Shown here: piece by piece, positions 1-64,000 of the stretch
Layout: every line of letters starts with the position of its first letter
Position numbering within the stretch: the first letter of the stretch is position 1
Translations under genes and position numbers: made by a program
Source: Paramecium tetraurelia
Taxonomy: Eukaryota
NCBI GenBank assembly: GCA_000165425.1
Contig: CT868017.1
Location: 62,001-126,000, forward strand
Length of the DNA: 64,000 bases
Direction: 5' to 3'
Notes under the pieces: model-generated
The model's input: the letters and a program-made list of their open reading frames with translations, nothing else
What the model was told of the DNA's origin: nothing
The model's database searches: none

Positions 1-1225
1 GAGTTCGATCAAGTTGGTGGTACTTCAGAGAGGTCGAATCAAAGGATTACTCGTACTTATTGACTCTGATCTGTCTTCTCAGGAACTGTTGAGTAGGCAC
101 TGACTTTTGTTATTTCAATTGAAATCGCATTCTCGGCACTTCCTCGTCGACTTACTCCAAACTCAAGAGACTGACTTACGATTTGTTGTGATAATCCTTG
201 CTTCTCTGTGTGATCACCACTTGAGCTTATTGTTTACCATGATTTTGGGCTTTAACTAAGAGTTTCTGCAAATCACTCTCCTTTTATGAGAATTCTTCAT
301 CAGAGACATCACTCTCATCTAAGATTTACTTGATGCTATTGTATGATTTGATTTCTATTTAAGTTTACAATCTAACTACTTTAGTTAATTGTCTGATGTT
401 ATCCACATCCCTCATTGACATATTCCTGAATAATTGAGGCTACAATCCAGGCACTGTACTCAATGACATGTTATATCTCGGTTGCTATAATTTGATTTCC
501 AATTGTTTAAGGGAGGAATTCGATTTCAATTTGGCATTCATCAATTTATATTGAGCCTTTATGTACAAGTCATAGGCGTCATCAACTACGGTCTTCTTCT
601 CTTTTGTGATTATCAGATTACGAAAAGCCTCGTACTTCTTTTCCGAGTCCATTATGGTTTTATCACATAATATGTTGATGTATTATTCCCTCCTTATCAT
701 GTATGACAGGAAAGTCAGCATGGCTCCAACACTCAATGGGACGTACTTATTTTCAATTGCATTCAATTGCAGTGTATTTTACATCTTAGTCATCATATTT
801 CTAAATGCTTTCAAAGCAGACGGATTTTCAGTAAATGCTTTAAACTCCTAGTAATTTAGAGCCCAATCTCTGTCCTAATCAATGTAGGAGTAAATCACTT
901 TGAGATCATTCTTACTGACTTCGAAACCAAAATGCTTAAACATGAGGAACATTTCAGCAATATCCAAAGTCTTCGAATCATTGTAGTCAAATACCTATAT
1001 AATCATTACACAACTCTTTACATTAAATATTTGTTTCAATTCCATCTGAATTCTTCGCTCCTCTGGGTAAAACAGATATTGTGGTTTCACCTTATCAGAA
1101 TACCTGCTCTTAAACCATTGATTCTAAGGTAGATTATGAAATTTATTTCTCTTATTCAACTTTCTCATCTCCTCGTCATCAAGCTTAGCAATGTCAGGAA
1201 CTTAATTCCAATCAACTTTATACAT
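1..1225 (-). CDS. EF-hand pair protein (3' end runs off the window)
   Basis: Code-6 translation MYKVDWNQVPDIAKLDDEE...ELKQIFN/VFDYNDSKTLDIAEMF...IDQDRDWALNYQEF gives two EF-hand loops. Inferred 27-nt intron at 995-1021. Confidence 0.75.
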
Positions 1226-1456
1226 AAAATAATAATCTTAAAATTTACATGCATTATCCAATCAAATAATTAAATCCAGAAATTATATTGAAAGTGTTCA
1301 AGTACGTATTTTCATACAAATTTTGAATTACCAAGGTTACCTCTTAAATTCATGATGATATAATGAATTAAGAACATGTATTTTTAATAGTAAATGAAAT
1401 AGAGTAATTGCAATAAATTCTAGTTAAATTATAATATTGTATGTGCATTTCAAATA

Positions 1457-2106
1457 TCAATTGTGGAAATTCCAAACCATAAAACCGGTGGTTCCCATAA
1501 ATGCTGCCCATCCCCAGAGTTCATAAAAACCTCTAAATCCATCATGATATTAGCGAATCACTTATCTGAAAATTGAAAAAGTGATTACCTATGTGTGCCA
1601 TTGCAAAAAGGAGCATTGGCACTCTATTTGCAATTACACAATTTATAATATCCTGATGTATCAACATTAAATTTAATTGGTCTATTTCTCGTGACAGAGG
1701 CATTGCACATTCCATCACACCATGGATTTGATTAAGAGATACCGCATGAACACCATTAGTAGATCTGAGATAATGCATCACACAATCAATACCTTTCCCT
1801 TTTGGAGATAACAATTGTAGGGATAGAAACCAGCAACATACGGGACTGAAGCGGGTCTATACTTACCTTCTGGATATGGAATGGACTCTGGGAGCAGGAC
1901 AAATTTCTATTCAGGGAAATCAGTAATATCATCCGGTTTTCTTTCCTTCCTGGCTGTTATTATGAAAATTAGGAGAAATTCTTACGTGGTGGAGGAGTGA
2001 CTATTTCTGGAGGCAATGTATAGGGGTCTCTAAGATGGGCTTCTCCGTGTTGGAGGATTGTAGAGACAGATCGATATTTAGCTGCCTTCTTCAAGATTTA
2101 AGACAT
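1457..2106 (-). CDS. CISD3: Mitochondrial CDGSH iron-sulfur domain protein (CISD3/MiNT-like, two CDGSH-type motifs plus C-terminal TM helix)
   Basis: After 3 small introns: YQWCSCGISQSNPWCDGMC and YKLCNCKQSANAPFCNGTH motifs, basic N-terminus MSQILKKAAKYRSVS, hydrophobic tail LWGWAAFMGTTGFMVWNFHN-TGA. Confidence 0.85.
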
Positions 2107-2123
2107 CCAAATTAAATTAATTA

Positions 2124-3308
2124 ATGGATTCTGCAATAGGCTCATATATTTGCTAAACTATTGATTGTAGTAAGCCTGCAACATTGTAATGTCCAACTTG
2201 TATAAAAATGTCTTTGGCTCCAGCATACTTTTGCGATTAAGAATGCTTCAAACGCTATTGGCCAATCCATAAGACTTATCACAAAAAATAAGAAGAGCAG
2301 GATGATCAGAAAAACAAGTTCAAATTCACAGGTCCACTCAGACCAGGTAAAATATCAGCAAGACTATTTGTTCCTGATCACATTAAAAAACCTGAGTGGT
2401 ATTTAAGTGGATAGCCAACTGAGGAGATGAAAAGTAAACTTCAATAAGTGGTTGATTGCAAGACTCCAGAGGACATTCAGAAGATGAGAGAGTGTGCAGC
2501 TATTGGTATGGTTTTATTTTCTAATGTTTTGTTAAGGCAGAGGGGCATTAGATGCTGGTCACGCTGCAGTCAAAGCAGGAGTGACAACCGATGAAATCGA
2601 CAAGATTGTTCATAAATACATTATTGATCATGATGCCTATCCATCTCCCCTCAATTACAATGGATTTAAAAAGTCCCTATGCACATCTGTCAATGAAGTG
2701 ATTTGCCACGGCATTCCTGATGATAGACCTTTAGAAAATGGGGACATCGTGAATCTCGATGTTTCTGTTTATTTCAAAGGATTTCACATAGATTTGAATG
2801 AAACCTATTTTGTTGGTGAAGTAAGTGAATCATCAAAGTTCCTTGTTGAAAAAGCCTACACTTGTTTGCAAAAAGCGATCGAAATATGTAAGCCAGGCAC
2901 AATGTACAGAGATGTCGGAAATGTCATTGAGAAATATATCACTGAAAATGGGTTGGCTGTCAATAGAACATATTGTGGTCACGGAGTCGGTTAACTTTTC
3001 CATTGTGCTCCAACGTAAATTTAGATTGTTAAACTTAGTATCCCACATTATGGCAAGAACAAGGCTCCTGGATTCATGAAGGTTGGACATACATTTACAA
3101 TTGAGCCTATGATTAATTAAGGAACTCATTAAGATATCCTCTGGACATTCGATAATTGGACAGCAGTATCTATTCACTTAATAATTAGGTTACTGCTGAT
3201 GGCTAGCGTTCTGCTTAATTTGAGCATAGTATTCTAATTACAGAGGGAGGATGTGAAGTATTGACAGCAAGATTGCCTACATCACCACCTTTAGACTTTA
3301 AAATATGA
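2124..3308 (+). CDS. METAP1: Methionine aminopeptidase 1 with N-terminal C6H2 zinc finger
   Basis: [17 protein letters not shown]...[15 protein letters not shown] zinc finger. M24A motifs [41 protein letters not shown]. Three tiny introns. Confidence 0.97.
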
Positions 3309-3380
3309 GTGGTATAATTTTATTAGAGTTTAATATGAATTCATATCATCTACCTATAATAATTATTTATAATTATAATT

Positions 3381-4586
3381 ATGTCTTCTGAAAATAAGGA
3401 AATAATTGAGGATAAAATTTACAAATAACAAACCAAAATAGATCAATTAGCAAGGAAATCTTTTATTATGAGAAAGATAGAATAGCCAAAAGATGAACAT
3501 GAATTGTAATTACTTAAAAGAATTGAAAAGTATTTATTACCTTTTCAGAAAGAGCCCGCTATGAAAGAGAAGAAACTAAAATTATTCAATCTCACTAGAT
3601 TTCATCTCCTCATTTTTGGTAGATCTTCATGAAGAGACACTACGATTTAGGTGCTTGGCTTTTATTGGATGTAACAACTAATTTTGCATTGTAATTCAAT
3701 TATCCTAAAATTGGTTAGATATTTCTTTGACACCATTAGAGTCAGAACACAAGCACAGAATAAGTACGTAGATATTTCTCATTTCAATCAAAACAATGTC
3801 AAAAACCTTCCCATCTATTCTGGACTTCATTATAAACTATCCTATGTAATCCTGAGTGATATTTTGCGAAATTTCACAAATCAAGTGAGATATCAATTAT
3901 TTATGGATCCCTCCTCCTAATTCGGTGTAATTCATCAATATGATCATTTAGAACTATAATTAATTAACCAAAATTTTGATACATGGATTGATTGCAGAAA
4001 CTACCATCACAACACTATTATTGCCAATTGAAATAAGAAAGATGGTAGTGTAATTGGGTTCATTTGATGCTAACATGAATCACTACATCAAATCATATAT
4101 GAGATGCTATTTCCCAGCTTTAATTAGGGATTCCCTCTTCTTTGTCAGTCACTCAATCACTTATAATCTACTGATGTATGGAGACCATTACATAACTTCA
4201 CTCTTTAGATCTGGGGAATTCACTCCACCACCTGTAATCCCTATTTATCATATGCTTTTTAGAATATCTTAAGAGGTGAAAGGGAAAGGAAGTTTACATG
4301 CATGCTAGGATCCTTAGGATTATCGATTTTGATCACGAATCCATTCGATGTCTTGGTCTCCAAGTTGGCCACTCAAAGAAATGTATTGATTTAATACCAA
4401 ATTCAGGAATCATACACTAACCCATTCTAAGCATTTAAGTTCATAGTGTCTCAGGAAGGATGGTCCAAGCTAATTGCCAGTGCCATCTCTTAAAGAATTG
4501 GTTTCTACTTCCTCAAAGGACTGGTGTTCTTTAGTTATTAGGATCGTGTTTATTAGATGTTCCATGATGCATTTAATTATGAGTGA
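3381..4586 (+). CDS. Mitochondrial carrier family (SLC25) protein
   Basis: Px[DE]xx[KR]-like signatures ITNPFDVLVSKLATQR and YFFDTIRVRTQAQ, hydrophobic segments, several tiny introns. Stop TGA at 4584-4586. Confidence 0.75.
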
Positions 4587-4626
4587 CTGTCTATATCAGC
4601 TAAAACATATAAAAAATTGTATCACA

Positions 4627-4710
4627 GCCTGTTTGCCCGAGCTGGTTAAGGGGGCAGACTTAAGATCTGCTGGAGCCTACTCCGCGTCGGTTCGAATCCG
4701 ACAGCAGGCA
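4627..4710 (+). tRNA. trnL-TAA: tRNA-Leu(TAA)
   Basis: GCCTGTT/AGCAGGC acceptor stem, anticodon arm GCAGA-CT-TAA-GA-TCTGC, long variable arm, GGTTCGAATCC T-arm, followed by oligo-T. Confidence 0.97.
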
Positions 4711-4711
4711 A

Positions 4712-4730
4712 TTTTTTTTATTTTTTTTTT
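4712..4730 (+). terminator. RNA polymerase III oligo-T terminator of tRNA-Leu
   Basis: T8-A-T10 run immediately after the tRNA discriminator base. Confidence 0.8.
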
Positions 4731-4765
4731 AACGAAAAATATGTAAAATTTGAAATTCATTAATA

Positions 4766-5813
4766 ATGAACTAGAATCCTAGCTCAAGGCTTCTCATCTT
4801 GAGACCAGATAGCTCAAATAAGAAATCATAAAAATTAATCAACTCAATGCTCAATTAAAGGAGTAATTGCATCAAATTACTATTAACTCTGAAATCGAGG
4901 ATCAATACAAGCAATCACTTATTGAAAATAAAATGCTTAAGAAAGAATTAGAATTTTAGTATCCTATTTTTAGTAATTATCGTTTAGCTAGTTACAAGAA
5001 CAATCAAAAGTGGATTAGATAGCATCAAAACCCTCTTATGAGTAATTAGAAAAAGAGCTCAATGATTTACAAATATTTTTTAAAAAATACTACAACCTTC
5101 AAGAAACGTAAGAAATCAACAATATATCGTATCTAGGCTCTTGAATAAGATCCCCATTTAGTTACTGAAGGATTGCTGGTTGGCTATTAATTAAACCTTT
5201 AAATCTCATTTCAATATTCATCAAACTATTTAAAATATTCAAGAAGAAGTTTCCCTCCTTGAGTAGGATTATAAACAAATCTTGCATGCGAACAAAGACA
5301 ACGATTCTGAAATCCAATACTTAGCCAAATGTAAATATAGAAATAAATTAATTAGAAAACATAATTGTTGAAAGAAGAGTTGAAATAGAAAAATGCAGAA
5401 AAGAAATTTAAATAAAACAATTTGAAACAAAAAAAATGGAATAAGAATTGGATGAACTCTAAAAAGAATTTGATTATATTTGTAAAATTGAGCAGAGAAG
5501 ATTCAATCAATAAATTGAAATTGAAAAATAATTAGTACAAGTCAGATAAAAAACAACCTAACCAGTTGTTGAATAAAAAACCTCAGTTTTGCCTGTCTAA
5601 AGAAGTCGATAACATTCTGATTACTTCAGACCCAATCAGATATCTATTGACTCTTAATAATCAATCAAACCTTTAATACTTCGAGCCCCTAAGCATAGCG
5701 CAGTGTAATAAGAAGCTGAAAAAACTAATCTAGAAAAAACTATAGATTAAACAAGATAAAAATTAAGTAGACAATTAAGTTTAGCCTCCAATCTACGTGA
5801 ATCAACAAAATGA
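4766..5813 (+). CDS. Hypothetical coiled-coil protein
   Basis: Long E/K/Q-rich code-6 frame from MNQNPSSR to a TGA at 5811. Intron positions are uncertain. Confidence 0.6.
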
Positions 5814-7108
5814 TATTATTATTTATAAATTGAAAACTCTCATTTTTTATTTATTAAAGTTTTAAATATCGAATAAAAAATATCAATGTGTTCTTAATCA
5901 AACACTATGTAATTCTAATATTTACATGTATAAAATCAATAAAAATGAATTGATAATGCATTACCTAAATATTATTGTTTAGCATATTTAAAATATTGTA
6001 AAACATATATGTAAATAAGTATCAGAATTATATAATTGACTTACAATAATTATTATTTAATGAAATTATTACTTCTTAGGTTTGCTAGAAGTTTATGTAT
6101 TTCAACTGTTTTAAGCGTACAGGCATAGATTATGAAACTATCTCAGATTTAGCATCAAAGCCTCAAAATTATTTGAAATTAATAGAAGATTTTTGTTTAA
6201 GATATAGATTGAGAAACCAGTAACACTCATTAGTCATAAAAAATGAAAAATAAGAGTTGTATGTATATGATAATCTATCAAAATTATTTAAAGATGTGGC
6301 TATATTAATATTTATAATAAAAATAAAATTTTATGTACAGCTTATTATAATTTCATACTATAAAGAGGATAGTCAAGAATATAAATATGCTCATGATGTT
6401 GTTGTAATCCTACTTAACTACAAGGTGTTAATGTGAGAGTAAATACCTTATAAGTTTATGTAAGGAAATGAAAATTAATTCTTAACTGTATTTATTGATG
6501 CTGAATGTAATGATGACCATGAATTATATTTTTTGTTTAAATTGATGAGCAACAATTAAAAAAGATCTTTAATTCCTTTGAACTCAAGATCTTTTTTGCA
6601 ATTTAGTTCTCTAATGATTAATTTAAATGTGATAATCCTTAATTAGATAAGAATTTAATAAGTACATAAGAAATGTCATTTCAATTTTGATAGTGATTAA
6701 ATTAATTATTTATCCAATTTAGATAGATGCTTGCTATATAAGGAATAAAGTTCTGAAATGCATTTCAAATAACTCAATAAATCTCTTCGATAATTTTTAA
6801 AAGTATTCTTGTGATATATTATAATAGATCAGGAAAGGATAAGTTAATTTGGAGCATTAATTAAATTATATATTCTAAGAATACTAAATGAATGATAAAT
6901 AAGTGGAAAAACTAAAAATAATTCGATTGTATTCGATAGACAAAAGTGAAATCCTTTAAAAAGTATATAAGAGAAAAATTGACTCAATTTAAAAAGGAGA
7001 AAATGGGGAATCAAAAGTCTAGAAGGAAGGAGAAATTGATAATAATTAATCAATCAAGGAAAATGGGCAAGTCAATTATAAAAAAAATGATATTGTTAAC
7101 ATATAGTT

Positions 7109-7682
7109 TCATTGTTTTTTCTTATTTGAACCAATCAATTTTTATGCTTTCTACACTAATTGTTTATGGTAGTCTATTAGAGCACTAGTAGATAATTTAG
7201 ATATCGGAGTGTTTTAGGTTTTTTTCTTTTCGCAGTCTCCATTAAACGAATGCAGTAAATAACGACTATTTGTTGACAATGTACGCGTTGGAGATTTTGG
7301 AGATGTGTCTACTTTTGGTATGTGGCTTTATCGTCTTGATATATAGGGATTGTGTAAAGGTTTTTAAAACCGTGTAGGCTTATTGCCCATATGTGGTTGG
7401 GATAAGACTCTTGTTCTAGTTTGCTAAAAACTATTGGACATAGGGTGTTTTTGATCTAGGAATTAGGTTAAGTAGGTCTTCATTTGATTTGATTCTTACC
7501 TCCATATTTTTAGGGTTTTGCATGCTCATTATAATCAGTTATTATAGTCGATTGCGTTCATCTTAGTAGTATGATTTGTTAGTGCTACTTGTGTTTGCTT
7601 TGGTTGATTACTTAGTCTCGCGATCTGTCCGCATTTTGGCAGATTTAATCATCACATAGTGCTCTTTGGTTGTAATTAACAT
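7109..7682 (-). CDS. Hypothetical basic, S/T/P-rich protein
   Basis: MLITTKEHYVMIKSAKMR..., with an inferred 22-nt intron, ending ...KLIGSNKKKQ-TGA. Confidence 0.6.
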
Positions 7683-7874
7683 ATAATATATTGCATATTT
7701 AAATTTATTCATAAGTTATTTGAAACAGTACCATTTTCTATTTTGTTCTTTATTTCTGAATTATCAGCCCAGCAGTTATATTTTGCACTAAAGTTGATGC
7801 ATATGATTTTTATCTAATTTAAATTGATTCTAATTTAACAAAGATGTGATCAAATCAAACTCTTGTTACTGATG

Positions 7875-8535
7875 TCAGAATTAAAGTGTTTAAATCAAAT
7901 TAAAACTGTAGAAATAAAATATTCTTTCAAATACTGATTTATTATTACTAAATTCATCAAGACCAAATTAATTGAGCAATGCATGTGTAAGGCCAAGTTT
8001 CAATTGTTGGTAAACTCCCTCTCTCCTCTTAATACTTTTGTATTATTGGATTTCCCTTTAAAGTAAGCTAAACATTTTTTGCTCCCTTTTTATTAAGGAT
8101 ATCAATAGTTTCCTCAAAATCCTTCAAATCACACAAACCAAGTTGATTATTAGATAAATTTAGAGTGTATAAGTATTACACATTGATTGATTACAGCAGG
8201 TCTTTCAGCATCTAATCAGATAGCTAAGAATTCATAATTGTAATGTCAATTAAAGGTACATCTTTTAAATCATTTTCAGCATTATAATTCTCTATCACAC
8301 TATTATCAATATGAATGGCTTCAAATTCACCCATTGAAAAGTATATATCGTCGAAGTTGTTAAAAATTCCCTTATTATGAAAATAATCAGATTGTTCTTG
8401 TTCAGTCATTTCGAAATAATCATCTTCCATAAGCGCAGCTGAGATCTCACCTATTCTTATACCTATGCCGCTTAATTTTGATATCTCTCCAAATTCAGGA
8501 TGTTGAGTATTTTCAATTATAATTTTTTTTTCCAT
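7875..8535 (-). CDS. Hypothetical protein with leucine-rich-repeat-like motifs
   Basis: The ORF-track frame continues through TAG: LYTLNLSNNQLG and LTLKGNPI resemble an LRR and LRR cap. The 3' end is uncertain. Confidence 0.6.
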
Positions 8536-9460
8536 TTATTATAATAATTCATTATTGATGTGATTTGTTTTTAGATGAAAATTAATTATCATTCCAAAAA
8601 CCATATAAACTAAATCAAAAAAGTAAATAAATTGTCATTACTTAAAACAATACAATTTATCAAATGATTTTAATCAAACCAAAAAGATTTAATAACCATA
8701 ATAACTATAAGAGAAAGTTAGATTAAATAAAATTCTAAATATTTATAATAAAATCCATTAATAAAGAACTTAATTTAAATTATATTATAGACTACAAATT
8801 GTTGAATTTCTTTACGAACATATTTTTAATCAAATTCTATTAAATACTTAATTTTTCATATTCATTAATAAAGATTTAATTACTTAATTTTAGAATAATT
8901 AACAAGACACATAACTAATATTTATAAAATAGTTATATCATCCTTGTGAAATATACAAAAAACAAAACGTTATGATTTTTAATATATTCGATCTAAAATC
9001 TAAAATAAAAGAAGATCATTATGTTAGACCGAATTTAACATTCTTATCTTTAAAACTTAATATATTCAATCATTCTAATCCATTTTTATTTCATTTTCAT
9101 CTTGATTAATTCTTAGCTTAATATTCTATTCAATTTATTAATCGCACTGTAAAATTTATGCAATCAAAATAAGACTATTAATTAAATCTTTAATTAATGA
9201 TATTAAAGAATAAATTGATTTATTACTTCAGTTCTATTTATATATTGTCAATTCCAAATCAAATTCCTAGCTCCTCAAGTAATTATCTTGGCATTTGTCA
9301 GTAATTGGAATTTATAATTTAGATTTTAGAAATAGATTTGAATTTTGATTGATTCTTCAAATCGTTGTTGAGAAATCTGAGTTAAAACAATATATTATAT
9401 GAAAAAAAGGAAGGAATCCCCCTCCAATTTATGAATGAAGAAACTAATACAAAAAAAAAA

Positions 9461-10176
9461 TCAAAAATATTATTCTCTTATTTTCTTCAATCCTTCTTTT
9501 AAATTTCTCAGTGTTATAATTTGATTATCTTAAATGTTTTATAGATTTTATTAACTCTATTATAATCTTATAATATTATTACACTAACTCTTCTAAAGTT
9601 TCCAATTCTATATATCTTTCTAGTTTTGTGCTTATTTAGCAGTTTAACTTTTTCAAAAAATCTTTAAAATTGGTGATCCTTAGATTATTTATTCAAGTAA
9701 ACATAACAGTCTGCAGTTCTATAATAAACTAAGTGATTAGTAAAGCTATATATACCTTCTATCAACTCTTAATATTTTACACTAGTTTAATTGATAACCC
9801 AAAAGTGAAAATGGATTTCCTTAGAACTAGATGTCTCCTGTTTTGAACAATATTCCAGATAATAATTTTTTTTTGATTTTCTTATTGTTCCACAATATTT
9901 AAACACTTGGTCAATTTTATCTAAATTGTCTATAACCAAAACATTAACATTGCTTCGATCTTTTACCTCTGTTTCCTCGTCAATCGAAGTTGTCTATCAC
10001 TATTGGTAATATTAAATTACATTTGTTTCTTTTTCTGAATTATCAAATCCTCTCTATTAACCCGCAATTTCTTAATCTGATCCATAAAAAATCAAATTTT
10101 ATTGCCAGGACATTTTGGCTAATTCAATATACTCCTCAAGAGAGTCAGCATGTAAGGCTCCTAATCTTTAACGCAT
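9461..10176 (-). CDS. Hypothetical protein with a degenerate small-GTPase (Rab-like) fold
   Basis: Open code-6 frame with 3 inferred introns: MRQRLGALHADSLEEY...VNVLVIDN...IHFHFWVINQTSVKYQELIEVYYRTADCYVYL...KIYRIGN...TGA. Confidence 0.55.
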
Positions 10177-12331
10177 ATCTGAATTTGCAATTTTTAAATA
10201 ATAAATTATCCTAAAATATTTGGGTATTCAATTTCAAAAAATTTATATTCTATGCTAAATTTAAGTAACTTAATCTTCAATCTAGAAATCACATATTTCC
10301 TCTAAGAATTAAATCCCTAGATATATTCAATGCATATGTCAAAATTAAAGATCCTAATCTTTCGATTTAAAAATTTGTATCAAAAATGATGTGAGACTAA
10401 GATAATTGACTTTAAATTTAAATACAAACTGATCCATAAATTAATTTTTGATTAACTATTCCTTTTCACCATTTAATAAAACAGAATCTAAATTATATAA
10501 CTTAATCTTCTCTTTAATTTATTAATTTAGTTATTTATTATTTGATACCATCCAGATGCTTGTAGTTTAAGCCAAATAAAGATAGAAGAAAAATAATGAT
10601 GAGAGTTTTTAAATTTCCATAAACTATCTGAAAAACTTATCCGCTTTTAATATGTATTTTTCTTATTTAACTAAAGTGCTTACTTTAGATAGATAATGTA
10701 TTCAATATGTTAATGTCATTTTTTTAATATCAAATTATAAAGTATTACCCAAATATTACCTAGATATTTTATAGTAAATTAACATAGACCATTTCTAAAA
10801 TGCTCCAGTTAAAGAAATAAATTCCAATGACTAAAGTACGTATTATTAAATTAAATAATAATTAGGAATTATTTAGAATTCAGACAAGCTGTTGAACCTA
10901 ATAATTCAAGTGTAATCCTCTACCAATATTATTTTATTATCTATATAAAGTGAAATAAATTAATATGCTTTTATTATTTAGACAAAAAGATTTATTTAAA
11001 TGCCTTTATAAAATAAATAAAATGATTCATTAAAAGTCTTATGTCTTAGCTTTGTATTTATAGCATAAATTTACGTAATGCCCTAATTGATGTTTTAGAG
11101 TGAGACCAAAACATATTCAGAACGTAATTTCTATTTTTAAACCTAAGTAAATATTGGTATTTCATTATTTTGTGAAGCGTTATTACAGCTTGAGTCAGAA
11201 GCACTATATTAAAACAATTAACCTTTTATAGATGCTTATTACTTATAAAACCTAAAGATGAATTATATTCTAAAATGCCTATAAATGTCTTTCGTAATAA
11301 CCAGTTTATTGAGTATTCCAACAACCTAAAATTGAGACTCTTTAAAGTATTATGGTTCAGAAGATCATAGTATTTTGATCAATTTGATATTTTGAAATTT
11401 TTGCTCTAGAGAAACGAAATATGACATAATATTGAAATTTTTTTAAAAGAATCTAGAAAAGCCTATATTTTGAAATAAGACAAAATGAAGATATAGATTT
11501 AGATTAAAATGTGATTTCTTTATTGACTAGGTTTAGTGCTTAAATTGAATTAAGAAATAAGTCCTGCCTAATTTTAATCTAATTAAAAGTGTTTGTAAAT
11601 TTGAAGAAAAAAGAGAAAAATAACTGAATGAGGGCATACTTGTTATTTTTAAAGAGTATAGTTAGAAGAAGTCACTTTCGATATAATAAGATTCTATATA
11701 GAGTTTATTGAATCAAACTATGGGTTGTAATTGTAAAAATATTGAAAAATACATCATTTCAATTTGTTATCGAATTCAACGAAAATTCAAATACATACAG
11801 AAGACAATGTATTATTAATTTTCTAATCATAATACCATGTAATGTAAAATTATATTAAAAACAGTTATAAAAATGATGTTTGTTCCTTCATTGTTTTCAA
11901 TTATAAGTTGACTTATTGAACAGTTTATTCAGTCACTCCAAAGTTATTGTGTTATTTGGCTACAATAAACTCTTTCAGGAAATTGTAATTGATTCACAAT
12001 TGTTTTAAAAATGATGTATCTTTCTTATATTATGAATATTATTTAGAAGTTCGGTTGATTCAAAAAAGGAACCTGATATCGTTTTCAAAGTGCAATCAGA
12101 TTCATCATAAGTTTAAAATTAATGATAATTAAGGTATGGATTAAATTTGAGTTGAATTGAGGTAAAATGTAAAATTACTGAAAGCATTCGGCTCATCAAA
12201 TTAAGTCTGAATTATTATACTCTGTTTAAAGGAGTATTTGCTATTAATAATAATACATTAAATAGTGTAATTGAGTATATTAGATTGTTTTTTAAATCTT
12301 TTTTTACTAAAATATTAAATAATAAACATAC

Positions 12332-12655
12332 ATGGGATAAAGTTGTTGTAACAAACAAACAATAGAATAAAGTAATGAGCACATGACAGAATTGTGTTAA
12401 AATATGGATGGAGTCAAATTTTGTGAAAACCTTGATGATATTTTTAACTCAAAGGAATGTAACTCTAATCAAGCAAGAGTTCTAAGCTCTTAAATAATAT
12501 TTACATTTTAATAATAGTTGCCTCTTACATTATCATAGGAATGTAGTTATTATGAAAAAATGAACAGCATTTAAAAATACAACTTTGACGAAGAAAGCCC
12601 AACATTTAAGGCTTAAAAAAACGTACTATCAGAAAATGATATATATCGAGATTGA
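12332..12655 (+). CDS. Small hypothetical protein with N-terminal myristoylation/palmitoylation-type motif
   Basis: Intronless 107-codon code-6 ORF starting MGQSCCNKQ and ending in TGA. Confidence 0.65.
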
Positions 12656-13216
12656 TTGAGTTTATACTACTCTCTTCAAAAAATACATTGAATTCATTTA
12701 AAGAATTAAATAAATTATAGACATTATCCCTATATTATTATTAATTAAAATTAGTATTCATATCATTAAAAGTGGCTATACATCAATAATATAAAAAATG
12801 TTATCTAAAGGAAATCAATTAGTAAATGATGAATCTATCTTGAAAAATAAATAACAATATTATTTTGAAGAAGTAACCAAATATCTAATAATTTTAGAAT
12901 AATGATGGTTTATTTAGATTAATAATTATCGATATAACTAATTATTTTATCAATTGCTATTTCAGGTTTATTACAGTATAGTATCGATAATAATCTACAC
13001 AAATCAAAGGTATAAATGAATTTTGTTGAATACGTTAGGATATGTTATGCATAGAAATCTTAATAAAAATCAATTTTAATGAAGTTGGCTATGTAATTAC
13101 AAGTAATTTATTATTGGATATGAGTTTAAAATGCAAAGAAGCTATAATTCTAATCATAAATTAAAATAAATTGATAAAACTTCTTCATAATCTAAGCCAA
13201 ATTAAAAAATAAAATT

Positions 13217-14836
13217 TCATTTATGAAATAGATATTTCTTATAAATCATAACAACATCACTATTGGCCATGTCTTAATTAGTTCCTGATTCGACAAACAC
13301 TTTAACTTTTCCACTCTTCCCAAATGCACTATCAATCTTCCCTTGAATATTCCCTTATTTGATAACAATCAACTTTCCTATATAATTCGCTATATTTGTT
13401 TCTTTCTTGAATAAATCCTTAATAAGTAAGGTGTAATTGTCAATCACCTTTTCTACCTTTCCATTTTTAGTCTTCTTTCTGAAAATTCTTAAAAAATTCT
13501 ATTGAAATAATTATTAAGTTGTGTAAGAGTACAGAATATTTCCATAAAATGCAATTCTACATATATTTGCTTCTAAATCAGTATCCAATTTTGAAGCAAT
13601 AACTAAAGAATTCATAGATGCAATTAATGGTTTTTCCAATTGGAGTACACCAAACAAATTGTATTTTTCTTGAAGTTTTACATAATCTAAAAATGATAAT
13701 AATAAACATCATACCTTCATAATCCTCCAGGTATTCCCCTTCACTATTGATCTCCAATTACAAATTCTTGGGTCTTATGATCAATTTCAATTATCCCATT
13801 ACAGTCAAATGACCCGAAGTGATATGAAATTTATTTTAAGACTTTAATTATCCTTTATAATAACTAATCTTCTTGAAATCAATAACGATGTTTTCTAACA
13901 GTGATACAATCCCCGGTTAACATACAATCCCCCTCTCAATCTCTTTTGCATCTAGATTAGTGAATAAGGCAGCTATTCTATCTCCAGGTTCTCCAATCTA
14001 AACAGGTTTCTTGAACATTTATAGACTTTTGATCTTTTTATTCAAATTGAGCATAGGAAAATAGACCTCATCGTTTGGTTTCATTGATCCTTGTATGATC
14101 GTACCAGTAGTGACTGTTCCTTATCCCTTTATTTAGAAGCAATGATCAATCATAAACAACAGACCTTTATTCAATTAGGCTTATCGATTGGGGACAGTGA
14201 TATTTTGAAGTAAAATTCCTAATAGATCTTCTATTCCAAGTGCTTATATGGCTGAGACAGGTACTAATGGGACCTAATTTCCAAACTTTGTCTTGGATAG
14301 GACATTAGCAATAATTTTCTTTTGTTTATTAATTACTTCCTCAGTTGCTAGATCTATTTTGTTCAAGACCACAATTAATTTATCAGCCAAAATCTCACCA
14401 ATGACTAAACATTCAGCAGTTTAAGTTTAAATGCCTTTAGTCACATCAATCACTAAAAACATCATATCAATAATTTAAGCTCCTCCTATGATTGTCTTGA
14501 TTAATGATGCATGTCCGGGACAATCGACTAAAGTAAATTGAAAATATCTTAAATGATTTATTGTGGATACTTTCCCTATTCATTCGGATTACGAGTGTAA
14601 AATGCACTGAACCCCAGATCCAAAGTAATTCCCCTCTCCTAACTCTAAGGGTTCTTGTCTAATGAGGCTGTTGATGTTATCTAATTGGTAGATGGATTAA
14701 TTACCTTGGATAATGTCTTAACCAGTGATGTCTTGCCAGAATCAATATGTCCTAAGACACCAACATTAATGTTAATGGTATTTAATTTATTGACTATTTC
14801 TATTTCTTGTTATGAGATGAATAAACTTTATTCCAT
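13217..14836 (-). CDS. EEFSEC: Selenocysteine-specific elongation factor (eEFSec/SelB)
   Basis: INVGVLGHIDSGKTSL, LDKNPQSQERGITLDLGFS, FTLVDCPGHASLIKTIIGGAQIID, GIQTQTAECL, VLNKID, DHCF and C-terminal FGKSGKVKV motifs. Several introns. Confidence 0.95.
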
Positions 14837-14856
14837 TTATTAAGTATATAAATAAA

Positions 14857-17149
14857 TCAATAATGATCTTCATGCATGATTTAATATTCAACCTTCTTCT
14901 CTTGAGTGATTCCTTGCAACTACAAAGAATACTCAGCAATTGCTTTTTCTTTTGTTACTGGGTTCTCCCTATCATAGTCAGTATCGAACTCAATCTATGC
15001 CTTTTTATATGAGACAGGCTAATGTCATATATATATTATTAATACATCTTCAAAGTTCTTGACTGGAAACATGGCATCTACACAACGATGTATTGGTAAG
15101 AATTGAAAACTTAATCCAATGATCACTCCAATAGCAGAATAAATATCAAACTTTTAATTTAGAAACATTGAGACTGCTGTATTACCCAAAGGATTAAATA
15201 GGACAACGAATTCTAACATATTTATCATTTGCCATGATAATTATTAGGATATATTTTCCTTCACAGTTCTCCTTCGTAGTAGGTTATACTTATCAATGAG
15301 GTAAAATAAACTTAGACCAATTAAGGAACTGAATACACCTAGAGGTATAGCAGTACCAAAGAAGAATGTGAGCCACATAGTTTTGATTATGTCTGCATAT
15401 CTCATGGCCAATTGATAATCAATTTATTCCATGATTTCATTTGCCTCCCTTTACGTTAGTAAGCTATCATTACCCTTTGAAACTGAGTGGTCTCTCTGCA
15501 ATTTTCTAAACAAGGACATAGGATCAATCAGCCAAATTAATGGTGCTATTGCAGCATTCATGATAAAAATTAGAGTTTCATTATACATGAATCCACCAAA
15601 GCCATATACATTACTAAATATCAAGATATCAATAACATAGCTAACTATAGCAGCATTGACAAATAAAGCAATAATTAACTTATTGGCATAAGAGATTTGA
15701 AATTTGGTATTGGTTGATATTTTTTCTACCTTCGTGATCCACTTCATTAGAGGTTCAATCAATAATTTATTGACCAGAACTATCGTTGAGGCTATAGTAA
15801 ATGATATTATTTAAATCTTCTTTATTTTCTCTTTATCATCTACTCCGATCCTTCTTTTTTCTAGTTCTTCATTTTGGACTAATCGAATGCACCTGATTGA
15901 TAGATAATAAATAATCAAGTATGTAATTCCTTGAAAAACCAGTGTAATGAAGAACCCTTTGATTCTGGCAATTATCTTATCCTGAGTTAAAGTGGCCAAA
16001 TTCTCCCACAAAATATCATTAGGTTCGGGTGCTTATTCAAGAAATAGCTTTTAAGATTGCCATTAAAGTTCCATTTCATCTAAGCCAGGAGTTTTGCCTG
16101 AATATAAAAAGGTCTTCACTTTATCAAAAAGAGTATGTGTATTTTAGCTAAGTATTAAGTCTTTCATCTTCTCACTCTCAAAAGAAACCAAAGCTATGCC
16201 ACTGAATTACCTATTAGTCCAAAAGTACTCATCTTATAAATCCTTGATCCTCTTTTGCGAAGTTTCAATTTCGATTTCACAATCTCTCACATCTTGACTA
16301 TCATAATTCATATTTGATGTTTATAATGAAATCTTTTTCTTCTACAATGTAGTCTAGATTTTTGCTTCTTCTGCTAATATCTCTGTAATATTATAAACCA
16401 ACACAACTTTCGTTACTGTTATTTAAAAGTTATTATCTGAAACCGCATAATTTTAAAATAAATTAGTCAATTCCCATCGATAATTGACATTCAAGGTTTT
16501 TGGAATATTCGTAACCATAATTGTATAATCACTTGGTGTTAATTAGGATTCATCTATTTGATTATCTAATTTTTTTTGATGTCTCCTAAAAAGTTACAGT
16601 AGAATGATCATTATAATAAGCATGATGAGATTGGCCTTTTGGATGAATACCACAACTTCTGAATTGCTAAATTTATATTTATTCAATCACTTTAGTTTAT
16701 TGGCTATTGACAATTACAGGAAGATGGATTCTTGACAATTAGGTTCCATTTACTATGAAATTGGATTCAAGGTTTGTTACCTAATTAACTAATAGATTTA
16801 CTGGCAAAATTCACCATGATAATTGCTCAACACATTGAAAATGGCTACAAGGCTTTGCAAACATAATAACAGGATGCAAAATTTCAAAAAATTATAAAAT
16901 AATGGAAATCCTGCTCCCAAGAATTTGAGTGATTTGATATCATCACAATATGGTATTTCCTTCCTCTCTATTTCGAAACCACAACAAGGACATGTTTCAG
17001 CTGCATATGAACTCTTTAATACGTTTTCTTGGCTCCTCATCATCATCATCGTCATGATGAACCTTAGTGTCTGGAGCAGTCCTTCTGGCTAATGCATGTT
17101 TTCTGGCTACATTCCAATCACATGGCATTTTCAAAGGGTTATAATCCAT
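14857..17149 (-). CDS. OSCA/TMEM63 (CSC1-like) mechanosensitive cation channel
   Basis: TPSDYTIMVTNIP, FSGIALVSFESE, EQAPEPNDILWENL, multiple TM segments, YFIDKYNLLRRR-like motif. Confidence 0.85.
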
Positions 17150-17222
17150 TATATATATATCTTAATTAATTTTATGTAAAAATGTTCATTTTACTCTTTT
17201 TAACTAATTATTAATATAATTT

Positions 17223-19523
17223 ATGGAAACTGACGAAGCTCCTAAACAAAAGAAAGCACCCTACAAATCAAAAAGATACTTCCTAAGTTCATTGAATACT
17301 TACTTTGGTTATCAATTAGTACAACTGTGTACTCATTTAGATTTAATAACTTCGCAATGACATTGAGCATCCTGAAGATCCAAATCTTATTGTAGGCACC
17401 ACAATCTTATAAAGCTAATACCCATTGCATCCAGCAGTTAGAAAAGTTATCGATGTATGATTATCATTCAGTACCTAAATAGCCATCCAAAATGTCATTC
17501 TTATAAAAAGTCATCTTAGATAGTGATGTGATAGTCTATGACCTTAACACATGTGATCATAGCGAATGCGAATATGCCATCAAAACCTTGAAATTAGGCA
17601 CTTATGACTAAGAAAAAATATTGATTCTCGTTTCATCAGTCATGGCTTGGTCAGCAACCGATCCCAAAGAAAAGAAGGCTGGAGAAGAAGAAGACGATGC
17701 GGGCTACCCTCCAGAATCAGGAGAAGAAGAAGGCAAGCCATAAGATGATGGTGAAGATGCACCTCCTAAGAAGGAATATACACGTTTTAATGAAAGTGAT
17801 TATCCTAAGAGGAAAGCTTTACCTGAATTTGAGAGCTTATGTTCTCTCGAAAGTCTTTGCTTGAGTATTAATAGACCAAATCTCAGGACATTTATACTTT
17901 GCGCAGGTATTTTGTACGGAATGGGAGAAGATCACTTTTACACCAAATTCAAAGGGGCTTGGTTATAGAATACAATAACATTTTATAATAAAAATAAAGT
18001 GCCCTGCATTCACGTTAAAGATTTGGCTTTATTTGTGTAAAAGTTGGTTGAGAAACCAGTCAATTAAAAATATATTTTTGCTATTGATCACAATCAAAAT
18101 CCCTCTCATAAGGCCATAATAGATTCAATATCTAAAGGAGTGGGAAATCAGAAAATTCAGCAATCTGATGTGGCAATTCCTGAGTTCAAAATTGATCTTA
18201 GGATGAAGCCTACCAAAGTTTTCGATGCATTCCTTGAGGAACAAGGAGATCAAGGGGATGAAGAACAGGCAGTTGATAAATTTACATTTAATTGGTGGTG
18301 TAAAGAAGGTATAAGAGCTAATATCGCAAAGATAAGATAAGAATTTGTTGATTATCATAACTTAAAACCAATTAGAATTGCCATTACAGGTCCACCTGGA
18401 ATTGGGAAAAGCACCATTGCTAATCAAATATCCACCTATTTTAGTATTCCACACATCACAATCAAAGAATTGATATAGGAATACTTGAATTAAACAAGTG
18501 AGGAAGTGGAACAATTGAAGACAAACTTGGAAGAGAATAGAGCTCAGCTTATTGAAGAAGCCAGAGCTTAATATGATATTTAAAGAGAGAAGAGAAAACA
18601 ATTGAAATAACCTTACATCCCATTTGATGACAGTAAAATAGAAGCAAGATTGACAGATGAATAATTGATTACTATTTATAAATGGCGATTGATGTAGAAT
18701 GATTGCTAGAATAGAGGGTTTATATTGGATAATTACCCAAAAACACATGCATAAGCCAAATAATTATTCTATAATAATGAAGGAGAGGGAGAGGAGTAAA
18801 AATCTACTCTTAATAAATTAATATTGCCTGAACACTTTATTGTGCTAGCTGGTAGTGATGAATAAATAATCGACAGGATTAAGTTCTCAAAAACTCATAA
18901 ATACGAGGAAGAGACACTACTCAAAAGATTGAAGAATTACAAGGTACTCAATACTAAAAAGGGATACACCATTTTATTTGACTTCTATAAGGAATTGAAG
19001 GTAGACATTTGTGAGATCTCTGTGTTCAATAAGCAGACTAATATTCAAGATACATGCAGAAGTTTTATTGAGAGGGTATGATTTTGATATCAATTTTAGA
19101 ATGGGAAGTACCAGAATTATAAGCAAATCGAGCAGGATTTGGAAGAGAGTAGGTTGAATGAGAAAAAAGAGTAGTTATTGAAGTAGTCAGAGCAAAACTA
19201 AAAGTTGAAGGAGTTGAGGGACAAGAAGGAAGATGAGTTGTGGAAGATTCAAGAGGAGGAGTACAGGATTAAGTAGGAACATAGTGTTAATTATGAGAAG
19301 GAATTACTTGATTCAAGGTCTTTGCCATTGAGGTATCAATGATAAATGAGATAATAGATAATATTTGAGTGATAATGTAGTACCATTTATTACAGAAGGG
19401 TTGGTGGAGATTGTTAAACAGAATCCAGAAAATGTGATTGACTTTTTATCCGAATTCTTGTTTAAGAGATCATTGTAAGTCAGATTCCCAGATCCCAAAT
19501 TGTATTTTGAGAATTCTGAGTGA
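17223..19523 (+). CDS. AK7: Adenylate kinase 7-like (Rossmann-like domain + AK domain + Dpy-30 motif)
   Basis: LILVSSVMAW, AGILYGMGE, PCIHVKDLA, P-loop IAITGPPGIGKSTIA, NRGFILDNYPKT, C-terminal SLPLR/QYLSDNVVPFITEGLVEIVKQNPENVIDFLSEFL. Confidence 0.9.
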
Positions 19524-19552
19524 TCGACACCTAATAACCAGAAATCATATAT

Positions 19553-20405
19553 TCATTTTTTATACTCTCTTTTTTTCAATTTTAATGAATTCCATTGATT
19601 GTCAGTCTAAGATTTTTATTCTTTATATTAGGTAGAATATTCCTTTGAATCCATTCGAATGTACTTACCCTCAACTTGGGACGGGTACTGTAGACTGTAG
19701 TTTGAAAATCCTTTATTAAGTATATACAAATCAGGATAATGTAATTTCGGGTAGTCGTTTAGGTTTCTATCTATGTTTCTTATTTATTTGTAACTAAACC
19801 ACTATATGGGATTCATTACATTTAAATGCTTCGCTTCTCCGAGAACTCACAATAGAGCACGATTACTGGTTTTACAGTGGGAATTTATTTAAAAAATATA
19901 GACTCTATCTCGAAGGGGTTGCAAAGATGAGTTGCACCATAGATGTGACCACCCTCAAACTCAAATTTATAACGACAATCAAACAATGTAATATCATTAG
20001 CATTTTTATACTAAATTATAAATTACTCAATTTTACTAAAGTTTCAGGAGTGATATAATTAACAGCATCCTTTTCAAAGTGCTCTAATCTATTGGATCCC
20101 TCCTGCTCCTCGCAGAAATTAATTGGAACCCTGAATGAACTAAAAAATTCTTGTCTTTCAAATTATCTTTCTGGACTGCTCGTTTCACTTGAGATTGTAA
20201 CACCTCTTTTCAACCAAGAATCATCTCCTATAACAATTCTTTTGTTTGGGTTTGAGAATTGCTGGCTTCGTGATGGACTGTATAATAACAATTCATCCCC
20301 AAGTCTCTTGGTAGAATGATTTGAATCACAGTCAAAGGAACTTAATGAAGCACAAGTCTTGAATAGATGCAAGAAATTAGGCATCTCTGATGATGAACTA
20401 TTCAT
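19553..20405 (-). CDS. CDC25: Cdc25-like M-phase inducer phosphatase (rhodanese fold)
   Basis: YITPETL/..FDCRYKFEFEGGHIYGA, catalytic CX5R in IVLYCEFSEKRS, IDRNLNDYPKLHYPDLYILNKGF. Two introns. Confidence 0.88.
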
Positions 20406-21399
20406 CTTATCTTTCCGCTATTTTAGTTTTAAATATAAATATATAAATAAAAAGGAAATTATTTTCATGAGTGTACACAGCAAAATTATAACATTATCAC
20501 CAACTCAAATCTCATTAACATCCCTTATCTAAGGTGTAAACAAATCTACCTACCCTTATTTTCGTTCTCTAAATCTTTTGTTATTATTGTGTGGATTTAC
20601 AGATGCAAAATCTTATGAATTATGTTGACAATACACATGTAAACCAGGTTAAAATGTGAACCTCTAGTCATCAGATTTTCATTACTCTATTTTCATCTTG
20701 CAGTGTAATTAATTAGAGGTGTTTAATTTATTTAATCCAATCTAAATTAGAAAAAAGAAATTAATCTTAAATTTAGAAGCATAGATATATTTATATTTCT
20801 CATCATAATTTAATAGTATAATACTCTGTTTTATTTATTATATTTGACATTTTTTGATGTTATATATTACTTACTTGATCTGCAATTGATATTAGATAAT
20901 TCTGAATTTGAATCCAACATAAAATATTCTTAAATAAAAAATTAACATATTTCACTTAATATTTCCTAAAGTTTTAAAGGCGAACAAAGTATGTTGTTTC
21001 TCCATGATCTTTCTCTCATCAATATTCATATTATGTTCAAATAGTATTTTTTGAGGTTAATCACAAAGTCATTAGTCGCTTATCATAATCACAAAATGTT
21101 AGGTAAATTATTTATTTATATGTTAGATATGAGTTAAATGTAAATTAGTGTCTCTACACTTATTTAATTATAGTGACTAATTAATGGAACTAAAATTCGC
21201 TTTAGATAAACATTACCTAGCAAATGAATTCTATTTATTTCTAATTTATATCAAAGATGTATATACTATGTCAATTAGTTTTGAATGGAAACAAATTCAA
21301 GAGCGATACGCTTGGCAATTATATATTGTGTTTGGATAATGATTAAATGTTTCTAATCCAAGATTATTCAATCGTTTTAATTAAGCTTTATTATAATTA

Positions 21400-24000
21400 A
21401 TGAGCACTAGTAGATATGTGGCCAAAAAGCTTCAGCCATTTATCACATCCAGGGCAGAACTGACTTAGTAATTTGAAAAATTGGAGAAGGAGTAGAAGGA
21501 GGAGGAAAGACTTAATGATTTATACTTCGATCAATTGGGAAGAATGGAAAAAGTAAAATTGAAAATCATCCTAAAACTTAGGAATATGACACTCTTGCCC
21601 GCATTTTAGATGATTATGGGAAGAAAACAGCTTCTAAATAGAATGGAGATAGTGATTAAGATTAAAATTTAGATTCTCGGATTGAAAAAGCAGTTATTGA
21701 GACTTTGGGTTTGTACTTGCTAGCGGGAAGTCGAAAAGAATAATTAGAAGCATTATAAGAAAGAGAAATGGCTAAAAAATAATCTGCCTTGAATCTCACT
21801 CTTGCGAAGACTGCCTTAAACGATTAAAAATATTTAGACGATAGTAATGAATTAAATGAAGAGGAATATGGTTACTATGTAACGTTGAAATCTGAAGATG
21901 CTTGTATGCAAGTAAAAATACCTGCGACAATTAAAACTTTTAAAGAACTGAAGTAGATCATCAAATCTTGTTTCATGCTTGAAGAAAATTAAATATTTTG
22001 CACAGATCATATGGGCAATCTGTTCTAAGATAACATGATTTTGTTGGATCAAATTTATCCTCCTCTTTACGATTTAATGAAAAATTATCAACCCATGGTA
22101 GGAATCCAAGTAGTTAAGTAAGTTAAACACAAAGAACTTATTCAGAGTGGTGATGAAAGTTTGATGTCTGATGATGGAGCAAGATTTTTCATTACAAGAT
22201 ATAAAACAGCCAAACCTGCTTAAAAAAAAATCAATTGGAGTTAATATCTAGAGTATTTAAACAATTTTAAATATTTTATTGAAACAGTTTTGTTTCTCAT
22301 AGTTCTGGGATTATTTTTAGTTGTTCAAATTGATTAGGTTAAATTTACTACAAGTTCATCTGTTATCACTTCATTTGGTAAACAAATGTAGATTTCTAAA
22401 TCCCTTATATCGCCAATCAAAAACATTTCACAGCTTATAAATCAAACGCTTTCATACAACAATGATAATCATTAATATCCTTCCTATCCTTTAATAACTG
22501 GGTTGCTAATCTAAACATTAGTTAAACAAGTAATTTATAATTTCATCTAGGAAAAATTTGAAGATTGTTCTATTTTGAATAACAAATAGAAATAAATGTT
22601 TATTGATAAAAATTAAAGTTGTTTAGATTTTTCCACTGTTCTGATGGATAATTTGACAGAAGATTACGAATTCAACAAGTTTGATCCATCTGTGTACAAC
22701 CAACAATTTGGAGGATATGTGTGGGAGTTGAATTTAGCATCCAAAGAGGATTTCAATTAAAATATTGAATCACTCTTTGAAAAGAATTGGATTAAATATA
22801 ATATTAAGTAATCTTAATTCATTTTAAATTATTTCAACTCTCCCACCAAAAGGCTAATTTAAGTGGTTATTACAACAATTTACTTGTTTAATGATGTAGA
22901 TACTTATTTTAATTTAGATGCTATTAAATTTTAACACAATTGCCTTAGATTCATTTGATCTTAACAAGCCTTCAGAAACTGAAGAATTTTACGATTCAAT
23001 CCTATTTTATTTATCCATCCTCCTCTTGTCTTCATCATTTCTAGGTAAGGACTATATAATAAATCCTAGATTTCTTTTCCATATATTTAAACACATCAAA
23101 GAACCCTTTTATTCTGTTGTATTAAACTTATACTGAACTAAAAAACAAATAAAAAAAGTTATAATCCAAAAAAAAAGAATTATCAAACTTAGAAGAACAA
23201 GATTTGCAGTAGAAAGAACTAATTATTGGAGATTATTTCATCCTTAAAGTATCTGTGGTTTATATTGTGATTAAGATTCCTTTGATATTTGACTTTGTTT
23301 GTACAATACATTACTATATTAGATATACTATCAAATATTGCCATATTAATTAGAGGATCGATTTAATAGAGTTATTAGGATGCGCTAGATGATATTTAAA
23401 TAAATTCAACAGAATTTTAGGATGCGTCTTAATTAATTGTTCCAGCATTTTTGTTGAGAATCTTTACAGGAATTTTAGTAATATTTTTGATGGCTTCAAT
23501 AATTCGATTCTTAGGTAATTGGAGTCCCTATCTCAAATGTTATGGATTAGTGATGATAAGAGTAAACTATTTGATCATCATATTAGTTCAATAAATAATC
23601 TTCATTTTTATTATTAGTTCTCATATTTATTATTAGTATCAGTGCTATGTCATGGTCTATAACAATTCAAGGAAAGTTAATAGGATAGGATAATTTCTTC
23701 TATGATTTCCTTGGCTTATTACGTTGCACATTAAAATACGGAATGCATAATGACCTAGAAGATTAAGGACTAGAAAATAATTATTAAAAAGAAATTAGTT
23801 ATTCTTTTGATACTAGATATGTATTTAAGATCTTTAAAATTAAGCTATAATATTTGATAGTTTTAGTTATAACTTTTATCATGATTCCAATATTCATCTC
23901 CCTAATGACATAGCAAGTGCACAATACTAAACTAGAAGCAAAACAAAAAATGATTGAGATGGAGAAGGAGAAGAAAGAAGAAAAGTAAAAAAAAAAATGA
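21400..24000 (+). CDS. Multi-pass membrane protein, polycystin-2/TRPP-like channel
   Basis: Coiled-coil N-terminus, TM1, a large lumenal loop with LFEKNWIK...ILNYFNSPT (like the PKD2 TOP domain), then about 5 TM segments and a charged tail. Several introns. Confidence 0.55.
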
Positions 24001-24095
24001 AAATTACTCTATATTTTAAATACATTCTATTAAATTTTTGCATAAATCTTAATTAAAGATATTCTATTGTCAATATATTAAAAGATCATCTAATT

Positions 24096-25686
24096 TCATT
24101 ACCTTACAATTATGCCTTATTTTACAATGATCTAAGGATTTTAATCGTACACAATATTAGTTTTTTTAATGTATTCTTATATCAAAAGTTTAAGTTGATT
24201 CTTAAATAATTTATCCTATATTTATTTATGGTTCTTTAATAAATAAAGAACTAATTGTTAAGGAATTTTCTTGTTACAATTGCAAGTAATCGTTGCATTG
24301 CCTGTTTGTATAGTATTAGAAATTACTTCAGTTAAACATTAACTATGATAATTGTGTTGGCAATTCAACGAAATTAATTCATAGTTCTATTGTTACATAC
24401 AATAATCACATCGTTAATATTTGGTTTATACTAAAGTTTCAACAATTTCATCTTCATTTCGGTTTAAAAATTGTACGTCTGTTTTATTTCTTCTAAGATT
24501 TGAATATTTTATTTAGTTTGCATTTGTGTCCTCTAAGCTTAATGTAGGTGCAATGCTGTTGCTAATTATAACTTTGAGATTAATATCTTGTAAAGTAATT
24601 TGCTATTTTTTATGGTTAAACAACATTTTAATTCTGGCACTTCTTGATTAAGGTTAATTTTAATCTTGGATTTGAGATTTTTGTTAAATATAATTGGGTC
24701 TTCTGATAGACTTAATTGTTTAATTTTAAAAATTCTATATAGGCATGATGTCTGGAGAACTAATAAAGTCTTCATCAGGGATACTTTCTAACTGATATAT
24801 GTGCTTATCAATTTACGGAATTTTATACAAGTTATCAGACTTCTGACTTTTACTCTGATGATCATATTCCTAATATTTATACTGGAGATCAGATTATAAA
24901 TCCTCATACTGGATATCAGATTTCAAATATTTACTCTGCAGATCATTTTGCTACTTGTTTTGTTGGTGATCATATTGATGATTTTTATATTGGTTATCAG
25001 ATGGTTAATTTTTATATAGATTATTAGATTGCTAATTTTTAAATTGGTTATCAGGTTTCTAATTTTTATACTGATCATTAGATTTTATATTTTTATTCAG
25101 GTTATCAGAATGCTAAATTTTTTTCTGGTTATCAATTTGGGGATGCTTTTAGTGATTATCATTTTGCTGAATTTTTTGTTGATTTTTTTACAGGATATGT
25201 TTTATTCTAGGACTTTAATATAAATCAACCTCTAAATTCTTATTCTCTATTAAAGGCTTTTGATAATCTTAATGAATTTATTTATTGACTATCCTTAAAG
25301 AGGCTGTGTTGTAATTTAAATTCTATTGATTTTGCTAAATGCGCTCTGAATTCAAATGGTTCTGTTTAGGAGCGATTCTGTCATACTTATGAAGGACCCT
25401 ATTGGATTTAGACCCTTTAATGCTTTTGTTATTCTGTGGTTATAATAGGATATATTTTTACATATTACTATTATACAACAGGATTACTGGGAACAGTATT
25501 TTATGAATTGGAATCAGGCAGTTGTTATTATTCATTTTCTTGTTTTTATTTTGTTTAGGGAACACAATTTTAGTTCCCTCTCTTCGGGTTAAATGCACGA
25601 TAGTTTGGATTGTAAATATTAACTTTAATGATAGATCAACATTTACAATTTAGTTGCTCATAGTTATATAACTATTCTAAGTTCAT
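24096..25686 (-). CDS. Hypothetical Q/N/S-rich protein with internal 9-aa repeats
   Basis: MNLEQLYNYEQLN/FNIYNPNYRAFNPKRGN... long open code-6 frame. The 3' end is approximate. Confidence 0.6.
24850..25190 (-). repeat. Degenerate 27-bp coding tandem repeat (about 12 copies)
   Basis: Plus-strand units such as tatactggagatcagattataaatcct, catactggatatcagatttcaaatatt, tatattggttatcagatggttaatttt, taaattggttatcaggtttctaatttt. Confidence 0.8.
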
Positions 25687-26182
25687 TTCATTAACATTGA
25701 CTTATTTTTAGAGTGGTCGAATGTATTTTCTAAACATAAATTGAAATAATTATTTTATATTTGATATTAATGAAATGGCAAAAACATCAATGCATCAAGA
25801 ATGGCATCTTAAATTAAAAACCTATCTAAATAATAATACTGTATGAAATCCATATTAAAAACAATATTGGGAGTTATAATTCAACAATAAATTAACAATA
25901 ATTTATTAATTACTGCCAAATACATACGTTTCTCCAATACATCTCAATATTTACCTCTCAAAACAACAATAAAAGGTTAAGTTCGAAAAGGTTCTAAGAG
26001 CAACTATTAATTGAAATACAGCATTTTTAAATTACAGTATAAAGTATGATTAGGATCACACTAATTTAAGAAATCTAATATCTAATTAGTAGATGAGATT
26101 AATACCGATTATAGACAATGGTGATAGCATCGAAACAACTTATTTAACTTAATATTTTCTTTTATAAATTTAAATTACAAAA

Positions 26183-29100
26183 ATGTCAGAAGACCAAGTT
26201 AACGAAACCAATAATGTATGTGAGTCTTAAAAACCTGTTGATATTTAAGGTGATCCACCATTAATTGATCAAAAAGTAACTCAATCTACTTATGGAAATG
26301 ATGATGTACCTATTGGCAAATCTTAAAACAAATAAATGTTTGACGAATTTCCACCTGAAGGTTTCGTCCCTAAAAAGCCAGCACCTAAAAAGGCAGCCAA
26401 AAAACCAGTGCAAGCTCCTCCTGTTGAAAATGATGAACCTAAAGTTGTAATTAACCCTGATGATATACCGATTAAATAAGCAGGAGCAAATGTAGTAGAC
26501 GAATAGCCTGTTGGTGGAGGCAACAAATTTGCAATTAGCGAATATCCTGAAGGAATGGAAGGAGGAGGAGAAGAAATGCAATAGACAGTCCTCCCATTAG
26601 CTTAGCGCTTGAAGTCAAAAGCATGGAAATTAAGACAAAGTGCTTTTGAGGAAATGGCAGAACTGTTTCAAAAAGACGAATCTGTTGATGAATACTACGA
26701 AGAATGGCCTAAATTAATCAATGACAATAATCCTGGAAGTTAAGAAAAAGCTTTGATAGCCCTTTAAATATTTATTGCTAAGTCTAACAAAAACTAATTT
26801 GCAGCTAGATTTGATGCTAAAGACTCTATTAGAATGTTAATTGATAAATGCATAGCACCAGGGAAGAAATAAATAGTCAAACTTAGTTATGAAATTTTAT
26901 TTGATATTTTTGAAAGAAGAGACAAGTAAGAAATGTTTGATGTAGTTATTGAAATGTTGAAAAACAAAGTGCAAAAAGTATAATGTGCTGCCATTCAAAG
27001 CTTAGTTGAACTATTGACTACATTTGGTCCTAAGAGATTAGATTATTTGAAACCCTTTTTTCCAGAAATTGAGAAGTTATCTCAATCTACGGTTTCTTCA
27101 ATTAAGACTGAATGCATGAACTTTTACAAGGAAGCACACAAATGGTTGGGCGAACCAATTTTAGCCCCCTTCATTAAAGGATTAAAAAAATTGCAGTTGG
27201 AGGAATTAGAGAAATTTCAAAAAGAATGGCAACCTGTTCCAATGGTGCCAACAAGAGGAGGAGATGCTGTAACTGTTGGACAAGGAGGTGGAGCTAATAA
27301 TGGGTTAGATGCATATGATTTGGTTGATGCAGTTGATATCTTCAATAAATATAATGAAAAATGGTGTGATAAGGTCTTGGCCTAGACTAAATGGAATGAA
27401 AAACAAGCCTTGTTAGAATAACTGTTAAAAGAGGCAGCTACTCCTAAACTAGCTCCTGGTAACTATGTCCCAATGATTGCTATGATTAAAAAGCTATTGG
27501 TGGATTCTAATTAGGTAATAAATGTATGTGCTATTAAATTATGCGGAGCCTTTGTTAAGGGTCTTAGAAAAAACTTTATTGCTTAAGCAAAACTTCTGTT
27601 CCCTCTTTTGATGGTTAAATTAAGAGAGAAAAAAAATATTTGCTAAGAAGCAAGAGCTGCTTTGGAATTATTTCATTACTGTTTATAAGTGGAAGATGTT
27701 GTTGAAGATTTCAAGGAAGGACTTGCTGACAAAAATCCTTAAATGAGAACTCAATGTCTGCTATTATTTGCTAAACTTGTTTAATTGAAAGGATTTCCAC
27801 AAGGAGCACCTAAGCCTAAATTTGTAGATTGTGTCAAACAAATATTACCATTAGCAAAGAAACTAATTGAGGATAGTGTTCCAGATGTAAGGGAGGCATC
27901 CGTATAGAGTCTAGGCACTCTGAAACCTTATCTGTCAGACTAATTAATTAATTCCTTTTATTCAGATATTGGATAATAAAAATTAAGCAAAATCAATGAA
28001 ATCTCAGGTCAAATTGAAGAGGAGAAGAAGAAGGAATAAATTAAAAAGTAACCTCCATAAACTAAAGAATAATAATCAGCTTCGTAAATTCAACAATCTA
28101 CTATACAAAACAATTCAATACAATAGGGAACTGCCAAGAAACCTCCACTTTATTCAAAAAGTAACATTGTCATTACTGAACAACCAGATTAAAGTGTGGA
28201 TCAATTAGAAAATTAATTAAGAGGTTATGGAGTTGATGATCAATTCTTTGAGAATATAAATGGTATGGCTAAATTAAAGGCTGAAGCAATTAAAATGCTT
28301 GAAAATGAAACAGATGTTATGCAAAATCATTTTGAAGACATATTGAACTTCTTAAGATTCAAATTGAAGGATTGGAAAGAAGCAAATCTTTCAATCAACA
28401 AGGAACTGTTCTCTATTTTAATCTATGCCAACAATTTGGACCCTAAGCCTTTTACTCAAAAATCATTTTAGCCTTTATGCAAACTACTGGTAGAAAAAAT
28501 GACTGATTCCAAATTTAGAGAAGATATCTATATCATTTTGAAGGGATGTTGTGAATGCGTCAATCCAAAATATATCATATTGTATTTGATGACTTAAGCT
28601 GTGCCAAAGGAAGACAAGGAAAGTGGTAAAGTTGTGATTGTGCCACCTTAAAAGACTGGCGAAGTAATTAACAATATTTCAAAGATCATTGAAATAGTTA
28701 CTATTCGAAATGTCCCCACTAAAGAAATTATAGATTTCGGCAAAGAATAATTGCAATCAACAAATGCTATTGTCAAGACTTCTTGTGTAGAACTGTTTAA
28801 GACTATTTATAAGTATATTGGTTAAGAGTTACTTTAATTTTTATCAGATGTTTAGCCACCAACTATGAAAACACTAAACTCTGAATTCGAAAAAATATCA
28901 GTGTTAGCCTCTTATGAACCTACAATCACTTTTACAGGAGAAGCAGCTAAAGAATGTGGAGTAATACAATCTCAACCCTTATCTTAATCAATTATGCAAT
29001 CTACATAATCATCCATTAATGATAACTTACCAAGAGCTGACATTTCAAACTAGTTATAATCAGTCTTAAAGAAAATGGCTGATGTCTAATGGAATAAGAG

Positions 29101-32100
29101 AAAGGAGGGAATTGAAGAATTAGATAAAATATTAACACTCAATAATAATAGAATCTAAATAAATGGATTACACGATTTAATCAATATGTTAAAACAAAGA
29201 TTGAGTGATAACAATAAATAATTAGTTAGACCTATTGTACAAATTGTGGGTAGAGTTGCCGAAGCTTGTGGAAAAGATTTTAAATCCTCAGGCAAGTAAT
29301 TAATTTAACCACTAATTTCTATTCTTAGTGATAAATAAGTATTAGTTAGGTAGGATGTTGTTGCTAGTTTAGATAAATTTTGTATAGCCATTGGAATTGA
29401 TTAAGTAGTTTTGTAAATGCCTCCTTATTTATAGATGGAGTCTATTGAGTTGAAATAAGAAGTTTTGTTATTCATTATGAAATACATTGAAGCTTTACTT
29501 AAAATAGATTACAAACCATTCATATTACCATTAATTAATTGTCTTTGTGATAGAGTAAAAGAAGTTAGATAGGCAGCCGAATAAGTTTGTGAAAGAATGG
29601 TTGAAGATGTGGGCACAGATCCATTTTTAAATTAAATGAAAGATCTAAAGCCTGCAGTTGTTTAGTAAGTGAGGCTATTCTTCGCTAAATTTGGGATGGG
29701 CGAGAATTAGAAGACACTTCAAAAAGAACAGGGAAAACACCAAAAGGAAAACAATAATAATTACAATAAAGTTAGTAATAAGACATCAGAAATATGAAGA
29801 GAAATTTAACTACAAAAGATTTACAAAATGATTTAAATACTTCTCAAGAACCAAAATAAAGAAATGAAAGAACTCCAAATAAATCATTACATCAAAAATC
29901 TCTCAAAACTTTACCATAAGATAATACTCCTTTAAGACAATAAAAAGAAAAGGCAGTCTTCTAAGACAACAACAGTTTAATTGCAAAAAGTTCAAGCATT
30001 AAGGAAATGAAATAACTAAGAATGCAATCAGACTCAGTATAATCATGGGCTAATGATTGCTTTCCAATTAGCACATTTAGTGATCTCTATGTTTGTTTAA
30101 GAGAGGATCTATACAATAATCTGATGTCATACAATTATAAGGACGTTATGAAAGGCTTATAATAATTGATGACTGTTTGGAATGATCCTGAATAAAAATC
30201 AGATATAATTGAATTAAGTGATTTACTTCTCAAGTTTGTGCTTGTTAAAATATATGGTTGTTCTGCCAATCAACTACTGATGAATGCCTTGATTAGCTTC
30301 TTAGATGCCTTCTTTTAAACAATCTCAAAAGCAAGGTATATCTTAACTGAAGTAGAATAAATCGTGACAATCTCCATTATAAGAGAATTGATCTACGCTG
30401 GAGTTGATGTCCATCTAGAATTAATACAAAATTTACAATATGTATTCTCAGTTGTGATAATGTTGGAAAAACTTCTGCAATTATTAAAAATTAATCCTTA
30501 AGTTATGCATCCATTTTTAATTGATTAAAGGGATAGAATTAATACTCAATTATGCAATTTAATCATCTAAGGTTAATTGGTCAGATACTTTCCTTAGGAT
30601 CTATTCCAAGAATATTCATAATATCTCACTAAAGAATTACAAAATGAACTCGTAGCTTTACATGGATATCATTCTATTAGAAGATACAATTAATAATAGT
30701 AGCCAGATTAACAATAATAATAACCATCATAATTATAATAATAATAACAAGTGGTTTAATCAACCTAGTAATAATAATAATAATAATAATATTAAACTGG
30801 GAAATAACCAATTATATAAGGTATTGTACAATTATAATCGGCAAAAGATCCAAGATCACAGTACTTCTTGTAAATTTTAGATTCTCTTCTTAGTTAATAA
30901 ACCTCTCAAAATATAGAATCTTTAATGTAAATTAGCGATTTGCTTACCCAAAACATTTAATAAAATTAATAATTATTTGTTGATAATGCTGAGGCAATTT
31001 GCAAATGTTTTCAGACTTTATTATAAAATACTTTTAACTAAAGAGAAACATACCCTGCTTAGTTTATATAGTTCTTCTTATAAGCATTGAATAAATTGTA
31101 TTAGCTAAAGGCTTATGTAAATTAATTACCATATGAACTATTATGTGGATTTACTGAAGAGATTATGCTTAGGTTGTTATTGGAAGACGAATTGAAGAAT
31201 CAGTAAGAAAATGGAGATGCTATTAAGCAACTTAATTCTACTATTCTTCGTATCTTAGAAAACACTAGTTAAGATATCATGTTTTCTATATTGTTTGATG
31301 TATTGACCAAGCATAGGCGTAGAAGCAATGCATAAAAAATGATAGATTTGCTAGTTAAATGCATAGCTAGATTAACTGTCAAAATCGAATAAAATAGTAA
31401 TATTAAGATTGAATTACTCCTTCTTAAATTTCATAATTATTTAAATGAGTTCTCGCTGAGTCCGAATTTCGCTCTTGATGAAAAAGGAGTTAAGACCATA
31501 AAAGTTGTACTTTAATAGTTGGTTAAGATTAAAGGAGAAAGAATTTGGGAAAATTATCATTTAGTTAGCAGAAGTACCTAATAGGATCAATATTTAAATA
31601 AATGGATTCAAGCATATTTAGGTAATCCTACTTTGTAGAATGCATAACAAGAAAATAATCTTCCCGATCAAGAACTATAATAAATAATTGACATGTTAAG
31701 AACACCTTCATTATTAGATGGAGGCATTCAAAAAATGGTAGAAAAAATTAAGAGAAGTCCAAGTATCATATTTTAAATAACGTAGATATCTAATGGCAAA
31801 AGTATGTCCAAGATTAATAAATCTAATTACTTATATAGTAGTAATTGACAAATGGATAAATATCCAATTAGGGAGGTTACATGAGTACTTAACCTTCATT
31901 ATAATATTCTTAGTTATAACAATTACCCCTATCATAATCATAATTATAGTAATCTTAACTCTCTGTTAAACCTTAGTTATAATAATAATAACAATAATAA
32001 TAATAATAACAACAATAATAATAGTAATAATAATAATAATAATAGTAATAATAATAATAATAATAAATTTTACAGCAATTACCTACTTACTCAAGAACAA

Positions 32101-32363
32101 CACGAGCAGCTGATCCTTAATAATAATTTAATGATTCTTTTGGTGTTTAATCATTCAATCAATACATGTCTGTTAATTAATATCAAATGAATTAAAATCA
32201 AATCGGATAATAATAATAATAATAATAAAATGTAAAAACTCCAGAGTACTTAATGTAAAAATTAACAGATATGAAAAATAAAGTTCAAACTCTAGTAGGT
32301 CCAAATAATGTATAATAAGCATAAAATCCTAGATAATTTCAAAATAATCGTATGCCTTAATGA
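26183..32363 (+). CDS. CKAP5: XMAP215/Dis1/ch-TOG microtubule polymerase
   Basis: TOG HEAT-repeat signatures PLAQRLKSKAWKLRQSAFEE, DAYDLVDAVDI...KWNEKQALL, LPRADIS...DVQWNKRKEG, DWKEAN. Poly-Q C-terminus. About 2000 aa. Confidence 0.93.
31980..32066 (+). repeat. Poly-glutamine tract (29 TAA/CAA/TAG codons) in XMAP215
   Basis: Uninterrupted in-frame Gln codons. A second Q-rich tract lies at about 30690-30790. Confidence 0.9.
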
Positions 32364-33189
32364 TTATTAATTATATTTCATAATTTATTATTCTAAAATT
32401 TGATTTGAATAATTTAATCTTATACTATATAATTTAAAAAAATTAATCTATTCATAGTCCCTGTACAGCTTATTATAGTATTTGATCTTCAGTTCTAACA
32501 GTTGGCTAAGTTTAATTATAGAACTCTTTACTAATTAACATAAGTAATTAAATTTATGAATTTTTTGTTAGTCATAGAATAATTACAAAATTAGTCATTA
32601 AAATTTAGATTTTTTTAAAATTATAAATAAAAATTTGATAAATCGGAATTTTATCTTTGATATTAACAGCTTTAAACAACCTAACTTTAAATATTAATAT
32701 TTCTACTGATATATGCATAGGTATTTAAGATATTATAATTTGTTTAACTATTTGAGATTTCTTATAAAATTAATAATTTTAATAAATCAAATTTAAGCCA
32801 AAAAAATAATATCCAAGAAAGAATCAACCATGATATAACTAAAAATAAGAACATGAGAAGGAATTAATCTTATTTCAATAGCAAAATTTGGATTCCTCTA
32901 AATAGGATAAATTAGGGATAATTCACTTTAAATTCAATAATTCTTTTGAAAAATATACAATTGTTGAAATAATAAATATATAAATATTTTAATATATCTT
33001 TAACTTTTTTGTAAATATTAACTAAGTCTACAAATATTTTTTATCTTATTTAATAGTTTAAGATTCTCCACATTCCAAAACTGTAAACTTGATTTCAGAT
33101 GTTTATTCCTAAAGTAAGGGATTTACACAAAAATAAAAATAGTTATAAATTATCATTATAAATATAAAAATAAAAATAACAGCTTAATT

Positions 33190-34026
33190 ATGACTTAGAA
33201 TCTCTAGGACTATGCTTAATAATTAGTGAATATCTCAATATCAGATGATGAGGGGATAATTGATTACTCACCAATGAAATAATCTAATTTTTAAAATGTT
33301 ATTACGTAAGGTTAACCATCTGGAAAAAAATCATTAGCAGCTTCAGTCAAACCGAAGTCTACTGCTTCAAAATCAACAAAAAGTATGATAACCAAGTATG
33401 ATTTAAGAATCAAGCGGAATTAAGTCAACTAAGGATAGGGCTAAGGAAATGAAAGAGCAATTTGAGGAATAGGCGAAATAACTAAAATGGTATTAGGAGG
33501 AGTATTAACGATTGAAGGAGCAAAAAAAATATTTAAAAGAAGAGAAGACTTAATAAGTATTTGTTTGATAATTGAATAATAGCTTCTAATGATTAATACA
33601 TATAAAACAAAATTAGAGTAGAGTATAGGAAATGAGAAGAAACTTCATTAATAATTGAATGAATAGATGAATGTTACAAGATAAGCATTAAAATAGTCAA
33701 GTGATGCTCAAATAACTTTGGAGTAGAACAAATAAAATTACTTACAATAATAATAAATGGAAGACTTGGTCAGATAGAGGTAAAAGGAGGAATTAGAATA
33801 TTAATATCAAAAGAAGCTTGATCAATCAGTCAAATAAGCAATTGCTGATGCAGAAGGTAAATACGAATTGAGAATTCAATAAATGAACAGGGAACTAGAT
33901 GTTTTGAGATAAGAAAATATTGAACTTCACAAAAAACTAATGTAAAATGAAACAAACAAAAAACATATTTATGTTTAAAGCGAATTAGATTAGTTGAAAA
34001 CTAAGTACTTAACTACAAAGGGATGA
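33190..34026 (+). CDS. Hypothetical coiled-coil protein
   Basis: MTQNLQDYAQQ..., one inferred 25-nt intron, E/K/Q heptad-rich body, TGA at 34024. Confidence 0.7.
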
Positions 34027-34244
34027 TTCATATTTAAGTTATTATCATTAAGCATTAAATTGTTACTGAACTAAATAATCTAAATAATTTTTATTTGCTA
34101 AGTTGCTGATTTTGTTAAAATTATTTTATTAATTATCACAATATCTTAATATAAATGTGAAGATTGATAAGTTATTTAAGATAGCCACTAAGTAGTTAAT
34201 TGTGGGATTCAAATGCTAGATTAATAATTGTGTATTTTTATATT

Positions 34245-36553
34245 TCATTTTTTAAGACCACTTTAAGGTCTTCTAGCATTTTTTTTTAATGCTGATTATA
34301 ATCGAACTTTATTTGGATTGGATGGAGGATTCAATATGGCTTCCTTATTGATTATTGAAGGATCTTCAATGTAAACATTAGCTTGTTTTTCATTTTGTAT
34401 CATTTATTGTTCTTCCTTAATATTTATTAAAAGAAAGTTACTTCATCTTCATTCAAAGCCACATTTAAGACTTCTTAAATCTTTTATGAAGGTTCAAGAG
34501 AGAAATCTTCAGTCATTCTTTGTGGTAGATCTAGATCAGTCTGTAAAATGTTTTCTGGTCGACATCTAGGGTTAGCATCTCCAAAATTGATTGCCATCCT
34601 CGAAAAGTTACAAATTGGTCTCCTAAAGATAAATGCAGATGCTGGTTTTTTTAACGGATTTGCTTCAAACTCTTTAATAACCCAATCATCTTATTCTTCT
34701 GAAAATTCTAATTTTTCTTTTAATCTCTTTTCTAAATTAATAGTAATAATCAAATACCTTCATCTTCTGGGATGAAATGCTCAATTATAAGATTCATTAG
34801 ATTTAGCTATCTCAGAGATTCTCTATTATCCTCTATCAACTCTTCTTTCTATCTTTATCTAAATTAAGTCTATTCTTAAGCCTAACTTTTTAATTCTTTA
34901 ATTTTTTAGATAAGATTGTTTAATTTTTATGTTTTGGCTTCAATTTCTTCTTTGGTTGAATTATATTTCTATTCTTATTCCATTTGCATAGCTTCTTTCT
35001 TAGCCAATTCTTCAGCTTGTCTTCTGGCTTATTAGGATCTCTCTTCTAATTCCATTCTTGCTTTTAACAGATCCTTTTCTTTTTATCTTGATTCCTCTTT
35101 CATTTTATCTCCATGCAATAGTTACTCTTAAAGTTCCTAAAGTTTCTTTTGCATGTTTTCTTGTTCCTTTTTGAGATTATGCTCCAACTTCTATTTCTCC
35201 TTTAATTTCAATTATAATTGTTTTTTTTCTTCTTCTTACAATGTACTTTACCTTCTCTATTGCATAATTTATTATTCTAAATCAGCCTTTTCCTTTTAGG
35301 CCTTTTTTTACAATTCAGTTAGTTCTTCATCATCCTCAACTTCAATAACTTATTCTTTGATTTTTTAAATTTATCCATTTGGTCCAATAACTCCTCCAGC
35401 TTTTCTGGCTAGTTCATCCTTTAGTTTATTAATTTGTTCTTAAAATTCTCTAATCATAGCATCTTTAGGATCTTCATTAATTTTTGGGTTGTTTTGAATT
35501 TTCTTTGCTCTATTGGCATATCTGAGAGTGGACATTGTTTCATCAAAATTATAATCAGCTGGACCAATGTTTGCAACCATGACAGTCTTTGTATTACCTC
35601 CCAAAGAATCTTATAAAAGACGAGTCAATTTTGAATCTCTGTACGGAATATGTTGACTTTTTCCGTCAACCAAAGTTGTGATGACATTACCAAGTGTTGT
35701 TAAACTTAAGTTAATATTAATAGCCTCTTCAAATCTAACACCAACAGCTTGCGTCTTTGATTGTCTTTCACTACCAGCTAAATCAACAAGGTTCAATTTT
35801 CCTGATTTAATGTGTTATTGTTAATCTGCTCCAATTTCACTTGATTCAATTGTAAGTGTGAATATAGAGTGAGATCTAGAGGATTCTTAATTCATTTTAG
35901 TTTCACCAACCTTTCTATTGGCTCTACCAGCCTTTAACCATTCATTTAATTCAGCCACAGATTTTACGACTATTTTCGAGAGGTCCTTAACAAAGATACC
36001 TTACTCAGGCTTTTCTCTTAATTCTAGTTTTGTGAGATGATTCGGACTCAACAAATCCCTGACTTCCTCATTATAGAGTTCTAAATAGGAACATCTAACT
36101 AAGAATTGTATATTAGGAGTGCCTTCAATAACTTTGATTATGTGATCGAAAGTTCTGGGAGTGATACCTCTTTCATGAGGAGGATCATTCTTTCCTTCCA
36201 TGGTATGTGTTTTGCCTGTACCAGTTTAACCGTAAGCGAAGACTGTCCCATTATAACTATGATATATTTTTGAGTTACCCATCCATGACACTTTCAACAA
36301 TAGGCAAAGCTGTATTATTGTAAACTTATTCTTGTTATGAATTCAAATCGAAAACTTCATCAAAAACAAAAGTTCTTTATGCCTCATTGTTGTCTCCTTT
36401 TATATTTTAAATATTAATTTCTTTTCTTGATGTATCAACATCTACAATTCTCTTTCTGCCTTCTTCTATCTTAAAATAACCGATTTATCATACTTCTTTA
36501 CTTGACAATGGTCTTGCTCTAACAACCACCTTTACACATTCTTTTCTTTTCAT
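34245..36553 (-). CDS. KIF3: Kinesin-2 (KIF3/FLA10-like) motor subunit
   Basis: [73 protein letters not shown] neck, coiled-coil stalk. Confidence 0.95.
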
Positions 36554-37171
36554 ATTATTTATAAAAAATAATGTTTTTAAGTAGATAAATAAGTATGATA
36601 ATAAGTCTTTTGTCAAATTTATTATTAATTCATATATAGAAGTCTAATGAGTAATATTAACCCTCCCCTACTTTATTTTTTAGCTTAGAAAAATACTTAA
36701 AACAAGGTGAAAATTTATAAAAGAAATTAATTTGATAAATTTTTTATCATCTTAAAATAAATTGATTATACGATTTCCAAAATGATAATGCATTTAATCA
36801 ATTTTAAATAAGTGTATTATGATTGTATGTTCAAAGTTTCTTCAATCAAAATAGAAAGTGTTTAGGATTTAATTTGATATTGCCTTTTTGCGATTCAATG
36901 ATCATTAATCTGAAGCAATGTCGCAATTTTAACGAATTGTTCAAGAATGACATGTGTAATTCATTGAAAACCAGTTCTATTGAGGAATCCACAATTTGTA
37001 TTGTATAATGAGATTGGGAGGCCAATGTTCGAAGAACAACTGCTTAAAATTCATGTGTTGCGTTTTCATTGGCTGATTTTAAAAGAATTTGGATTTTTTT
37101 TCATTGAAATTTTAATTAAAACAAAAGTATTGAATCTCAATTTAAATAAGAAAATACATTAGCTTAAACAA

Positions 37172-37588
37172 ATGACAGATAAAAAGGTATATATATTAAT
37201 TAATAATTTGTTTAGGAAGCTCCACCTAAAAGACCCCAATGTGCCTTCTTTATTTACAAATAGGAGGTGTACTAATAAGTCAAGGATGCTCATCCCGGCA
37301 AGAAAATGACCGATATCACCAAGATCATCTCTGAATAGTACAAACAACTTCCAAAGGATAAAATTGATTAATACGAATAAAAATACAAAGACAGCAAGGC
37401 TATATTTGAAAAAGAAAAGAAGTTCTCATTTATATATATATTTTTATAGAGTCTATGAGGATAAATTCGGAAAAATTAAGAATGAGAGAAAGAAGAAGAA
37501 GGAAGATGGCAAGGGACCCAAAAAGGCCCAAAAGAAATAAAAGAAATAAGAGTCAGATGAAGATGAAAGTGGATCAGACGATGATTGA
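37172..37588 (+). CDS. HMG-box chromatin protein with basic and acidic tail
   Basis: EAPPKRPQCAFFIYKQEVYQQVKDAHPGKKMTDITKIISEQYKQLPKDKIDQYEQKY, tail KKKKE...ESDEDESGSDDD. Two introns. Confidence 0.9.
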
Positions 37589-37626
37589 CAATTCATATTT
37601 AATATAAATAATTATTTTTATTATTT

Positions 37627-39074
37627 ATGGGAGGATCTAAATCTAAATCTATAAAGAAACATGCAAAAGTGGCATTCACAGATTAAGAACTATAAGTCCT
37701 TGAAGTATACTTCGAGCTGCTGAAATGCCATGATTCTAAGTGAGTAAACTATCCTAATCACATAGTAACGGATTTCTGACATAGAAATCAATGCTTCCAG
37801 AATTCCCTGAGAATCCAGACTTCTCTGTTAAATTGTATAACTGGATGATAGAAAGATGTAAGAATAAATAAATTGATTATACCAATTTTGTCATCACATG
37901 TAATATTATAAATGTATTTCTTAAGTGGAACTCTTGCTTAAAGAATAGCAAGAATATTATCTCAGCGATTACAAATTTAGAGTTCTAGAGAAATTTGAGT
38001 TGTTTGCCTTGATTAGTTTGGGTTGTCTCGAAAATTCAAAGGAATCAATCAATAGGTATTTGCTATTTTCTATTCTAGATTCACAGTGAGTTATTCTCAA
38101 GGAACTATTGTTATTAAGGAGCTATTAAATATGTTCCATTACAATAAAGAAATAAAAAATAGTTAAAGAAATGATTTAGCGGCAAGAAGCGTTGCTAATT
38201 CTATTTTTGAATAAAAATCTTCTATTCCATTCAATTAATTTATAGGTTTAGTAAAATAGCAATTAATTTATGCAAATAAGATGTGCAAATAATATTTTAC
38301 TAAAAAATTTATTGATCCTTATCTACAATTTTAAATTCCTTAATTAACTTCCTCTAGTTTCATATTAAATGATTAAGTACTTGCTTTATTGCAAATGAGT
38401 TCTCCTGATTTCAATAGGATTAGCTTATTGGATTTGAAATTTTCATCCTCAGCCACAAATGACTTGGAATACATTACTGAAATCATTATAGACTCATAAT
38501 AGCCATTATTATTCCTATTTAGGAACAGAGAAGACGAATCATAAAATGATACATTTTAATAATAAGTTTTTGGAGCATACATTAGTATTGATGAAACCAT
38601 TGAAACTCATTTCATAAGGAAGAGGGAGAAGGATCCTATGGGTATGTATTTTTTCTAATATAATAGGAATCTTGTATAATCCAAAAGATTAAATATCCCT
38701 CTATTTTGGAGATGAAAAAAGTTTTCTATTCTCCTTGTTGCCCAAATATCAATTATTTATGAGTACTTTTGATGTCCAATCTAAATAATGTTTTGCTTAC
38801 ATAAATAATAGAGCATTCAATCTTAAAGTAGATCAACCATATGGACTTGGTTTCGGAGGCGATGGCAAAGGTAATTTTAGGATTTGGATTGATGAAAAAG
38901 TGAATGGAAATGCAAAAAATAGAATAAACAATAAATGTGATTAAACTTATGAAATGGGATATTTATTAGAGCCCCACATAGAATTTCTTAATGTAAAGCA
39001 ATTAATAATATCGATAGTTGACATCCATTGAAATTTGGGGAGTTAATTATGAGAAAAAGCATTAGAAAAAATGA
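37627..39074 (+). CDS. TLDc domain protein with N-myristoylation-type motif (MEAK7/TLDC1-like)
   Basis: MGGSKSK start. TLDc motifs QVFGAYI, YFGDEKSFLFSLLP, GLGFGGDGKGNFRIWIDE, IEIWG. Confidence 0.8.
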
Positions 39075-39220
39075 ATTCTATCACCTATTTTATTAAAAGC
39101 ATCTTAACATCATATAAACCATAATGAGTGTATTTGTTGAATAAAAAAATTTGAATAGAGTATTTTTTTCTTAATCTCATAAATTTATAATTAGAAATAT
39201 ACTTTTCTTTAATTAAATCA

Positions 39221-42200
39221 ATGAACGATAACCATATACTTGAATTCTAAAATTTCCCTAAATCAATTCAATCAAAGATTCACTAAGACTACTTTTATGG
39301 GAGAAAATCGCTTTATTATCATGATAAAACATTTTATCGCTACATGAGTCAAAAATAAAGTTCAGACTAATACGAGAAATTTGATTAAAAAGAATTTAAC
39401 TTTATATGCTATGCACCGAATAATTATCTCCAAATAGATGCATCCCAGATTAGACTTAAGTTTTCTTTAAGAAACAAAGAGAGTTGTATGATTTTTATTT
39501 AGTTATTTTTGAGATAATTTAATTGGTTCTCTTCAAAACCTTAAATATTTGAATGAAGAAAATGAAGAAAAGAAACTTAAGGTGTGCGATTAAACTAACA
39601 AATTTCTCTGTCCATTTCATTTTGAAATCAAGCTTCCTTAAGCAATGGATGATTGGCAATTAGAAAATTTCTAAAAATAATTTAGAAATTATTATTGTGG
39701 AGTAAAATTAAGTTCTGGTATAACCTAACAAAATAAAGATTACATCTGTGTGAAAGATATATCAGAACCAAACTATCAATCATACGTATTCTCAATAATT
39801 TATTTAGTTATTGTTAAAATAAGATGTTAAAATAGGAGATATTAAATGTTTCGCCCTAAAGGATCACAATTACCCTAGATACTTTGTTGTGAGAGATAAT
39901 AAAAATAGATATTTTTTTGATAATAAAAACGGCGAATAAGAATTAACATTTGTCGTTGGAGTTGAAGAATAATAGATTATAAATCAATATCTTTTTTCAT
40001 ATTTTATTTTAGATGAACAAGACAAGGATTAGATTGAGGAATATAAAAATATTAAAAAAATATTGAAAGCCTATCAAAACGAACTTTAAGAATTAACTAA
40101 TACTTTAAGAGTTAAAGTTTCTTCATTCGACTTTGATTTAATCGTTCATAGCAATACTTTAAATTAATATGCTTTAAAATAGGGTAGTGAGTCAAACTAC
40201 GAAGGCATTTTTGATAATATGGATGATTAAATTTAAATATATGAAACCATTTTGTAATAATTATCGTTTGAGAATGGCGAATGGAGATTGAAAATTGATC
40301 CAAATGAAAATCTTATGTTTTGGTAAGAGGTCGAGCATTATCAATATTTTTATTTAAAAAAAGGAGAAAGTGCACTTATTAGATGCCCAAAGGCAAATAT
40401 AGATTTCTCATATATTGATACCATCCAAAAAGATAGTAATTAATAAAACAATACTGCGAAATAAGTTAATTAAGAATGATTTTTTATAAATAAATCAATA
40501 TTCATATATGTTCTAATCTATGAAATCATACTTTGAAATTGCCTTATTATTCTTGCCTAATAAAGTGTGTAATTACATTTCAATAACAAAGTCAGCATAT
40601 GAAATTGTTAATGTAATTCAATCTAAATTTCTGCCAGAATATCAATCAGTGATGGATGCTTAAAATTATTAAACTAATAATCCTTCATTGTATTCCTAAT
40701 TATTTAAAGGGTCAGTGAATTTAGAAACTATAAAAAGAAAATCAATCGCATTACAGTAATCTTGCTTAAAGAACATTTAATAGTTCTTATATAATTATCA
40801 ATTCACTTAAGAATTAAATATAATAAAAATCCGCGATGAATTTTATTCTAAAAATTTAAATTGTTGCATTATAGACTTAAATGTAATTTCAGCCAATTTA
40901 CCATATTATCTTGAGACTGTAGAAGTGAGATAATTCAATGAAGAATAATTAAATTAAACAATTAATCAACTCTCTAAATTTTTAATGGAGTATGTGGAGG
41001 GATAATTTCATTCAGAATCCATTATCAAGGAATTTTAACAAAACTTTTAAGATATTGTTAGGGACATTTATAAATCCATTATTTAGGTAGCCAAAAAATA
41101 ACATAAGGAGATTTATGATAAATTGACCAAAAAAATAAAGTAATTTTATAAAAATAATTTAAACAATTCTGCTTTAGATGGAGCTTGTAAAATAATTCAA
41201 GAAAACAATATTCCTTTATTTTAAATTAAGAAATTTATTCATAATTTTTTTGCTTAAAATTTGAAATATTTTAATGATGAATTAGAAGACTTCTACAAGT
41301 TTTAATTATCTCATGTTGTGATATTGAGGTATGTTTGCAAAATAATTGATCATTCATTATTTCGTTTGAAGTCTTCTCTTCTAATCTTTACGAAACAAGA
41401 AAAGATGCAATAAGAGCTTTAATTAAAAACTTAACACCTTTTCTATCAATATTTTGAGAAAAAAGACTTCCTCTTAATAAAAAATAAAATATTTGCTGCT
41501 AAACTGTTTTACTTATTTTTATAAGTTGATTTGGAATCAAGAGAATTCGGAACTATTTTAGATACACTCTCTTAATATGCTGAAATTACTAAAATTGATT
41601 ACTCATAATATGGAAGCGAATCTATAATAGAATTCAGGAAAGCATATCAAAATGAAATTTAATCGGCTAATCATTTTTGGTAAAAGGAAATTACAGAATA
41701 ATAAAATTTATAGTTAATTTTTGATTTATTTATTCTCTTAAATGGAACTCAATTTGTTAATGGTTAATTACTGTTTTAAGAATACTTATCAGCAAACAAA
41801 AATATTTTAATGAAGTTAATTAATTTGATGAATGATGGATATTATAGGTATTTTAACTGTAAATTAATCAAAACATTTGAGAAGAGAATCGGAGAAATCA
41901 GGAATTAAATATTTAATCAAATTGAAAAGTAGAAATAAATTGTGAAATTATCAGTAATCATTTAAGATAACAGATTCTTTATATCAATATTTGATGCTTA
42001 TCAATAAAGTTAAGAATAAGTATTTAATAGGAATTAAATGTATTTTAATATAAAAAATTCACTTATTGATAATTAAATTAATCAACTTTAGAGCTTATTG
42101 ATTTAAATATAGAGAAATTACTTAAGTAAAGTAAGTATTCCAGAAAAGATGCATTTTGAAAGTATTTAATCTAAATTAGAGCATTCATCTGTAGTCACTA

Positions 42201-42912
42201 TCTTCATTTCAGGATTTACTGATATAAAAGTTTAGAAGAGTATCTTAGAAGGATTAAAGGATTAAAATCTTATAGTTTTGAATTGGAATAATCCAAAAGA
42301 AGACAACGATGTAGGAGAGAACTTAAGTAAGGTTGTTAAAGAATTTATTTCAAATTCTCCTTTAGAAATAGCAGCGAATCTATTAAAAGCCTACTCTAAT
42401 GCTTCCTTTGAAAAATCATGTTAAGAAGCCAAAAGAGTAGGAAAATACTTGGCATACTTATTAATTAAAAACAAAATCTTTGGTGATTGCTAGATCAACA
42501 TTATTGCTCATTCAGTAGGTTCATTAGTAATGTATGAAATGATGAAAGAACTAGATAATATGTAAAATACAAATCTTATAATTAATGAAATATTGATATT
42601 AGGAGGAATAGTAGATATAAGGAAGCTTCAAAAACGAAGATGGAATTAAGTTGAAGGTAGGATTTGCAATGTGTATACCTAAAATGATTTGGTGCTGAAG
42701 TTAATGTACAATTCATTTAGATTACAAGATATATTCTGTGGTAAATAGATAATATATAATTAGGATTGAATGAAGTGAAATAAGGATTCAGAAGAATTGA
42801 GAATTATAATATGAGTAATTTAATATAAGGACATAATGATTATGGGGTCCACATTCAAAATATATTAATTCAAACAGACTTTTAATAATATTTAAGATTT
42901 TTATATGAATGA
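39221..42912 (+). CDS. Large protein with C-terminal DUF726/TMCO4-like alpha/beta hydrolase domain
   Basis: VTIFISGF, EAKRVGKYLA, INIIAHSVGSLV (nucleophile elbow), GRICNVYTQNDLVLKLMY, IENYNMSNLIQGHNDY. About 1200 aa with introns. Confidence 0.7.
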
Positions 42913-42980
42913 TTGACTATTTATTTGATTTTATCAAAGAAATTTTTGAGATTATTATTATATAAAAGCTTAATATTGAA

Positions 42981-44539
42981 TCAAACTTGGAAGGATTTTA
43001 AGTCATCTGCAACTGTTAATTCAAAACCGGTGTTGGCTCTGACCCACTCGAGTGTAGTATCGCTTGCAATTTCAGTTAATACTAATTATCCATCTCTTTT
43101 AACAAAGACAGCCTTATCTGTAATGACTTAGCTAACTTTATTCATTCCTGTTGCTGGGTATTGTAAGTCCTTAACAAATTTGACTTCTCCTTTGGCAGTG
43201 TGTTCCATCACAACAAGCACTTTTGATCCTGATGCAACCAAATCCATTGCTCCTCCCATTCCTTTGACCATTTTTCCAGGAATGACCCAATTAGCAATAT
43301 CACCTTATTTAGTAATTTGCATAGCTCCCAAAACAGTCATATCCAAGTGACCTCCTCTGATGATACCAAAGGATTCACTACTTTCAAAAGTAGTTGCTCC
43401 TGGATTGAGAGTGCATGATTCTTTTCCTGCATTTTAGAGATCTCCCAATTCTTGTCCTAATTTAGGATAGGGTCCAACTCCAATAGCTCCAATTTCTGTA
43501 TGGAAATGGATAGTCATGCTTTTATCAAGGAAGGCTGGAATAAGAGTGGGTATTCCAATGCCCAAGTTTACATACATTCCATCTTTAAATTCTTAGGCTG
43601 CTCTTTTGGCAATTCTATTTCTGTTTTGATTCAATTTTCCTTATGGTTTGATATCTAAACAATATAATCAAAGTTTTACCCTTGTGCTTGTCATATACAC
43701 TCTAGTCATAAACAAGTCTTTCAACTGTCTTTAAGTAATTATTCCCTTGATAGAGATAATCAACATAAATTCCATTAACGTGGGCCTCATCGAAACCAAA
43801 ACTGCCTACTGGCACAATTGTATCGACTTCAGCAATAACTACCTTAGCTGCCTTCACCATATCTTAATTGAAGTTTCTAGCTGTCCCTACAAACTTGAGA
43901 TTACCATTGGTATCAGCCATGTTTGCCTTAATAATGGCGTAGTCTCCCCAAATAGAGTCTTCTCTGATGTATTTCTTTCCATTAAAGTATTCAACCTAAG
44001 TATAATGAAATTTTCATACAGGTTTTGGTTTAGATTCAATTTCTACACGATCACCTCCTTTGTGGTATTTAATAGGAATGCCTCCCTTTTCAACAACTGT
44101 GTCTGTACCAGTGTGTGTATAAAATGCAGGGATACCAGCACCTGCAGCTCTCAACTTCTCAGCCAAGGTGCCTTATGGTACTAATTCTAATTCCAATGTA
44201 CCATCAAAGTATTATCTATTGTTAGGATATTATTAATTACCTGGCTAGATTGTGATTCTCTCCTGCATATGATGCGATCACTCTCTTCAATTATCCATTA
44301 TTCAAAAGCAATCCTAATCCCAAATCCGTTGTTCCGCAATTGTTACTTACTACAGTCAAATTCTTAGTTCCAGCCTCCTTCAAAGCGTTGATGCTGCATT
44401 CTGGAATACCGCATAATCCAAATCCACCGACAAGCACAGTAGATCCTGCGGGAATCTGTTTAATGACATTTAAGTCCTTTATTATTCGCACATAATATCT
44501 GCCTACATGAGTGAGAGAGGATATCGGTTTGACGTACAT
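42981..44539 (-). CDS. OXCT1: Succinyl-CoA:3-ketoacid CoA transferase (SCOT), mitochondrial
   Basis: [86 protein letters not shown]. Confidence 0.96.
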
Positions 44540-45169
44540 GAATTTTGAATTTTTATTATAATAAATTCAAGATATTTTCGAGAGGATATAAATAATCATT
44601 ATAATACGTAATATATTTATGGCATAATATCTTTTTATAAAATATATAATAATTATTATAAAAATTATAATAATTTATTAAATTTATTTAATTGTTGCTA
44701 TTTATTAAATATAAAATTATTCAATGTGGAAATGTTTATTGTTATGATATTTCAAATAAATATTTCTTTACTGTCATTTCTTTCTGGAGCTGTGATTTTA
44801 TTTCTCTTCTGGTTGGTATCATGTTTTTAATCTGAGTATAAAAATATAGGATGGCTTACTTAAATGCTATTTTTAAAGTTAATTTATGCGTTTTATATTA
44901 ACTTTCTTTATGTTATTGGTTAGATTGTTTTATTTAAAGTTAATAGTAAGATTACAATTAATAGGTATATATACAATTCATTCTCATATTCTTATAAAAC
45001 TATTTATTATAGTCTCTAATTTCCTAGTTAACTTTCTGTATTCTTTATCTGATTCAAAAGAGATAATCAAACAAGGATTAATATATCATTTAATGAGAAA
45101 ATGGAAAAATGATAAAATATAAATAAAATATAATAGTTAATTTATTTGGAAAAAAATAAATAAAAAAAT

Positions 45170-45240
45170 TGCACTGTACGAGACTCGAACTCGTGTCACA
45201 AGGATGGCAACCTTGTATACTACCCTTATACTAACAGTGC
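45170..45240 (-). tRNA. trnG-GCC: tRNA-Gly(GCC)
   Basis: Minus strand GCACTGT...ACAGTGCA acceptor stem, anticodon arm CAAGG-TT-GCC-AT-CCTTG, GTTCGAGTC T-loop, followed by oligo-T. Confidence 0.96.
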
Positions 45241-45715
45241 TTGATAATATTTCCAGGTTATCTATCTATAAAAATAGGAATAGGCATTTTGGATTGCTAA
45301 ATTCGAGATTGAGACTATAATAATAAAGTACACTAATGGACATAGGAATAAAGAATACAAAAAGTTTCATAGTTAATTTAATAATTTCTATCATATTTTG
45401 TTCTCACATCTGGGGTGAAGAACAATTCCGATTAGTATACTAACTAAATCAATCCATTAAAGAAATGAGTAAGATAATTAAAAAAGAAGATCCAAAGTAA
45501 TTTGATTATTCGAGACTTAAATTGTTTAGACAATTACCAATTTGAATTAGTAACATAAATGGAAAAGATTTATGAATCTTATGATGAAGCGATAAAATAT
45601 GAAAATTTATTGAGTAATCATATTGTACATTAAGATGAGTGGGTATTGTTTGATAAAATAATTTAAAATTGAATTCGTTTTAACATCATAAATATTTAAA
45701 TATTGATATCTTGAA

Positions 45716-46650
45716 ATGACTGAGAATAGAGAGAATATATAATTGCAATTATACTGCGGCAACAAATGTTAATTAGGCAGAAATATCAGATGATGAAGAT
45801 TAAATTTAAACTGTTGTTGAGAAGACTTCAGATTAAGAAACTTAGCCATCCTCCCAACAATCAGAATAGAATAAGGAGTTCAAGAATTAAGCAAAAAACC
45901 CTATCATAAAAACAATAAGCCAGAATGGGTTAGTTATAGAAGAAACAAGCAGAATAAATATAAAAAGAGCAATAAGCAGCATTAGATGCAAGAAGAATTA
46001 AACCTAGTGTAATGATGCAATGTAATTTTAGAAAAACAATTTTTAAGGTTAATTTACAATAGTGACGATGAAAACGAATAATAAGAATAATAGGATGAGA
46101 AAACTTAAGACGATTCTACAACATAATAAGTACAAGAATAACAGGTATAGGGAAGGCAAGAATAAGTAGACTAATATCAAAGTAATGTATTGTTGATAAT
46201 GCAAAGAATTGAAATAAAAGCAGTAGTAGGAAGATAAATATTAATAGCCAAAAAATAAGGAATAAAAAAGAAAGAGACTGAAGATCTAGATACAATTTTA
46301 AATGAATTAGGTTTTACTTAAAAAGGGGATTCTATGGAAGAAGGAGTTCAAGAGAAAAGAAGAAAAAGAAAAGGAAAAATTAAGATTCAGTACCTGCAAA
46401 AAAAGAACCATAACAACCTTAGTAGTAATAATAATAAATCCAATAATAAACTGAATAAACAAATAACAACCAGAAAGCTGACATAAAAAAAGGTTTTAGC
46501 AGAAAAAGCGAAGAAACATTAAGCTGGCGCACATTAAGTGGATAAAGTATATTAAAAGATATTGTATAGGACTTAGAGAGAGTGAAACAAGAAATTGAAA
46601 AGAGAAACTAGAAGTCGTAAAAGAACAAGAAATAAGATTTAGATCTTTGA
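45716..46650 (+). pseudogene. Charged low-complexity protein gene with apparent frame disruptions (decaying paralog or sequence errors)
   Basis: Protein-like segments NQAEISDDED, EDLDTILNELG and DLERVKQEIEKR-...-TGA. No in-frame ATG for the 5' part, and apparent indels in A-runs. Confidence 0.35.
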
Positions 46651-46716
46651 AGGGGTTGATGATATATATACATTAATTATAATTATCTTTTATTGTTTAA
46701 TTAACGAATAATTGCA

Positions 46717-47180
46717 ATGCATTTAGAGAAGCATGCGAAGGCACTCATAGATTACCAATATAGTTCAGACGATGATGAAATTGGAGATTATAAAAAGAAA
46801 GCTATGAAATATAGAAATGAATTCAATGACACAGATGAATAAGTTCGAAGATTGAAAAAAGAAAACTTGCACAATGTAAATCATATTTATGAATGTAAAT
46901 ATAGAAATAAACCATTACTGAATTATTAGCAGATTTAGAAGTACATCAAAAGAGAATCATTTTGTTAGAGTAGGAACTATTGAATTAAAAGAAATTAGCA
47001 TAAGATTCCCAAGATCAACTTAAGAAAGCCAAAATCAAGAAATAAGAAGATAGAATCTTAAAGGAATAGAAAAAATTTCAAGAGAAATTCGCTTTGTAAA
47101 CAAATGATGCACTTGAGAAATTAAGATAACATTTTGATTAGACTTTGCAACAACTTACACCTAAACCTGATAACAAATGA
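46717..47180 (+). CDS. Small hypothetical coiled-coil protein
   Basis: MHLEKHAKALIDYQYSSDDDEIGDYKKK..., one inferred intron, TGA at 47178. Confidence 0.65.
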
Positions 47181-47204
47181 ATGTAGTTCTATTGATATAT
47201 TATA

Positions 47205-48765
47205 TCATGATAATTCAAAATGATTTCTTCTTAAATCATTAGCTTACAATTTATTCAAAACATTTGGATTTCCATCCAAAGGTCTGTGGATATCATGTGT
47301 TTATGATATTAAATCTCCTCCATTTTGTCCTAGTGTAAAATGTTGCGATCTATCTCAATAACTATCGAAAATACTTTAGATTAGCACTAACTAGAGGATC
47401 TAATTTATTAGGAGATCCTTATTATTTCTTGAGAGTCTCCATCTAGGTAGTCACAAACGTATTCCTATCACTTTTGCAATTAAATCCGAAATGAGATGAT
47501 TTCAAGTCTTTCAAAAGCTTTTCAGATAATTGAGCAGCCTTTCCAGATGGATTTTTGAAACTGAAAAAATCATAAATTTATAAAAATACTTGCATTACGT
47601 CTCTGAAGTATATTGTATATTCACAGTTCCAACTTTGAAATTGGACCCCCTGTCCATCTACTAATCACGGGGAAGAGAATTCGATGATTTTTAAGGAGGT
47701 TTCATTGTACTTGAGTAGTAAGTTTCTGTCATATGATTCATATATCTTGGATCTCCAATTGTAAAATGACTTCCTTGAAGTGCTGATGTATTATTAACTA
47801 AATTGACTTTATTTTCTGAATAAGGTCTATAATGAGACATACTTTCTGATGAATATGTCTAGCTATCCTAACCCAAAATGAAATGAGTCGCTAATAAGAA
47901 TGTTGTTTTGTTTTACCTCTCAAATTTTATCTATTTTCTTCAGCAAAAGGATTTGATTATATTTCTTACCTCTAAAAATATTCTTAATTAATTGTTTAAT
48001 ATTCAGGATTAGCTGTTCCTAGATTAATGTGCGTTGTCTAAAACCCTGCCTTAAAGGAAGCAGAGGGTCCTCCTTCTTTTCTATTGTAGTATTCTTGTTA
48101 GGCAGTAACCATCGGAAGTTTCTAACAAGTTTAAAATTGAGTTATTACTTCTTTCCCAAGAAAAATATTTGAAACTCTTAGTAATCTTGCTTTTTCAGCC
48201 AGATCTTGTTTTGGTTCTAATTATTGAGGTTAATATTGTTCATAGTAATTAGTCTACATCATTTTATGAGAGGTTTCTGCGAAATTGTGATGATGTGATA
48301 TCATCTTATTCTTTTGAACTCATGATATTCAAATAAGAGTACTTTCTTGTTCATTCTATAAACCAGGCTATAATGGTTTTTCGTTATACATTGCCCTACT
48401 CATAGAGACTTTATGAATTTCTTGATTGCCAAGCACAAAATGGTTAGTTCTTAAATCATTTTTCTATTCTTGATTCAGGACAGCAGGTTGACCAGTTTAC
48501 TTTCCCTAAAAATCAGTTTTAAAAATGGTATTGTATAAGGCTTTAATCTTAGCGCATATTAAAATTACGTTTAGATTCTCCCAGATGGAAATGAACTCCT
48601 TTCAAATTTAATTTATCACCAACTCCACTTGCTTGAAAATTTGCTTAATCTCCTTGAAAATTCATTTTCATAACAGATGTGAATTGATTCTCTAAAGAAA
48701 TTCTAAAATCCTTTACTTTAATCCGTTTGCCCTAATTGAAAATGGTTGCTTCTCAACTGTTGCAT
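47205..48765 (-). CDS. Protein with repeated L-x-x-x-H-F-x-L-G motifs (candidate axonemal microtubule-binding protein)
   Basis: MQQLRSNHFQLG, LKGVHFHLG, LRTNHFVLG, LATHFILG, LQGSHFTIG, DRSQHFTLG, LRRNHFELS-TGA. Confidence 0.7.
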
Positions 48766-48973
48766 TTATATAAATTATAATATTCATTTATTTTTGGAAT
48801 CCTTCATTCACCCACTGACATTTAAGATTTTTGAATGATTTAAGCAAAGAAAGCAGCAATTCTATTTATTAAAAAGTCCTATAAATGGAGTTAAATTTAT
48901 TATATATATATATATTTGAAAACTAATTCTAGTTATATAAGTTCTTAATTGTGTTAATAAAATAAATTAATAC

Positions 48974-49270
48974 TCATTGTTTAATTGGATCATTCATGCT
49001 ATGTTAAGGTTAGGCTTTAAAACGATATCTCCCATTCGGCTATAATTTTCCTGATATCAAATGATTTTCTAAGAATTCGCGAGCTTCTTCTCCAAAAAAA
49101 ATGTGATTCTGTATTTTGATTTAATCAGTCTCATTTGCATTTTCTTTGATTTTATTTCGACATTCGATTCTGACTCTATGAAACATTTCTGGATCCCCAT
49201 TGAATGTTTTCATCATAGTCTTGAGCATCCTTCTATAAAAAAGCAAAGTCCCTTTATAAATATTACTCAT
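48974..49270 (-). CDS. LYRM7: LYR-motif protein, complex III assembly factor LYRM7/MZM1-like
   Basis: MSNIYKGTLLFYRRMLKTMMKTFNGDPEMFHRVRIECRNKIKENANETD...EEAREFLENHLISG. Confidence 0.75.
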
Positions 49271-49291
49271 TAAATTTATTAATAAAGAATT

Positions 49292-50393
49292 ATGTAAAAA
49301 AAGAAAAACAAGGAAAAGTATGAAAAACATTAGTAAATGATGAAGGATAAATAATAATAGAGATAAACAAAAAAATAACACAAAAAACAGAGAGGATAAG
49401 CTCGTTCCCTTAAAGGTATGATAAATAAAGGAAAATTGCATAGGCTATGCTAAACATTTTTAAGAGTTTTAAGATGAAATGAATCAATTAGGACTTTAAA
49501 TAAGAGATGTTGAAGGGGATGGAAACTGCCTCTTTAGATCAATAGCAGATGTATTACATGGAGATGAAAGATATCATAAATAATTAAGAAAATTAGCTGT
49601 TTAAACCATGTAGGAGAATTAGGAATTCTTTGGACTTTTCATTGAAGATGATATGACATTCAACTAATACTTGAAAGAGATGTCTAATGATGGAGAATGG
49701 GGAGGCAATTTGGAATTGCAAGCTCTATCTTAGGCTCTGGATGTGAACTTTTTTATTCATATGAAAGGGAGACCCTGCATGATTATTAAATCAATGACTG
49801 ATGAAAGACCTCTAAATGAAGTAAAATTTTGATCATAGAATTATTAGAAAGACGCACTTCATTTAGCCTATCATTTAATTGAAAATGTTGCTGAGCACTA
49901 CAGTTCAGTTAGAATGTTAGGAGATGATAGTAATAAGAGAGCGGAACCAATTCCATTGGATATATTTGAAGGATTATTGGATACTTTTTAATAAGCTCCT
50001 TTAGGACATGATGATAACTTTGAGTAATACGAGGACTTAGAATAATTTGAGGATCCTGAAGAAAGAGAATATTTCTAGGCCTTAAGAGAGTAAGAAGAAG
50101 CTGAAAAAGCTGCAAAAGAGGCTTTGAGAAAAGCAGAACTTTAAAAATATTAATTGAAATAGAAGAAAAATAAGAAATGCAACTGTGGCTCAAATAAAAC
50201 ATATAAAGACTGTTGTATGAATATTGACTTAGAGAAAGCAGAGAAATAGAAATAACCAAAATAATAATAGCAATAATAATAACAATAATAATAATAATAA
50301 TAATAATAACAATAGCAATAACAATAACAATAACAATAACAATAACAATCTCATTCAGAAGGACCTATGAAAAAATAAGCTGTTTTTATATGA
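49292..50393 (+). CDS. OTU-domain deubiquitinase (OTUD3-like) with SEC-C zinc motif and poly-Q
   Basis: RDVEGDGNCLFRSIAD, WGGNLELQAL, HLAYH...EHYSSVR, KKCNCGSNKTYKDCC. One intron. Confidence 0.9.
50262..50348 (+). repeat. Poly-glutamine tract (29 codons) in the OTU protein
   Basis: Uninterrupted in-frame TAA/CAA/TAG run. Confidence 0.9.
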
Positions 50394-50415
50394 TATTTTA
50401 AATTAATTACTATTC

Positions 50416-50751
50416 ATGAATTATTATAATAAAAAAATAGCTGTAAAAAATGATGAACATACATCTCTACCACAAATATATAATCACAGATCATTAAGTT
50501 TAAATAAAGAGATTATAAGCTCCAAGGATGTCAATCATAAAAAGTACTTTTCCTTCGTACATTTAAATTAAAAATCTTAAGATAGATATTAATAGAAACC
50601 TTAGCATATGAGAAATATGTAAAGAAAAAACTAAATGCTGAAATTGCAGTTAAAAAGGGTATCTAAATAAATAAAGAAGGTTTCACCACCTCGTTTGTAG
50701 TATGAAACTTTAGAAGAGATATACTTTATTAGATATAAAAAAATGACATGA
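50416..50751 (+). CDS. Small basic hypothetical protein
   Basis: Intronless 111-codon code-6 ORF MNYYNKKIAVKNDEHTSLPQI...YKKMT-TGA that fills the gap between its neighbours. Confidence 0.55.
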
Positions 50752-50779
50752 TCCTTATATTAATTTTTTAATATTTTAT

Positions 50780-51795
50780 TCACTTCTTTTTTTTGCTTTT
50801 CTTCTTCTTCTTGGGTTTTCTCTTCTTTGTTAGTGATTTTAACTTATCAGTAAGGGGTTTGGATATTTAATCTGAAATTTCAATAAAGAAGATGGATTTA
50901 TTTTTTTCGATTAATGGAATTATTTTTGTGGCATCTAAATTATAAATATCAAGATATACCTTCATCGCTAAGTAAATTAAATTTAAGATCATAATATCCT
51001 AGAGTTTTATTTAATTCGAAGGTAGAAAGAATTTTATTTATTAAGGTTAAATCGCTTGGATCAGAATGAAATTGATTGTCTGCTAACTTAATTCTTTCCA
51101 AAGTATTATTGATTTCTAATGCTCTAAATAATTCATATGCTCCTTCATTTTTGAGTCGATTTCCACACAATTTCAATTTATATAACTTGCTATTAACATT
51201 CGCCAATATATCCTATAGAGATTTTGCCCCATCAGCCTCTATGCCACAATAATTCAATGCCAGACTTTCCAAGGTGTTATTCATAGCCAACCCTTTAGTC
51301 AGCTCAGCCAATCCTTCTGAACCAATTTGATTGTGATCCAATTTCAGTTTTACTAATTTACTTTCGCACTTCGGATGGAGTATGTCTGCTAAGAATTTAC
51401 ACCCTACAATAATGGATATGCTGAATACCTAAAACACCTATTTGATTATCTAAAAGGTCTAACACTTCAAGCAATCGAACTTTATCAATATACAAACATA
51501 TTGTTCTGACTCCTTCATCTTAGCATTTGACTCTCCATAATCTTAACTATTTTAAATGTTTATAGCCTATTTCAGTAAATGATTCCATCATAGCTCTAAC
51601 ACCAACAGGTCCCATTTCTTCCCACAGTTTTACATTTTATAAATGTTCTCCTTCTGAACATACAGCTTCTAATCTTTCCTTAAATATTTTGCAAAGAGGA
51701 ACTCCATTAATTTCACATCGCTTCCGATATAATTTATTTAATTGCTCTGTTGAGAAATCCTCTACCTGATCTCCCTTTTTCTTTTTATCTCCCAT
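50780..51795 (-). CDS. Ribonuclease-inhibitor-type leucine-rich repeat protein
   Basis: LEVLDLLDNQIG, LVKLKLDHNQIGSEG, LESLALNYCGIEADG, LYKLKLCGNRLKNEG, LERIKLADNQF repeats. Lys-rich termini. Confidence 0.85.
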
Positions 51796-52536
51796 TTAAT
51801 ATAAAAATTAATAGTAAATTTTTCTATTTTAATTTCCTGGATTCCTTTAGGATTTCATTAGTTCACCATTTCGCTATAATAGTAAATATCAGTAAAAGGA
51901 AATAAAAATGGATAATTTTCGATGGCATTTAGAAATTTAGATAACATAAGGAAGTTATAATTTGTACATTTGTTTACAAAATATAGTCTACATTAATAAT
52001 ACAGTAGTTAGGGTTTGCTTTTATTACATTTTGGCCAATCTTCTTAAAGATTCTGATCAGTAAATTAGTTAACGTACTACTTTAATAAAATTATGAAAAA
52101 ATTGAGATAAGTAACTTAAGAAACTAGTTAAAACTATTTGTAATTTTTATTTACAAGCGCATTAGAAATGAAAAACTGCTGATTCAAATAGGTTTTTGAT
52201 TATTAATTTGAATACAGAATAATTCCAGTTAATTTATTTTTTCTGGGCCATTAAAATAATACATTTATTTAATAGATTATCACAATTTATTTGGAGAGAT
52301 TATAAAAATAGTTATGATATTTTAGAATATTCTTGAATTATAATATTATTTAATTTAATAAAAATAATGAATATAATAAGATTTATTTATAAATAATTTG
52401 AAAATGTTGGTTCTAATTTGTTTTTTAGTTATAAGAAATTAGAACATTCTATAGTATAACAGTTGAGGAGATTAAATTGTATGGAATGAAATTTATGCAA
52501 TTCATAATGTTTAATTGAATATTAGTTAAATAAATA

Positions 52537-54052
52537 ATGGAAATTAAGTATAAATGGATATTTTCTCTGATCCTTAGCACAAATGTCCTTATAAATTTAG
52601 ACCATGGTATCATTCCTGCAGGTAAATGGATAAAAATATGATTTTCCTAGCCACTTAATAGATTGAGGCATCCCTGGATTTGAGTGCTGAGGAATTGGGA
52701 TACTTGGGGTCACTGGTTTATGCAGGTATTTCGATGGTTGGATTATTTGGGGGGAAGCTATTCATACATTTCAATGCTAAGTTGATAGTCTCAATTAGTT
52801 ACTTAGGAATGCTGGGTTCTCTGTTGATGTTTCCTCAACATTACAAGAGCAGTTGGCTGTTTTATTTGAGTAGATTTTTAACAGGCTGTGCATAAGTAAA
52901 AATCGATGATATATTGAATAGGCACCTATGATGATTTATTTCCCAGTATGGGTGGACAACTTTGGAGGAGAATCAAAGACAATTTGGTTAACAATTTTGT
53001 AGGGTGTGATTCCTTTGGGAATATTTGTTGGATACGTGTTGTCAAGTGTGATTTCGAACATATGGACCTGGCAATTAGCCTTTTATGCTTAAGTTGTATT
53101 GTTAATTCCATGTGCAATATGTTTTATTTTGTTTGTGAGAACAAAGGATTTCGAGATAAAAAGAGCTAGAAGGAGCAAAATAGATAAAAAGTCAGTGAAC
53201 CCTGATGATGTAGGTGCTTCGATGCTGAGTGTGAGTTCTCATAAATCATACTGGCAAATGATGGGAGAATTGTACTCTATAAAATTATGGTTGTGTTGTA
53301 CAATAGTGATCAGCATACTATATTTCATAGTAACAGGTATACAATTTTGGATGACTGATTATATGATAATAGAGATGCATCAAAATCAGAAAACAGTTAA
53401 TGTAGTTTTTGCAGTAGTCTCAATTACAGCCCCAGTCTTTGGTTGTATAACAGGAGGATTGATTGCTTAGAAATTGGGAGGTTATGAGAGAACTAAATCA
53501 CTTTACATTTGTGTACTCTACTGTTTTATTTGCTGTTTGAGTGCTGCTCCAGTGCCATTTACAGATACATTTTGGTTCGGAGCCTTATGTGTTTGGTTCC
53601 TATTGTTTTTTGGTGGAGCAATAGTTCCCCCATTGATGGGAATCATGCTCTCTTCAGTTCCTAAACACTTGAAGGCCTTTGCAAATTCAAACACAACAAT
53701 GTTTTAGAATTTATTTGGCTTTTTACCAGCACCTTCTATTTATGGATTTCTCTTGGAAAGATATAATGCAAAAGTGGCCATATTCACCTTGATGTATTAC
53801 TCAGTTTTTGGATTACTGTTTATGTTTATTGCTGTTTATTTCAAGAAATAAGAAATTAAAAATAGAAAAAAAAATCCCACTTCAGTTATCAATAGAACAG
53901 AGTCAGTACTTGAGGATGAAGAGAACTTCAATATCACAGATAGAGTACTTCAATATGGTGATATGCCGTTGAGTGTTTCATTGGCTCAACATATTGACGA
54001 TCAAATACCAAATTATGAATACGAAGGCACTAAAGAATAATAATAAGAATGA
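52537..54052 (+). CDS. MFS transporter (Spinster-like)
   Basis: NVLINLDHGIIPA, LGYLGSLVYAG, SRFLTG, IYFPVWVDNFG, GIQFWMTDY, about 12 hydrophobic segments. Two introns. Confidence 0.88.
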
Positions 54053-54149
54053 GAATTGTCATACATCAAATTTGAATACCGATCTCATATATATTTTATT
54101 GTTGTGTTATATATCTTAATAATAATAATTTTCCAAACTTTTCTGAGGT

Positions 54150-56501
54150 TCACAAAGTGCAGAACAAAAAATTTAAATATTATTCAATTAAGTCAAATAT
54201 TCCTTTAGATCTAGAGATTAAAGAATGAATTAATTGAAGATGAGTAGCTTTAACTTCATCTCTGCACACAAAATTTTTGACTCAAGAAATCCAACTTATT
54301 ATACTAATGTGAAGTTAGTAGCTAGGGATTACCAAAATTACTAAAAAGTCGACGACCATTGTAGAAATTAACTTAATGGCCATAGACTAAGTTCTCTTCC
54401 ATAGACTTGGAGAATATGAAATTGGTATTTTAATTCATTTTAATTTAACTATTCATTAGTAGCTTTACGCTAGTTCTCTTATTACAACGTATTTGTGAGC
54501 TTATCCTAAATTAATTCATAGATGTATATGATTTTTAAGAGAAAGCAGATGTAATATATATATTAGAATCAGCTGGAGACCTCCATATTAATTATCTATA
54601 ATAATAAAAGTCTCTTAGAATTATTTGAATTAATGATTCATTTATATTCATTTGTTTCACTCCAATACCTTGTTCAAATTGTAATAAGCTATCCTTAAAT
54701 TATTCTCTTATCCCAAAATTGCCTAAAACACTTGATCATCCTTTAGTTTTTACTCTTCTCCTTCTTTCTTTCTTGTTTCCAAATAATCAATGGATTACTG
54801 GATATCTTTTTGATATTTCTTTAATAACGGTTTCCATTTTTAGTCAAATATCTTATGTAGATCTATCTTTTTCAAATTCTATTATAATTATAGAACTTTT
54901 TACCAATTGTTAAATTAATAGTGTTGCTGAATCAAACAATAAAACTTTGGCATCAATATTTCCTACTTCTTTCCTAAATATAGCTGAAATCAGTATATCA
55001 TAATTTTTGATTAAAATTTAATTGTCTAATTATGTATAAGCACTTCTAATTTCATTAACTAAATATGATAGCAAAACATAATTTTGAGATTTGTTTATGC
55101 ACTATTCTACTATTCTTGTCCACACTTCAGGGATGAATGAATTTTGAGCTTATTTCCAAGCTGAAATGTAAGGCTTTTCATCAGTCAATCCAGATCCTGC
55201 TTTCTCCATTATTAACAGGAGTATTATATCAAATGGAGTAGTGAAATGGTTGGCTGATTTAAATTTTAGAGAAACATCTCTTAAGTTTAAATACTTAACT
55301 ATTAAGCCTATCAATTTGCTCTAAATGTCACATTTAAAAGCTGTTAGTTTTTTTTATTCGTATAAAACTCCAATTAAGATTTTCAACTTATAATCTACTG
55401 TCAATATTGACTCCAAACTACTGTTTGTCAACAATTCCTTGGTTAAATAACAAATAAATGCAGGATTGTATGTCTATTCATTTGTGTAATGTTAGTATTA
55501 TTGAGGTAATTCTTAATCAAATTAAATGCTGAATCTTATCCAATTTATATAGTTTTCTATAATCTCCAATTTATTATCATGAATCTCATAAATCATTTAA
55601 TTTGCTTGTGTTATAAGAGATTGAATAACCTCTGGATCTAATTGAGAGTCTTTCATTGATTACTCAGCCTCCAGAACTCCTTGTATTAAATCGGATAGAA
55701 ATAACAAAATATAATGTTTGACAACTAACTTAGGATCTTCAGGTTTTCTGCTTAATTAATTATCAAAGTAATCATATTTAGAATCAATGCCATATAATTC
55801 TCGTATAGCTACAGATTAAGTCTTGATTTCTGGAAACTTCTTAATTGAATCGAAAATTCTTTTGAAAAATGAGACAGTCCAATTTTGAAAATTGGCCATA
55901 TACAATTTAGTGAACTTATTGTCTTCATTCAAATCATTTTGAATTTGCTATTATTTATATTTCAAGTATTTCTGCAATCCTTCATTGATTACAATCAGTA
56001 TAACAGGGAAAACAACTGCCAAATGAATTTCCCTTTTCTCTATTTTTGGAAGTATTTACACAAATATTTCTAGAAGAACAAATTTCTTTTCAACTGTTTT
56101 TTGTTATCGTAAGATGCTAATAAATATCAATAGATGTTTTACTCATTCAAAAAGATAATAAGAACTTTATGATTTTCAGAATGATATACACGTTTAATGA
56201 TGTATAATCCTAATAGATTTTCATCGGTATTATCCTTGTGAAATAGGATCTTATCCCAGCTTAGTTGATACAAAAGTTGATAGACTCCTCTATTTGATAG
56301 ATAAAGGGCAAATTTGATGAATAATTCTACGTGAGAATTGAAACACGAATCATCAATTATTTCTATTTATTAATTTACTTAAAGAATTTATTCAGGAGTC
56401 AAAGTGCTTTTCTTTTGTATTTTTGTAGTCAGAGTGGACAACTATTCTACAAATTTCTCTTCTGTGATTTCCTTTTTGTTGAATTACTCAAAAAACTCCA
56501 T
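54150..56501 (-). CDS. Large hypothetical alpha-helical protein
   Basis: MEFFEQFNKKEITEEKF... long open code-6 frame with introns. No motif recognised and the 3' end is approximate. Confidence 0.65.
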
Positions 56502-56527
56502 TAATTTATTATAATTAATCAAATTTA

Positions 56528-57818
56528 TCAAATAGCTGGATTACGATGCAAATATGGCAAAGTATTGGGATCTCGAGGCATTTTTTCATTTTTAATGACT
56601 GAAATGACAGGTCCTGGGATAGATTGCTCTTACAAATTTTTCTTAGCCTCTCTTTCCAATATTTTTCGAATAGAGGAATTAGAGTGAATGTTGGATAGAT
56701 TCTACGGATAAAAGCAAATGCATTACTTTATATTGATTAAGGATCTCATCAGCAACATGTTTTGCTATGCGATCCTCTAATGACGCTTTTTGATCTCCAT
56801 TTGTAGTTGTCTTCTCCCAATCCTATTTGCCTTATTCAATCTACTCTTATCTCTTTCTCAATTAATTTATGGAATCTACTCAATTGAATTTTTACTTTAA
56901 GTTTTCTCTGAATGTACTGATCTAGCCTCGTCATTCTTTCCCAGAGACTGACTAATCTTATCATACATATCTGGTTCTCTTTGTTCTTATTTCTTCTCCC
57001 CTTACTCTAATTTCTCTTTCCAATTCCCTTCCTTCTTTATATCAGAGACTCTTTATTATAATGCTTTCAACATCACATTCACCTTGCATGTAATCAAATA
57101 CAATACTTCTAAGTCATTGATATATGAATCATAATCGAGATTCTCAACAAAATTGAGTAACTCATCCTCCTCCTATTTAATGTGCTCTTCTTCTTCCTTT
57201 GAATATTACGATATAAATAACTTCTTTTGTCATAGCCCAGACTGGTTTGGTTTTGTATCTCTTCTTCTGATCCCCTTACTTTGGATCCAATTTATTATCA
57301 GTTTTCGCTTCTTATAGTTTGATGGCATCTCTGTCTTCTAATTTCTTTAGGTTTTCGGCAGTCAATTACACTCTTGAAATTAAGATAACAGCCTCACGTC
57401 TTGCTTTTGGGACCATCATCTTGCAACTCTTTCTTGATGATATCATTCATTTATTTGTATTCTTCCTTCATCTTCTTTGTGACCTCCCTGTCTTTCTTGG
57501 CTAAATCTCTAACTCTTTGAAATTTTTCATCCTCACGAACTTATTACTCCTCTTTGGCATGTTTCTTGAGTTAGTTTTGCAATTTGAATTCTTCCAACCA
57601 CTTCTTATGTCTTTCTAAAACGGGATTTATGGGAATTGGTAACGCTTTTGCCTCTTCGAATTTTTTTGTTAACCCCCATTAATCTTAAGGTTGAACCCTA
57701 GAACAGAAAGGTCTGAATCGGTTATTTATAAGGAATACTTCTCTTTGACAATCATCACATTTTCATTCGGTCTGTTGCAAAGCATCACTCCCTTGAAGTT
57801 ATTTATCGGAACGTCCAT
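56528..57818 (-). CDS. Hypothetical coiled-coil protein
   Basis: MDVPINNFKGVMLCNRP..., LERHKKWL, KPVWAMTKE, LLNFVENLDYDSYINDLEV, ends NTLPYLHRNPAI-TGA. Confidence 0.75.
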
Positions 57819-57986
57819 TTTATATATAATGTAATTATTAAAACTTAATCAATTTTAACTCCTCTCCAAAGAAATTGAACCTATTCTCTCCTTTAAATTA
57901 GAATTAGTATTAATTCAATTATATAGATCAGAGGGAATCCCATTGAAATAATTATAAGCAAAAATGTTATTCATATGTATATAAAT

Positions 57987-60050
57987 TCATTTAAATACAA
58001 TCTAAAAGGCATTCTATACTATTTCATAAAACTTTTGAGCATCTTAATCAATTGTGTCTAATCTAAATCCAATATTAGCTTAATTTCCAAAAGGATGTTT
58101 GTCAATCATTTGCTTCCTCTTTAGAATAAATTGTAGGATGGCTGCAACTTTGTCATTCAAGTAAATAGGTGCAATAAACACAGGTAATATCGAGGATATG
58201 TCTGTGTTTTCATCAAAGTGATCTTGTCTTGTAATTTGAGTAAAGATTTGGGACTTACCTTTTAAATAGATTTGATAAGCACAACCAGCCTATAATTGAT
58301 AAGTTCTACCTGAAATCCAAAATTGATTATTCTCTATAAATAAGAGTTTAGTTTATGCAATCTAGAATATTTGCATAGCAGATTCTTATAACGCTGAACA
58401 AAAATGTTCCCTATCTTTACATTAAATCAATCGATTAAAACATCTATAAAACAGATCTCTGTAATTCAATTCCTTTACCAAAGCCTCAAAATCCAAGATA
58501 CTTTAAACCACTGACTTACTTAACATATTTATCAATAACCCATAATATTGAGAATCTAAAAATAAATTCTCTTAAATATTTTGTATCTAAATTTATAGAC
58601 ACAGTATACTTCTAATATTCCACATGGTTTTGAGCTATTTCCCATAATTGGAAGCAAGAGAAAGTTCTTTCCAAAAACCTCATTGTTTTCTGTTATGTAG
58701 AGCAATTCCTACTTTTTTGATGGGCTTCGTATACCATAATCTTCAAACACCAATTAGCTAAAAATTCCATCTGTTAGTAAAGCAACATGTTAAACTCCAT
58801 TACAATCATAAGTTTGAGCTCTGCAGGTCATTCCATCTATAATCCATAAATGAACAATCTCAGTTCCAAAGATAGGTCGAAATGCTTTGCTTACATGAAT
58901 TTAAAAATCTTGAATATTCTTGTAACTGATCATAGTTATAAATTCATTCATAATTTAGTTAATTCTTTCGGAGAAATCTCTTGCACTTATAAATTGAGCT
59001 AATTGAATTTAAAATATAAGATACATGCAACCAGATTAATGAGATCCTTTTTTTGTTGTATCGAATCAAGTGTGACAACCTAATTTGTAAAGACTTCTGG
59101 TCCATGTTCTATTAGATCTAATAAGAAATCACAATCATCGTTATCAAGATCATTCAATCGAAATTCTAGATTACTTGGTAATGAATTTGGATTGAAGGCA
59201 TAATTTATTATTTACTAATTTTCTGTTACAATGTCTTTCACACCAACTTTCTTGGTTTTCAAGGAATCTAATTTTTTGGTCAATCTATTATTTTATTAAA
59301 GTAGTTTTGAATTTAAATCTTTGAGTCTTTCATTTTCTTTCTCTTTTTTCACCAAATCTCTTTTGAGTTACTCGTTGTCTCTGATCAATTCCGACAATGT
59401 GTTCCTGAGTTCTTCAGAATGAGACTATTTAGTGTATTTGAATTACATATAGATTTTTCTCCAAGATCATCTCTATTCTCTTCTCTAAGAATTTGATTTT
59501 CTTATACTACTCTTCCACCACTTTTTTCTATTGCAATAAATCCCGACATAGTTTATGTTAATCCTGCTGAGAGAGAGTTAACTGTTTTAGATATCCCTCA
59601 TTGTCCATTTTATAATGATTCTAAATTTGCTTACTTACTAATATACTTATTGGTCTTTTAACTTTTGTATTGTCTATTTCTACATCACACTCTCCATGGT
59701 CACATGGCCGAGTTGTTTGTTCTTTTAATTTAATTCGATCTCAGTTTTGGAGATGCTCTTGAGTGTTTTGGCAATCTCTTGCAAACTATTTAGAATTCTA
59801 GTCTACTCGATTGAAGTGCTGGGCTTCAATGATTCTGCTAACTGCTCGATGTAATAGAGTCTATTCTCAAGAGCCTTGTACATAAGTGAATATAGTTAAC
59901 ATTATCATAACCGGATAGCGATTCCATTTTTCGAGATTGATTGAAAACTGTAGTTGTTCTTTCATCCGGTAATGTTTTAAGTGGTTGATCGGAAAACAGC
60001 CTTGGACTTTGAACCTATTTCATTCGAAAAGCACGATTAGTACTGCTCAT
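57987..60050 (-). CDS. Coiled-coil plus GAF-domain protein
   Basis: N-terminal coiled coil, then GAF-like segments (IFGTEIVHLWIID; FDENTDISSILPVFIAPIYLNDKVAAILQF). An alternative in-frame start lies at 60023. Confidence 0.65.
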
Positions 60051-60060
60051 TTTAATTAAA

Positions 60061-60796
60061 ATGTTTTTATTTTATTTTTTCCATCTCATCTCCTCTCAAA
60101 TCCCTGAAGGTTTTGTTCGCTTGAAAGACATAGACTCCACTATATTGCAGGAAATGCGATATGCACAATATCATAATTTCGTAGGTAGACCCATAAAGGG
60201 GTATTTACTTGAAGAGTGTGTCTTGACGATTGAGGCTGCACAACAATTAGCAAAAAATCAAAAGGAAGCTATTAAACAGGGTTATTTGATAAAGGTTTGG
60301 GATTGCTATCGTCCTTAAAAGGCTGTTGATGATTTCTATTAATGGAGTTTGAATGATAATATTACAATGTAGGAAGAGTTTTATCCAGGCGAACAAAAGG
60401 AACTTCTGTTTGATCACGGGTACATCGCCAAGAAATCTGGACACAGTAGGGGATCGACTGTTGATCTGACTTTAGTTCCGTATCATCCTGATAAACAATA
60501 AGAATATAAACCTGGTGATTAACTAATTCCATGTTTCCAAGATAATAGGTAATGTGAATAATAATCGTATTATTAGGTTTAAAGACAATACCATCGATAT
60601 GGGGACGGGGTTCGATTGCTTTGATGAGAAAGCCCATACTTATTGTGGAGATTTGACAATCGAATAGAGAAATAATAGAGATCAACTATTAACATTGATG
60701 TAGAATTTTTCAAATTATATTGACGAATGGTGGCACTTCACATTAATAAACGAACCATACAAAAATATATATTTTGATTTCGACATTAAAGATTGA
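60061..60796 (+). CDS. ddpX: D-alanyl-D-alanine dipeptidase (VanX/DdpX, peptidase M15D) with putative signal peptide
   Basis: [47 protein letters not shown] (SxHxxGxxxD), [14 protein letters not shown]. One 28-nt GT-AG intron near 60550-60577. Confidence 0.95.
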
Positions 60797-60817
60797 CGAT
60801 TATTTGTTTAAATATTT

Positions 60818-61884
60818 TCAATTTTCTTTCTTATGATCCAATTTATTCTCTCTATTATCGTAAATATTCTTATATCGACCAGAAGAGAAAATGCCCAATC
60901 CCACTTTAACCATAAATATTGTCCAATAAATATGCATTCCAAGCAGCAACACCATTAGACCGATTTAATTGTAATAGGCATGCTTTGTTTGTTCCCTAAG
61001 ATATTTAAAAATCTTACCAATACGGCAAGAATTACGGATGGTTGACCATACAATCATAAATCTTGATTGGGAATACATAAACCCTTGTGTACAACCAAGA
61101 TACCTATATTGATGAGAATCCAAGATACACTAAGATCTTAGTCTTACCAAGATCCGCATATGCTCTACCTAAGGCCAAGAATATGTCACTGATATCGTGG
61201 AGTACCAGAACAACGATCCCAATATTCTCGCAGTTGTACATTGTTGAAAAGTAAAGTAAACTAACAGCAAGAGAGTGGTGTAATAAGTATTCCCAATACT
61301 TCAGTTCTATTTTTGTACCGTAGATCATTAGTAACAACAAGGCATGAACATGACTTGATGCCTAGACCATATAATAAATTGGAACCCAAGAATTCTAATA
61401 AATTCTAACATAATATTTGTACTTCAGGAATGTTAGGAAAATCATATAAAGTCTCCTTAAAATTAGATCCTCCAAATTCTCTGGGGAACCATTTTTCATC
61501 TCGAAAAGCAAAGAATGCAAAGAGAGTTGCACTAGAGTAGTATACTGTGTCATAAATCCATTTCACTATTTTTTGTACTCTAATCTATCGATCAGCTCCT
61601 ATATATTTTGAATCTAGTTATCTTTCCACAAAACCTGTCACAGCCCTCTTATTTATTTCTTTTGTAATCTATTAATAAGTAGCACGAACTAGTACATGTA
61701 TCAAAATCAATCCAACAAAAAGCCATTTAAGATCTCTCCAATCAAATCTTCTGAAGTTCTTCTCTTACAGGAATTGCTGGAACTATATGATATCATAACT
61801 ATAAAGGGAAATAACAACTAAATATGCTAATTGATAAACAAATACTTAAGACGAGAAAGAAAACAAATTTGAAGATGGTTTCAT
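60818..61884 (-). CDS. LAG1: Ceramide synthase (LAG1/TLC family)
   Basis: Lag1p motif KYWEYLLHHSLAVSLLYFST...IGIVVLVLHDISDIFL and multiple TM segments. The start may instead be upstream at 61935 (see findings). Confidence 0.9.
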
Positions 61885-62098
61885 AGTGTGTGAATTTGAC
61901 TAACTTTTTCAAAGTGATCTTTTGTTACCCTTCATTTATTAAATGGTGAGTATACGAGGACCTTTAAAGCATTATTTGTATTTTTATCAATAAATCGAGA
62001 TAAAAAATAATTCTTAAGAATACTCAATTTATTCCATTCAGAATTTCCTGAAATAAAAATATTAAATTAACTCTGATTTAGTTTTGGAATATTTATAT

Positions 62099-63560
62099 AT
62101 GAAATTTATTTTAATATTAGTCTTCACATTCGGCCTGAATGCCTTAATGCTGAGAAGTGTGAATGAAAAATTAACAGAGCATGTAATACAGGTAATTGAA
62201 CCGTATTATTTAAGTAAATACGTGAATAAGTGAAGAATCCATTGAGCCAAAATTACCACTCAGCATATGATAGATTGGCTTATTATGTTGATACCTTTGG
62301 TCCTAGATTATGGGGATCAGAGAATATGGCAGACGCAGTTGACGCACTCTATAAGGATATTCAGACAATGGGATTTGACAGAACTTGGAAAGAAAATCTA
62401 GGAGAGATTACATCATGGAGGAGAGGAGAAGAAAGTGTTACATTGTTTGATCCGAGAGAAATACCTCAGAAATTGAATATGATTGGATTGGGATGGACTC
62501 CTGCTGGAAGTGTAAAGGCTGAAGTGGAAGTGGTTCATTCATTTGAGGAATTGAAATCGAAGGATGTGAAAGGAAAGATTGTATGTTACAATTTTGAATG
62601 GAATGGATATGATTCTGGTGTGGCATTCAGATATGCAGGACCTGTAGAGGCAGAAAAGGCAGGAGCTATTGGTACAATGATCAGAAGTGTGGCAAGTGTA
62701 TCAATTGCATCACCACATACAGTATATATTTTGTTAGAATTTCAAGGGAATGACGGATTATGACAATATCAAATATCCAGCAGTTGCAATTACTGTTGAG
62801 GATGCAGATATGCTAGACAGGATGAGATAAAGAGGCTAAACGGTAGTAGTGGAGATCAAAACAGAAGGATAGTAATATAAAACAACAAGCGATAATGTCA
62901 TTGCAGAAATCAAAGGATCTAAATATCCAGACGAGATCTTGTTAATGGGTGGTCATTGGGATTCATGGGATGTTGGATCATAAACAGGAGCCAATGATGA
63001 TGGTGGTGGTGTTATTGTCTGTTTAGAGACATTAAGAGTCTTAAATTCATTGGGAATTAGACCAAAGAGAACATTAAGGTTCATTGCTTGGAGTGGTGAA
63101 GAGATGGGCTAGTACAACAATGGAGCAGTTCATTATGCTCGTAATCATGGCAAAGAAAATCATATAATTGCTTTCGAATCTGATTTAGGATCAACCAAAC
63201 CATATGGATTTGGTATAACAGCTGGATAGCAATTTACGTAATTTTTATGCTTACAAAATTCTTAGATAATTGGTAACATATTTGGCTTAAGAATATTTAA
63301 CTGGTATTGGAGCAGAACGCATCTTTCCAAATGATGGAGAAGCTGTAGATAGTGGAATTTTAGCTGAATTCACTGGAACTCCTATGTTGAATAATCGAAT
63401 TGCTGACAACAAAAATCATGATTACTATTTCACTTATCATCACACTGCCGGTGATTCTATGTGGATGATGAATCCAGAAGATATGGATGATAATGTAGTT
63501 GCTATTGCCAGTATCATGTATTTGATTGCTGATTATGATGGACCCATTCCAAAAGATTGA
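62099..63560 (+). CDS. CPQ: Carboxypeptidase Q / plasma glutamate carboxypeptidase (M28 + PA domain), secreted or lysosomal
   Basis: Signal peptide MKFILILVFTFGLNA. YDRLAYYVDTFGPRLWGS, GGHWDSWDVG, GANDDGGG, AWSGEEMG, AFESD, YFTYHHTAGD. Three introns. Confidence 0.93.
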
Positions 63561-64000
63561 GTAAATTAAATGTTGTTAAATTAAATGAATATTATATTCC
63601 TCATAGTTTTCTTTTATATATCAATTTTAATTATATGGACACTTTTTTAATGTTTGTTTTAAGATTTGTTAATATTTAGAAGGGTAGCTCTCTATTTTTA
63701 TATCTATTAATAAAACACTATCCATCTAATATTTTTTATTAAATCTTAAATTTATTAAGATATCATTACTAGGAGTGTATTTTATAAGAATATAGATTTA
63801 AAGTTATATCAAATGATTATTAACTGCTGTGTACCTTAATAAAACGTTAAGAATTCTCGAATAAATAACAGTTCAGTGAAAACTATTTCAGTGTTTTATA
63901 ATTTTAATTTCCTTTAGATTTAATATTCATATAATATATATAAAAGAATTATGAAATTATATGACCTTTTCATAATTTTTAACCCAACTAAATTGATTCA

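What the first reader, a model, noticed from the sequence alone, without database searches (positions are those of the whole stretch)
60061..60796. Bacterial-type D-Ala-D-Ala dipeptidase (VanX/DdpX) domesticated in a ciliate
Seen: a full M15D enzyme with the Zn-ligand/catalytic motifs intact (YRP Arg, [14 protein letters not shown]). It uses ciliate TAA/TAG Gln codons, carries a typical 28-nt GT-AG intron and has a short hydrophobic N-terminus ([13 protein letters not shown]). These features argue for a genuine nuclear gene rather than contamination. Established: this family is essentially bacterial and cleaves D-Ala-D-Ala (VanX in vancomycin resistance, DdpX in peptidoglycan turnover), and ciliates make no peptidoglycan. 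Inference: the gene was acquired horizontally and retargeted to the secretory or food-vacuole system, letting a bacterivore digest D,D-peptides from prey cell walls. It could also act on endosymbiont or pathogen wall precursors.
Basis: partly seen in the sequence, partly recalled or inferred. Interest (0 to 1): 0.85.

Follow-up and report, generated by a model that had tools for sequence, protein, structure and literature searches.

The report
Ciliate gene for bacterial-type D-Ala-D-Ala dipeptidase
A Paramecium-like ciliate carries a transcribed, spliced nuclear gene for a zinc enzyme of bacterial origin that should cut the cell-wall dipeptide D-Ala-D-Ala, but relatives of this gene are already annotated in other ciliates, so it is a solid yet modest case of old gene transfer.

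Summary
Window 60061-60796 (+) encodes a 235-aa M15D (VanX-like) zinc dipeptidase. It has two exons, a 28-nt GT..AG intron (60549-60576) and seven in-frame TAA/TAG glutamine codons. The Arg/His/Asp/Glu/His catalytic set is intact. Stranded poly-A RNA-seq covers the gene, and a transcriptome contig lacks exactly the 28 nt. Flanking genes are eukaryotic and composition matches the host, so contamination is excluded.

Bacterial origin is well supported. The family has thousands of bacterial clusters, and the ciliate proteins sit inside an exported bacterial subfamily that shares a hydrophobic leader, four cysteines and a roughly 27-residue insert.

"Retargeting" is not needed, because the bacterial relatives already carry leaders. 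The gene is not new to ciliates: P. sonneborni (80% identical), Tetrahymena thermophila and Pseudocohnilembus have annotated homologues. It reaches neither the VanX nor the DdpX equivalog cut-off.

One ancestral transfer is compatible with the data (AU p = 0.41) but not shown, and no donor is resolved. A food-vacuole digestive role is inference only. I found no paper on this enzyme in ciliates. Verdict: a real gene, a new member of a known kind, of moderate interest.

The parts
60061..60548 (+). Exon 1 (codons 1-162 plus the first two bases of codon 163); 5 in-frame TAA/TAG = Gln
   Evidence: Translation. Pfam PF01427 61 bits, profile 4-123. RNA coverage on the gene strand.
60061..60099 (+). 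Short hydrophobic N-terminal leader (13 residues) ahead of the conserved IPEGF start of the catalytic domain; a candidate signal peptide
   Evidence: Alignment with homologues, which all carry leaders here. Best 9-residue Kyte-Doolittle mean is 2.09. No SignalP was available, so this is inferred.
60307..60315 (+). YRP motif; R84 corresponds to VanX Arg71 (VanX numbering recalled)
   Evidence: Alignment to 1R44 through the P. sonneborni homologue. The column is R in the window protein.
60436..60465 (+). [10 protein letters not shown] motif with zinc ligands H128 and D135
60549..60576 (+). 28-nt spliceosomal intron, GT..AG, phase 2, GC 0.21
   Evidence: Transcriptome contig X19 lacks 28 nt here. 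Junction loose ends occur in 3 reads of X24, and depth dips in the intron bin. Intron sequence printed.
60577..60796 (+). Exon 2 (last base of codon 163, codons 164-235, TGA stop at 60794-60796); 2 in-frame TAG = Gln
   Evidence: Translation. Pfam PF01427 53.4 bits, profile 129-197. RNA coverage.
60725..60736 (+). EWWH motif: catalytic E213 and zinc ligand H216
60478..60585 (+). Insert of about 27 residues relative to VanX (between the D135 strand and the DMGTGFDC segment). It contains C158 and is typical of the exported subfamily. It spans the intron.
   Evidence: VanX aligns in two stretches that skip it. An insert of 20 or more residues is present in 303 of the 306 four-cysteine sequences. 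pLDDT is low (59-77) in the model of the homologue.

Best explanation
This is a functional nuclear gene of a Paramecium-like ciliate. It encodes a 235-aa zinc D-Ala-D-Ala dipeptidase of MEROPS/Pfam family M15D (VanX fold).

It descends from an exported bacterial subfamily, distinct from cytosolic VanX and DdpX, and was taken up by horizontal transfer long ago. Since then it has acquired ciliate codon usage, TAA/TAG glutamine codons and a 28-nt intron. Related genes exist in Tetrahymena and Pseudocohnilembus.

Mechanism. Shown: the Zn ligands (H128, D135, H216), the catalytic base (E213) and the transition-state arginine (R84) are all in place. Inferred: the enzyme hydrolyses D-Ala-D-Ala. Also inferred: the short hydrophobic leader and the four conserved cysteines send it into the secretory/lysosomal route. 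There it would act in the food vacuole or outside the cell on D-Ala-D-Ala released from lysed bacterial prey, as one digestive or salvage step.
For: Gene reality:
- Code-6 frame with 7 TAA/TAG codons.
- The spliced form is seen in RNA, with stranded poly-A coverage.
- Neighbours are eukaryotic: a TLC-domain gene with its own 22-nt intron, an MFS transporter and an M28 peptidase.
- CDS GC is 0.345 and GC3 0.332. Five neighbouring ORFs have GC 0.27-0.38 and GC3 0.23-0.31.

Family:
- PF01427 matches on both exons.
- The P. sonneborni homologue (79.6% identical over 235/235 residues) matches VanX 1R44 at E 3.5e-38 by sequence.
- Its model (pLDDT 81.9) matches VanX at TM 0.90 normalised to the target, Foldseek E 1.2e-19.
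- The catalytic set RHDEH is intact in the window protein; it is intact in 345 of 367 aligned sequences.

Bacterial origin:
- 3850 representative clusters at E<=1e-3.
- At least 581 bacterial species' genomes encode the subfamily motifs.
- The four nearest ESM-Atlas clusters shown are 95-100% Bacteria.
- Only 3 of the best 120 hits carry eukaryote names.
- With rooting on 4 rows chosen as VanX-like because they match in two stretches, the ciliate rows lie inside the subfamily.

Age: a long stem to the Paramecium pair (0.96 changes per site), ameliorated composition, and an intron.

Export:
- All 14 aligned subfamily members, bacterial ones included, have a hydrophobic N-terminal extension.
- Four cysteines are invariant in that alignment, and present in 306 of 367 sequences.
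- VanX has none of the three that fall in its aligned stretches.
Against: - No enzymatic, localisation or phenotype data exist here.
- The leader has only 12-13 residues and no charged n-region. That is short for a signal peptide, and no predictor was run.
- My crude leader criterion does not separate four-cysteine sequences (287 of 306) from zero-cysteine ones (29 of 35). So cysteines and export are not shown to go together.
- RNA reads on the gene strand begin only at about 60064, 3 nt after the ATG. The X19 contig starts at 60074. The 5' end, and hence use of the ATG at 60061, is therefore supported mainly by conservation with homologues.
- Free D-Ala-D-Ala is a small cytoplasmic pool in prey, so the nutritional gain is unclear.
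- The careful tree does not recover the ciliates as one clade (Pseudocohnilembus sits apart) and its backbone is unresolved.
- Whether the unnamed nearest relatives (P0011, P0012, P0005 and others) are bacterial or eukaryotic could not be determined.
Confidence: 0.6

Rival explanations
1. Bacterial contamination or a mis-assembled bacterial fragment, not a ciliate gene.
For: The family is overwhelmingly bacterial.
Against: There are seven in-frame TAA/TAG codons. A 28-nt intron is removed in RNA, and coverage comes from poly-A libraries. The gene is embedded between eukaryotic genes only 8 nt and about 21 nt away. Its GC of 0.345 is host-like. The stretch is held by 19 runs from 8 of the 9 listed studies at half or more of the sampled words.
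Confidence: 0.01
2. The enzyme is not a strict D-Ala-D-Ala dipeptidase. The roughly 27-residue insert opens the pocket. As an exported enzyme it would trim D-Ala from peptidoglycan stem pentapeptides or lipid II (DD-carboxypeptidase, VanXY-like), or cut other D-amino-acid dipeptides. It would then help lyse or kill prey or control endosymbionts, rather than salvage a dipeptide.
For: An exported enzyme meets cell-wall peptides more readily than a cytoplasmic dipeptide (inference). The insert lies next to the active-site strand and is poorly modelled, with pLDDT 59-77. VanXY and VanY enzymes share the fold (ranks 2-12). The protein fails both dipeptidase equivalog cut-offs.
Against: Similarity to VanX is far stronger than to VanXY or VanY (TM 0.78 against about 0.35 normalised to the query, and 0.90 against 0.41-0.43 to the target; 32% against 14% identity). 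The residues conserved with VanX include the whole set around the zinc.
Confidence: 0.2
3. The protein is cytosolic, and the hydrophobic N-terminus is a remnant rather than a working signal peptide. It would degrade D-Ala-D-Ala that reaches the cytosol from digested bacteria, as housekeeping or detoxification of D-peptides.
For: The leader has only 12-13 residues, shorter than in Tetrahymena (about 20) and Pseudocohnilembus (about 24). RNA coverage starts at or after the ATG.
Against: The leader is kept, at the same length and hydrophobic character, in P. sonneborni. The four cysteines invariant in the 14-sequence subfamily alignment are retained, which fits disulfides in an oxidising compartment (inference).
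Confidence: 0.17
4. Paramecium, Tetrahymena and Pseudocohnilembus acquired the gene in separate transfers from different bacteria, rather than once in an oligohymenophorean ancestor.
For: The three lineages are only 53-54% identical to the window protein, no closer than bacterial proteins are (54.9% for Amycolatopsis). In the careful tree Pseudocohnilembus is separate from the Paramecium + Tetrahymena group. No further Tetrahymena or Paramecium species appear among the best 120 hits.
Against: Both quick trees place all four ciliate rows in one 19-row group that contains no named bacterium (SH-aLRT 91). Constraining the four rows to one clade costs only 4.1 lnL, AU p = 0.408. Paramecium + Tetrahymena plus two unnamed rows group at 81/91.
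Confidence: 0.3

Closest known systems
Annotated ciliate homologues: P. sonneborni 'D-alanyl-D-alanine dipeptidase' (P0003), Tetrahymena thermophila SB210 'D-alanyl-D-alanine dipeptidase (macronuclear)' (P0041), Pseudocohnilembus persalinus (P0052)
   Same: They share the subfamily architecture: leader, four cysteines, insert and the RHDEH catalytic set. P0003 has the same length (235 aa) and is 79.6% identical without gaps.
   Different: Tetrahymena and Pseudocohnilembus are only 53-54% identical and have longer leaders and C-terminal tails. Orthology by descent is compatible with the data but not shown. Their gene structures were not available.
Exported bacterial 'M15 family metallopeptidase' subfamily (for example Amycolatopsis P0014, Dactylosporangium L001, Coxiellaceae and Legionellales MAGs P0059 and P0114)
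   Same: 50-57% identity over the whole domain. N-terminal hydrophobic leader, the DCYRP and GTGFDC cysteines, and the insert relative to VanX.
   Different: These are bacterial genes with no intron, the standard code and GC up to 0.74. As far as I know no member has been characterised (recalled, not searched).
VanX of Enterococcus faecium (PDB 1R44), the vancomycin-resistance D-Ala-D-Ala dipeptidase
   Same: Fold (TM 0.90 to the target), zinc ligands, catalytic Glu and Arg. Sequence E 3.5e-38 for the homologue.
   Different: VanX has 202 aa and, in the alignment, no leader, no insert and none of the three cysteines that fall in its aligned stretches. The ciliate gene scores 178 bits against the 320-bit VanX equivalog cut-off. 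It has no vanH/vanA partners; its neighbours are eukaryotic genes.
E. coli DdpX (NCBIfam NF007557 / PRK10178)
   Same: Same Pfam family and the same predicted chemistry.
   Different: 93 bits against a 176-bit cut-off. DdpX is a leaderless cytoplasmic enzyme of 188-193 aa (recalled).
Salmonella PcgL
   Same: It is called a D-Ala-D-Ala dipeptidase in PMC7933661 (one passage read). I recall, without having checked here, that it is periplasmic and therefore also an exported M15D enzyme.
   Different: It is bacterial and PhoP-regulated.
Other peptidoglycan-related genes of bacterial origin in eukaryotes
   Same: A bacterial wall-active enzyme fixed in a eukaryotic nucleus. [quoted passage not shown]
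   Different: These are different enzyme families, or in Cyanophora a role tied to a peptidoglycan-walled plastid, which ciliates lack.

Membership tests
Pfam PF01427 Peptidase_M15 (MEROPS M15D, D-Ala-D-Ala dipeptidases) | Profile match above the gathering score over the whole domain | tested here: met
   Exon 1 scores 61 bits (profile 4-123) and exon 2 scores 53.4 bits (profile 129-197 of 199), against a cut-off of 27.
Pfam PF01427 / M15D | Zinc ligands His-Asp-His, catalytic Glu and transition-state Arg | tested here: met
   R84, H128, D135, E213 and H216 are present in the spliced window protein. The equivalence to VanX residues comes from the alignment; the VanX residue numbers are recalled.
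Pfam PF01427 / M15D | VanX-type fold | tested here: met
   This was tested on the 80%-identical homologue P0003, not on the window protein itself. The model has pLDDT 81.9. The best PDB match is 1R44 VanX, E 1.2e-19, TM 0.78 to the query and 0.90 to the target.
Pfam PF01427 / M15D | Hydrolysis of D-Ala-D-Ala | not testable with these tools
   Needs an enzyme assay.
VanX proper (NCBIfam NF033115, equivalog) | Score at or above the 320-bit curated cut-off | tested here: not met
   117 bits and 61.4 bits for the two exons; 178 bits for P0003; 152 bits for Tetrahymena P0041.
VanX proper | Genomic association with vanH/vanA-type resistance genes | tested here: not met
   Neighbours are a TLC-domain gene, an unnamed coiled-coil-like ORF, an M28 peptidase and an MFS transporter.
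DdpX (NCBIfam NF007557, equivalog) | Score at or above the 176-bit curated cut-off | tested here: not met
   50.7 and 42.9 bits for the two exons; 93.3 bits for P0003.
Exported M15D subfamily (defined here, not a curated family) | Four conserved cysteines plus an insert of 20 or more residues after the Asp ligand | tested here: met
   The window protein has C53, C82, C158 and C177 and a 27-residue insert. 303 of 367 sequences share both features.
Exported M15D subfamily | Cleavable N-terminal signal peptide | tested here: inconclusive
   The 13-residue hydrophobic leader has a best 9-residue Kyte-Doolittle mean of 2.09. A possible cleavage site follows ..LISS (my reading by the -3/-1 rule). 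No predictor or experiment was available.
Horizontally acquired gene in a eukaryote | Nested within a bacterial radiation, with patchy eukaryote distribution and host-like gene features | tested here: met
   Nesting: (rooting on 4 rows chosen as VanX-like). Patchiness: where respectively 3, 2 and 1 of each 120 best hits are eukaryote-labelled. Host features. The donor clade is not resolved.

The most novel reading that the evidence does not exclude
An exported bacterial D,D-peptidase was captured once, early in oligohymenophorean ciliates. It has since been kept as a lumenal food-vacuole or secreted effector that works on bacterial wall peptides: D-Ala-D-Ala, and through its subfamily-specific insert perhaps stem pentapeptides or lipid II. 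That would give bacterivorous ciliates a dedicated D-amino-acid peptide step in prey digestion, or a way to restrain intracellular bacteria such as Holospora. The unnamed nearest relatives would then mark further unrecognised protist carriers.
Probability: 0.2. Interest if true: 0.6.

Novelty: new member of a known kind. Interest (0 to 1): 0.4.

Why it matters
Ciliates are major grazers of bacteria, yet little is known about how they handle the D-amino-acid peptides of prey walls. This is a conserved, expressed, probably exported D,D-dipeptidase of bacterial origin. It is a concrete, testable candidate for that step, in organisms where RNAi (Paramecium) and knock-outs (Tetrahymena) are routine. 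It is also a clean teaching case of an old bacteria-to-eukaryote transfer, with recoded glutamine codons, a gained intron and ameliorated composition. The gene family is already annotated in ciliate genomes, so the finding adds a member and a hypothesis, not a new kind of system.

Tried and rejected
1. The whole genome of the window is not held. I could therefore not look for paralogues or companion enzymes (D-amino-acid oxidase, racemase, lysozymes, amidases). tblastn found only one copy within the window.

Their origin stays unknown.

3. The metagenome scan returned 80 loci. I inspected the 25 best. None has in-frame stops, GC ranges from 0.36 to 0.75, and none is closer than 53%. So no environmental ciliate copies were found, and no DNA for the unnamed relatives (best tblastn identities 46-61%).

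4. A third protein search, with the unnamed sister P0011, gave one more EukProt-only record (P0374, a transcriptome ORF without a species name). That ORF could be prey or contaminant RNA. Otherwise the hits were unnamed or bacterial.

5. I tried a link between cysteines and leaders as evidence of export. The crude criterion did not discriminate (287 of 306 against 29 of 35), so I dropped it as evidence.

6. I looked for Salmonella PcgL or E. coli DdpX as named reference sequences through the control genomes of the genome search. The controls that matched were Caulobacter, Synechococcus and Bacteroides, so no PcgL comparison was made.

7. Literature searches found no paper on this enzyme in ciliates:
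- 'D-alanyl-D-alanine dipeptidase' + ciliate: 1 paper, listing only, a rumen review.
- VanX + Tetrahymena: 0 papers.
- HGT + Paramecium + peptidoglycan + dipeptidase: 1 paper; the dipeptidase there is ACE-type.
- 'D-Ala-D-Ala dipeptidase' + eukaryotes + HGT: 2 hits, 1 listed, on S. aureus.
- Peptidase_M15 + Paramecium: 0 papers.
- VanX + eukaryot + gene transfer + protist: 2 papers, on a glaucophyte and on a cyanobacterial symbiont.
- One search was set too loosely (min_terms 1) and gave nothing useful.
-, and the passages read, had nothing on this enzyme.
- Subscription-journal papers and supplements were not searched.

8. Earlier findings of this scan: none by place, words or sequence.

9. 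Donor inference was rejected as unsupported. The best-scoring named bacteria are Actinomycetota. Legionellales and Coxiellaceae MAGs are also near. The backbone is a polytomy, so no donor can be named.
Full report
**1. What is in the sequence**

Window 60061-60796 (+) reads, with the ciliate code (table 6), as a two-exon gene.
- Exon 1 is 60061-60548.
- The intron is 60549-60576. It has 28 nt, GTAATG...ATTAG ends, phase 2 and GC 0.21.
- Exon 2 is 60577-60793, followed by TGA at 60794-60796.
- There are five TAA/TAG codons in exon 1 and two in exon 2.
- Spliced by coordinates in a script, the CDS has 708 nt and gives 235 residues with no internal stop.

Each exon matches Pfam PF01427 (Peptidase_M15, D-Ala-D-Ala dipeptidase) on its own, and the two matches adjoin on the profile. 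Exon 1 scores 61 bits (E 1.8e-16, profile 4-123 of 199). Exon 2 scores 53.4 bits (E 3.7e-14, profile 129-197). The cut-off is 27 bits. This confirms both the family and the intron model.

**2. It is a real, expressed ciliate gene**

One sequencing-run search found the 1301-base stretch in 20 runs, 19 of them with at least half of the sampled words. I laid three stranded oligo-dT RNA-seq runs (raw reads) and one transcriptome assembly on 59800-61100.

The three raw-read runs cover 60064-60811 in one orientation only, at mean depths of about 5 to 50. The regions on both sides are read in the opposite orientation, which fits flanking genes on the minus strand. Depth drops in the bin that holds the intron. 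Three reads of X24 continue behind 60550 with TTAAAGAC, which is the start of exon 2.

The reads are only 58 nt long, so no split alignments were reported. At 60546, 0 of the 9-10 covering reads per run showed the gap. The raw reads alone therefore do not measure splicing efficiency.

The transcriptome contig (X19) is 1777 nt long and has 0 mismatches over 977 aligned bases. It lacks exactly 28 nt at 60546, which is the same deletion as 60549-60576 given the AG|GT repeat. It also lacks 22 nt at 60995, inside the neighbouring gene. Unspliced DNA could not give that.

The neighbours are eukaryotic.
- A TLC-domain (TRAM/LAG1/CLN8) gene lies on the minus strand immediately downstream.
- An MFS/OATP-like transporter lies at 52910-54052.
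- An M28 peptidase lies at about 62200-63560.

The CDS has GC 0.345 and GC3 0.332. Five neighbouring ORFs have GC 0.27-0.38 and GC3 0.23-0.31. Contamination is excluded.

**3. What the protein is**

The nearest database protein is from Paramecium sonneborni (P0003). It has 235 aa and is 78% identical over exon 1 and 79.6% identical over all 235 residues without a gap. The window therefore comes from a Paramecium-like ciliate.

No identical protein of 89-284 aa is in the 5.8-billion-sequence collection. The gene may be unannotated in this genome, or modelled differently.

P0003 matches only one solved structure by sequence: VanX of Enterococcus (1R44), at E 3.5e-38. The match comes in two stretches that skip a segment of about 27 residues.

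An AlphaFold model of P0003, built with a 14-sequence alignment, has mean pLDDT 81.9 and pTM 0.82. Its best PDB match is 1R44 (Foldseek E 1.2e-19, TM 0.78 to the query and 0.90 to the target, 32% identity). The next matches are far weaker: VanXYc, VanXYg, LdcB and VanY, at TM about 0.35.

I aligned all 366 relatives held at that point together with the window protein. The window protein carries R84, H128, D135, E213 and H216. The full set is present in 345 of the 367 sequences. The chemistry of a zinc D,D-dipeptidase is therefore intact. Activity itself is inferred.

**4. It is neither VanX nor DdpX, but a third, exported subfamily**

Against NCBIfam, the P. sonneborni homologue scores 178 bits on the VanX equivalog (cut-off 320) and 93 bits on the DdpX equivalog (cut-off 176). 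The window's exons score 117 + 61 bits and 51 + 43 bits respectively.

I aligned three ciliate proteins with eleven of the closest other proteins. All fourteen share:
- a hydrophobic N-terminal extension before the conserved (I/L)P.GF start;
- four invariant cysteines (C53, C82, C158, C177);
- the insert after the Asp ligand.

VanX has other residues at the three cysteine positions that fall in its aligned stretches.

Across the 367 sequences, 306 have all four cysteines, and 303 of those also have an insert of 20 or more residues.

The named bacterial members include Streptomyces, Amycolatopsis, Dactylosporangium and Micromonospora. They also include Propylenella, Deferribacteraceae and Fundidesulfovibrio, and Gammaproteobacteria MAGs that include Coxiellaceae and Legionellales. 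Their leaders look like ordinary bacterial signal peptides.

So an exported location looks ancestral to the subfamily.

Whether the very short Paramecium leader still works as an ER signal peptide is open. It has 12-13 residues, no basic n-region, a best 9-residue hydropathy mean of 2.09, and a possible cleavage site after ..LISS. No predictor was available.

My attempt to use the co-occurrence of cysteines and leaders as evidence failed. The crude leader criterion is met by 287 of 306 four-cysteine sequences, but also by 29 of 35 zero-cysteine sequences.

**5. Origin**

The family is overwhelmingly bacterial.
- An exhaustive HMMER search of 1.84 billion representatives found 3850 clusters at E<=1e-3 and 466 at E<=1e-30.
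- A scan of one genome per prokaryote species found at least 581 loci that encode the subfamily motifs. The 80 loci kept are about 50% identical and mostly Actinomycetota.
- The four nearest ESM-Atlas clusters shown are 95-100% Bacteria.

Eukaryote-labelled records are few.
- 3 of the best 120 hits for exon 1: P. sonneborni, Tetrahymena thermophila SB210 and Pseudocohnilembus persalinus.
- 2 of the best 120 for the Tetrahymena protein.
- One unnamed EukProt transcriptome ORF among the best 120 for the unnamed relative P0011.

A nuclear vanX is also listed for the glaucophyte Cyanophora, which has a peptidoglycan-walled plastid (one passage read in PMC6704402).

Trees:
- A quick ML tree of 90 rows and a quick tree of a 61-row subset both put the four ciliate rows into one 19-row group. 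Its other members are all unnamed sequences (SH-aLRT 91, below the star threshold).
- For the 61-row set I dropped 29 rows: redundant actinobacterial rows, long-branch representatives, and 6 of the 10 two-stretch rows, because the 10 did not form one outgroup in the 90-row tree. The C-terminally truncated P0004 was never included.
- The careful tree of the 61 rows (LG+C20+F+G4; its bootstrap had not fully settled) gives the Paramecium pair at 100/100. That pair joins the unnamed P0011 and P0012 at 98/78, and then Tetrahymena at 81/91.
- In that tree Pseudocohnilembus sits elsewhere, in an unresolved 41-row polytomy that also holds Actinomycetota, Alphaproteobacteria and Deferribacterota.
- Forcing the four ciliates into one clade costs 4.1 lnL units, AU p = 0.408.

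A single old acquisition is therefore compatible with the data but not demonstrated, and no donor can be named.

The long stem to the Paramecium pair (0.96 changes per site), the host-like composition, the recoded glutamine codons and the intron all argue against a recent transfer.

I could not determine what the unnamed nearest relatives are.
- The 25 best of the 80 metagenome loci look bacterial and are no closer than 53%.
- None of the fetched loci encodes them.

**6. How it most likely works**

Shown:
- an intact VanX-fold zinc site;
- transcription and splicing;
- conservation of the leader and cysteines between two Paramecium species.

Inferred:
- the protein enters the secretory/lysosomal pathway;
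- it hydrolyses D-Ala-D-Ala freed from lysed bacteria in the food vacuole, or in the medium.

I give about 0.97 to a real functional M15D gene, about 0.85 to bacterial origin by HGT, and about 0.45 to the exported digestive role. Overall confidence in the combined statement is 0.6.

The main functional rivals are two. One is a broader D,D-peptidase acting on wall stem peptides, because the subfamily insert lies beside the active site and is poorly modelled. The other is a cytosolic enzyme whose leader is vestigial.

One caveat for all readings: reads on the gene strand begin only at about 60064 and the X19 contig at 60074. The divergent upstream minus-strand ORF has its ATG at 60050-60052, only 8 nt from this ATG. 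The use of ATG 60061 therefore rests on conservation of the N-terminal 30 residues with homologues, not on mapped 5' ends.

**7. Novelty and score**

The gene family is already annotated in ciliate genomes. Transfer of bacterial wall-degrading genes into ciliates has been described for other enzymes (passages of PMC13198582).

My searches of the open-access library found no paper that discusses an M15D/VanX-like enzyme in ciliates. Subscription journals and supplements were not covered.

The finding is real and correctly observed, but it is a new member of a known kind, not the surprise its first score implied. Interest: 0.4.

Noticed in passing
window 60029-60063: A minus-strand ORF (MSSTNRAF...) has its ATG at 60050-60052, only 8 nt from the dipeptidase ATG at 60061. 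RNA reads of opposite orientation abut at about 60063/60064. The two divergent genes therefore share almost no intergenic DNA.
   Followed up: partly
window 60796-61908 (-): A convergent TLC-domain (TRAM/LAG1/CLN8, Pfam E 1.8e-25) gene follows. Its minus-strand RNA coverage begins at about 60812, and a frame ending at 60818 puts its stop only about 21 nt from the dipeptidase stop. A 22-nt intron at about 60995 is removed in the transcriptome contig, which bridges both genes.
   Followed up: partly
window 62200-63560 (+): A second peptidase gene lies 1.4 kb downstream: M28 family (Pfam E 5e-23), spread over at least three frames, so probably with small introns. No link to the dipeptidase was tested.
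   Followed up: no
window 52910-54052 (+): MFS / OATP-like transporter ORF (Pfam MFS_1 E 3.7e-23, OATP E 8.9e-16).
   Followed up: no
window 60061-60796: No identical protein of 89-284 aa exists in the 5.8-billion-sequence collection; the best hit is P. sonneborni at 78%. The gene may be missing from, or mis-modelled in, this genome's annotation. No other Paramecium species appeared among the best 120 hits.
   Followed up: partly
proteins P0011, P0012, P0005, P0273, P0010, P0276, P0007 (unnamed records): Unnamed full-length relatives group with the ciliate proteins in the trees. P0005 and P0010 have leaders without basic residues, and one EukProt transcriptome ORF (P0374) is 61% identical to P0011. 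These may be further protist carriers or unsampled bacteria.
   Followed up: partly
window 8001-14000 and 32001-34000: Stretches of notably low GC (0.22-0.25) against a window mean of 0.286.
   Followed up: no
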